64,000 nt of DNA from NCBI GenBank assembly GCA_964016885.1, contig OZ024741.1, positions 162,564,001 to 162,628,000 of the forward strand, given 5' to 3'. The DNA comes from Eledone cirrhosa (lineage: Eukaryota). Every line of letters begins with the position of its first letter. The first letter of the stretch is position 1. Position numbers and translations under genes: made by a program. The notes under the pieces are model-generated. The model was given only the letters and a program-made list of their open reading frames with translations, did no database searches and had not been told where the DNA came from. This document shows, one piece after another, positions 1 to 64,000 of this stretch.

Positions 1-15
1 ATGCGGACAACAATA

Positions 16-211
16 CAGACCTACCAACCTCTAAAAACCCAAACGGGGAGTACCGTGAAAAAAAGTACCCCAAAACGGGGAGAAATGAGACAAAATGGGG
101 GAGGTTTTACATAATGAAAGCTATACCCATTTTGACAAGAGAAGACATCTCTCACCCACCCCAAAGTGGGTTGGAGATCTCCCCGTTGGACGAAGAGAGA
201 TGACAGGTCTG
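16..211 (+). mobile_element. ~195-bp MITE, family copy 1 (CAG...CTG termini, 6-bp TSD)
   Basis: TIRs CAGACCTACCAAC / GATGACAGGTCTG; flanks ACAATA / ACACTA; homologous to 2038-2231, 28504-28698 and 54349-54498. Confidence 0.8.
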
Positions 212-312
212 ACACTAAAATTTGGTTACAAAATACAATGATTGAGTGGGAGAATACCAAGAACGTTATTATAAGGATTATAATAAATATCAAAACAGGG
301 AAGTGTGTCAAC

Positions 313-672
313 AGAATTGGTAGAGCATCGGATAAAATGCCATTGCAGTATTTGTTCTGGCTTTTTACATTCTGAATTCAAATCTTGCCGTGATCTCGAT
401 GACAAAATAAAGTACGTCAAGTACTGGAGTTGATTAATTCAACTTTTCTCCTCCCAGTGCCGGATTTAGGACAAATGAGACCCTGTGCTAGTTAAGTTAT
501 GAGACCCCTTACTTGGGCCCAGTCATTTTTATTTTTTTGGCAGCGTGGCAGGAAGGTGGGCCACCCTGGTCAACGGGGCCTCGTGCTTAAGCACACCTAA
601 GCACAATGGTAAATCCGGCACTGGCTCCCCGCCACCAAATTTGCTGGCCTTGTGCTTAAATTAGAAATCAAT
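313..672 (+). mobile_element. tRNA-derived SINE (family A, octopus OK-like), interrupted by a MITE
   Basis: TTGGTAGAGCATCGG A-box-like and TTCAAATC B-box-like motifs; tail TTGCTGGCCTTGTGCTTAAATTAGAAA shared with many copies in the window. Confidence 0.7.
455..623. mobile_element. MITE nested in a SINE (hAT-like termini)
   Basis: Perfect 14-bp TIR CAGTGCCGGATTTA / TAAATCCGGCACTG; TSD degenerate. Confidence 0.8.
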
Positions 673-1477
673 ATTAAATATTAGAATTATGAAAGGTACC
701 AACGTAATATTATTTTGTATAACGGCCTAGTTGCAATGGAACGTTTTGTCTTTGTTAGAAATGCAGTGAGATAATAGCAGTATCTATTTAGTTGAAACGA
801 TCTCGGAATAGTGTAGAAAATTTTCCTATACCGTATCATAATCGACACACACACACGCAAACTCACATATATATATATATATACGTGCACACACTCACTC
901 ACACATACACATACAACACACACAAAGACATATGCGTGTATATATGTGTGAGCGCCCGAGTGTGGGTGTAGTGATTACTGTAAAACAAAGCGAAACGTGC
1001 AGATATAAAGAGTAGAAGATATCAAACAAAATGCCCTCAGTTTCATCTGTCATGAACCCTTTGTATCAGCACGCCTTCTTTTTTGTTGCAATGTTAGCAT
1101 GTACGATTGTTTTTAATGCTTTTATTTGGCTTTAGTCATTGAACTGCGCCCATGCTGGGGCACCACCTTTAAGGGTTCAATTGATTATATCGACTTTTCA
1201 ACTTATCAAACCCTGTCCCAGCCGAACGTTCAAGATGTGACAGTTGGAAGAAGAAAGGGCTGCACCTGCATTTGACAGATACTTTATTTTTCGACCCCGA
1301 AAGAATGAAAGGTTAAGTTGATCTTGGTACGATTTTCACTCAGTGCACAGAGAGCTAGCTGCTCTGGTGTAGTAATTTCACTTTACCCCTATCATGATTT
1401 CACATTATACCTTGAAATCATGTTAGAGTACCGGAAGGTAGAATGAAATGAGAGTAGCTTGAAGTCTTTAAGCCATA

Positions 1478-1620
1478 TTGGTAATTTATTTTATCGACAA
1501 CGGAAGGATGAAAGGCAAAGTGACCTCGGGTGGATTTGAACTCAGAACACAAAGAGCTGAAACAAATACCCCAAATCATTTTGTTCGACGTTCCAAAAAT
1601 TCTACCAAGCCACCGCCCTG
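1478..1620 (-). mobile_element. SINE family A copy
   Basis: TTTATTTTATCGAC...GGATGAAAGGCAAAG...TTTGAACTCAG motif; near-identical to 9767-9905. Confidence 0.8.
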
Positions 1621-2037
1621 CAACTGTTATATCAGGTGCTTTAACGACACTTTCAATTCGACTCGTTATAGAGAAGCCTCGATTTAACGGACTAATAGAA
1701 AAAAAGATGTTTGTCAAAAGGAGGTGACCTAAGGTTAATTTCTCTTTCTATCTTTCTCTCTACTATTTCGGCTTTTTGGTGGATATTAAACAGTAGACTT
1801 GTTGATGAAACAAACCAGAAAAAAAAGGAAAGGGAAAAGGGAAAAGAAAAAAGAGAATGCAATAACGAAGGAGCAAGCATGTTGAGCGCTGCCAGGAATC
1901 GGGCATCATCTGTTAATTCTATTTTCTTGAAATCTTCTTCAAGCAGGTAAGACGTTCTTTGCAAGTGTTCTGACACCGCTGTTCCTGTGTTTAACAATAA
2001 ATATGTTACCCTCCTCTTCTTCAAGTACGTACGACGT

Positions 2038-2231
2038 CAGACCTGCCAATCTCTAAAAACTCAAACGGGGAGTACCATGAAAGAAAGTGCCCTAAAACGG
2101 GGAAAAATTAGGCAAAATAGGGAGTTTTACATAATGAAAGCTATGCCCATTTTCACAAGAGAAGAGATCTCTCATCCACCCCAAATCGAGCGGGAGATCT
2201 CCCCGTCGGATGAGGAGAGTTGACAGGTCTG
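2038..2231 (+). mobile_element. ~195-bp MITE, family copy 2
   Basis: TIRs CAGACCTGCCAA / TTGACAGGTCTG; perfect 6-bp TSD CGACGT (2032-2037, 2232-2237). Confidence 0.9.
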
Positions 2232-2595
2232 CGACGTTATATTTTGAAAGTACCCTGACACTGCTTTCTGTGTGCTTAACAATAGACCTGTGACTCTCCG
2301 TTATTCGTCTATCGTTACATAGATCACCAGTTTTTTTTCTCCCCAAATCACGACAACTTGCTAGGGTTGAGTTCGATGATATGCATGAACTTAGCAAAAT
2401 TCACCTTCCAACAGCAACTGGTCATCACACTATTCATATTGTTGTGAGGTCGGAGGTGGGGAATAGGGGAAAGCGTTGTTCACCTGCCTCGTGGGTCGTA
2501 GCGGAAGAAGGACCAACTTTCGAACAAAGAGGATATATTTTTGCCACGACAGTCCAAAAGTGAGCGCCGACACACTGGTTACATTTTTGCTTAAG

Positions 2596-2685
2596 TGACG
2601 TCACTGATCCATATACTTCCGTCAAGACCATCCAGCCCCATGACGTCACTGGCCCTTATACTTCCGGCAAGGCCCCCAGCCCCAC
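2596..2685. promoter_or_regulatory. Duplicated CRE + ETS composite motif (45-bp tandem unit)
   Basis: TGACGTCA at 2596 and 2641, each followed 11 bp later by ACTTCCG(G), in a GC/CpG-richer unique stretch. Confidence 0.4.
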
Positions 2686-3086
2686 ACCTATAGTCCCCAA
2701 ATGAAACCCGAGGTAACTTGCGAACATGTGGTGATTAACTGATGCTCAAGGCACCTAATAAAACTAATAAGTCCACTGTACCTTATATACAAGTTTTTTT
2801 TTGTTTCTTGGTGGCCGTAAAATATTCTTGAAAACAAAGCTTGTCTGTGTTTAGAATCAGACCTAGTGAGCATGAATGATATTCCTGAAACCACAATTAC
2901 AATTTCTTCCAGCCCTTTTGAATTCCTGACCATTACTCGCTTCGAGAACTTCTCCACCTCGATTTTATTTATATCTCAACATACGACGGTTATTCGTCAA
3001 ATAAAATTCTGCGGCTGGGGCGCTTTTGAATTCAGTTAGATGATATTAAATATAAAAAATAAAAATAGACAATTCGTAAATATAAT

Positions 3087-3357
3087 GATTTCTAGTATAA
3101 GCACAAGGCCAGTAACTTTTTATTGGGGGGGGGGGGGGTCGATTAAATCCACTCCAGTACGTTACTGGTACTTTATTTTATCGGCCATGTAAGGATGAAA
3201 GGTAAAGTTAACCTCGGCGGGATTTGAACTCAGGTTAACTTTGCCTTTCATCCTTACGGGGTCGATAAAATAAAGTACCAGTCAAGCACTGATGTCAATT
3301 TAATCGACTTTCCCCTCCCCTCAAATTGCTGGCTTGTGCCTATATAAGACACAATTG
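3087..3357. mobile_element. Two SINE family A fragments in inverted orientation
   Basis: 3087-3233 is a minus-strand copy abutting a plus-strand copy at 3233-3357; shared core is reverse-complementary. Confidence 0.8.
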
Positions 3358-3799
3358 GTAAATATAATAAAAGGTATTGTAAGTTTCAAGTACAAAATTA
3401 AATTAAATTCTTAATTAATATACAAACAACTATTCAATTAGAAACAGTGATTACTTTAAAATGAATGCAATTTCAAACGATATGAATCAAACAAATTATT
3501 TGAACTTTATAATTTAAACAAATGAAATCATCAGTATAACAAAGATTTTAATTGATAAATCTAATAAGAAAAAAAAATGAAGTTTGTGACGAAGAAACGT
3601 CATAAATAGAAGCTTTTACCTTGCAACGTTTTCAACAATATTTTTATACGAAATAAGTTTCTTGTTTATATAGAGCAAACACCACAGTGACTGTAGGGTG
3701 GTTCGTTCGAACCTGTCAACTCCATCCTGGCTACGAATATGACGCACATACATACATACATATAGTTTAGGTTGTACAAACGAGAGAAACAAACTATAT

Positions 3800-4970
3800 A
3801 TATGTATAGATAGATATCTTCCCTCCCTAACAGTGCTAAAAGAGGGTACACCACGAACGAGATCACGCGGATTAAAAACAGATGCAGCGATCCTGTGAGT
3901 GGTGTCACCCATACCAAGCGGTTCCTCAGGGTGCTGGAGACGAACGGATACCCAGCCTCGTTTACAAGCAGAGTAAGAGACACCAGGCAAAGGCAAGTGC
4001 TTCCTTAAAATCTCGCACCTGGGCGAGAAAACCACCAACGCTATCCGCATGGCTATATGGAGAGAGGGTCTCGACATCCACCTGGCCCACTCGAGCCCCT
4101 CCCTGCAGAATGCCTCTCCAAGAAACCCGGGAAATTGACCGACGCGTGTTCCCTCAGCAACTGTCCGATGCGCCAAACGAACTGTTGCTTACGCACGTAC
4201 GTTGTATACAATGTAGAATGTGACAAGTGTAACCACTACTATATCGGTAGCACAATCCGGCCACTACATATCCGGATCAAGGAGCACATCAACACCAGGG
4301 CCTCGTCTTTCCGGAAACACATAACCAAATGCGGAAACAAAGACGGAAGGCCCATTGTCACAGTGCTAGCGACAGAACGCAACGTCGGCACTTTAAGAAT
4401 CAATGAAACACTTTGGATCAAACGCCTGGGAACACAAATAAATAACCGATCCGAGAGAAGCGAAACAAACGAAACAACAACACACGCACACACACACACA
4501 GTGGCATTCGAACGATTGTTATTATGTTGATAGCGCGCCCGCCATCCACCGACCAACAAACGATAACCAGACAGACTACCAACACTGCCAGTATCAAAGA
4601 CTGAATATAGGTAGTATAATGGATTGACAGCGAAGCACCATCCCACTCCCATAGTACAGAGGAACTGCCTCGACCTTTGCTTGACCGCACCTATTCCGCC
4701 TGCACGCGTGCTCTACAGAATATCTCAGTTGTACACAAACGGCGGACAACAGAGGCCACGTACCGTTCCTCTCCGACTAAAAACTTTTCCCCTCGGAAAA
4801 ACCCCCAGTTGATGGATGCGAAATCCGAAATATAGGGACAATTAAATCTCTTCCAAGGTAACTCTATCTCGTGTTATTATTTTTACTCTCTTTCCTACGT
4901 TCCTCTACACACTATACGTCTCATTCTACATTTCCTCTTACATCTCTCTCTTCACCACCGGATTCTGTTA
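3800..4970 (+). mobile_element. 5'-truncated, degraded Penelope-like element (thumb + GIY-YIG + terminal repeat)
   Basis: SSLPNSAKRGYTTNEITRIKNRCS and LETNGYP thumb remnants; ORF 4057-4530 has VVYNVECDKCNHYYIGSTIRPLHIRIKEH, the GIY-YIG signature. Confidence 0.85.
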
Positions 4971-5014
4971 CCCGGAGATTTACCCATCTGCATTGTTGAG
5001 GCTTCCAAAACGAC

Positions 5015-5073
<59 letters not shown>

Positions 5074-5379
5074 TGAAGAGAGAGATGTAAGAGGAAATGT
5101 AGAATGATATATATATATATATATATATAAATATATATATTAAATGAGTGAAGAATAACATGGATCGGCTATACAATAGGATTTATTCAAAGTATTAACA
5201 AATGTTTTATTAGTCTAGTGTGTCTAAAAATCGCTGTTCGTAAAATGCTACGTCATTCGATTTTAATTACAATTGATACCCGGCCAAAATCTTCAGAATA
5301 CTGATTTGTGTATACGATACAGTGCGCTAGTATTTATAGATACAAGAAAAATAACAAGAATAAAGGCAAGAATAATAAT

Positions 5380-5597
5380 GGTTTCTTAAATAGGCACAAG
5401 GCCAGCAATTTTGGGGGAGGAGAATGTCGATTAAATCGACCCCAGTGCGTTACTGGTACTTTATTTTATCGACCCCGTAAGGATGAAAGGCAAAGTTAAC
5501 CTCGGCGGGATTTGAACTCAGATCATAAAGGCCCATAACTCTATGCTGCAAAGCATGGTGTCCGACTCTCTACCGATACTGTCAATCTACCGCCCTT
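5380..5597 (-). mobile_element. SINE family A, near full-length
   Basis: Complete head-to-tail match to other family A copies. Confidence 0.85.
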
Positions 5598-5794
5598 AAA
5601 GGCAAGAATAATAATAATAAGAAGGAAGGTGTAGTGAAGAGGGGATATTGGGATAAAGGCATGAAAACATAGTAATAATAATAATATGAAAAAAATTGGT
5701 CTGAAAAGATGATACGATAAGGAGAATAATATAAAACAGTGAAAGTAACTTGACAATATGTGTCTGTGTATGTAAATAGCCCCAGAAGAATAAA

Positions 5795-7195
5795 AAATTC
5801 CCTGGATTAAACTCCACACCTGCTGAGCCCCATATAATGGAGATGCCATCATAGTAAAGCTGACAGAAATCGGACTGGTAGTCTGGAATAAAGGAGAGAC
5901 ACCTACTGAATTGTGAAAAGAAATTATAGTGAAAATCCCTAAGAAAGGAATATTTACTGATTGCGACAATTGACGTGGTGTGACTCTTCTAATTATGGCC
6001 CGAAAAATCATGTGTTGAAAAGATTACAACATGAAAAGATTACAACTTGACCACAAATCTAGAAGTGAGCAGGCAGGTTTTCGAAGAGGAAGATCATGCG
6101 ATGAACAAATATTCACACTAAGGAAGATCACAGAGCAAACACTGGAATATAGAACTCCGGTAGTGATACATTATGTTGACTTCAAAAAAGCCTTTGATAG
6201 TGTACACTGCCAGTCACTCTGGAAGATCCTCCTGATCTATAGTATCCCAGATTGCTATATCAACATTTTAAAGTCACTTTATCAAAATTCAAGTTGCTGT
6301 GTAAAAGCAGAATCAGGATTTACTGAGTTCTTTTCAATCTTATCGGGAGTGCAACAGAGATGTATCCTATCCCCTTTTTCTTGCTAATTTTGGATTACAT
6401 TCTGAGAAAGTCCTTGGATACCTGTGGACATGTCTTAAAATGGAGAAGAGTAAAACTGGTGGATTTAGACTTTGCTGATGACTTCTCACCAACAACTGCA
6501 CAGAAATGCAAACAATGACAAATGCCCTGGTTGACTTAAGTGTAAATATATCAAAAACAGAAAGACAGAAAGTTGCCTGTAGTGAGGCATATAAAGCCTC
6601 AGTCAATGGGAAAAATATAGAAGAGGCTCAACACATCATATGTCTTGGTAGCGTTCAGACAGCAGATGGCAATATTGAAGCTGACATAAAACAAAGGTGG
6701 TGGAGTATTGAACAAACTCCAAAGAATATGGCATTCAAAGAAGCTGACATCACAAACGAAATTGAGGTTATTCTGGTCAATTGTTATCTCAACCACAACC
6801 TATGCTGCTGACACATAGAAAAGTACCACAAGAACTGAAAAACAGCTTGAAATTTTCCAATAAAGATGCCTCTGAAATATCCTTGCATTAGATGGCAAGA
6901 CAAGATCACAATTGAAGATGTGCTTTGAATAGTCAATGCCACATGCCCGAGTCTTGTCTTCAAGACCTGAAAAATGTTGGCAGGGCATGTCCTACAAATG
7001 AGCGACAGTACATCAACAAGAACTGCAATGCCATGGTTGCCTGGTGGTTGGAAAAGACCTGGAAATCCACTCTAAAGGATGACCTGCGCAGGTGTGGCAC
7101 AAACTAGTTTTAAACACCAGCCGTAGCCAGAAACAAAGAAAGATAGAAGAGCGTAATGGCCCATTGTCGTGAGGCTGGAGGAATGGAGGAATCAG
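5795..7195 (+). mobile_element. Degraded RTE-clade LINE reverse-transcriptase fragment
   Basis: IVKIPKKG...CDN*RGVTLL, EQAGFRRGRSCDEQIFTLR, YVDFKKAFDSVH, GVQQRCILSP and DFADD-like motif; many stops and frameshifts. Confidence 0.9.
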
Positions 7196-7247
7196 ATAAT
7201 ATATATAAATATATATATAAATAGGGAGACACAAAGCAGGCTTAGTT

Positions 7248-7741
7248 TAGAAACGGCTAGCGAATTTGAAAATTAGGTAGTAACATGTGCTTACGCCATA
7301 TTTGACTAAATAGAATTAGTCTGTTAGTGGGGATTTAAAAAAACAACCCTCTGAATGGAAAAAAAGAGAAGGAGTATTGACGTACATGGACCACGAAGCC
7401 ATATCTTTGGTTTGCCAGACCAATGTGTTACCTTTGCACCAACACGACACCAATGCATCCTTCCATTCAATTGGAATTTCAAATTCCCTAGCCGTTTCTA
7501 TTTGTATACATATATATATACCTGCTATGGTTATATAGCTTCTAATTGAAGGGAAAAAAGCGTGGGTGGCATGTTTGTGTAATGGTAGAACATTGGTCCG
7601 CTAAACGAAAGATGTAGGTTCGTGTCCCATGTATGTCAATACTCATCCTTTTTTTTTCATTCAGAGGGTTTTTTAAAATCCCAACAGACTAATTCTATTT
7701 AGTCAAATACGGCGTAAGCACATATTACTACCTAATTTTCA
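7248..7741. mobile_element. Inverted pair of a short element with a tRNA-like core; first copy bounded by 24-bp inverted repeats
   Basis: TAGAAACGGCTAGCGAATTTGAAA (7248) vs TTTCAAATTCCCTAGCCGTTTCTA (ends 7500); 7545-7741 is a diverged reverse complement; tRNA-like GTGTAATGGTAGAAC...GGTTCGTGTCCC near 7577-7628. Confidence 0.6.
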
Positions 7742-7753
7742 TACACAGACACA

Positions 7754-7786
<33 letters not shown>

Positions 7787-7994
7787 ATACACACATCCAG
7801 ATTTCACAGTTTGCGCCGTATCCACCCGCAAGGCATTGGTCAACCACAACCAATTCGAGGCTACAGTAGGTTTGAAGCCGGAAGCATATGGTCTATGTAC
7901 AGCGTAGGAAAATATATGGGGAGATGTGAAATTCATGTTTTTGAAAGAGTATTTGTTTGGTTTAGGAGTTATTATATGATCTATAACGTCATTA

Positions 7995-8310
7995 GGTAGC
8001 CTTTGTTGGTTAGTGGACGTAAACATAAGGTCCCGGGTTCGACCCCACTGCCAGAATTTTGGGCAAGTATCTTTACCATAGACTTAGGTCGACCCAAGCC
8101 CTTTAAGTGAAACTGGGTAGATGGGAATTGTTGTTTCGCTTCAACCAACCACAACTTAATGCGTCCCAGCCACTATTCCGTTCGTCTTTTTGTGTATCTA
8201 AAACCACATTATCCCATGCATTCTTCATGTTTTAAAGTGGTAGGGTGGGATCTGAGTGAGATTTCGTTGTTGTTTCTAGCAGGCCAAGCCGCCTTGTAGA
8301 AGCTTCCATT
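7995..8310 (+). mobile_element. tRNA-derived SINE, family C (degraded)
   Basis: GGTTCGACCCC B-box followed by TTGGGCAAGTATCTT...GGTAGATGGGAATTG core; related remnants at 19760-19910 and 22480-22600. Confidence 0.55.
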
Positions 8311-8574
8311 GACAAAGGAGTGACGTATAATCCAACATTTTTATGTGCTGTAAATATCACAGTACTTTATTTAAACTGTCTTTAAATGGGATCGCCAAAT
8401 TTAAAATTGTTTTTAGTGTATTTGTTTTTTCACATAATTTTGCCCTTTCCAAATATATTTTTAAGAGCGTAATTTTGTACTTCGCATAACAATGTCGGCA
8501 ACAGTTATTTTGTTGGTATTGTTCTCCATTTGTGTGGGCGTGTTGTAAACCTTTCCGACTTTTACATGGTGAAA

Positions 8575-8885
8575 ATCAGCGTTGTCGCTGATAGAGTCGG
8601 AGTGGCGTTATCGTGACAGACAGCGTGGCTTGGACATTTAAAACCTGGCAGAGTCCATCCCGCTCCAGGTCTGAACCAAACTGATTTCTTCTTCAAAAGG
8701 GCATAGAGAGATAAGAGGAAGAATTGAACCCAGTATTAGACTGATACTTTTTTATAGAACTTGAAATGATGAAAGGCAAACTTAACCTCGGTAGGAATTG
8801 AACTCAGAGAGTGAAGAGAGCAGGAACGAATACCGCCAAGGATTCTATCCGACATTTTTATGGCTCTGCAAATTCGCCGCCTTCT
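8575..8885 (-). mobile_element. SINE family A variant with an alternative 3' extension
   Basis: SINE head at 8720-8885; adjacent GGACATTTAAAACCTGGC...CTCCAGG segment recurs in the same arrangement at 27795-28053. Confidence 0.6.
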
Positions 8886-9691
8886 TCACTTACTTTACTG
8901 ACTGGGATTCTTTGCGAAAATTCATATATAGCACCAAAAATGTGTTCAAAAGTATCACCACTCTTCATGGACTCCTCCCCAAAGTCAAAGGAACTCAGGA
9001 ATGATTGGAACAAGAACAGAATCTGAAACATCCGGTTCATTTTCAGGAGTTTCTATAAATAAGAATCTGGAAGGCAACCAACAGATAAGAATTAAGAAAC
9101 ATTGAAAAAAATAAAAATAAACAATGATAGGAGAAACATCTTAGTGAAGAACATATATGATGCGGCGGGGGGATGAATCATATACTGATATCAAAGTAAC
9201 AATATCCATAAGGCTTGCTGGTAAATAACACAATTAGTAAACTTAATATTGACATTGGTGGTAGTGCTAAATTGTCGTCTGATTTAACACCATCTCTTGG
9301 CCCTTTGGCTGCAAGTATTTGGGCCAGGTCTCTGTTTGAGGATACTTTCATCCATCCATGTTATTACGCGCGGAGGCCTTAAACAGGGTCATGAGCACAC
9401 ACTCCCACCCTGACTAAACAGTTAAAAAAAAACAATAAAACAATAAACAACAACATAAAAAAACGTTAACAAAATTAACTAAAAATATTTAAATATTTGA
9501 AATTTTATATTTTGCTTTGATTGAAATATACTATCACTCATTTAAGAAACGTAGATTCAAAGAGTTTGATTTCTAAAATAGAAAGGCAGAGACAATTATT
9601 TTATAATCATTTGTGTATTTTGTCCAAGGTTTTATAAATTCTGGCAATTTCGAGTGTTTATAACTAATCTGCTAATGTTATATAATGGGTT

Positions 9692-10352
9692 TTATTTTAG
9701 GCACAAGGCCAGCAATTTTGGGGGGGGGGGGGGGGGAAACTCGATTACATCGATCCCAGCAAATGAATGGTAATTTATTTTATCGACACCGGAAGGATGA
9801 AAGGCAAAGTGGCCTCGGATGGATTTGAACTCAGAACACAAAGAGCTGAAACAAATACCACAAATCATTTTGTTCGACGTTCCAACGATTCTACCAAGCC
9901 ACCGCTCTGCAACTGTTATATAATGTATTTCATCCGTAACCATCTCGCCATTTTGTATATGAAGAATCACATTATCCATTGTATCTTTTCTTGTATGAGA
10001 TGCAGGAAATTTAGCTGTTATTTCTAGCAGGTCGACTGACCATGTTGAGGCTCCGTTTTTGACACGTAAAAACAATGTGCTTCTTCCCGGTATGCCAGGG
10101 ATGCCCATTTATTTGTGCCTGGTAGGTTCCTTATCTTTTCTCCGAAGTGGCTACGTTCTAGTGCCTTGGATTGGCAGTATCGGTAGAGGGTCGGACGCCA
10201 TGCTTTGCAGCAAAGTGTTACGGCCCCTTATGGTCTGAGTTCAAATCCCGCTGAGGTTAAATTTGCCTTTCATCCTTATGGGGTCGATAAAATAAAGTAC
10301 CAGTAATGTACTGGGATAATTGCTGGCCTTTTGCCAAAAAGTAGAAATAATT
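9692..10352. mobile_element. SINE cluster (minus copy 9692-9905, plus copy 10168-10352)
   Basis: Family A core and tail motifs. Confidence 0.8.
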
Positions 10353-11319
10353 ATAATGATACACGGCGACATTGTCGAGGGCTGTATAGTCGGAGGAGAC
10401 TATACAACATTTTTAGTTATTAAAACTGGAGTTAATTTAATGAGTATTCTAGATCAGACGTTATCTAAATTTAAAAAATATATATAATTGGATAAAAGTT
10501 TCTCATGAGAAACACGCACGCGTAAACACACACATCAAGTACACGCACATAGAATCAAACATGCAAATATACATCAAATAGGCACATACATATAGAACAA
10601 GATATAGTTGTTTAACCGCATGACAACGCAGACTGAGTTGACGTTTTAGTATGTTGCTAGACCCAGAGTTATTTACTCTAGTAAATATCACCGGAATCTA
10701 GCTACTAAATTTTATAAAGAAAAAGATAAGATATTTTGCATAACACCATGTCGAATTAGAGTTAATTCCCATTACAAAGGTAATGATAAAAAGTAGGCAG
10801 TTTCTCGGAACGAGTATCAAATATAAGTCTTCATTTTATTGTAGCTCCATGTTACAATTGTGGTTCGTAAATAATCTTCTATATATTGGTATAATCCAGA
10901 TCCAAGAAAAATACGTGTTGTCGCTCTACATTCCCTTGCCGGAGTGGTAATGATTTGGTGACGTCAGAGCTATGTGCCGGTAACTCTGCATAGCTGTCCC
11001 CAAGCACACGACAGGTGTCGCTTCACTACAACGTGAAAGCGATGACCATCCTGTAAGATATTTAGCCGTGGCATACTTCTGTGCCGCGAGTTTCTGAGGC
11101 GAATTGGAAAATGTCGGGATATTTATAAAACATTAGTGGGTTTTAATGTATCACACCAGTGAATGTGTATTTCCTTGCAGTAAAGTGCAATGCCTGCTTC
11201 CATCCATGTTTTAAAACAATTTGAATACAGGTACAACAGGATTTTCCAGCACTCTTCGTTCCAGACTCGTGCCAGATTATCCGTTTTGCCGGACTATATA
11301 ATAATTCACAAGGAATATA

Positions 11320-11510
11320 TAATTGTTTCTACTTTTGGCACAAGGCCAGAAATTACCCAGTACATTACTGGTACTTTATTTTATCGACCCCGTAAGGATG
11401 AAAGGCAAATATAACCTCGATGGGATTTGAACTCAGACCTTAAAGGGACGTAACTATGCTAGAAAGCATGGCGTCCAACCCTCTACCAATACTGCCAATT
11501 CACCACCTTA
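11320..11510 (-). mobile_element. SINE family A copy
   Basis: Family A core and tail motifs. Confidence 0.85.
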
Positions 11511-11862
11511 GGAATATAATGAACTCAAGAACACTCCCTCTACTCTTAAACTCGGAGAAATTGCAAAGTCGTTAGAACATCGAACAGAAAACTTTGTGGT
11601 ATTTGTTCCGACTTTATGCGTTCACCGACTTCAAATCTTGTTGAGATCAATTTTGCCTGTCATTCTTTTGAAGTCGATAAATAAAGTACCAATTCAGTAC
11701 TAAGGTTAGTTCTTCATCTATATCTCTCTCTCTTCATCTCAGGAAGAAATCGGCAGTATGTCAGACATGGAGAGGGATAGATTCCGTCAAGTTTAAAATG
11801 CCCAGTACAACACCCGTGGGTCTATACGTCCGTAAATACATACATACATACATACATACATA

Positions 11863-12712
11863 GGGATGCAGGCAAAACACCTAGGTGTGCAGACTCTGCA
11901 GAATTAACATCGAAAATGTCACCCTTGTCATAAGCAGCTGTCCAAAGATGCCAAGGCGGGACTATCTACCTATGAGGTATGATGTAGTGGCCAAAACACT
12001 GTACGATGCAATCCGTAGAAAAGATAGCCCCGACAATAAACACAGCATTGTGGAAGACATACATATATATATGAAAGAGTACTGGTGGAATGTTCCAGTA
12101 AAACCTCGATAAAATGCAGGCATAACAGACCAGATACAATGATATGGGACAGGGAAAAGAATGCATGCACCGTAGTGGAATTTAGTTGCTCAGCAGCTGC
12201 CAATATAATATTAAAGATTAGCGAAAAGGAGAATATCTATGCAGAACTAATGAGAAATCTGCAGATACTCGACTCTGACTATACCTTCAGATTTATATCT
12301 GTGATTATTGAGGCACTGGGATAGGTTAGTAACTGCCTCAATGCAAATCTTGAGAAGCTGGGCTTTACAGAAATAGAAAGAACACGACTAGTTAGGAAAT
12401 TACAAGTACAATCCTTTAATGGAACAGTAAAAATATGTAAAACATTCCAAAAATTCTGTATCTAATAAATACATATACACTTGTACAGATACAAAGCATA
12501 TACACATGCACACATACAACTCAAAACATCCACATCCACATCCACACATGCAATAACATTCACACTTGCACACACATGCATGTATGCAGACATGCATACA
12601 TATCTACCTAGTTGATGTGTAAATTCCAATGAGAGAGTCTTGTATCTATGTTAGAAACCGGCTCTCTCTCTATTGGAAAAAAAATTGTCCAGAAGAACAT
12701 ACATACATACAT
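11863..12712 (+). mobile_element. 3' fragment of an R4/Dong-like (restriction-like endonuclease) non-LTR retrotransposon
   Basis: CRLC...SSC zinc knuckle, R(Y/H)DVVAK, WWN, HNRPDTMIWD...VVEFSC PD-(D/E)xK motif; 3'UTR ends in (CATA)n; second copy at 25210-26220. Confidence 0.85.
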
Positions 12713-12861
12713 GATGATGGCTGCCCCCTCGTTATCGAGTATGGCCATCGCACGTTATTATTAATAATTACTAATTAATTCTATCGTGTAATGCCTGTGC
12801 GTGAAGATATTTTTTAAAGTGAGGAAAGACTGCGCACTGAGCCAATCCCACTCTCTGAGCG
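12712..12861 (-). mobile_element. 3' fragment of a non-autonomous RTE-derived element
   Basis: Reverse complement of the RTE 3' end at 59823-59865; near-identical to 21065-21219. Confidence 0.75.
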
Positions 12862-12914
12862 ATAGATAGATAAATATTTTGGTACCAAATATTTATCTAT
12901 CTATCTGTTTATAT

Positions 12915-13303
12915 ACCACTTCAGAAGGAAGGTGAGAGTGGAGAGAGAGGTGCTGCACCCCAGTAAATTCGTTGAAAGGTGGGTGAATGTGGCGAAAATG
13001 TCCCGAGTGAATGGGCCTTCTCTGTATATAAACTGGAGGTTGAGGAAGACAAAAGAGGAAAGACGGGAACACCTACAAAACGTGCTCCTGGTGTTGAGGG
13101 TTGTTCTATCTACGGGGTGTAAAACAACTCCGCAGTAACGTTCCCTCCTATTGGGGATTTCGATTGTATTTTATTTTAATATATAGTTTCTTCTAATTTA
13201 TTAATGTTAAAGTTTATACGAATTTTATATAAAACCTCCGCCGTCACGTCTTATAATGTACCACTTCTTGTACGCCCTTGTGGCAAATAAAGAAATATAT
13301 CTA
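12915..13303 (+). mobile_element. 3' end of a LINE (probably L1/Tx1 type)
   Basis: VRVEREVLHPSKFVERWVNVAKMSRVNG C-terminus, AATAAA then TATC tail; second shorter copy at 13908-14170. Confidence 0.65.
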
Positions 13304-13372
13304 TCTGTTTATACGGTAGAAGCTATATATCCGACTTTTATGTAGAAAAGATTATCTACCTACTTATATAAC

Positions 13373-13822
13373 TGTAACGAAGGGTATTAGTAGTGGTTGT
13401 TAGGTTAAATAACAAGAATAGCTGATTTACTTTATATATAAAGGTTTACTTCACTTCATTCAAAAAGAACAATAAACAAGTTACCACGAGTCGCGAAGGT
13501 TGACGATGTTATTTTGTTGTTGGTTCATGAGGCTGGTGTAGTCTGAGACCAGGAGAGAGAGAGAGTAATGGTCTGTAGTTGACTGTAGACCTCAGAGGCC
13601 TGTACATAGTGGTGAATCTTTACATAGCTTGTCTATAGAGTACGGCTCCGATCTCTCTGTATAAAACGTGGAATGATACAGGCTTTATATACCTGTCGCT
13701 TTCTGCCTCCCGCCTTGAGGGATCGCCCACGCATGCATCTGTCCACGCCGAAAAGGATGGTGACCTAGAATTTGACTTTTAGGTGTCACCCAGGGTTCAA
13801 GGCGTAGACAGATTTCACTACA
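13373..13822 (-). mobile_element. Solo LTR (450 bp, Gypsy-like 4-bp TSD)
   Basis: TG...CA termini; TSD TAAC at 13369-13372 and 13823-13826; orientation inferred from TATA-like motif. Confidence 0.85.
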
Positions 13823-13907
13823 TAACTATCTGTTTATATGGTAGACGATATATATCCGGTGTTTATGTGATAAAATGTTATCTACATACCTATATAACTA
13901 TCTGTTT

Positions 13908-14170
13908 ATGGGCCTTCTCTGTATATAAACCTTTAGGTTGAAAAAACGAAAGAGAGAAGACAGGAGCACTTACAAAACATGCTCCTGGGGTTGGAGGTTA
14001 TCTACGGGGTGTAAAATAATCCTGCAGTAATCTTTTCCCCCTATTGGGGATTTCGATTGTCCATTTCAACTGTTAAATTTGTTTACAAGATTATTTGTAA
14101 AACCCCCGCCGTTATGTCTTGTAATGTTCCATTTCTTGTGCGCCCCCGCGGCAAATAAAGAAATATATCT
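13908..14170 (+). mobile_element. Second LINE 3'-end copy
   Basis: Homologous to 13011-13300, ending GGCAAATAAAGAAATATATCT. Confidence 0.7.
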
Positions 14171-14189
14171 GTTTATATGGTAGAAGATA

Positions 14190-14635
14190 TGCAGCGAGAT
14201 CTGTCTACGCCTTGAACCCTGGGTGACACCTAAAAGTCAAATTATAGGTCACCATCCTTTTCGGTGTGGACGGGTTCATGCGTGGGCAATCCCTCAAGGT
14301 GGGAGACAGAAAGCGACAGGTATATAAAGCCTATATTTTCCCACGTTTTACACACATACAGAGATCGGAGCCGTACTCTATAGACAAGCTATGAAAAGAT
14401 TCACCGCCTACTACAGGCCGCAGAGGTATACAGACCATTACTCTCTCTCTCCTGGTCTCAGACTACACCAGCTTCTTGAGCCAACAACAAAATAACATTG
14501 TCAACCTTCGCAACTCATGGTAACTTGTTTATGTGTTCTTTTTGACTGAAGTGAAGTAAACCTTTTTATATGTAAAGTAATTCAAATATTTCTGTTATTT
14601 CATCTAACAACCTTCCACTAATACCCTTCGTTACT
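14190..14635 (+). mobile_element. Solo LTR of the same family, opposite orientation
   Basis: Reverse complement of 13373-13822; TSD GATA at 14186-14189 and 14636-14639; GGTATATAAAG TATA-like box near 14319. Confidence 0.85.
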
Positions 14636-14639
14636 GATA

Positions 14640-14830
14640 TATATCCGGTGTTTATCTAGTAAAAGATTATCTACCTACCTATATAACTATCCAGTGTTTA
14701 TCTAGTAAAAGATTATCTACCTACCTATATAACTATCCAGTGTTTATGTGGTAAAAGATTATCTACCTACCTATATAACTATCTGTTTATATGATAGAAG
14801 AAACCTACTTGCCTACTTAACTATCTATCT
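14640..14830. repeat. Minisatellite background (~45-70-bp unit)
   Basis: GTGTTTAT..GTAAAAGATTATCTACCTACCTATATAACTATC repeated; same unit at 13300-13372 and 13823-13908. Confidence 0.8.
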
Positions 14831-15042
14831 GTTGTTTATATAAGGGGTCTCAATCATGAGCCCCGCGCCCCGCAAACTATTTCCTATAGCTTGCAACAGA
14901 ACAATTTTCTTGACTAATATTACTATCAACGTGTATTTCAAATTACTTATATATCATTAATAATCAAACATAGCCAAGACTTTGATTCCTCTTCACAGTT
15001 CAATATATATTCTTCTGTTCTTTCACTGATTTCAATCCACCA

Positions 15043-15190
15043 GTCTAAAACCACCAGTCGACCCTCCGGGTCCAGGTGTACCTTCTGTGGGGCAAGACCC
15101 AGATATTTTCGCAGCAGAACGACAACCCCACCCCCACCCCTCGGCTGACAGAGAGATGCGTAGATCTCAAAGTCGTCGAAGAAGTTTTCT
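15043..15190 (-). pseudogene. Remnant of an L1/Tx1 ORF2 APE endonuclease
   Basis: Minus-strand translation DFEIYASLCQPRG / GVVVLLRKYLGLAPQKVHLDPEGRLVVLD matches the APE GV..L...D..GR motif. Confidence 0.65.
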
Positions 15191-15402
15191 TGTCCTTTAC
15201 TTTTCCAGGTGTAATAACTTGTCCTTTACTTTTCTAGGTTTATTAATTTAAGAATATTTCTTTACATGCGCCCGCATTTTTCCCTGTAATCCACTTTTTT
15301 CCCAGGCAATGCAAGGATATTTATATTAATATTAATAAAAATATTTATCAACAAATAAGTTAAATAATAATAATAAATAGGAAGAAGTGCAGATAGGAAA
15401 AG

Positions 15403-15475
15403 TAATCAGGGTGGGAATCGAACCCACGACCTTCGGATTGCCCGTTCGCTGCTCTACCGACTGAGCTACCTGACC
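15403..15475 (-). tRNA. 73-nt tRNA-like sequence (pseudo-tRNA or SINE head; nominal anticodon GGC)
   Basis: Acceptor GGTCAGG/CCTGATT, D-arm GCTC/GAGC, T-arm GTGGG-TTCGATT-CCCAC, followed by TTTT; anticodon stem has two mismatches and G33. Confidence 0.6.
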
Positions 15476-15685
15476 ACAATTCGCTATTGCACAATCTATC
15501 ACTATTTTAATGTATTAGAAATTAGAAACAAACTAAGCGTTACTTATGTATGTAGTTCCTTACACTCTTTTGGTCCTCACTTATTTTATGTAACTTTTTT
15601 TCTACTGAACCAAATTTCAATATTTTTATGTCAAAAAGTAGCTTATCATAAGTAGCTTATGTCAAAAAGTAGCTTATCTGTGCTC

Positions 15686-17191
15686 CTATAAAGTGCAAAA
15701 AAGGCGTCGCGTTGAAGGCGTCGCGAGTGACCGAAATGGGACCTTAAGAATATTATAAATAACACCTACTTCCGTAGGTGTATGATAGAGTTTTTGTTGT
15801 GTTGTGTTTGTTTTTGTTTGTTGTTCTTGTGCGTGTTTGCGTTTTGTAGTACGTGTTATGTTTTGGGGAGGAGTGGGTTTTTTTAATTGTGATGTTTGTT
15901 CTGTTTGTGCTGGTGGTTGTGTGTTTGTGGCATTTTTGTTAATGTGGTGCCTTTTTTTTTTCCTTTTCACCTGTTGAAAGGGTTCTCCCTCGTCGTCACT
16001 GGGTGGCGTTGATACGGAGTCCTCTTCCGTGTTGTTGGGGAGGGGTATATTTTGGGGTTTTGTTGTGGTTGCTTTTGTATTTGTTTTAGGTGGGGAGGGG
16101 TTGGGTGGAACAGTGTTTTGTGTTGTTATTTTTCCGTGTGTATGTAGTGGTGGTGGTGGTGGTGGTGGTGGTGGTTGTGTTGTTGTGTTCGGGGTTGGTA
16201 GTAGAGCCTTTTTTTTTTGACTCGTTAATTGAGGACAGGCAGCCCTCAGGTGACCCCTGCTTAAGCAGTGGTAACATGACGGCCGCCTTCCCTCCACTGA
16301 AATGTTTATATAAGTTAGCCCGTCCAGAGGCACGCGTTGTGGGATATTCGCTATTCGTTCTGGGCTCATTTGCACCAGAACTTCTACGGTGGTCCCACCA
16401 AATACACCTCCGGAGGACTTTCCTATTGAAATTATCTTGTCTTCGTCAAAGTTAATTATTCCACATAGTATCCACCAAATGTTTACATTTGGTGTGATAC
16501 TCATTATTTTTATTCTTTGTGTCCTTTTTCCCCTGTATGTGGGGTAAAAGGTGAAGCGGGGGGACACAATGGGTGCTACCGAGTACTTTTGAGCTGTTGA
16601 CTGGTTGTTCATTAGCACCGAAATGCTACCAAACAGTTTACCTTTTTGTATGAAGGTTAAGTCCTTCATTGCATCTTTTAGAACCAGCTCAATTTCATTT
16701 TGTGATAATTGAGCTGGTTTTCTTGTTTCGTTTGATATTGTCCTGAAAACCACAGTTTTCAGGACAGCCTCTCTACATAATTCCTGTGGAGAATTGATGC
16801 TAAAAGCACCGTTTTCGCCAAAAGTCACGAATTGTTTTGCGTCTTGTAATAGTTGTTTAGCATTTGTTATGTCTATTGGCGTGTATAGTTCGTTTTTTTT
16901 TACGGTCTGTGCGAATGTTGTTTTGGTGTTGTTGTCTTTTTTGTTACTGTCACTGTTGGTAATATTGGTGTTGCTATTGTTGCAGTTGTTGGTTGTGGTG
17001 TTATTGTCATTGTTCTTGTTGTTGGTGCTGGTATTATTTACCGGGTTTGGTTTCGTGGTTTCGATATTTTTCACGTTTTTCGATGATGCGAGTGGGGAAG
17101 GCTGCAAGCTTTGTACTCCTACCTTCCCTCCACCACTTTTCTTACTGGGCGTGGCACTCACGACAGTGTGCGAGGTGGAAATGGCATCCAT
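15686..17191 (-). CDS. Gag-like ORF1 of an L1/Tx1-type non-LTR retrotransposon (~501 aa from MDAIST)
   Basis: TFAQTVK motif, RRM-like middle region, CX2CX4HX4C knuckle (CYHCLSRGHLRAAC), Pro/Thr-rich tail, FQQVKRKKKR basic motif; APE remnant downstream on the same strand. Confidence 0.8.
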   Translation of the reverse strand: MDAISTSHTVVSATPSKKSGGGKVGVQSLQPSPLASSKNVKNIETTKPNPVNNTSTNNKNNDNNTTTNNCNNSNTNITNSDSNKKDNNTKTTFAQTVKKNELYTPIDITNAKQLLQDAKQFVTFGENGAFSINSPQELCREAVLKTVVFRTISNETRKPAQLSQNEIELVLKDAMKDLTFIQKGKLFGSISVLMNNQSTAQKYSVAPIVSPRFTFYPTYRGKRTQRIKIMSITPNVNIWWILCGIINFDEDKIISIGKSSGGVFGGTTVEVLVQMSPERIANIPQRVPLDGLTYINISVEGRRPSCYHCLSRGHLRAACPQLTSQKKKALLPTPNTTTQPPPPPPPPPLHTHGKITTQNTVPPNPSPPKTNTKATTTKPQNIPLPNNTEEDSVSTPPSDDEGEPFQQVKRKKKRHHINKNATNTQPPAQTEQTSQLKKPTPPQNITRTTKRKHAQEQQTKTNTTQQKLYHTPTEVGVIYNILKVPFRSLATPSTRRLFCTL

Positions 17192-17874
17192 TGCCACCAA
17201 GTCTACAGTTTTTAGATGAAAATTGAAAATTTCGCCCCAGAAAGGGGCGAAAATTAGTTGACTCAGCGTCTGACGGCCCAGGCAAGGGGTTAAACTAAAC
17301 AATGTTATTAAATTGAGCAATAAACTCACAGTTTTTTTTACAACAATCCGTAAAATCCGGAGCAAAGTAAATCACGTCTATATCAAGTGGTAATTGATAT
17401 AGAGAGGGGTACAGGAAGAGAGTTCCTTGTAGTAGATATAGAGAGGAAGAGAGTTTCGTGTAGTAGATATACAGAGGGCAGAGTTTGATATTAATTGACA
17501 TAGAGAGGAGGATTGGGAGAGAGTGTTGTATGGTTAATGAAGAGGGAGGGGTCGGCAATGAATAGATGTGAGGATAGATAGAGGTATGTATTGTTAGATA
17601 TAGAGAGGGGGAGAGTTTGGTAGTGATGGATAGAGTGAGAGTGAATGAGAGAGAGAGAGAGTGTTGTACGGTAGTTTCTCCCCAAACTACCACATATCTA
17701 TTTGGATATCATTTACAATTTATGTACATGTTATGTTTATCACATATCAAAGTTTTCTGATCATTTTAAAGTGCAAAAGCTAAACTAATCACTCAACTAA
17801 ATTGACCAAATTTGGCCCAATTCATAAATGCTTCCACCGCCCGTGTTTATGTATGTAAGGGGTTTGGAATACCA

Positions 17875-18195
17875 GTGTATATGTGTGAATGGCCAGTCAC
17901 TGATACAGATAGAAAGCAAGCGAATGTGTAGAATCACAACTTCATGTTGTCAGAAAATATGTTATTATGAATTCTATCTGATGTTTGAAGCATTCCTTTT
18001 CAAAAACACAGCCATACTGTTTGAAAAGAAATGTTAGAAATCGCAACCGAACATTTTATCAGGCACGTGTATCACAATTTTGATACAAGCTGACAAAATT
18101 CATTTTTTTTTTTTTTACTGAAAATATCCAGTCAGAAATACACACATTCACTTGCTTTTTATCTGTCTGCGTAGCTATCCACACATATATATACT
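17875..18195. mobile_element. Degraded foldback MITE-like element
   Basis: Imperfect inverted arms ACAGATAGAAAGCAAGCGAATGTGT / ACACATTCACTTGCTTTTTATCTGT. Confidence 0.5.
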
Positions 18196-18574
18196 TACAT
18201 TGTCTGCAGAGGTACGTTTTCGAAGATGTACATTACGTTAATAAAATTTAAGTTGTTCTTTTTTAATTCAGAAGGAAAATAAATTATAAACAGTTTGCAT
18301 AATTTAGGGAATTAATTGTCTCTTGAAATATTTTACGAGAACGATTATTTTAAAGGATAATAGTCAACTCGATTGTTTTTTTTAAAAAATAGATAACATT
18401 TTTAGATTTTCTTTTTTCTATGTTGTATATTGTTCGTAGTGCGGTTTTGATTTTCAATTCTTGAAAGTTATCAGATTTTTTTTTATTGAATATAGGTTAA
18501 TATCTGTGTATGATATTTTTTAGAAGTTCCTGCGTACAGATGGCTTGTCATAATTATGACTAAGTAATCACACC

Positions 18575-18830
18575 TACCACGATTTTGAAATCAGTGTACC
18601 CCTTCTCCTCAGCAGACTGCCACACAAAACTGACGAGTTCTGCCTGCACAGAGGAATAGGTTTTAAGACGCCAGTAACTCGCCTTTGCCCTTTCTCCATG
18701 TCAGTTCTAAACATCTTCGCCACTGGAAAGCCAGGGGATAGGCGTCGGTTGTAAGAGGCTATATATGACGCAAGCCGTTTGGGGAATTTTAGTTGAGAGT
18801 AGATTCTCAGGACTACTTCCACCCTGGCAA
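18575..18830 (-). mobile_element. RTE 5'UTR-like fragment
   Basis: Reverse complement contains AAAGGGCAAAGG...CTTAA...GTCAG...GGCA...AGGAGAAGG, collinear with 55395-55490. Confidence 0.5.
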
Positions 18831-18844
18831 CGATAACTCATGAA

Positions 18845-19035
18845 TCCCATTGGTTGGTGTCAGGCTGCACCGTAAATTTACTGAGTGTGGAGGACTCTGA
18901 ACTGTTGTTACCGCATTCTTCTAAGCGAGGGAAACTCTGACGTCAAACATACAAGTGATGATCTTGCTTGTGCTTGTCATCGGATAATAATCATTGAGAT
19001 ATAGAGAGTGGCAATAATGTCATGCGCGCACACGC
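18845..19035 (+). mobile_element. RTE 5'UTR-like repeat (second copy at 26305-26505)
   Basis: GGAAACTCTGA...AAAC...GAGAGTG motif order shared with 55490-55620. Confidence 0.55.
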
Positions 19036-19102
19036 GTGTGTCTTACTTGCCCATCTACATAACTATACTCTCTCTTTCTCTCTCTCCATACCTCTATTCT
19101 TT

Positions 19103-19155
<53 letters not shown>

Positions 19156-20375
19156 AAAACCACAAACCCTCCATCTCAATTCTACTTTTGAAAAGCACAA
19201 GAACTGCGAAACCGGTAAAGGAACCAAATAAATATATATTTAAAAAAAAAAACTCCAGTTGCATTTTCGATTTCATCTTTTTTCCTTATACTTTCACTCG
19301 TGTAGTACATCTCGTTTTTTTTCATTTTGTAAAAAAAACCTCACTTTCTAATATATATATATATATAGTTATAAATAGATATACCTATACATCAATATAT
19401 GTCTGTCTCGCCGGTACTATATGTTTAAATACACTATCTGTATGCGAGGCAGTTCACACCAACATTTTTGAATATAATATAAAATAATCGCTAAAATTCG
19501 AAGAAATTAGAGGTGGACTGAGTTGGCGAGAGTCAATTAAAAAAAAAAAAAGCTTTCTTGAATCCTCCATCGGTTTCGACCATGAAAATCCATTTATCGA
19601 GCAAGTGAGCGTCTACTCGTTAGTTCAACATATATGGGACCGAGTTTTCTGAAGTCATGTGTACTTTTAACCCCTTAACTGCAATTCTTGGGCAGGGTTA
19701 GCGTGACACAGTGTGTAACAACGCTGGACATTTGAATTACATGTACAATCCATCTGACGGGCTTCCACACAGTTTTCGTCTAACCAATGTTTTTCGTATG
19801 CTTGTATCAACTTGAAGCTATTGTAAAAGATACTTGCCTAATATTCTACACGTTGGATTCTATTCTGGAAATTTTTGATTGCAAAGAGAACTTCTTAGCA
19901 ATTCAGCCACATCCTGTGTCAACTTCCCAAATAACGTCATCCTGAATAAGACAAACCCAAACTAACAGCACTGAATGAAGAAAACACGGGATGATCAACG
20001 CTGGTGTCTTTGCTCAAGACACGACTTTATCAGGGGTTACGGGTCCATAAATACATACAAGCCAACGGCATTTCTGAAAAATTGTAATAAACATGAACCT
20101 CTTCGTTATCTAGTACTAGTGGTGTAGGATTTATATGGTTATATTCCAGGCAATTAAAAATGCTTTTTCTTTTATTTTTAAATGTTTATTTTTTCTCAAA
20201 TTTATTACTGTACATTTAGCAGCTAATGGAATGGACCATCGTTAGTTTCGACAATGAATATTCCAGATTATCGATCAACAGAACAGCCTATTTATGAAAT
20301 TATGTGTATTTCTTAGACACGTTTACCTTTAATATATTTCTCAGGGAGATTCAGCGTGACACAGTATGTAATAAC

Positions 20376-20908
20376 CGTTTCTACTTTAGACACAAGGGCA
20401 GAAATATTGAAGAGGAGGGGAAAGTCGATTAAATCAATCCCAGTACTTACTGGTATTTTATTTTATCGACCCCGTAAGGATGAAAGGCAAAGCTAACCTC
20501 GGCGGTATTTGAACTCAGAACGTAAAGAGCCGTAACTCTCTGCCGCAAAGCAGGATGTCCGACGCTCTACCGATACTGCCAATTCACCGCCCTCAGTATG
20601 TAATAACTGTTTCTACTTTAGGCACAAGGCCAGCAATTACCCAGTACATTACTGGTACTTTATTTTATCGACTCCGTAAGGATGAAAGGCAAAGTTAACC
20701 TAATAGTAGTAGTAATAATAATAATTGTTTCTACTTTTAGCACAAGGCCAGCAATTACCCAGTACATTACTGGCATTTTATCGACCCCGTAAGGATGAAA
20801 GGCAAAGCTAACCTCGGCGGTATTTGAACTCAGAACGCAAACAACCGCAACTCTCTGCCGCGAAGCAGGATGTCCGACGCTCTACCGATACTGCCAATTC
20901 ACCGCCCT
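20376..20908 (-). mobile_element. Three tandem SINE family A copies inserted in an older SINE
   Basis: Target CAGTATGTAATAAC occurs three times (about 20362, 20594, 20909). Confidence 0.85.
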
Positions 20909-21064
20909 CAGTATGTAATAACGTCAGCCATTCAGAATACATATACACTCCATTCGACGATCTTCCAACAAGTTTCTGTCTACTGAATCTGGAAGAGAAA
21001 ACATACAAATACATACATACATACATACATACATACATACATACATACATACATACATACATAC

Positions 21065-21415
21065 ATGATGGTTGCCCCCTCGATATCGTGTATGGCCATT
21101 GCACAATATAACATTATTAATAATGATCAATTAATGATATCGTGCAATGCCTGTGCGTGAAGATTTTTTTTTAAAGTGAAGAAAGACTGTGCACTGAGCC
21201 AATCCCACTCTCTGAGCGACAGTAGCTATAACCCGAAAAGAAAAGATCAATATCATCGGTAACTACTGAGCCGCAGGTTTTATGTCGGAATTATCCCAGT
21301 TTTCTGAGTTGCCTTCTCATAGAAGAATGCCCTGACAAAGGCTAAGGGTCCTTCACTCCCAATGGTTTAACCGCGCGATCTGGTATCCAGCCCGATTATT
21401 TCTATGTCCCCGCGC
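21065..21415 (-). mobile_element. Bipartite non-autonomous RTE-derived element
   Basis: Body resembles an RTE 5'UTR; 3' end GCAATGGCCATACACGATATCGAGGGGGCAACCATCAT(GTAT)n matches the LINE end at 59823-59865. Confidence 0.75.
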
Positions 21416-22749
21416 TTATATATACATATGTATACATGTATATACATATATACATACACAACATATATCCATATGTATATACATATTTACTCATTTTTGG
21501 ATGGCCGTTGCCTCTTATGAGTTCTTTCGCCCTTTGTCATACATACACACATACATCCATACATGTGTGTGTGTGTGTTAGTATATTTATAACCCAAACA
21601 TGTATACATAGTGTTTATGTATACATGTCATGGTTATAAGCATATCCTTTCGTATTTCTGTAAAATCTATTATTAATGTATTACCATTAATAATAGTAAC
21701 AACTAACAGGATACGCAGTCGGATATATTCCCGGATATCAGCCGAGATACGATGGAAACACAAACTGAAATAGAAATCAACGGTAATAGTTTCTCTGACT
21801 AATATTTTTTCTTTTATATATGGCAGGTGGTGAATTGGCAGAGTAGTTAGAACGTCTGCTAGAATGCTTTGCGGTATTCGCGCCGACTCTCGGCGTTCTA
21901 AGTTCAAAACCTGCTGAGGTTTGAACTTTGCCTTTCATTCTTTCGAGGTCGTTAAAAAATAAATACCAGTCCAGTACTGAGGCCTTTTCTTCCTCTATAC
22001 CCTTTTCTTACTTCCTATCGTACTCATTCCTCTTCTTTCTTTGAAAGAAATTGACTTCAGACTTGGAGAGAGATGAGCTCCGCGAGGTTTAAACGGATTA
22101 GAAGTATTAGGTCCACTATACTTTATTTGACAAAAAATGATGACTTAATTATAGACAAATCAACCTTTACGCCCTCAATTCAACTGCTAGAAACAACTAC
22201 TAAATCTCCCCCAAATCACATCCATTTTTTAAAAATGACATATTAATGTTCGCTTAGATACACTCTGCCTGAAGAAAATACGGGATGGTCAAGGTCGGAC
22301 ACTTGAAACTAAATAGGATAAAATGGACTTCCGACAGTTTTGATGGTGAATATTTCAGTTGTTCGATCAACGGAATATCCTGCCGTGAAATTAACGTGTA
22401 AGTAACTGAACATTCCACAGACACATGTACTCTTAACATAATTCTCAGTGAGATGCAACATGACTCAATGTATGGCTTAAGAAGTTCAGTTCATATTCAT
22501 AAGATCCATAGTTCGATTTCATTACGTAGCATCATGGCACGTGTCATTTACAACAGTTATTGTAAAAATAGATAAACGGAAACTTTGGAAGTTCGTCGAC
22601 AGAACTGTACTTCTCCTTTTCTAGTGGCCAGAAGCCTCTTTAATTTATGGTACAATTGTTTCATAAAACCTAGTTTGACAAATATGTCCGAACACGGAAG
22701 AACTGAACTCCCACTGTCATCGCCTCCATCTCTCTCGTCCTCCTCATCA

Positions 22750-22900
22750 TATTATGCGCAAATGGGGTCCCACGTGCTGGCCGCCCCACAGCCCCAGCGG
22801 ACAAAATGGAGAAGGCGTTTGCCGGGAGGATGGTAAGGGAGATGCGCTGGAAGAGACATTCCATCTCGCGAGACTCACACCTGCGGCTGGCCAGCTCAGC
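22750..22900 (+). promoter_or_regulatory. GC/CpG-rich promoter-like island with a candidate first coding micro-exon (22806-22832, MEKAFAGRM)
   Basis: TGCGCA (22755), CACGTG (22771), CAAAATGG start context, ATG|GTAAGG donor at 22833, TCTCGCGAGA palindrome at 22864-22873. Confidence 0.4.
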
Positions 22901-23173
22901 GCTTATGGTGTACTTGTGATTCGAAAGAGTCTTCGAAAGAGGTGGAGGAAGAGAAGAGTAGAAGGAGAAGAAAGTAAAAATATCGAGCTTAGTATGCTAA
23001 TTTCACACCTAAACGTCCAAAAGATTAGTCAACTAAATGGAAACAACTCTCATAAATGCTCTACATGAGGGGTGGCCAACCTTTCGAACCTCACGGACCA
23101 CTGAATTCATAATTTTAAATCACGCGGACCACTAATATGAATTTTCTTTAAAGGATAAATACATTTGTAAAAT

Positions 23174-23372
23174 AATTGTTTCTACTTTTGGCACAAGGCC
23201 AGCAATAACCCCAGTGTATTACTGGTATTTTATTTTATCGACCCCCCTAAGGATGAATGGAAAAGTTAACCTCAGCGGGATTTGAACTCAGAACATAAAG
23301 AGCTCATAGATAACTCCTATGTTGCAAAGCATGGTGTCTGACACTCTGACACTCTACCGATACTGCCAATCC
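23174..23372 (-). mobile_element. SINE family A with 16-bp TSD, inserted in a hAT-like MITE remnant
   Basis: ACATTTGTAAAATAAT at 23161-23176 and 23373-23388. Confidence 0.9.
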
Positions 23373-23462
23373 ACATTTGTAAAATAATGATCAGAAGACT
23401 TCCATTTTATTAAACAATACTGAAGAGTACGTCTGTCATATTGTCGATAGATGATACATGTG

Positions 23463-23755
23463 AAGGCACGCGGATCTGTGGTTAGGGTATTCGTAAGGTC
23501 GTGAGTTCAATTGCCAGTGGGGCGCTGTGTCCTTGAGCAAGACACTTTATTTCACGTTGCTCCAGTCCATTCAGCTGGCAAAAATGAGTAGTTATAAGGG
23601 CTAGCTTTGCCACCACGCTGAATATCCCTGAGATCTATGTTATGGGTACGCGTGTCTGGAATACTCAGCCACTTGCACGTTAATTTCACGAGCAGGCTGT
23701 TCCGTTGATCGTATCGGCTAGAACACTCATCGTCGTAACCGACAGAGTGCCACTA
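23463..23755 (+). mobile_element. tRNA-derived SINE, family B (Nin/Deu-like core)
   Basis: GTGGTTAGGG...GAGTTCAATT head then GTGTCCTTGAGCAAGACACTT...CAGCTGGCAAAAATGAGTA; remnants at 20225-20370, 22280-22460, 24860-25040. Confidence 0.7.
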
Positions 23756-23865
23756 AGATGATACATATATGTAAAATTCTTTCATGGATGTTAGTTCTTT
23801 ACTGAGGAGAAACATTTTTAGGGGTGTTAAAGAATATGTTTCAACGAAATATTATTTTTGTTTTA

Positions 23866-24378
23866 TCTATATTTATAAAGTTGTAGTTCCTGCCTGCCTG
23901 TTTGTTTGTTCACAAACTCCTCCCATGGTTTTGGAGATAGACCCCCCCCCCCCCATAACCATATATATTCTGAAACTACATTGCCCTTGGATAAGTATAT
24001 TTCATTTTAATGAAAGGGTTCCCCGGGGGCACCAACCCCCGCTGAAAATCTTTTCCCTTCGATTTATATGAAATTTAAACCATAGGTAAATGACAAGATA
24101 TGATGCCTATTCACAAAAGTTTTGAAATGATATTTTGAAAAAAATTATTTACAAGAAACAAAATAAGAATAAGATTTAATAATGTAATTTTGATTTGACA
24201 TATTACAAAAAATAATGTTTTCCAATTTTTCATGCAATACATTTTACATTGAGTAATATTGAAATGCAAAGTTTTTCTCCATAAATTATATCACTGATTT
24301 AAAATCAATCATCATTTTCTTACAAGAAAAAAAAAAAAAAATGTGTGAAACGCAGCAAGGCACAGGTAATTCGGCTAG
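23866..24378 (+). mobile_element. Non-autonomous Helitron
   Basis: 5' TCTATATTTATAAAG and 3' CTAG, inserted between A and T with no TSD. Confidence 0.75.
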
Positions 24379-25209
24379 TTATTAATAAAACATAAAAATT
24401 GCAAATAATGTTCAAATTTTTCTGCGGACCACCAACATTTTCTTTCGGACCATCTGTTGGCGACCGCTGTTCTACATTGCATTGTGTCTTCTCTTATCTC
24501 TTTTCCGTTTCTTCTATCGCTACCACAACAGTGGTCTCTATCCCGTCTAGTTGCTTTACACTTCAGCCCAAACTTATCCAAAACATCGTTCTCTGCATCT
24601 CGTGTCACCACTACTATGTCTACGCCCCTCCTAGTCTACATGTGTTCCACTTCACCAAATCCTTCCTTTCCGAAACACATGGAGTTCAATCTTTGCTCAT
24701 GTTTCCTTTGTAGACAATAACTTACAGTTTTTCAAACTGAGATTTAACTATATCAATTATAACAGTCCGAGAAAGCCCGCAAAGGTCACAGACAATCCCT
24801 GACTTCTTGTTATTAACCCCCCCCCCCCCAGAAGTTTATTCCAAGCACAAAAGTTCATCAGACCAGAGCTTATCCCTGTTTCGTTGGCATTAAGTCATTG
24901 CAGGGTTAACTTCCAGCTGTTGCTGGTACTCATTTTCAGCTGAATTAATTGGATCAACGTGTTTTGTTCAAGAACACAACACTCCACCCAAGACATTATG
25001 ATCGTAACCCTAATACCCTAACCACTAGGCCGAGCGCCTTCATTTCATCTAAGCCATACAAACAAACTAACCAGATTTCACTTGTACGGCATATGATGCC
25101 CTCTATAACATATGGTCCTTAGTTAATTTTCTGTTATAGCTTCATCTTTATCCACTACACGTCACTAGTTTATTTTGAGTTACCCACTTTACATTTATTA
25201 TATTATATT

Positions 25210-26220
25210 GTATGTATGGATGTATGCATGTATGTTCTGGTTTTATAATTTTATAAAATTTTACCAATAGAGAGAGAGAGTCGGTTTCTAACATAGATAC
25301 AAGGCTTTCTCATTGAAATTGACGCAACATGAATGTGTGTGCAGATATGGATGTTATTATATGTGTGGATTTGGATGTTTTGAGTTATGTGTGCATGTGC
25401 ATATGCTTTGTATCTGTACATGCAGTTATTAGATGCAGAATGTTTGGAATGTTTTACATAATTTTACTGTTCTATTAATGGATTGTATATGTAATTTCCT
25501 AACTAGTCGTGTTCTCTCTGTTTCTATGAAGCCCAGCTTCTCAAGATTTGTACTGAGGCATTTACTAACATATCCCAGTGTCCCAATAATTGAAGGTATA
25601 CATTTGAAGGTGTAATCAGGGTGGAGTATCTACAGATTTCTCATTAGTTCTGCATAGATATTCTCCTTTTCGTTAATCTTTAATATTATATTGGCATCTG
25701 CCGGAAAGCTAACTTCCACTACTGTGTATGTCTTCTTTTCCCTGTCCCATATCATTATATCGGGTCTGTTATGCTTGCATTTTATTGGGGTTATTGCTGA
25801 AACATTCCACCAATACTCTTTCCCATTATGTATGTGTATGGCTTCCACATTGCTGTAACTTTTAATGCGTTTATTGTCAGGGGTATCTTTTCTACGGATT
25901 GCATTGTACAGTGTTTTGGCCACTACATCATGCCTCATAGGTAGATAACATCTTTGGACAATGGCTTATGACATGGGTGACATCTTCAATGTTAATTCTG
26001 TAGAGTCTGCATTTGTTGTCACATCTAGGTGTTTTGCCTGCATCCCTGTCTATTTTGTAAATCAGGTATTTTGTGTTGATTTCCTGTTCTTGAATTGCAA
26101 AAGCATATCCTTCAAAGTGGGAGCCAATATAGCGGTTGTTGGTCCAAGATAGACTACTTTGCTTAGAAGAACATATTCCTATCTACACCAGGAGTTACAA
26201 TGGTACAGAAAACGTACCTC
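25210..26220 (-). mobile_element. R4/Dong-like 3' fragment, copy 2
   Basis: ORF 25630-25938 RHDVVAK...WWN...HNRPDIMIWD...VVEVS; (CATA)n-like tail. Confidence 0.85.
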
Positions 26221-27019
26221 TGCAGGCAATGTTAGTGTATATGTGTGGATGATTGTACGCAGACAGAGATAGAAAGCATGTAAATGTGCATAATTGTGAC
26301 TTGAAATCCCCCTGGTTGGTGTCAGGGTGTGCCGTAAGACCACTGAGAGTGATGAACCTCCGAGCTTTTGTTACCGCATTCTCCTAAGCGAGGGAAACTC
26401 TGAAGTAAAACCTGCAGTTTACGTGATCTTGATTACGCTTGTCATCGGATAATCATTGAAACATAGAGAGTGACACTCATGTTGTACAAGCGTTTCTCAC
26501 TATAATCAAATGATGCACTGATGTGTTTTTTGCGATCTTCTCATCTGTCATTTTATCTTTCCAGCAAATGCAGGACGGGGCTCTGAATTTTTGACGTCAT
26601 ATAAACATTGGGTCTATTGCTACAGCTATTGGGGTGTTACGCGAATTTGCGCCAATGAAATACTGCCACTTCCATAGTTTCGTCACCTCGGGAGATGTAG
26701 TATAGGCGAGTGCAGTTATGGATTTCCCAGTCATCTGTACGGATGTGTCTTATGTTAGAGTGTTGTTAATGCCTGGAAGTGAGGTCTTGGTCTTACCTTT
26801 GTTGCTGGATTGAAAAAAAAATCCCCTCCTTGTACATAAGGAGGGTGTATGTAGACTTCCAGGAATAATTGAAGCATTGTTGATACGGCTATCACCTGAC
26901 AAAATGAAGCAATCATCCTGTATATACACACATACAGTATCGGCCTGTTTTGCATGTCTCGAAAAACTGGTCTGCTTCCTGCAAATAATGACTGACACCG
27001 CGTGTACACACACACACAC

Positions 27020-27192
<173 letters not shown>

Positions 27193-27554
27193 AAAATAAC
27201 ACGTGTCCGCTTAGTTTAATATTTTCCTAATCAACGCATTTAACCTTTAAGCTAATCTTAGTCATTGACGAACAATCTTTTAAGATTTCCACAGCATAGT
27301 CGCATTGTCAAGAGTTTTTGCATACATGCAGGCATCTTACTTAGACTTAAATCTGTTATCTATAATTAAGACAGAAGCTGATTTGTTACAGCTTCTGATG
27401 ATTGCTTGTTATCTCAGTTGATTCAGTAACACATGTTGAACTTCGCACTCACCGTGAAGTTGTGTAAAAAGTAGCAAGTAGACTTTACGTTTAAAGAATT
27501 AGTCACTGTTGATAACACTGTTCAATAAAGAAAGAAACAGATATTTAATTAGTT

Positions 27555-27705
27555 TTACCTTGGACCTCCTCAGGAGCATATGCTGCCAACGAGTTTTTCC
27601 ACCCATCACGGTCCTGGACTAGTCGCTCTAACTGGTCTCTGAAGTGTCCTAACATTTGTTTGTGCCTCCAGATCACGGTGCCAGGTATTTCTTGACTCTC
27701 CTCCA
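27555..27705 (-). mobile_element. RTE LINE extreme 3' fragment
   Basis: Minus strand encodes RNTWHRDLEAQ and QLERLVQDRDGWKNS, typical of an RTE C-terminus. Confidence 0.65.
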
Positions 27706-28503
27706 TGTGAAATAGATTTTTAAAAGTTCATTTCTAAAAACCGTTTTCGTACATATGTATCTATGGACCTGTAACTCCTCATGGAGCTGTAGAGGTGCTG
27801 TTGTGACATACGGCGTGTCTAGGACATTTTAAACCTGGCGGTGCCCATCTCCTCTCCAGGTTCTAACACAGCTGATTTCATCCAAATAGAAGAGGAACCA
27901 ACCCGGTACTGGACTGGTACTTTTTTTTATCCACCTTAAAATGATGAAAGGCTAAGTTGATCTCGGCGGGATTTGAACTCAGAACGCAAAGAGCCGGAGC
28001 GAATACCGCAACACATTCTATCCAACGTTCAACCGACTCTGCTAATTCGCCTCCTCGATATTGCTATATGAAGTAACAATAATTGTTTCTACTTTTGGCA
28101 CAAGGCCACCAATTATCCCAGTGCATTACTGATCCTTTATTTTATCAACCCCGTAAGGAGGAAAGGCAAAGTTAACCACGGCGGGGTTTGAATTCAGAGC
28201 ACAAAGGGGCGTAACTCTATGCCACAAAGCATGGCGTCCGACCCTCTATCGATACTGGAAGTAACAATAATGCTCTTAAAAATTGTTTGGAAAGGGCAGA
28301 ATTCGCAACTGTCCCTCTATGTACCTATATGTAAAATATCATAACATTTAATAAGAAAACTTCACGGCCCCTGTAGCACCTTCAGTTACGAATGACGCTG
28401 TCATAATCTATAATTATCAACAAGTCTCAGGGATATTCTCATAAGGTTATTAGTGTTGAGATAACAAGTTAACTATTTATTGTACGTTCACATGATTGGG
28501 CAA

Positions 28504-28698
28504 AAGACCTGTCAACTCTCTCCGTCGGACGGGGAGATCTCTCACCCACCCCAAAGTGGGTGAGAGACGTCTTCTCTTGTGAAAATAGGTATAGCTTTCA
28601 TGATGTAAAATCTCCCCATTTTGCCTCATTTCTCCCCGTTTTGCGGGACTTTTTTTCATGGTACTCCCCGTTTGAATTTTTAGAGGTTGGCAGATCTA
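28504..28698 (-). mobile_element. ~195-bp MITE, family copy 3
   Basis: Reverse-complement copy; flanks GGGCAA / TGGCAA (6 bp, one mismatch). Confidence 0.85.
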
Positions 28699-29149
28699 TG
28701 GCAAGCATTAGAACACTACACCACAGAATAAATGACACTTATTCTAGAGTTCTTGTTGGTGATTATTGTATTGCATATCAAAGTAAAAGAATAGATAGCA
28801 TTTTCAGAGATCACAAAATTAAAATTAATAATGATCACAGTCTCAAAAACGTAATAAAAACAATGTATTCAATTATAATTACAGACAAAATTCCACTATT
28901 GAATCATTTTCGTTTAAAAATAAAACGAAAAGAAAAACAAAGAAAGGTTTTGGCACCCTGCAGCGCCTCATACATTGGTAGCGTGTATGTACGTGTACAC
29001 ACACACACTCGCTCACACACACACACGCACACACATCAAAATTTGAGCATATATGACGAGAAAAGACACTGAAAAAACGGAGTAAGCAGACACACGGACA
29101 CATCCCTATATTATAGAATGTCCGCTGAGGATCATCACGATTTCGGTTA

Positions 29150-29399
29150 TATATATATGAAACGCCAGCATCAACAGTTTTCCAAGAGATGTCAAAATGA
29201 ATGGACCTGTTATTTTTATCTAAAGACATTTTTTCTAATTCCATCCCGCCCGTCCCCTGAATCTATCTTATTTCTCATTCTTTCTTCTGATGAAGAAGTA
29301 GTGTCCGAAACGTTAAGACCCTCTTCCTGCTATATCAAGCGTTAACCTAATATATTCCTTCCATATACTGTACCGATTGTGTTGTTATTTCTGTTTGCC

Positions 29400-29404
<5 letters not shown>
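29150..29404 (+). mobile_element. PLE terminal-repeat fragment with minimal hammerhead core
   Basis: Homologous to 51455-51700; TCTT-CTGATGA...GAAAC-GTT-AAGA at 29283-29318. Confidence 0.75.
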
Positions 29405-29462
<58 letters not shown>

Positions 29463-29466
<4 letters not shown>

Positions 29467-29870
29467 GTGCGGACGGTATTTGAGGACACATGTATTTTTA
29501 GTCATTATTTTATTTGACTAATTTTTATTGAACTTCCATTTCAGAAAATAACAATGAAAATAACTATGAAATTAAAAGGCACGCTGTGGTTGTGGCTTTG
29601 AAGGATAAGCATATAGATTTAGAAATTTCTCGTTTTCTGAAAGTTGCAAGATCTTTTGTCCACAAGATTCGGTGTGAGTTAGAGAAAGAAGATGGAAGCG
29701 TATTACCTGTATCAAAACGTAAAAAAAACATTTCAAATGCTCTGATTCTATCAGGACACCTGAATTTATTCAGGAAGTTAAGCAAAACATTGATGACAAT
29801 CCAGGAAAATCCATGAGGTCAATTGCAAAAAAATTTGGTGTGTCAGAAAAAACAATCAGAAATGTTGGGC
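29463..29870 (+). mobile_element. 5' fragment of a Tc1/mariner-superfamily transposon (HTH region)
   Basis: CAGGGTG terminus; EISRFLKVARSFVHKIR and IRTPEFIQEVKQNIDDNPGKSMRSIAKKFGVSEKTIRNV across a frameshift. Confidence 0.8.
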
Positions 29871-30030
29871 GTGAGCCCGAAATATTGGGATTAAATCTCC
29901 ACTAACCCTTCTACCTTTGTTTTGTTTTCGTTTTTTCGTTTCTCTCAATTTTCACTTTTCTCCTATTTCTCACTCACTTCCTACCTCGAGATTTCCCATC
30001 TGCATTGTTGTGGCTTTCTAAACTACATAT

Positions 30031-30065
<35 letters not shown>

Positions 30066-30160
30066 ATGTTTATGTATGTATGTATGTATGTATGTATGTA
30101 TGTATGTATGTATGTATGTATGTATGTATGTATGTATGTATGTATATTGTTTCGTATACG

Positions 30161-30207
<47 letters not shown>

Positions 30208-30212
30208 TTTTA

Positions 30213-30354
30213 TTTTTTTTATTTTATAGAAGGAGCTTCTACAGGACTAGTACTGTTTCATTCAGATGAAATCTTCAGGAAGTGCTTCCTGAAGATTTCA
30301 TCTGAATGAAACAGTACTAGTCCTGTAGAAACTCCTTCTATAAAATAAAAAAAA
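30213..30354. repeat. Near-perfect palindrome, 70-bp arms, 2-nt loop
   Basis: Centre CAGGAAG-TG-CTTCCTG; one mismatch (30236/30331); each arm has a CTGAAGA...GAAAC...GTC hammerhead-like core. Confidence 0.9.
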
Positions 30355-30421
30355 TTTTACTCTGCCATGTATTGAGTACCTTACTTACTGTGGTTATCCC
30401 CGACTCAACCCGGGACCGACG

Positions 30422-30452
<31 letters not shown>

Positions 30453-30832
30453 CGTTTCTGAATTTGTTTAGCAAGATTCTTTATCTGAAATCGTGTGTTG
30501 AAACCGATATTGTTATACTTTGGGAGGGTCATGTTGCCAATAAGAAACACACGCACCAGTTGCTTTCACTTCAATTTATTATATATTTATAAATTTACAA
30601 ATTTATAAATTTATAAATTTCTGGTTGGTTGGTTGGTTCCACAACCAGATAGTTGTTTATATATAGTCATAGTCCTTTCGTCACACACTCTGTGACCTCT
30701 TCAGTGACTGGGGATTCCTTTCTTTGTTTCTGTGCCTCTCCTTTCTCTGTCCTACGCCATTTTGTTTCTCTGAGAAACAAAATGGCGTAGGACAGAGAAA
30801 GGAGAGGCACAGAAACAAAGAAAGGAATCCCC

Positions 30833-30877
30833 AGTCACTGAAGAGGTCACAGAGTGTGTGACGAAAGGACTATGACT
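30833..30877 (+). ncRNA. Type I hammerhead ribozyme motif (mirrored on the minus strand near 30665-30709)
   Basis: Stem I AGTCA/TGACT, CTGAAGA, stem II GTCACA/TGTGAC, GAAA, minimal stem III, CUA cleavage triplet. Confidence 0.75.
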
Positions 30878-30956
30878 ATATATAAACAACTATCTGGTTG
30901 TGGAACCAACCAACCAACCAGAAATTTATAAATTTATAAATTTGTAAATTTATAAA

Positions 30957-31835
30957 TCTATATATATAAAGCTGTGGTTGTCTGTCTGTCTATCGATTTT
31001 TGGCACACATATCCTCTTAGAATCTCTGACGGAATTGCACCGAAATTGCTATACTTGTACATTGAGCCCTAGCGAAGACATCGGAAAAAAAATATTTCAA
31101 ATTGACCCACCCTATGTGACGAAATCGAATCTAATGTATCGATTTTTGAGCATAAGTGACGAGTTATTTCCCTTTGTTCTATATATATAAAGCTGTGGTT
31201 GTCTGTCTGTCTATCGATTTTTGCCACACATCTCCTCTTAGAATCTCTGACGGAATTGCACCGAAATTGCTATACTTGTACATTGAGCCCTAGTGAAGAC
31301 ATCGGAAAAAATATTTCAAATTGACCCACCCTGTGACGAAATCGAATCTAATGTATCGATTTTTGAGCGTAAGTGACGAGTTATTTCCCTTTATATATGT
31401 AACGTTCTGTTTACATTTTCTGCGTGCAAAAATTAAAAAAATTACGCTGGCTTTCTCAGCGTTTAAAATGACATTAACACAATACACGAACAGTTGTCGA
31501 GCCAGCAAAATTTTGACCTGCAAAATTCATCAGTTCGAACACTAAGCTTCCGTTTTGCTTCATTTCCATTTAAAAGCCTTTTAAAACAATATTTTTACTT
31601 GAAAACAAGTCTATTTAAAGACTACGTAAAACAAGCAAATATTTCGTAAAAAAAAGCAAAAATTATATAAGTTTATTTAAAATATATGTATCTGTAAATT
31701 TCGTTAGGCGTGCAGACAGACAGTCGTGCAGACAGACAGTCGTGCAGACAGACTTTAAGCCAAAAAAGAAACTTAACATTGTAACTTTAACACAGCTACT
31801 GAGCGACCCCGAGCAACGCCGGGCTTTACTGCTAG
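30957..31835 (+). mobile_element. Non-autonomous Helitron with duplicated 5' 221-bp segment
   Basis: 5' TCTATATATATAAAG (repeated at 31178), 3' hairpin CCCGAGCAACGCCGGG then CTAG; precise A|T insertion shown by the intact palindrome arm. Confidence 0.9.
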
Positions 31836-31906
31836 TATATAATAAATTGAAGTGAAAGCAACTGGTGCGTGTGTTTCTTATTGGCAACATGACCCTCCCA
31901 AAGTAT

Positions 31907-31944
<38 letters not shown>

Positions 31945-31945
<1 letters not shown>

Positions 31946-32690
31946 GGAAAAATTTGAACAGGAACAAAACAGAGAGGCAGTACAACGAATGTTTATTAAT
32001 TTCACGCTCTGGAGAGTGGGGTGGTGGTGGGGAACGACGTTTCGGGCATAAGCCCTTCCTCAGGTGAGAAGTGTGTGGGAACAGAGTTCAAAGGGTGTGT
32101 AGGGGAGTGGTGGAGAGACATATAGCGAAAGGAAACGGTGCGAATGAAATTAAAAATAAAAATAAAAATAAAGCATGATCAAATACAAGGAATGAAATAA
32201 AATTAAATATAAAAGCATGATCAAAATAAACTGAAATTAAAAAGGGGTAAAACAGGTGGTGGTAGGGGTGGTGGCGGGTGGAGTGGGGAGAGGGAGACGG
32301 GGTGTCCGAGCGGGGAGGGCTGAAGGTGGTGTGTGTGTGTGTAGGTGTACGTGTGTGTGTGTATGTGAAAGTAAGGGTTGGGGGAAGAACGGGGTTGCAT
32401 GTTCAGGAAGAGGTGTGTGTGTGTGTGTGTGTGTGTGTGGGGGGGGGGGGGGTTGTAGGTCGGAGTGTCTGTGCGTGTGTGGATAGAGGGGTGGGGGGAG
32501 AGGAATCAGAAGGCTGAGGGTGTAAATATGTGGTGGAAAGCACGTGTGTGTGGGGTTTAAGTGTGTTGTGGGTGTAGGTGGCGTGTGGGAGAAAAAAAAA
32601 ATTTTTTTGGGCGTGTGTGTGGGTGAGTTATATAGGTGATTCCGTAAGAGGAATATATAAGGCGTATACGAAACAATATTCAATATATTT
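31945..32690 (-). mobile_element. PLE-type terminal region with minimal hammerhead
   Basis: Minus strand CTGAGGA-AGGGC-TTAT-GCCC-GAAAC-GTC at 32035-32063. Confidence 0.65.
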
Positions 32691-32943
32691 ATATATTTTT
32701 AAGCTGTGATCAAATGAGAACGCCAAATATTACCGTTTCAGTGGCTTTATCCCCACCGAGGCAGAAAGGCGGAAAGTTTATATACAGATTTTGCTAGTAA
32801 TACATTTATAGTAATTCGTTTGCATGCAGATTTGACGGATGGTATTAATTAAAAGATAAACGATTATCTGAATGCTAAAGATCAAGCTCAAGTTTATCTG
32901 CATTCCATTTTAAAATTTATTTTAATTGATTCAAACTCTAGAG

Positions 32944-33424
32944 CAGCGGTTCCCAACCTTTTATAATAAATTCCACCTTAATGATATCGCAAAACAGTAT
33001 CCCCCCCCCCCCCCCCCAAAAAAAAAAAAAATTAAAATGTTTGATATCATTTTTTTATGTAGAAATAATTTCGGCATGTCTTTTTATTTCAATCAAATCA
33101 TTTAAAATTTATTATAAACTTTACTAAAATTTACTAAAATAAATAATATATATCCTGTTATAAAAATAAGTTTCTTAACTAAGTTTATTTACTAAAACAT
33201 AAATTGTTAAATCCAGATTTAAATAATTATCAAGTGAAGTAAAATCATAATTAGAAAAGGTAGAAAGTTGATAAAAAGTTGAATATAAAAATTTGAAGCA
33301 AGAAAAAGAAAAAAATTATGTTAGGAAACGACTCTTCTTTTTTATGTATGAAATTTTGTGATTTTTAGTTAATTCCCGTGGCTCCCCCAGTAACTAGCCA
33401 TGGCCCCCTGGTTGGGAACCAATG
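32944..33424. mobile_element. hAT/Charlie-type MITE
   Basis: TIR CAGCGGTTCCCAACC / GGTTGGGAACCAATG; perfect 8-bp TSD CTCTAGAG. Confidence 0.9.
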
Positions 33425-34482
33425 CTCTAGAGTGTCTTCCTTTCTTTTTCTAATCAGAATTAACCTTTCAGATAATGGCTTCTAATTTTGGCACAGCACC
33501 AGCGATTTGAGGGGAGGAGAGAGTCGATTAAATTGTCCCCTGTACTTGACTGGTGCTTTATTTTATAGATCTCGGAAGTATGAAAGGCAATGTTAACTTC
33601 AGCGGGATTTAAACAGGACTCAGAACGTAACGGGCCGTAACTATATGCCATAAAGCATTTTGTCCGACACTCTACCGACTCTGCTTAGCCAGTGCCATAT
33701 TGTCTTTCAGATAATGAATGTTCTTTTCACTAAAAGTGTAATTCTAATTAAGATTTATTGGGTTACCACATTATGTATGCTTGTATGCTTGTTATTACTT
33801 TACTATTACATTTTCATGCAGCAGACGTTCCTGGGTATCACCTTCCCGTTCAGCCATTCTTCTAGTAATAAGCGATTAATCTCATTTACAATCTTTTCCT
33901 ATTTTGAATCTCTCGATTGACAATGAATCAAAGATATCTCTGTGTGTGGTTTCAAAGAAAAAGAAACAGGAAACACTACGATGCAATGTCAGTCATATCC
34001 CGGATTTATCTTCTTGACATACTTAATACATATAACTGTTGGAATGTCTGAAAACGTATCCTTGCTTCCCCAGTGGATGCTAAATAAGCTGACAACCTTG
34101 TAGATAAATTAAATAGGCGTGATGCCTACAAAGCGATACACCAACGCATTGAGTATCTGAAACTATTCGATATTCCAACGCTTTGGATCAAAATAAGTGT
34201 AAACTCTCAACATAAATCTATTATATTAAAGTTGGTGGTTCTGTGGTGTAAAAGGTCTGTCACGATGGAAAGAGCATAGCAAGATTGTATGTGTGTGTGT
34301 GTGTGAGGGTGGGGTTGGGTGGAGAGAAAGGAACCCGTCGATCGTGCTGTAAAAAGGGGTGGTGGTGGTAAGAGTGTGTATGTGAAAGAAAGAAAGACAA
34401 CAACAGCGATGGTGATGGTAGTGGCAACAGTGTCAAAACCCCACGCTGTAACGAGTATGGAAAGGAGATAGTAAGAGTGTGT

Positions 34483-34572
<90 letters not shown>

Positions 34573-34654
34573 AGGAATTTTAAGAAAATATTTATTCTCA
34601 AATTGTGGTTAAAATATTCCATTTTGGTAGATTCAGTCATTTGTTAAATTTTTT

Positions 34655-34985
34655 AGTTTATTTTGTCCTGACTTGTTATAGTGTCATGCATGGGGACCAG
34701 TTCAATCAGTTCTTCATAAATATTAAATTTACTGTCACAGGCTCTGGTGAAGAGTGCAAGCTGTGTTATTCCAGTGATGTCAACGGTCTCATCAATAGAA
34801 ATATAAAAATGTTCAAACCTTGATGATACAGCCTTCAACTGTTGTTTCAGATCACCTAACGTTTCATCAGTCCGTTCAGCAACAGAGTTCCTGGTTAATG
34901 AAATGTCTTTGACTAACTGTGCTTTCTCTGGATAAATTGTACAGTACCGATGAAAACACACATTTCTTTTAAACCTATGACGCAA
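34655..34985 (-). pseudogene. hAT transposase fragment (Charlie/SPIN, GTF2IRD2-like domain)
   Basis: ISLTRNSVAER...ISIDETVDITGITQLALFTR...EELIELVPMHDT matches the first catalytic Asp region. Confidence 0.85.
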
Positions 34986-35217
34986 AAACGTTTGTATTTA
35001 TGTACATAAAATAGTGTCTAAGCGCTGAAGTAATTAATATGACATTAGAAGAGAATTACTATAAACTGACTGATATTTTTAGCAAAACAGCTTGAGGGAT
35101 AGCTATGTACATTTCTGAAACGATTATTTTTGTCAACAAACTTAATGGAGTTTCGAACTCTTATAAACTCAAATCTTTTATTCTTTTATTCTTACAATCT
35201 CAATTTAAATCGTTAAC

Positions 35218-35253
<36 letters not shown>

Positions 35254-35447
35254 GAGAACAAATTTGGTCGTTCTGACTGCTGCTAGCAATAGCTGTGGCT
35301 AGTTTGACCTACCTCCTTCTGCCTCTATCTTTGCTACGGCCCTTGATAAACCTGTTTCTACATCATCCACTCTCATCCCAGGAACAGTTTTGATAGCGCT
35401 AGTTTGTGATTTAAATTCAGGAATTTTATATTCTTTGAATGAAAAGA

Positions 35448-35531
35448 ACCTTCTGACGAGAATCTTTCTTTGCAACGAAGGCCGTATGGTCTCCGTTTTA
35501 TTTTTGGGATTCGAAACCGATCGGTAAAGGT
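35448..35531 (+). ncRNA. Type I hammerhead ribozyme, copy 1
   Basis: Stem I ACCTT/AAGGT, CTGACGA, stem II GAATC/GATTC with long loop, GAAAC, palindromic stem III ACCGATCGGT, GUA triplet. Confidence 0.8.
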
Positions 35532-35930
35532 AACTATAGTAGGTAAAGTCAATTTTTTAAAATTTATTTTGAAACTTTTTCATTATTTGCTAAACCTTGT
35601 TTATATCTGTTCTGGCTCATTAATTTATTAACCCGCCATTGAACCACACTGGCATTTGGTTGGACAATACATGCGTACCTTGGCGCCTTGTGCGTGAAGG
35701 AACGTATATCCTATTACTACTACCTCCACTAATGTTGAGAACAAATTTGGTCGTTCTGACTGCTGCTAGCAATAGCTGTGGCTAGTTTGACCTACCTCCT
35801 TCTGCCTCTATCTTTGCTACGGCCCTTGATAAACCTGTTTCTACATCATCCACTCTCATCCCAGGAACAGTTTTGATAGCGCTAGTTTGTGATTTAAATT
35901 CAGGAATTTTATATTCTTTGAATGAAAAGA

Positions 35931-36014
35931 ACCTTCTGACGAGAATCTTTCTTTGCAACGAAGGCCGTATGGTCTCCGTTTTATTTTTGGGATTCGAAAC
36001 CGATCGGTAAAGGT
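35931..36014 (+). ncRNA. Type I hammerhead ribozyme, copy 2
   Basis: Same sequence as 35448-35531. Confidence 0.8.
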
Positions 36015-36081
36015 AACTATAGTAGGTAAAGTCAATTTTTTAAAATTTATTTTGAAACTTTTTCATTATTTGCTAAACCTT

Positions 36082-36156
<75 letters not shown>

Positions 36157-36157
<1 letters not shown>

Positions 36158-36840
36158 TAGCAGCAGTACCCAGCGTTGCCTGGGTAGATAAAATATCTGC
36201 TTTGATGAAAAGGTGTTGATCTTAGCGACTGCGAGTTTCTTGAAAATCAGTCGTAAAGTGTAGCAAATGGCGAAATGTTGAGTGAAATCGTAGGGAATAT
36301 GTTTGAGGTGGAAAAAAAAATCATATTTTGAAGAGTTAAACGGCTTCCACGCTGTCCCTGAACAAAAAATGCAAAGTGTAAAGCTACTATAAGATGTGCA
36401 ATGATAGGTTCTATCGTAGTATAAAAGTTGAACCAAATAAATTGATTTATGTGTGAGGTGGAGCCGAAGTTTCGAATTTGAACGAAATCGGTTGAAAAAT
36501 GTGGGAGCTAAAGCCGAAAAGGCGGAAATTTGAGCGAAAAGGTGGTATTTTCGAATATTTAAGCGGCTGCCACGCCGTCCCTGATCAACAAATGAAAAAT
36601 ATAAAGCCATTACAGGATGTGCAATGATAAATTCTATTTTGCTTTAAAATTTGAAAGAAATCGGTGGCAGAATGTGGGAGCTAGAGCCAAAAATCTTACT
36701 TTTCGATACCCCCAAAAAGGTGACCCCCTATCGATTTTTATCTGCAAAATGACCCCGGAATAAAAAAAACGATGACTAATCTATGAGCCTGTAAAGTTTC
36801 ATGAAAATCTGTCGTAAGATGTAGGCCCCTATAGGTAACA
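36157..36840 (-). mobile_element. Non-autonomous Helitron-like element (3' end present)
   Basis: Minus-strand hairpin CCCAGGCAACGCTGGG then CTAG|T; internal AAATTTGAA.GAAATCGGT subrepeats. Confidence 0.7.
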
Positions 36841-36872
36841 CACACACACACACACACACAGACACACACACA

Positions 36873-37495
<623 letters not shown>

Positions 37496-37567
37496 TCTCT
37501 TTATTATATTATAAGGCTCGGAAAATCTTTTTCCTTGAGCTATTTTAATTATAAGGGACTATTGAGA

Positions 37568-39469
<1,902 letters not shown>

Positions 39470-39476
<7 letters not shown>

Positions 39477-40092
39477 GAGTTATAAACTCAAACAGTCTTT
39501 TACAATTAAATAGCTCAAAGAAAGGAATATTTCTGAGCCGTGTAATACAAATGAATATATGATAGGGATAAACACTGATACAAGTATACATGTGTTCGCA
39601 TTGCAAATGACCAAGTTAGCTAATTAAAATAATACGGTTTGCCTGTCTCTATTTAAAATAATAAATCAATAAAAACAAATCTATATTGGCAACAGCCGTG
39701 ATACCTGGACAAATTTTAAATTTTAAATTTGTTTCGCAACAATTAAGTGAAAGTTCCTATTCCTGTGCTCTTCTGCAGGTATCCAGAAATTGGTAAGTTT
39801 CACTTCAAAATACTTAAGAAGACTGAGAGAATGTGTTGTTGAACGCACATGTGTCACAGCGCCTAGCACGTCCCATACTCGTGCCGCTAAAAATATTCCT
39901 TTCTTTGAGCTATTTAATTGTAAAAGAATGTTTGAGTTTATAACTCTATATATAATATTCTCGGCTCCATACGTTGAGCTAATTTCAGTCCCATAAAACC
40001 GGCTGCTATTTTTAGCGGCACGAGTGTGGGACGTGCTAGGCGCTGTGACACATGTGCGTTCAACAACACATTCTCTCAGTCTTCTTAAGTAT
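39470..40092 (-). mobile_element. PLE-type terminal repeat family (second copy at 62250-62795)
   Basis: Internal direct and inverted duplications; hammerhead-like fold at 39705-39779 (CCTG/CAGG stem I, GAAAC, GUC). Confidence 0.6.
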
Positions 40093-41054
40093 ACTGTTAT
40101 TTAAACCTTTCCGACACTAATAAACCAACAATAAATCTAATAACTCCACTATCCAGGAGATTCCAACCAGAATGGTTGCATTTTTAAGGGTATGTCAATA
40201 TTTATTTATTAAACTAACCTATATTATATTTTATCTGATGAAAGCGCACCATAGTTTACCTTGGTGGCCCTTGAAATATGTATAATGAAATAAATATGGT
40301 TTTATAAATATAGTTTCCATTTGTTAATATATTGTATATATATATATATATGAATATTGCTTAAAGCTTTCTCTGTTAATGTATTAAGTATTATACTCTT
40401 GAATGGCCGGAGATGAAAATTCCAGATATTTAGATATGACTTTCTTTATTTATTCCTTGTATGAAGTATTGATTGTTTTACCTGTATCTCATGTCCGATT
40501 TTGCCTGAGAAAATACATCTATGTATGTATAAATATATTTATACATATATTTATTTTTTTAATATCCAATTGAGTTCTTCACGCGTGGTTAAAATTCATG
40601 ACAGAATTAATTGACCTGCGTATATATTATTTTGTTTTACGATGACCTCCCCTTCCCGTTTGGGGACAGTGTGAAATTTCTTGGAAGGAGAGATGTATTT
40701 AATGATGTCTCATATAAAATAATACAGCCGGCTATCTGCAAAATACAATATAGTTAACATCTCAAACATATAATTAGGGTTATACTCAGGTATATCCTAA
40801 TGTTTGTTGAGTGAGATGGATGTCGGTCGGAGTATTGCTTAAAGCTTTCTCTGTTAATGTATTAAATATATATATATATATATATTTGAAAAAAGGTAAG
40901 AATGACTTCAGTGGTGACTGATATTCTTTGATAATTCAAGTCTTTACAATAAGTCGTTATTGATATTAGTTCTGGTTAGTCCTTGTTAACGTCTGTGGAG
41001 AACAAGATCCCGTTAAGAGTGAAAACACCGATTCTTTGCTTAAACTTTAAGCAG

Positions 41055-41131
<77 letters not shown>

Positions 41132-41132
<1 letters not shown>

Positions 41133-42210
41133 TAGCAGCAGGACCCGGCGTTGCACAGGGTAGGAAACGTGAAATGACAACACGCATATACAAAGATTGA
41201 GGAATGTAGCTGTGTACTTTTTGAATTCCCGTATTCTAAGGGAATGACTGTTCATCTTCTGGAAACGTAGAACATCAGCAGGCCCGAATCGTGAAACATC
41301 TGCATGCATGTGCAAAATCTGAAGAAAATCAGCTGGATACTCTTTAAGCGTACTAAATCTTAGAGTATGATTTTTCTTCCATTTGGAGAAAATCGGTTAG
41401 GTACTTTTCGAGTTTTATAGATTCGCACCCAGTCATCCGGACATACATCATCTGAAGGAGCGACGTAGTCAATTATGTGAAAACCAAGTAGGGATATACG
41501 TTTAAGTAGGTATATTGAGATGACGAAATCAGCGTGGCAACGCAGCTGCAGCAGAAGGGGCTCATAGTGCAATTAGCACAAACGCTGGGCGGCACTGGTT
41601 GCACTGCGTTTACACAGCAACAAAGTGCGACAAAAGGGGTCACCGCGGAATTAGCACAACCACTGTTCGGCGTACTTGCGCAGGGCATTCATACTGCGGT
41701 GTAGGTGCAACAAAAGGGATCTTAGTAAAAGTAGCACAGACGTGAATTTTACGGTGTCAATAACACGGCAACGTACACAGGGCCCGGATTTGCGCGTGAT
41801 GAAAGCACGAAGTGTCAACAGGGCACCGACAAAAATTTGAAGGTCCCCCTCATTTCCTTAATCCCCCCAAATGGTCCTGCTTAAAAGTAAGTGTTGTGTC
41901 CTCTGTTAAATAAACCAAATTTTTAACGAAATATTATACGCTACTTACGATGTTTAAGAAGCGTTTATATTGAAAATGAAAATGGCATGTAATGCCCTAT
42001 GTTAATTCGTAATTTTCCTAGAAACCATTAATGGAATCGGATATTTTTTTTGTCCACAGCTATGCGAGGGGACTAACTAATGTGTGCTGCAAATTTCGAG
42101 GAAATCGGGTGGATTATCTTTCAGTTACGCCTCAAAAAGCCTAAAAGTGCTTTTAAAATGCGGTTTTTCGCCTATTGCGAAACAGTATTATCAAAACTGT
42201 CCGGGTGATC
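41132..42210 (-). mobile_element. Non-autonomous Helitron-like element
   Basis: Plus-strand CTAGCAGCAGGACCCGGCGTTGC terminus matches 36157 and the reverse complement of 31808-31835; far boundary uncertain. Confidence 0.6.
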
Positions 42211-42382
42211 GGTAGTTACCACAATTCTGGTTTGTATTTATTTTTCTTGATTTATTCTTAAATTGAGTCTAGCAAACCCTATTGTCTGTAGTTAGTATTC
42301 TTTTCACCTTAGCGAATCTGGTCCATTACGATTTGAACACATATATGTATATGACTGTTCGTTTTTCTTTTTTGTTTAGTTA

Positions 42383-42423
<41 letters not shown>

Positions 42424-42473
42424 TCCAATTCAGGTATAAGCATTGAGTGCTGTAGAAATTTAGTATTATTTAT

Positions 42474-42593
<120 letters not shown>

Positions 42594-42856
42594 ATATAGT
42601 ATTAGGATTGGTTTTCTGAAATAGCGATGTATACATGAATGTATGCATAGTATATTTGGCAATATACCGTATGTTTAATTAAAAACATTTTGGAGACCTT
42701 ACGCTATCATTTTAAAGTAGTGACTATATCACTTACTTCTTTTCGGCGAAAGAAGGCAGAGAAGTTAACAGTCTGTTTCATGCTGTTTGGCAATCATCAG
42801 AGCTACGTACTACCCTCTTCCGCCGAAAATTATAGAAGCTGGATTCTTATAGAATT

Positions 42857-42921
<65 letters not shown>

Positions 42922-42923
<2 letters not shown>

Positions 42924-45900
42924 TATCTGTTATTTTAATAAATATTTGCTCTACGGTTCTTATATATTTGATATATATTTATCCTTATCGAACCCTCTTT
43001 GGATTTTAGTCTTCAAATTTATTATTATTACTATTTGGCTCCCTCGGTTGAGCACTCTACTGACTTATATTCATCATGCAGAAACAACATCTGAATATTT
43101 CTACAAAGAACATACCCGTACCAAGCAGGAAAACATACCTAAAACTCCTGATTCAGAAAACAGACGCGTTCATTAAAAAGTTGCGTTGGCGTGCCTTTTA
43201 TTTCGATAATCCGCGTAAAGCAGACAACAAACAGGATAAATTTGGATTTAAAACCTATAATTACCCCCCGTGTAACCCAGCATTGCTACCCTTCGAAAAT
43301 GATGTCTTGGAACTCATTCGGAGTATCAAATTTCGGAATAGGAGCAATTCCTTCCAGCAAGACCTGAAGAATAGAATTCGTTCTATTAAGGATTATAACG
43401 CCGTGCACGTCCATTCCAACAAAACTGGCAACCTATATCAAGTGGAGCGCAGTACTTACCATCAACTACTACATAATGCTGTAACTAAGGATTACCGTAA
43501 AACTAATCGGTGCGTCATCAATGAAATCAACGATGCTGGGTTTAAAATCACATCTGATCTCAACATCCTGGACCGGACCGAACCTCTGGACCCTATTTCT
43601 CCCCACTTTACCCTGAAGGATCAGAAATCCAATTTTCCGAACAACCCCTCTATTCGGCTTATTAACCCTACGAAGTCCTATTTAGGTAGACTTAGTAAAA
43701 CGATTCTTGATAGAATTATACCTGAAATTAGAAGTTTGGCCCCTCTTGCACTGTGGAACAATTCTTTCGCGGTGATTGATTGGTTCAACGGCATATGTAA
43801 CAAGGAACATTGCCGTTTTATCCAATTCGACATCAACAATTACTACTCCTCCATCACTTTACCACTTCTCCTTAGAGCTATCAATTTCGTTAAAACACTC
43901 ACAGTGGTTAAGGATTTCGAAGTTGATGTCATCCTCAATGCCCGAAAGTCGGTGATTAATTTCGACGACTCTATTTGGATTAAAAAATCCAATAGTACCC
44001 CATTCGACGTGAGTATGGGCGCCAGTGATTCTGCGGAGGTTACTGATCTTATAGGCCTTTTCCTTCTTTTCTCTATCAAGGACGAATTCCCCAACGCGGG
44101 CGGTGGTTTGTACCGTGACGATGGTCTTTTGACCATGACTAAGTGCGGACCCCGTGCTTGCGACAGGTTCAGAAAAGAACTCACAGCCTTTTTAAAGGCT
44201 TCAACCTCTCGATACAGGTTGAGGCCAATCTCTCGGTCGTTAATTACCTCGACGTTACCCTCAATTTATTGAATGGGTTGTATTACCCGTATAGAAAGCC
44301 GAATGATACGCTTAATTACATAAGTAAGCATTCCAACCATCCTGCCAGCATAACCAAGAACCTGGTAAGAAACGTTTCGTTGAAGCTTTCCCGTCTTTCC
44401 ACCAACGAGCGTATTTTCAACGACCATTCCACTTATTACAATGAAGCTCTTGCTCGAAGTGGATTTGTCGATAAGGGAGCATATACAGAGTACGAAAATA
44501 GACCTAGAAGAAATAGATCCCGTCGCATTTGTTGGTATAACCCACCATATAATATGGAGGTGGCCATGCCATTAGCTAAGATCTTTCTTTCCCTTATTAC
44601 GAAGCATTTTCCCCCTACACATAAATATAGTAACATTTTTAATAGAAATACTATTAAAATTTCTTACTCTACGACTCCTAACCTTGCACATAACATCACA
44701 GCTTCAAATTTAGCTAAACTACCTAGCCGTAGGAACACGTGCAACTCTGTAGTTAGTACTAACTGTAATTGTAGAAATCGGGTTGATTGCCCCCTATCCG
44801 GGAAATGCCTCTCTAGTAGCATTGTCTACAAATGTAAGGTTGTAACACCCACGTCCCGTAGGGCCTACATCGGGTTAACCGCCAATAGATTCAAGCAGCG
44901 TCTTTACATGCATACCCATTCTTTTCGTTACCCTCTAAGAAGGAATATGACGTCACTTTCAGCTTATATCTGGAGTCTAAAAGACAACCACACCCAATAT
45001 AAGTTACACTGGGAGATCCTAGCTAGGGCTAGATCGTATAACGGAAATAAAAGACCATGTGACCTCTGCGCCGCTGAGGCCCTGGAAATACTCTACGCCA
45101 CAGACCACATTTTAAACAAAAAATGTGAGGCAATTTCGGCTTGTAAACATAAATTGCACAAAACTTTCCTGTATTACAGCCCCACGTTATACCTTAACGG
45201 ATAGTACGATCTATACGTGGATATTTTACGTCTTGATGTGGTAGCTAAGTATATGTTTTGTTTATACCATTACTTATTTGCATAGGTAAGTATATATTAC
45301 CCGTACGTTTTGCGAAAGTACGTATACCTTCTCGTACGTTTATTTGATTGTTTATGTTATGGCGTATAATTTTATATATTCTGGTACATATGGTTTGACT
45401 ATGTGTATACGGGAGTTTTGCGTCTGTGTGAGTATGCAGGTTCGTACGTATGTAGGGTGTGTGTATATGTGTACTTCATGTTTTGGTTGACTTACGTCTC
45501 CGTATATTCGTGTATTTACATGTAGGTATGTGTGTGCGCTTGTTATATACGTATTTATTTATTTATATACGTTTATATAATTATTTATTTATTGGTATAC
45601 ACGCATACACACACACATATTTATATGTGCGTGGTTTTGTATACCTATGGTAAGCGTTTTGCGTATGCTTCTGTATGTACGTATTTGTTTGCGTGTACGT
45701 ATTTATTTATTTCTATTACTTCTGTATTGTATTTATTTACTTTGTTCTTAACTCTGTAGCGGAGATTCATTCGGTCTCCTAGTTAGAATTTTAGTCTACG
45801 ACTTCTGCTATACCACTTACGTGGTTTTGTCTTTGCGTGCTATTGTTTTCAACGCTCCACATATGACGTATTATCTTCGTTTTTTTCGTTCATTGCCAGA

Positions 45901-46201
45901 GAACGTCTCTATGAACCACCTAAGAGAACATTATTCTACGACCTCTTTTATACCATAAACGTGGTTCTGTCTTTGCGCGTAATTGTTTTTCACCGCTCCT
46001 ATTAATGACGTATTATATTCGTTTTTTCCCGTTCTTTGCCAGCGAACGTTTCCACGAACCAAAGTATCGTCTTCCTGTCTTCCTCCGGTTGCAACGTTTT
46101 TTGAAATATCCACTTCTGCGTTTACAGATTGACTTTGTTAGTTTCAGAAGATCCCGTTAATTGTGAAAGCAGCGATTCTTTGCTTAAACTTTAATCTGTT
46201 A

Positions 46202-46208
<7 letters not shown>
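42922..46208 (+). mobile_element. Near full-length Penelope-like element (probably Naiad clade)
   Basis: RT+GIY-YIG ORF; ATCTGTTATTTTAATA redundancy at both ends; (TA)n flanks; inverted 5'-end copy at 46303-46412. Confidence 0.85.
43076..45204 (+). CDS. PLE reverse transcriptase + C-terminal GIY-YIG endonuclease, one frameshift near 44190 (~709 aa restored)
   Basis: STKNIPVPS...KLRWRA N-terminus, RLINP, FDINNYYSSI, FDVSMGA, LYRDDGL, YLDVTL, YRKPN, CNCR..CPLSGKC, VYKC...YIGLT...FKQR, CDLC..E, CKH. Confidence 0.9.
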
Positions 46209-46284
<76 letters not shown>

Positions 46285-46431
46285 TATACATACATATATA
46301 TAGTAATAATAATAAATGCGAAGACTAAAATCCGAAGAGGGCCATATAAGGATAATATATATATAAAAATATATAAAAACCGTAGACCAAATATTTATTA
46401 AAATAACAGATGTTATTTTTAGTATTATTAT

Positions 46432-46496
<65 letters not shown>

Positions 46497-46870
46497 TTGC
46501 GAGGTTTTTGATATGTGACCGTGTGTCGAAACAAATATTGTTATACTTGGGGAGGGTCATATTGTTGTAATAATATTGCCAGAATTAATAACAGAACACA
46601 CTCACCGTTTGTTTGGTTTTCGCTTCTGTATCTTTTATAATCTCCACATTTAATTCATTCGGTCCTCAATGTTTACCATTGACTGACCAACGGTCAAAAA
46701 TACAGATATAATATATATATAAACACATATATATGGTCTAACAAAGTTCTTTCGTTGCACATTTGCAACATCGTCAGTGGTGCTATTATGTTCCTCCTGT
46801 TGTATTGTATATTTACGCCATATTTTTTTGTAAATATACAATACGTAAATATACAATACAACAGTGCACA

Positions 46871-46950
<80 letters not shown>

Positions 46951-47359
46951 CATAAACATCCCGTATATCATTCAATATACAATACATACATTTATATATA
47001 TATCGCTATGTCGGAGCACCAATACAAATTTTTAATCTATGCTGAGCCATGTACCGCTCCGTATGCAAATGAGTTCCAACAGCTCATAAGCATAAGCAGA
47101 ATTCTATAAGAATCTAGCTCACTTTAGCTTCAACAATGGCAGGGATATGTAATCTTGATAAACACTAACAAGTGAAAAATGACTGCATAATCGCTTACTT
47201 CCCCCTGTTTTTGCTGAAGCTAGGTAAGTAACGATTGTCACAACCTTAAAATTCATAGCGAAAGGCCTTCAAATGTTTTTCATAAACATTCCATATATCA
47301 TTCTATATACAATACGTACATTATATGTATATCGCTATGTCGGAGCACCAATACAAATA

Positions 47360-47496
<137 letters not shown>

Positions 47497-47864
47497 GTTG
47501 ACGGACCCAGCATATTTATCAATGCCAGTACCGGTTGTATCTTAGCGCACTCAATGGGCAATGTAAGATACATTACCAGAGTATGCACATAGTTATTTGC
47601 GTCAACACAATACACGTAAAACGGGTGCCTATAAGGTCCCCGGACTCGAGTTTCTGCCGCACTAATGCAGCGCAGCAGTAAGGTAAACTGCACCATCTGT
47701 CTGCATGTATTATGCAACAATGCACAATCGGCTTATGCGGCTTCATCAGCGGGTATCGCCTAATCAATAACCAATCGATCGACAGAATCCAAACACCAGC
47801 CCATGCCGGTCATGACTGTTTTTGTCAACCGACACGGTAAAGCGATTAGCAATTGGCACCCGAT

Positions 47865-50800
47865 ATATATATATATATATATGCAAGAAGCAAAGACAAT
47901 TTCAGTGATATGAAAGATTTCCTGGTGGAAGTTCAGGTTCACTTCGTGTTGGTATCCAGTTTCGCGGTGAAAATCAAATTAGAAATTTGAGAGGTCCACG
48001 TAAGCATTGATATATCTATATATATATATATATGTATATGTAAAAGGTAAACAGAAATAACAACACAATCGGTACAGTATATGGAAGGAATATATTAGGT
48101 TAGGGTTGTACCGATTGTGTTGTTATTTCTGTTTATCTTTTACATATATATATAAACGCTTACGTGGATCTCTCAAATTCGTTGGATTTTCTAATTGGAT
48201 TTTCACCCCGAAACTGGATACCAACCCGGAGCATACCTGAATTTACACCAAGAAATCTTTCGTATCACTAAAATTTTCTTTGCTTCTTGCATTTAAATAT
48301 ACCACGACTCTCTATCACTTTTCCTCTACTACAATCTTCTTACACCACCTTCTTCTCCGTCTATTTTTCACTCCCACCCTGTAACTTCAACATGCCCAAT
48401 CTCAAAACTTTTCTCCGCTAGCTCCATTCTACTCTCAAACGCTTCCTCCAACCTCTCCCCCCCCTATATGCATCCAATCCTCCCTGCATTTCTCCAACCT
48501 CATTTTCACCAAAACACAATATAATAGTCACATTACCTTTTTAAGTCGCTGTCTCCACCACCTACTCATTCCCCGAGGTTTCCGCCTCAAGTTCCACCCA
48601 CCTCTTACTCTGCTCTCACCACTGAGCCCATCCTTATCCGCTCCTCTCGCCAGCTCATGCGGTCAACTATCCGATCTACTCTCGCCAAAATCTGTTCTCT
48701 CCATCCTCGCCCAATCCCTTATCCAATTCATCCTTCACCTCAATCGCCTCCTTTTCAATTTCCTCACTTCCATAAAAAACCATAAACGCCACTAACTCCC
48801 CCCCTCCCAACTGCCGTCACCACCCATACTCATTTCATCTTCAACCCTAACCCCTCTATCCCGTCACCTAACAGCCCCTTTCCTCTCCCCACCACTGAAT
48901 CTGCACACGCTTTTCCCAACCACCTTAACCCCTCCGCCTCCGCCCCTTTCACTCTCTCACGTTCCTGCACTGTAGTCACCATACCCCAGGACCTACCACT
49001 CTCCGAAGCTGAACGCTCCCTCCTCGCCCGTGGTTTGCGTTTTATACCAACCACATCTACCTATGACGAGTTCCGCATACGTGCCGATATCGAAGGGTTC
49101 TTCTGTCGATTAAAGATGAAAGCTTTTTTTCAAGACACGCCATCATCGTCACAGACAGATGACTTCACTCGTCTCAGTCGCCGACAATCACATTGGACGC
49201 CGAGCTCTGGCCAGTTCAGCACCCTCGATTCCTTTGTCGATACTTGCCGGCGCACTGTGAACCGGTTCCGTTTCTACCAGCATTCTCGTCGCTCTAACAT
49301 CACGCGGGCTGAGCTATCCACTCTTCGCTACCTTCGGTGTCGCGATGACATTGTCATCAAAACCGCTGACAAAGGTGGCGCTGTGGTGGTTTGGAGCGTT
49401 GACCTCTATAGGGCTGAAGCTACGATAACCTTTTTTACCACCCTTTATCCTCCGACCCCACTCCTGGCTATCAACAACTCGTGCCTCCACCATATACCAG
49501 CTCATCTCCTCTCTCCTACCCCCCCACAGTCACCAACCTTATTGTACGCACCCTTCGCACACCCACCATCTACTTCCTCCCCAAAATGCACAAACAAAAT
49601 AATCCCGGCCGTCCTATCGTTTCCGCATGCAACTGCCCCACCGAGACCATTTCTGAATATTTAGACACCATCCTCGCCCCGTTAGTCGTCAATATCCCCT
49701 CCTACATCCACAATATCAATCACGCCCTTAGACTCTTCAACTCCAGCTCCTTCCCTATTGGCCCCTCTCGCCTTCTCTTTACCCTGGACATCACCTCTAT
49801 ACTGTCATCCCTCATGATTACGGCCTCCGCGCTCTCCAACATTTTTTAGACTTACGCCCTACCTCTTACCCCAACACTACCACTCTTCTCCGTCTGGCTT
49901 AGGTTGTTCTGACCCTCAATGGCTTTTCCTTTTCGGGTGAATTCTATCAGCAGGTCTCTGGGATAGCGATGGAAATTAGAATGGGTCCAAACTATGCCAT
50001 TTTGTTTGTTGGCTACGTCGAAGCCCAGATCTCCCAGTACGCTGGACCGACTCCTTAGCTATACGGTCGTTATATCGACGATTGTATCGGCGCCACCTCT
50101 CTATAACGAGAACAGCTTGACTGCTTTCTATCTTTTGTCCCATCTTTCCTGCTTTTACTTTCACCGCCTCCGTCTCCGATTCTTTTATCCCTTTTCTAGA
50201 TATCTCTCTATCTATCAATCACTCTCACCACACTCTCTCTACTTCCATCTTCTATAAACTAACAGACTCCCACTCTTACCTCGACTTCACCTCCTCCCAT
50301 ACAACCCACACCAAACACTCGATACCCTATTCCCAATTCCTCCGTCTTCGTCGGCTCTGTAGCCAGGACGACGATTTTGAAACCCATTCCCTTCACATGG
50401 CTTCCCGCTTCATCCAGCGTGGATATCCCCCCACCCTGATCCAAGCTGCTCTCACCCGCGCCCGTGAAACCTCACCAGTGCCCTCTCAACACCTGCGTTC
50501 CTTTCCCTCTCACCTACCACCCCGGTGACATATCCCCCGTTCCTTCCGCACCCTCTCTTCTGACCCCGCCATTTCTCGCTTTTTCCCATTACTGCATTTA
50601 AGCGCGCCCGCAACCTCCGCAACCTCCTGGTACGCAGTTCCTTCTCGTCCTCTCCCACGACTCCACCCCGCTCTCATCCTTGTTCTCGTTCCCACTGCAA
50701 CACTTGTCCCTTCATTTTCACCTTCACCACTCTCACAGGCCCTAACGGGTCATTCCGTATCCGCCACTCTTTCACCTGAACATCCACCCACGTTGTCTAT

Positions 50801-51699
50801 GCCCTCCGGTGTTCCCTTTGCGAGTCTTTATACATCGGACAACCGGGACGCCGTATGACGGACCATTTTGCTGAGCATTTGAGGGACATACGACTCGGTT
50901 TGGATACTCCTGTCGCCCGTCATTTCTGTTCTCCTGGTCATTCTTCCCTATATGTCTCAGTCCTGAGTATCCTTTTACATTATGGATCACAGTCCTCGCA
51001 CACCAGGACTGAACAGAGTCTGATTCACCGCCTTGGGTCCTATTCCCCTCTTAGACTCAACTCCCCAATTTCTTTAATACCCCGTCCATTATCACATGCG
51101 CTTGTACATTCACTCCTAAATTCCTTCGCTCTCTTATGATCAGAAACATATTCTCTTACAACTAATACAGACCGACAAAATATGCACACTCCACTTTTCC
51201 CTTCACAGCTCTGTATACACACATACACACCCTTATATTAACATACTTTTGCTCATAGCTTCGTACTTACAAGCACACGCACTCTTTTACTTATATATAC
51301 ACACACATTTCTTCTTAGCTTCGTACAGACGTATAATAACACACACACACACACAGCACGTGCACAAGTATAGCTCTTTTTACAAAACGTTTTTTTTCCC
51401 ATTTCAAGTAGACGCGCTCCATCATCCACTTTTCTAAAAAAATAAATCATGCTCAAAACGCCAGCACCAACAGTTTTCCAAGAGATGTCAACATGAATGG
51501 ACATGTTATTTTTATCTAAAGATATTTTTAACAATTTCAAACCACTGGTCCCTTCAATCTATCTTATTTCTCATTCTTTCTTCTGATGAAGGACTAGCGT
51601 CGGAAACGTTAAGACCCTCTTCCTACCATTTCAAGCGTTAACCTAATATATTCCTTCCATATACTGTACCGATTGTGTTGTAATTTATGTTTACCTTTT

Positions 51700-51700
<1 letters not shown>
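47865..51700 (+). mobile_element. Full-length but degraded Penelope-like element (Neptune-like)
   Basis: LSEAERSLLARGLRFIPT, IKTADKGGAVVV, YFLPKMHK..PGRPIVS, TLDITS, RYIDD, TDSHSYL, VYALRC..LYIGQ; hammerhead core at 51583-51614; inverted 5' segments at 47865-48100. Confidence 0.9.
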
Positions 51701-51782
<82 letters not shown>

Positions 51783-52223
51783 TATATATATATATAAAAC
51801 ATATGGGTATAATATGTACACGTACACACACAGCATTTTACAAGTAGTTACTTCCGTGTTGACTAGTTTAAAATATATTATATGCATTTACTCTCTAAGG
51901 CGAACATTTAAGGAAATGGTAGTGATTTGATTTTATCTTCGCAAATTTGAAAAATAATTTGATTTTTTAAACAAATTCTCAGAACAAGTTCAACTGTTCA
52001 TTGTTTTCAATCACTCATTATCAAATTGACCCGTTTATATCGATTTTATCGATCTCAGAAGAATTTGAACTTAAAATGTAGAAAGACGAAACTACATACT
52101 TAATTCTCTCTATATGTTAATTTATTTGTAATTGATGCAACATGATCGAATGATTAAGAAGTATGCTTCGCAATCACTATGTTCCTGGTTCGATCCTACT
52201 GCTTTCATTTTGGCCAATTGTTA

Positions 52224-53471
52224 TCAATAGTATCGACACTTACTTTGTGGTGACGTCATGGGCAAAAGTTGACTACCATAGTTATGACTCATGTCTTGTA
52301 ATTGACATCGCATGTTATTGTCATTTAACATACTAACGACAAACCGTGACCTGTGAGGTCTTGAGCCCTTATCTTCCATTGTCCCCTGTCGAGCTGTGCA
52401 TTGTAAGTAACATATTGGGCACTTGTCATCTACCATAGTCTCATGGTCATCTGCCATAGTCTCGCGTCGACCATTGCATTTTAAGCAACGTCTTGAGCAC
52501 TTCTCTTCCTTAGTCTCGCGTAGACCCATGCATTTTAAGTAACGTCTTGAGCACTTCTCTTCCTTAGTCTCGCGTGGACCCAAGCATTGTAAGAAACATC
52601 TTCGGCACTTGTTATCTTTCCTAGTCTCGTGTCGACCCGTGCATTGTGAGTGACGTCTTGGGCTATTGGCATTTAACAGAGTAACGAGGACCCGTAACTT
52701 GGGAGGTCTTGAGCTCTTGTGATCTACCATAGTCTCGCGTGGACCCATGCCTTGTAAGCAACGTCTTGGGCACTTGTCATCTTCCCTAGTCTCGTATCGA
52801 CCTGTGTATTGCGAGTGACGTCTTGGGCTATTGTCATTTATCAGAACAATGTCAAAACATGGCTTGCAACGTCTTGAGCTCTCGTCATCTTCCATAGTCT
52901 CGCGTCGACCCATGCCTTGTAAGTAACGTCTTGGGCACTTGTCATCTTCCTTAGTCTCGTATCGACCTGTGTATTGCGAGTGACGTCTTGGGCTATTGTC
53001 ATTCATCAGAACAATGTCAAAACATGGCTTGCAACGTCTTGAGCTCTCGTCATCTTCCATAGTCTCGCGTCGACCCATGGATTGTACGACACGTCTTGAG
53101 CTCTCGTCATCTTCCATAGTCTTGCGTCGACCCATGCATTGAAAGTAATGTCTTGGGATCTCGTCATCTTCCATAGTGTCGCGTCGACCCATGCATTGTA
53201 AGTAACGTCTTGGGATCTCGCCATCTTCCATAGTCTCGCGTCGACCCATGCTCTGTAAGTAACGTCTTGGGATCTCGTCATCTTCCATAATCTCGTGTTG
53301 AGCCATGCATTGTAAGACTCCTCTTGGGCTCTCGTCATCTTCCATAGTCTCATGTAGACCCTTGCATTGTAAGTAACGACTTGGACTATTAAAGTTTAAC
53401 AGACCAGCGGAAAGAGATGCCTTGTAACGTCTTGAATTCTCGTCACCTTCCATAGTCTCGTATCGATCCAT
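52224..53471 (-). CDS. Uncharacterised 415-aa tandem-repeat protein (19-aa unit MGRRETMEDDESSRRYLQC)
   Basis: Open 1248-bp frame across diverged 57/54/51-bp units; GAGGCATGG start context; upstream in-frame stop; splice-acceptor-like TTCTTTTGAATTACAG ending at 53532. Confidence 0.6.
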   Translation of the reverse strand: MDRYETMEGDENSRRYKASLSAGLLNFNSPSRYLQCKGLHETMEDDESPRGVLQCMAQHEIMEDDEIPRRYLQSMGRRETMEDGEIPRRYLQCMGRRDTMEDDEIPRHYFQCMGRRKTMEDDESSRRVVQSMGRRETMEDDESSRRCKPCFDIVLMNDNSPRRHSQYTGRYETKEDDKCPRRYLQGMGRRETMEDDESSRRCKPCFDIVLINDNSPRRHSQYTGRYETREDDKCPRRCLQGMGPRETMVDHKSSRPPKLRVLVTLLNANSPRRHSQCTGRHETRKDNKCRRCFLQCLGPRETKEEKCSRRYLKCMGLRETKEEKCSRRCLKCNGRRETMADDHETMVDDKCPICYLQCTARQGTMEDKGSRPHRSRFVVSMLNDNNMRCQLQDMSHNYGSQLLPMTSPQSKCRYY

Positions 53472-53632
53472 GCCTCGTGAGTGAAATTGGATGGACAGAA
53501 AATGGTTGGAAGCTCGTCAGATGGACTGTATCTGTAATTCAAAAGAACAACCTTGTCACACACTGATTCTCTACCGAGGTGGACAAAATAAAGTACTAAT
53601 CATGTAGTAGGGTGCATTTACTTCACTCATCT

Positions 53633-53985
53633 TAGAGGTTCTCAAAGTGGTTGGTCGCTACAGCCCACTGAGGGCATTGAGAAGGCCCGGGGGGGGGGCT
53701 GAGGCCTAAGGTAGTGGGGGGGGGGGGAGTATAGATGATATAATAGTGTATTAAATATCAAATGATACATATATAATATAATAATTCAAAGTAAAAAATA
53801 TATAAAATTTATTTATACATAGTATATATTATATTATTTATTATATATAAATTGATGATTTTATTTATTATATATTATTTACAATTTGCGTGTAGGTAGT
53901 TCTCTCTGGAAATAGGGGTGGGGGTGCTGAGGGTATTACGTAGCCGGGAAGGATGGCGGTGGCCTCAAAAGTTTGAGAACCTCTG
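53633..53985. mobile_element. hAT-type MITE
   Basis: TIR TAGAGGTTCTCAAA / TTTGAGAACCTCTG; 8-bp TSD ACTCATCT / ACTTATCT. Confidence 0.85.
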
Positions 53986-54067
53986 ACTTATCTCTATCCC
54001 CAAATTGCGGGCCATGTGCCTAAACTAGAAACCATTATTAATATAGTATAATAATATTAATATATTA

Positions 54068-55348
54068 AGGACGGTGGATTGGCAGTATCGGTAGAGGGTC
54101 GGACGCCATGCTTTCCAGCATAGTTACGTCCCTTTACGATCTGAGTTCAAATCCCGCCGAGGTTGACTTTGCCTTTCATCCTTACGGGGTCGATAAAATA
54201 AAGTACCAGTAATGCACTGGGTAATTGCTGGCCTTGTGCCTAAAGTAGAAACAATTATTAATATAGTAGTTAGAGTGCCGAACTAAATATTAAATACTAG
54301 TTTGTTACATGTTCTGAGTTCAAATCATGCTGGAGTCGACATCTTTTCCAAATTTGCTAACCTCTAAAAACCCAAACGGGGAATACCATGAAAAAAAGTG
54401 CCCCAAAATGGGGAGAAATGAGGCAAAAATGGGGAGATTTTAGATAGTTAAAGCGAAACCATTTTCACAAGAGAAGACGGGGAGAACTGACAGGTCTGCC
54501 TTTTCTCCTTATGAAATCTGTAACTTTAATATTAATCGCGCGTACATCGGCTCGAAGGAAATCGACTTCCCATAGACATTTACGACTAATTATCTCCATT
54601 CTCATAACTGTTGCTGTTGTTGTTGCTATTGTTGCTGCTGTTGTTGCTGTTTTTTTTCTTTTTCTCATTTTCTTTTCCCATTTTTCCTTTTCTTTTTTTT
54701 TCTTCTTTTTTGCCCATCACATCAACCGCCAGTAAAACCAGAGACGTTGTTGTCGTTATCGTCAATATTTAACACTACCGCCACCACCATCATTTTGGCA
54801 GTATCGGTGGAGGGTCGGACGCCATGCTTTCCAGCATAGTTACGTCCCTTTACGATCTCAGTTCAAATCCCGCCGAGGTTGACTTTGCCTTTCATCCTTA
54901 CGGGGTCGATAAAATAAAGTACCAGTAATGCACTGGGTAATTGCTGGCCTTGTGCCTAAAGTAGAAACAATTATTATCATCATTACTGTTACGTTCTGTG
55001 TTCAAACCCCACCGAAGTCAACTGCCTTTCATCCTTCCGGGGCTGATATAAAGTGCCAGTAAAGTACTGGGATCGATATAATCGATTTTCCTCTTCTTCC
55101 AAATTGCTGACCTCGCGTCAACAGTAGAATTCACTATTATTATTGCTGTAGATTGGGCGGTGGATTGGCAGTACCGGTAGAGCGTCGGAAAACATGCTTT
55201 GCAGCACAGAGTTACGGCCCTTTACGTTCTAAGTTCAAATTCCGCCGAGGTTAGCTTTGCTTTTCATCCTTACGAGGTCTATAAAATAAAGTACCAGTAA
55301 TGTACTGGGCATTTGCTGGCCTTGTGCCAAAAGTAGAAACAATTATTA
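54068..55348 (+). mobile_element. Cluster of SINE family A copies (54068-54260, 54796-54976, 54990-55140, 55155-55348) plus MITE copy 4 (54349-54498)
   Basis: Family A motifs; the 54068 and 54796 copies are nearly identical. Confidence 0.85.
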
Positions 55349-55375
55349 TAATTGGTGTAGTTGCTGTGTTGATGT

Positions 55376-55905
55376 AACTAAAAACAAAACCTGTCAAAGG
55401 GCAAAGGAGCTCTTAAGAGTCAATGGCCATCCAAAATCACCGGGAGAGATGACCCCTTAGACTTTGTCAAGGCAAAATTCTAGGAGAAGGAAAACTCTGA
55501 TATAACACCTGCAACCCTGATGGTATCCAATGATGTTGACTTGTTCTTCTTTTTGTTAAATATCATCTTGGTTAAGAGAGTGGGAATGGCTTTGTGCAGT
55601 GCCTTTGCTCACTATAAAAGCTTCACGGCACAGGCATTGCTTTATATCTGGAGATCTCTCTGCACTTGTCGTCACATGGTACCATGGGCCCAGCACTATG
55701 TGTCAATAATTGTCACAAGTGTAGTGTTTGTACCAGAGGTTTCAAGTCGCTGGCTTGTCTAAAAAGTTACACTCGTTCAGCTTATCGGTAGGGGTTCTCC
55801 TACATGGATATAAAGTAGTGGCCGTACTCGAAAACGAGTTGGCAGCCACCATATATAAATGTATGTATGTATGTATGTATGTATGTATGTATGTATGTAT
55901 GTATA
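55376..55905 (+). mobile_element. Non-autonomous RTE-derived element (5'UTR-like body + RTE-like tail)
   Basis: Ends TGGCCGTACTCGAAAACGAGTTGGCAGCCACCAT then (GTAT)n; sister copy at 60018-60390. Confidence 0.75.
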
Positions 55906-56129
55906 GTGTACTATGTATGTATAGTGTACTATTATTATTATTATTATTGTTACTATTATTATTACATTTTTTTTTTTTTTTTTTTCAATTCAATGATGTT
56001 CCAGAACAATATAAAAGAGATAATTGGCAATTTAGGTTCTGGAACAAAAAAAGATAATTGGCAATAAGGGAAGGGGCCCCAGGTTATCACAGCCTGGGCC
56101 CGCTCGTCATCGTGCCATTGTAATAGAGC

Positions 56130-59100
56130 CAAACAAGGCATTTAGTCTTGGCTGCTGGAACGTACGGACGCTGCTTGACAGGGATTCCTTGGAGCGTCCT
56201 GAACGAAGGACTGCTCTTGTTGCAAAGGAGCTTCGACGTTACGATCTTGCCATCGTAGCTTTATCTGAGACGAGGTTAGCTGGAGATGGTCATCTTACAG
56301 AATGTTGTGGAGAATATACATTCTTCTGGAAAGGAAGAGATGAAGGAACGAGAAGAGAGGCTGGGGTAGGATTTGCTGTTAAGACTGTACTTGTGAATAA
56401 ATTAGAAGATTTCCCAGTAGGGATTAGTGAGCGTCTTATGTCCATGAGAATTCCGCTGGACAAGGGAAGATATGCGACCCTGGTGAGTGTGTATGCTCCA
56501 ACTATGAATTCTGTCGATGAAGAAAAAGTGTCCTTTTACCATGCCTTTAAAGGTGTTTTAAGAAATATCCCTCAGGCAGTCATCGTGCTTGGTGACTTTA
56601 ATGCTAGAGTGGGTAGGGATTTTAACACATGGAATGTAATCGGAAGGCATGGGGTGGGAAAATGTAACAACAATGGTATGCTCCTGCTGCAGATGTGTGA
56701 GGAGCTGGATCTATGTGTTACCAACACCATGTTCCAACAAAAGAACAAATTCAAGACCACATGGATGCATCCTGCATCTAAGGAATGGCATCTTTTGGAC
56801 TACGTCCTAGTCAGGATGCGTGACAGACAGGATGTGCAGTGTGTTCGTGCTCTTCGTGGAGCTGAGTGCTGGACGGACCACCGCCTGGTAGTGCAAAAGT
56901 GAAACTAATCACTAAACGTAAAATCCGGGCTCCTGGTGTTGCCCTGCGCAAAAGATTGAATGCTGCTCGTCTTAAGGATAAAAATGTGAAGAGGACATTG
57001 GAAGAAGAGATGCAGGCTGCAGATCTTGGTGCGGATTGGCCGACCCTTAAAAAGTCGGTTTATGATGTAGGCAGGTGTTTTCTGGGATTGGTGCAGAGAA
57101 AACATCAGGACTGGTTTAATGAGAATGATGTACATATAGAAGACTTGTTGGCTGATAAGAGGCGTGCTCTGTCACGCAACTTGACGGCAAAACCACAGGA
57201 GAGGAATACGTTGCATGAGGAACTCAAGGATGTAAAATCACGTGTTAGGCGGAGTCTTTCTCAGATGAAGGATCAGTGGTGGAGTGAGAAGGCTGGTGAG
57301 ATACAAACTGCGTCAGATTCCAATAACACAAAGCTGTTGTACAGTCTCTTGCGTGAGGTTTATGGACCGTCTTCTTCTCTGGTGACACCGCTTCGCAGCA
57401 AGGATGGCAAAGAACATCTTCGTGACTCACAAGGAATTCTACGAAGGTGGCGAGAGCACTTTGATGATCTTTTGAATCAGCCGTCTGTCGTCAGTGAAGA
57501 TTTCCTCAATTTAATTCCAGAGAGTCCTGTGAAAGTAGCTCTCGCAGAACCTCCGACGCTTGTGGAGGTTGCAGTGGCTATTTCGAAGCTGAACAGTGGA
57601 AGATCTCCAGGTATGTATGGCATACATGCTGAGCTCCTACAATATGGTGGTGAGAGACTCCTGCAACATCTTCACTCTTTGTTTGGCAGGATATGGGCTA
57701 ATGAATCCGTACCTGAGGACTGGAGAGATGCAGTAATGGTGGTCTTGTACAAGGGAAAGGGTAACAGGAATGATTGTGGGAACTACAGAGGTATATCATT
57801 GCTTTCTGTTGTAGGGAAAGTTTTATGTAGGGTGCTTCTGGACCGTCTGCTGACACACATTGCAGATTGTGTTCTTCCTGAAAGTCAATGTGGTTGTCGT
57901 GCTTGACGCGGCACTACTGATATGATCTTCTCAGCTAGACAGCTCCAGGAGAAGTGCATGAAACAAGGCTTGGATCTGTATCAGGTTTTTGTAGATCTGA
58001 CAAAAGCTTTCGATACTGTTAACAGAGATGCATTATGGAAGGTTCTCCAGAAACTTGGTTGCCCTGATAAGTTCCTTGCTTTAGTTAGGTCTTTCCATGA
58101 CGACATGAAGGCTTGGGTTAATGTCGGAAGTAACATGTCGGAGCCTATCTCAGTAAAAAATGGAGTGAAACAAGGGGATATTCCAGCACCGACCCTGTTT
58201 GCCATATACTTTGCAATGGTTTTCTGTATTGCATTCAGGAATTGCGAGCATGGTGTTTACATCCGATATCGAACCTCAGGCAGCATATTTAACATCAGGC
58301 ACTTTGCTGCAAAGACAAAAGTATTTACATCAATCATAAGAGACCTCTTGTATGCAGATGATTGCGATCTTGTAGCGCACACTGAGAGTGTGATATGCAG
58401 CACATTTTGAATGCATTTTCTGACGCTTGCACTGCCCTAGGATTGACTGTCAGTCTCAAGAAAACCGTCGTCATGTACCAACCTGCCCCTGGTAAGCAGT
58501 ACACTGAACCAAACATCTATGTGTATGGTAAACGACTTGGAGTGGTTGTTCAGTTTGTCTACCTGGGAAGCACTGTCAATCGATACAGCAACCTTGACAG
58601 TGAAATCTCACTTGGGATTAGGAAAGCAAGTGATGCTTTCGGAAAGCTAGAAAGGCGACTCTGGGGTCGGCGAGACATATTCAGGAGGACAAAGGTAAAG
58701 GTGTACAGGGCATGTGTGCTCTCGTGTCTTCTTTATGCCTGCGAGACCTGGGTCACATATCGACACCACCTTAAGCAATTGGAACGTTTCCATCAAATGT
58801 GTCTCAGACGGATCCATGGCGTTCACTGGAGGGACCACATCAGTGATGTCGAGATTTTGGAAAGCTCTATGTGTGACAGTATAGAAGCTCTTGTGCTTAA
58901 GCAACGACTCCGTTGGAGTGGTCACCTTGCCAGGATGAAGGATTCTAGAATACCAAAACAACTCTTTTATGGAGAGTTGGTTAAAGGAAAACGACCGCCA
59001 CATAAACCAAAAAAGAGGTATAAGGATTCCTTGAAAGCCTCTCTGAAAGACGCTAACATCTCTGCTGATACATGGGAAAATATTGCTGCTGATCGTAATA

Positions 59101-59701
59101 AATGGAGAAAGACTGTATATGAGGGAAAAGTTGCCTTTGAGGCATCTCGAATCGCATACGAGAAAGTAAAGCGGGATGTGAAGAAGGGCATTGCTGTTGC
59201 ACTTCCAGACGGCGAGGGTCCTCCTATGGTGCTGACATGCAGCGTCTGTGCGAGACTCTGCCTAAGCAAAGCTGGACTCGAAAGTTATCTTCGCAGTCAT
59301 AAAGTAAGACCAGTGGTTGACTACCAGGCTGCTGTTGGAGATGCTACTCATCATGCTTGCCAAACATGTGGTAGAGAATGTAAATCAGCAGGAGGGCTCA
59401 AGCGACATGCAAAAGTACACGAACTCCAACCACAGCCGACTATTCCCGGTGAATGTTTTGGTTGCCGACTCTGTGCAAGACATTTTAGATCATTGGCTGG
59501 TCTAAAAAACCACATTCGATCGCAGCGCTGTTAGTTGCTATCGTGTGTGTGTGTGTATATAGATATGTTTATGTGTGTGCGTGTATGTGTATATATATAT
59601 GTTTATGTATATTATTATTGTTGCTGTCGTTATTATTATTGTTATTATTATTATTATTATTGTTATTAATATATGTGTATGTGTATATGTATGTATGTGT
59701 A

Positions 59702-59774
<73 letters not shown>

Positions 59775-59865
59775 TTTTTTTATTTTAATTTAATTTTTTA
59801 TTTATTTATGAATTTTTTTCCTCGTGCAATGGCCATACTCGATAACGAGGGGGCAGCCATCATGT
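56130..59865 (+). mobile_element. Near full-length RTE (BovB-like) LINE: APE + RT + three C2H2 fingers; two frameshifts and one stop
   Basis: WNVRTLLD, ALSETR, VYAPT, LGDFNARVG, TDHRL; NYRGISLL, PESQCG, FVDLTKAFD, GVKQG, LLYADD, YLGS, RLRWSGH; 3' end followed by (GTAT)n. Confidence 0.95.
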
Positions 59866-60017
59866 ATGTATGTATGTATGTATGTATGTATGTATGTATG
59901 TATGTATGTATGTATGTATGTATGTATGTATGTATGTATGTATGTATGTATGTATCTATGTATGTATGTATATATATATATATGTATGTATGTATATGTA
60001 TATATATATGTATGTAT

Positions 60018-60389
60018 GTCTCATGGTCGGGTTGTTGGCGACTAAACTGGCAACCCCACCAAGGTTTCTTGGTGAGGAGGGTGACTTTGGACATCCTGCA
60101 GGACTAAAAACAAAACCTGTCAAAGGGCAAAGGAGCTCTTAAGAGTCAATGGCCATCCAAAATCACCGGGAGAGATGACCCCTTAGCCTTTGTCAAGGCC
60201 ATGGTACCATGGGCCCTGCACTATGTGTCAATAATTGTCACAAGTGTAGTGTTTGTACCAGAGTTTTCAAGTCGCTGGCTGCACTAAAAAGTCACACTCG
60301 TTCAGCGCATCAGTAGGGGTTCTCCTACATGGATATAAAGTAGTGGCCGTACTCAAAAACGAGTTGGCAGCCACCATATATGTATGTAT

Positions 60390-60390
<1 letters not shown>
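60018..60390 (+). mobile_element. Non-autonomous RTE-derived element, internally deleted copy
   Basis: Matches 55376-55473 joined to 55675-55850. Confidence 0.8.
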
Positions 60391-61370
<980 letters not shown>

Positions 61371-61404
61371 GTATTGAAGTTTCCGTTGAAAATTGAAAAG
61401 TCAT

Positions 61405-61905
61405 AGCCTTATTCCTAGTTCTTTCTATTCTATTCCAAAATTTGCTCCTATACAAGGGGCAGGTTCCATTTGTGTCATTATTTACCATTTTTTCCCATTT
61501 GGTTCTGGCTCCTCTATACACTCTGATTTTATCTCTCTGATTGTAACCAGAGAACTGCATACGGTGGATGAAGTGTTGTATGTGTCTCTCTAGTTCTTCG
61601 GGGTTGCACATGCGGGACACGTTTCTCATCACCCGTACCAAATCCGCAATCAGTATGTTGATTTTGGTATGATCCGAAACAGCTGAGTTTCGGTGGATCA
61701 GATATTTGGAAGTCATGGGTTTGGCATAATGGGAATGGAGGATTTGATTTTTGTTATTAATGGTATCTAACCAGAGATCTGTGTCTAGTACACGTAATCG
61801 ATGGTTGGGGTGTTTACTTGGGTAGTCTATAGTAACTCTAATACTCTGGTGGATGGAGTTAGTTATTTGCTGGATGCTTTCCATTGTGTTTTTCTCTAAT
61901 TCCTG
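61405..61905 (-). mobile_element. PLE fragment, same family as 37692-39440
   Basis: ORF 61348-61884 HYAKPMTSKYLIHRNSAVSDHTK nearly identical to 38100-38430. Confidence 0.9.
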
Positions 61906-61908
61906 AAA

Positions 61909-62022
61909 GTCAAGTTTGCAATTTTCAACTGTTAAAAATGTTCACAGTTGAAAATTGCAAACTTGACTGTCACCACAGAATATGAACCTGAAGATCGCGA
62001 AAGCATGAAAGTACTTGTTCAA
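61909..62022 (+). ncRNA. Hairpin plus minimal hammerhead motif (PLE-type terminus)
   Basis: 24-bp inverted repeat at 61909-61967; TGAAC-CTGAAGA...GAAAG-TA-CTT-GTTCA at 61983-62021. Confidence 0.6.
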
Positions 62023-62127
62023 TTAACACTTAACATTTAATATTCTACTATACTGTTTCATTCTAATACCTTTATACATTTTAATGGATTGTAAATAAAA
62101 CGAGTAAATCAGACAAAGTTGGAATTC

Positions 62128-62243
<116 letters not shown>

Positions 62244-62926
62244 CATACATATTTAATTGTAAAAGACTATTTTCAGTTTCTAACTCAATCTATGATATTC
62301 TAGGCTCCTTACGTAGAGCTAACTTTAGTCTTATAAACCCGGCTGCTATTCTTAGCGGCATGAGTACGAGACGTGATAGGCGCTGCGACATGTGCTTTTA
62401 TATCAGCATATCGTTCAGTCTTCTTAGATCATTTGAAGTGAAAGGTACGAATTTTCTGGATACCCACTGAAGAGAACAGGAATTGTGGCTTTCACTTAAT
62501 AATTCTTGCGGAACAGATTTAGGTCTGTCTGGGTATTAAAGGCTGTTTCCCGATATAGGTTTGTTGTTTTTATTCATTTATTACTTTAAATCGAGTCAGG
62601 GAAACCATATTGTTTTTAAATTAGTATTTTTTCAACCTAGCTAACTTGGTCATTTGCAATTGGAACACATGTAAACTTGTATCTGTGTTCATCCCTCTCA
62701 TATATCCAATTATATTACACGGCTCGGGGTGATTCCCTTCTTTAAGCTATTTAATTGTAAAAGACTATTTTGAGTTTCTAACTCAATCTATGATATATAT
62801 ATATATATACATATAAAGTATTCTGTCTCTTATATATTCCATGTGCCATTACCAACCTCAATTTTCTCTCTCTCTATATATATATATAAATTATTGTAAA
62901 TGACCTCTCTGAGTCTAAACTCTAAG

Positions 62927-63044
<118 letters not shown>

Positions 63045-63240
63045 GTATATATGTATATATATATGTATATATATATATATGTATATATGTATATATATAT
63101 GTATATATATATATATATGTATATATGTATATATATTCGTGTGCTCGGTAGGAGAGGGGAGATTGATATATATTCCATGTGCCATTACCAACCTCAATTT
63201 TCTCTATAACCTTCGTTTTGTGTAGTAAATTACACTTTTC

Positions 63241-63285
<45 letters not shown>

Positions 63286-63299
63286 GATATATATATATG

Positions 63300-63332
<33 letters not shown>

Positions 63333-63341
63333 GTATATATG

Positions 63342-63390
<49 letters not shown>

Positions 63391-64000
63391 CTACATATAT
63401 ACATATATATATATATATACATATATATACATACATATATATGTATATATATATTAGTTGTCTCCCCTTCCCGCTTCGTGTCGCTATGATACTTCCTCAG
63501 TCAAGAACTGCTGGAATTTCAAATTTGGCGGTCATTTGATGCGAGAAGGAGCAACTTAACAAACACGATTTTTGACTGCGGTAAGAATTTCTTTCTTATA
63601 TCAAAGTTTAATGGGCTTCCACTGATGATTTATAAGCACCCACCTAAATATATTCTTATATGAATATATATTAGGCTTCTACATAAACTGGAAATATTCT
63701 CCCAACTTGTAGAAAACTTATAATGAAACAATTGTTTGGAAAGAGAGATGTATTTTAACTTTAATTATATCTCATAAAATAATACAACTGGTTTTTCCAC
63801 ATTATACATATTGTTAGCACCCCAAACACTTAAATTGGGTTTATATTTAAATATAACCCAATGTTTGTTGAGTGAGATGGATACCAGTCAAAGTTTAGCT
63901 TTAAACTATCTCTGTTATTGTATTAAATATATATACATATATATGTATATATATATATATAAATATATATATATACAATATATATATACATAATATTCTA

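What the first reader, a model, noticed from the sequence alone, without database searches (positions are those of the whole stretch)
52224..53545. Orphan tandem-repeat protein with a frame-preserving higher-order array
Seen: about 21 diverged units of 57 bp (19 aa), 54 bp and 51 bp keep one frame open for 415 codons, and every length change is a multiple of 3. Charged Arg/Met/Asp/Glu/Cys units are punctuated by hydrophobic 17-aa units (KPCFDIVLMNDNSPRRH), giving a 165-bp higher-order repeat (52801 vs 52966). The ATG has a strong context (GAGGCATGG), an in-frame stop lies upstream, and a polypyrimidine-AG acceptor sits about 60 nt upstream. No TE hallmark is visible. Inference: a lineage-specific, single-coding-exon structural or disordered polyampholyte protein with periodic Cys and RRxS/T kinase-type sites. 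It is block-copolymer-like in concept but has no reflectin motif.
Basis: partly seen in the sequence, partly recalled or inferred. Interest (0 to 1): 0.75.

Follow-up and report, generated by a model that had tools for sequence, protein, structure and literature searches.

The report
SINE-born repeat with open reading frame
A 57-letter piece from the middle of one short jumping element (a SINE) was copied about 22 times in place, and its opposite strand reads as 415 codons without a stop, which likely (about even odds, no RNA seen) marks a newborn gene for a charged, floppy protein rather than chance.

Summary
The array and its 415-codon minus-strand frame (53471-52224) are real, but 'no TE hallmark' is wrong. 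The array lies inside one tRNA-type SINE copy: head 52134-52224 (80% to the family), about 22 copies of a 57-bp core segment, body 53443-53565 (86%). The ATG, its context, the acceptor and the upstream stop are inherited SINE letters. The frame is still unusual: only 9 of 26 dispersed SINE copies keep it open over one unit, and neutral simulations leave the array open in 0.15-0.9% of runs. The hydrophobic 17-aa blocks are the same unit read in a shifted frame (-4/-2 deletions). Against coding: no synonymous excess (7 of 53 changes), no homologue, no RNA evidence, and 8 of 24 other, mostly younger, arrays also have open frames. Verdict: SINE-derived minisatellite (shown), about 50% a de novo coding exon, about 40% neutral.

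The parts
52134..52224 (+). SINE 5' head (tRNA-type; B-box-like GGTTCGATCC at 52187-52196) running into the first, decayed core copy
   Evidence: 80.4% over 92 nt to the majority of 11 copies; 132 first-look candidates in the genome, 40 scored, all matches; ARAGORN finds no tRNA and Rfam no tRNA match
52225..52313 (+). two decayed core copies (units 21-22); gaps of -5 and -1 step round a TGA of the ancestral frame, and the ORF ends here
   Evidence: alignment to the SINE majority sequence
52314..53435 (+). 20 complete tandem units (57, 51, 54, 78 bp) derived from the 57-bp SINE core segment; order forms a 165-bp higher-order repeat (57+57+51)
   Evidence: 59-81% to the SINE segment; junction pattern found only here, 4 of 4 matches
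53443..53565 (+). last core copy (unit 0) continuing into the SINE body, cut off at 53565
   Evidence: 86.2% over 123 nt; 1543 first-look candidates, 40 scored; summed contig depth 1200-3700 at 53462-53585 vs 0-40 over the array
52224..53471 (-). 415-codon ORF antisense to the SINE; product R 60, E 37, D 33, S 31, M 26, C 25, no W; 36% charged, net charge +0.03 per residue; 9 RRx[ST] sites
   Evidence: AlphaFold2 single sequence pLDDT 33.4
53525..53545 (-). candidate 3' splice sites (AG before 53531 or 53525), inherited from the antisense SINE body, with four changes to T in the tract
   Evidence: alignment; splicing untested
52238..52243 (-). only GTRAGT donor-like site on the ORF strand, 6 codons before the stop (phase 1); not present in the SINE majority sequence
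   Evidence: use untested
52121..52126 (-). AATAAA about 100 nt past the stop, just outside the SINE head: candidate poly(A) signal
   Evidence: weak in AT-rich DNA

Best explanation
The array is a 57-bp core segment of one tRNA-type SINE copy amplified about 22 times in place, and its antisense frame has likely been kept open by selection as a young (de novo) coding exon that would give a 415-aa, predicted disordered, charge-balanced protein. Shown: SINE origin of units, flanks, ATG, acceptor and upstream stop; single locus; the antisense frame was already open in the SINE segment; the 17-aa hydrophobic blocks are the same unit shifted by a 4-bp and a 2-bp deletion. Inferred: slippage or unequal exchange between short similar ends of the segment started the array; blocks of three units were later duplicated; an unidentified upstream promoter exon splices into the antisense SINE acceptor, translation starts at the SINE's own ATG, and the message ends at the AATAAA beside the SINE head. 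Least supported step: the protein stays inside the cell (no signal or membrane segment) and acts as a phosphorylation-tunable charged scaffold through its RRx[ST] repeats; selection would act on length, frame and charge rather than exact sequence.
For: Origin. Frame: 9 of 26 dispersed copies that span the segment keep this frame open over one unit (5 of 31 copies dropped for not spanning it), and 10 of 26 have TGA at the CGA codon, against 0 of 15 long units in the array, although the other three CpG sites of the unit consensus do show C-to-T changes. Simulations on the unit tree from the SINE segment: no stop in the frame in 2-33 of 1500 runs over six settings; with indels, any of six frames open end to end in 278/30000, 70/30000 and 18/12000 runs. 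Seven control arrays with period divisible by 3 have best-frame no-stop probabilities of 0.30-1.0 (simple model) against 0.013 here, and 0 of their 11 indels is a multiple of 3; 10 of 56 indels in SINE copies are. A younger 57-bp array (L193, 92% match) already has 5 stops in its best frame. R+K rose from 10.5% to 21.6% and D+E from 10.5% to 19.9% relative to the SINE-encoded peptide.
Against: No purifying selection on residues: 7 synonymous of 53 distinct changes in the long units, expected 9.9-12.1 (P 0.02-0.15 for a deficit); pooled pN/pS 2.3 and 1.7. No true homologue among 1.84 billion representatives or in two length classes of the 5.8-billion set (the shorter class was not searched), although that set holds octopod proteins. 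Open frames in minisatellites are common here: 8 of 24 other arrays in 1.26 Mb. Without indels the most conservative simulation leaves a frame open in 575 of 6000 runs. The unit tree is rough because units are mosaics. Tandem arrays from SINE cores recur in this genome, so many trials exist. The -4 deletion alone would have broken a frame already in use. No upstream exon or promoter was identified; 122 nearby ORFs gave only transposon-type or weak sub-threshold Pfam matches.
Confidence: 0.5

Rival explanations
1. A neutral, non-coding SINE-derived minisatellite. The frame was open in the SINE segment from the start, homogenisation among units slowed its decay, and the scan picked the rare array that has not yet gained a stop.
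For: SINE origin of all signals; no synonymous excess; no homologue; 8 of 24 other arrays open, one for 321 codons; SINE-core arrays at several other loci; TE-derived minisatellites are a known class (PMC3389668 passages; PMC10702118 abstract). At 0.15-0.9% per array, 100-600 comparable arrays would give one chance case.
Against: None of the 7 control arrays analysed carries as many changes (3-26 distinct substitutions vs 81); the stop-making CpG is the one spared; every complete unit has a net length divisible by 3.
Confidence: 0.4
2. An alternative far-upstream exon or upstream ORF of the G-alpha12/13-type gene on the same strand, like the XL exon of mammalian GNAS (recalled).
For: G-alpha coding exon about 57 kb downstream on the same strand, with an acceptor and 20 open codons before its ATG; donor-like site at 52243.
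Against: The donor is phase 1 and the two acceptors need phase 2 or 0, so direct splicing is out of frame. A separate promoter-like element with a donor sits at window 2690-2485. All N-terminally complete relatives retrieved (14 of 15 sequences; one is a C-terminal piece) start at MASWLGSC with no extension.
Confidence: 0.05
3. An internal exon of a secreted precursor cut at RR sites into short amidated peptides (RR-YLQCM-G-RR) with acidic spacers.
For: 20 RR pairs and 6 GRR sites, with acidic spacers between them; the layout resembles neuropeptide precursors (recalled).
Against: No signal peptide or hydrophobic stretch in the ORF (highest 19-residue hydropathy 0.14); GRR in only 6 of 15 long units; QGMGR is already spelled by the antisense SINE; peptides are not conserved; no upstream in-frame exon found.
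Confidence: 0.05

Closest known systems
SINE-derived satellites (sSats) of squamates, PMC10702118 (abstract, outline and 2 passages seen); TE-derived human minisatellites, PMC3389668 (12 passages seen)
   Same: Tandem repeat grown from a portion of a SINE, with the rest of the element still attached.
   Different: One locus in mid-chromosome (162.6 of 416 Mb), old and diverged with a higher-order repeat, and open in one antisense frame for 415 codons. Term searches of the main texts found no 'reading frame' or 'exon' in the first paper and no 'coding' or 'exon' in the second; supplements not read.
De novo antifreeze glycoprotein gene of northern codfishes (as summarised in PMC11403476, passages seen)
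   Same: Proto-ORF model: an open repeat frame in non-coding DNA exists before expression signals are gained.
   Different: There expression and function are proven; here neither is, and unit, start, stop and acceptor all come from one SINE copy.
CORE/Ceph-type tRNA-derived SINEs (PMC5786205 and PMC4758252, passages seen)
   Same: tRNA-type head followed at once by a CTTGGG-containing segment; the papers name CCTTGGG as the conserved CORE/Ceph motif and list an Octopus CORE-SINE (OR2).
   Different: No alignment to a published consensus could be made, so the family name is open.
Reflectins (motif recalled, not from a call)
   Same: Met/Arg/Asp-rich, repetitive, predicted disordered, cephalopod-type genome.
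   Different: No repeated MD motif (MD occurs once), no Trp, no Pfam match; origin is a SINE.

Membership tests
SINE-derived minisatellite | unit homologous to part of a dispersed SINE | tested here: met
   59-81% of each of 20 units to the 57-bp segment
SINE-derived minisatellite | remaining SINE parts flank the array in order and orientation | tested here: met
   head 52134-52224, body 53443-53565, both + strand
SINE-derived minisatellite | many loci, near chromosome ends (as reported for squamate sSats) | tested here: not met
   junction pattern only here; DNA and protein searches find one locus (lower bounds); 162.6 Mb into a 416-Mb contig
CORE/Ceph SINE | tRNA-derived head followed by the CORE motif | tested here: inconclusive
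   B-box-like site and TCTTGGGCAAG in the majority sequence vs CCTTGGG(AAAG) in PMC5786205; ARAGORN and Rfam give no tRNA match
De novo protein-coding gene | traceable non-coding ancestor | tested here: met
   antisense SINE frame matches the ORF start and unit
De novo protein-coding gene | selection on the reading frame | tested here: inconclusive
   open in 0.15-0.9% of neutral runs but no synonymous excess and number of comparable arrays unknown
De novo protein-coding gene | transcription and translation | not testable with these tools
   only DNA-like runs could be laid
De novo protein-coding gene | non-coding orthologous locus in outgroups | not testable with these tools
   no related animal genomes are held
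Reflectin | repeated M/FD(X)5MD(X)5MD motif, Tyr/Trp-rich (recalled) | tested here: not met
   sequence and composition; Pfam scan to E 10 gives no such family
Neuropeptide precursor | signal peptide | tested here: not met
   highest 19-residue hydropathy 0.14; an upstream exon cannot be excluded
Neuropeptide precursor | conserved peptides between dibasic and amidation sites | tested here: inconclusive
   GRR in 6 of 15 long units; 46 of 53 changes alter residues
XL-type G-alpha first exon | in-frame splice to the G-alpha coding exon | tested here: not met
   phase mismatch for the one donor and two acceptors examined

The most novel reading that the evidence does not exclude
A whole new protein-coding exon (acceptor, start codon, 22 repeats, stop) was built from a single SINE copy: tandem amplification of its core made the length, a compensated frameshift in one unit created a second, hydrophobic block type from the same DNA, and amino-acid changes doubled the charge. 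It would be a block-copolymer protein born from a SINE, with the ancestral state still readable in many dispersed copies.
Probability: 0.45. Interest if true: 0.78.

Novelty: new variant of a known kind. Interest (0 to 1): 0.47.

Why it matters
If translated, this is an unusually clear case of gene birth: each letter of the exon can be traced to a SINE whose dispersed copies give the ancestral state and the neutral control, and it shows a route (repeat amplification plus compensated frameshift) to the block-like repeat proteins for which cephalopods are known. It can be tested with one RT-PCR and a few orthologous alleles. If not translated, it is an ordinary SINE-derived minisatellite and a warning that open frames, strong ATG contexts and acceptor-like tracts in such arrays are often inherited from the element.

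Tried and rejected
RNA: no RNA holder listed for 52100-53700; the three holders behave as genomic DNA of one sample; no conclusion on expression. Protein homologues: none at 228-728 aa or 728-2075 aa; shorter proteins only through. The best hit there, an amphioxus 56-aa perfect repeat (E 1e-67, 28%), scores 25.8 bits per unit and has no tblastn match to the SINE: read as period matching. Three weak own-genome hits (L003-L005) are unrelated minisatellites with stops. ESM Atlas could not be searched. Pfam: nothing above cut-off. Rfam: one chance-level match, E 0.98. AlphaFold2 from one sequence: pLDDT 33, uninformative; no fold search run. First unit alignment had one wrong boundary and was redone. 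In one search the three 'stop variants' listed for this array come from 51-bp units scored in the unshifted frame and are not stops in the sequence. CpG retention (3.0 per unit vs 0.85-0.98 under the SINE spectrum, about 3 under unbiased models) was not used as evidence, since GC-biased conversion could explain it. Host gene: 122 of 177 filtered ORFs up to about 75 kb beyond the window end were scanned, with no host exon found. Literature: ten searches listed no paper whose title or abstract describes a protein built by tandem amplification of a SINE core; the library lacks most subscription papers.

Full report
Observation. The ORF lies on the minus strand, ATG 53471 to TGA 52224, 415 aa. Tandem Repeats Finder gives period 57 (73% match) and 165. 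Cut in frame there are 20 complete units (11 of 57 bp, 5 of 51, 3 of 54, 1 of 78), a partial unit at the ATG and two decayed units at the end. The 165-bp repeat agrees at 152-157 of 165 bases. The host is likely an octopod: the neighbouring G-alpha matches Argonauta and Octopus proteins. Searches of the 3.0-Gb genome find the array at one place (lower bounds).

What it is. Contigs of three DNA runs pile up at depth 1200-3700 over 53462-53585, against 0-40 over the array. That stretch has 1543 first-look candidates in the genome, and many matches run into the first unit. A majority sequence of 11, then 31, copies is a tRNA-type SINE. It aligns to 52134-52224 (head, 80%), to the units through one 57-bp segment, and to 53443-53565 (body, 86%); units are 59-81% identical to the segment. 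So one SINE copy has its core amplified about 22 times. The antisense frame of the SINE majority already spells the start of the ORF and an open unit, and holds the upstream stop, the ATG context and both AG sites. The segment begins with a CTTGGG motif like the CORE/Ceph motif of PMC5786205 (passages); family not assigned. The hydrophobic 17-aa blocks are not a second sequence: all 5 align best with a 4-bp and a 2-bp gap, which shifts the middle of the unit into the next frame and back.

Is the open frame more than chance? Copies of the SINE differ from the majority at 1151 of 7848 sites and carry 56 indels, 10 of them multiples of 3 (these are top BLAST hits, so indels are undercounted). Of 26 copies that span the segment, 9 keep the frame open; 10 have TGA at the CGA codon, against 0 of 15 long units. 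On a tree of the units (120 parsimony steps) the frame stays free of stops in 2-33 of 1500 runs. With indels, and allowing any of six frames, the array is open in 278/30000, 70/30000 and 18/12000 runs; without indels and with the fewest changes, 575/6000. In 1.26 Mb sampled, 8 of 24 other arrays have an open frame, but the 7 analysed have 3-26 distinct changes and unremarkable probabilities. A younger 57-bp array has 5 stops in its best frame. The signal is thus a factor of about 100-600, against an unknown number of comparable arrays in a genome where SINE cores seed arrays repeatedly (earlier notes say the same, unchecked).

Selection on the product. There is no synonymous excess: 7 of 53 distinct changes, expected 10-12; pN/pS 2.3 and 1.7. 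Of 11 differences between the SINE segment and the unit consensus, 10 are at codon positions 1-2, and charged residues double. This fits relaxed or directional change, or neutrality; it does not fit a conserved structural protein. The product would be 36% charged, near neutral, without signal or membrane segment, with 9 RRx[ST] sites; folding gave no model. No homologue was found.

Context. A G-alpha12/13-type gene lies downstream on the same strand. Its coding exon has an acceptor, but a promoter-like element with ETS- and CRE-type motifs (names recalled) and a donor sits at window 2690-2485, relatives have no N-terminal extension, and the array's donor at 52243 is out of phase. No other host exon was found among 122 ORFs scanned. 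An AATAAA lies about 100 nt past the stop.

Mechanism. Shown: SINE insertion, in-place amplification of the core, compensated frameshift, block duplication. Inferred (about 0.5): capture of the antisense strand as a coding exon through the SINE's own acceptor and ATG, with selection keeping the frame and favouring charge. Rival (about 0.4): neutral array picked out by the scan. G-alpha exon and peptide precursor readings get about 0.05 each.

Known and new. SINE-derived tandem repeats are known (PMC10702118 abstract and two passages; PMC3389668 passages; PMC9659126 passages). Birth of a repeat gene from an open non-coding frame is known for codfish antifreeze (PMC11403476 passages). SINE fragments are common in octopus brain transcripts and lncRNAs (PMC9115989 passages; PMC12988792 passages), and octopus transposons are barely methylated (PMC9476566 passages). 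Ten literature searches listed no protein made by tandem amplification of a SINE core. No supplements were read. Rated a new variant of a known kind, interest 0.47; 0.78 if translation is shown.

Noticed in passing
L031:5080-5602 (-) and G000:C2:162418478-162419014 (-): G-alpha12/13-type gene: first coding exon just left of the window with an acceptor and 20 open codons before MASWLGSC; last coding exon about 140 kb further on. Octopod and another relative's proteins show an optional 9-aa insert after EFQL.
   Followed up: partly
window 2690-2485 (-): 45-bp duplicated element with two TGACGTCA and two GGAAGT motifs followed by a short exon-like stretch and a donor: probable promoter and 5' UTR exon of the G-alpha gene.
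   Followed up: partly
window 15686-17371 (-): 561-codon open frame with a CCHC zinc-knuckle-like motif, probably a LINE ORF1; no Pfam match.
   Followed up: no
window 43064-45204, 48786-50528, 56036-59534 (+): Broken retroelement frames; the last has an endonuclease domain.
   Followed up: no
G000:C2:75242512, C4:329060968, C8:44643890, C8:44753622, C9:32606637: Other tandem arrays built on the core of a related SINE; 290 pattern matches in all, 100 listed.
   Followed up: partly
L113:327-1291: 48-bp minisatellite, 20 copies, 86% match, with a frame open for 321 codons; probability about 0.27-0.30, so unremarkable.
   Followed up: yes
window-relative 117028-124110 (L016-L017): 424-bp units 100% identical on both sides of a short break: very young array or assembly artefact.
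   Followed up: no
window-relative 184744-186396 (L023): 310-bp tandem array, 99% match; same unit length as hammerhead arrays in earlier notes on this genome.
   Followed up: no
window 53566-53984: A piece of a second SINE-like repeat cuts off the SINE body, followed by an element with short inverted ends at about 53634 and 53984 (read by eye).
   Followed up: no
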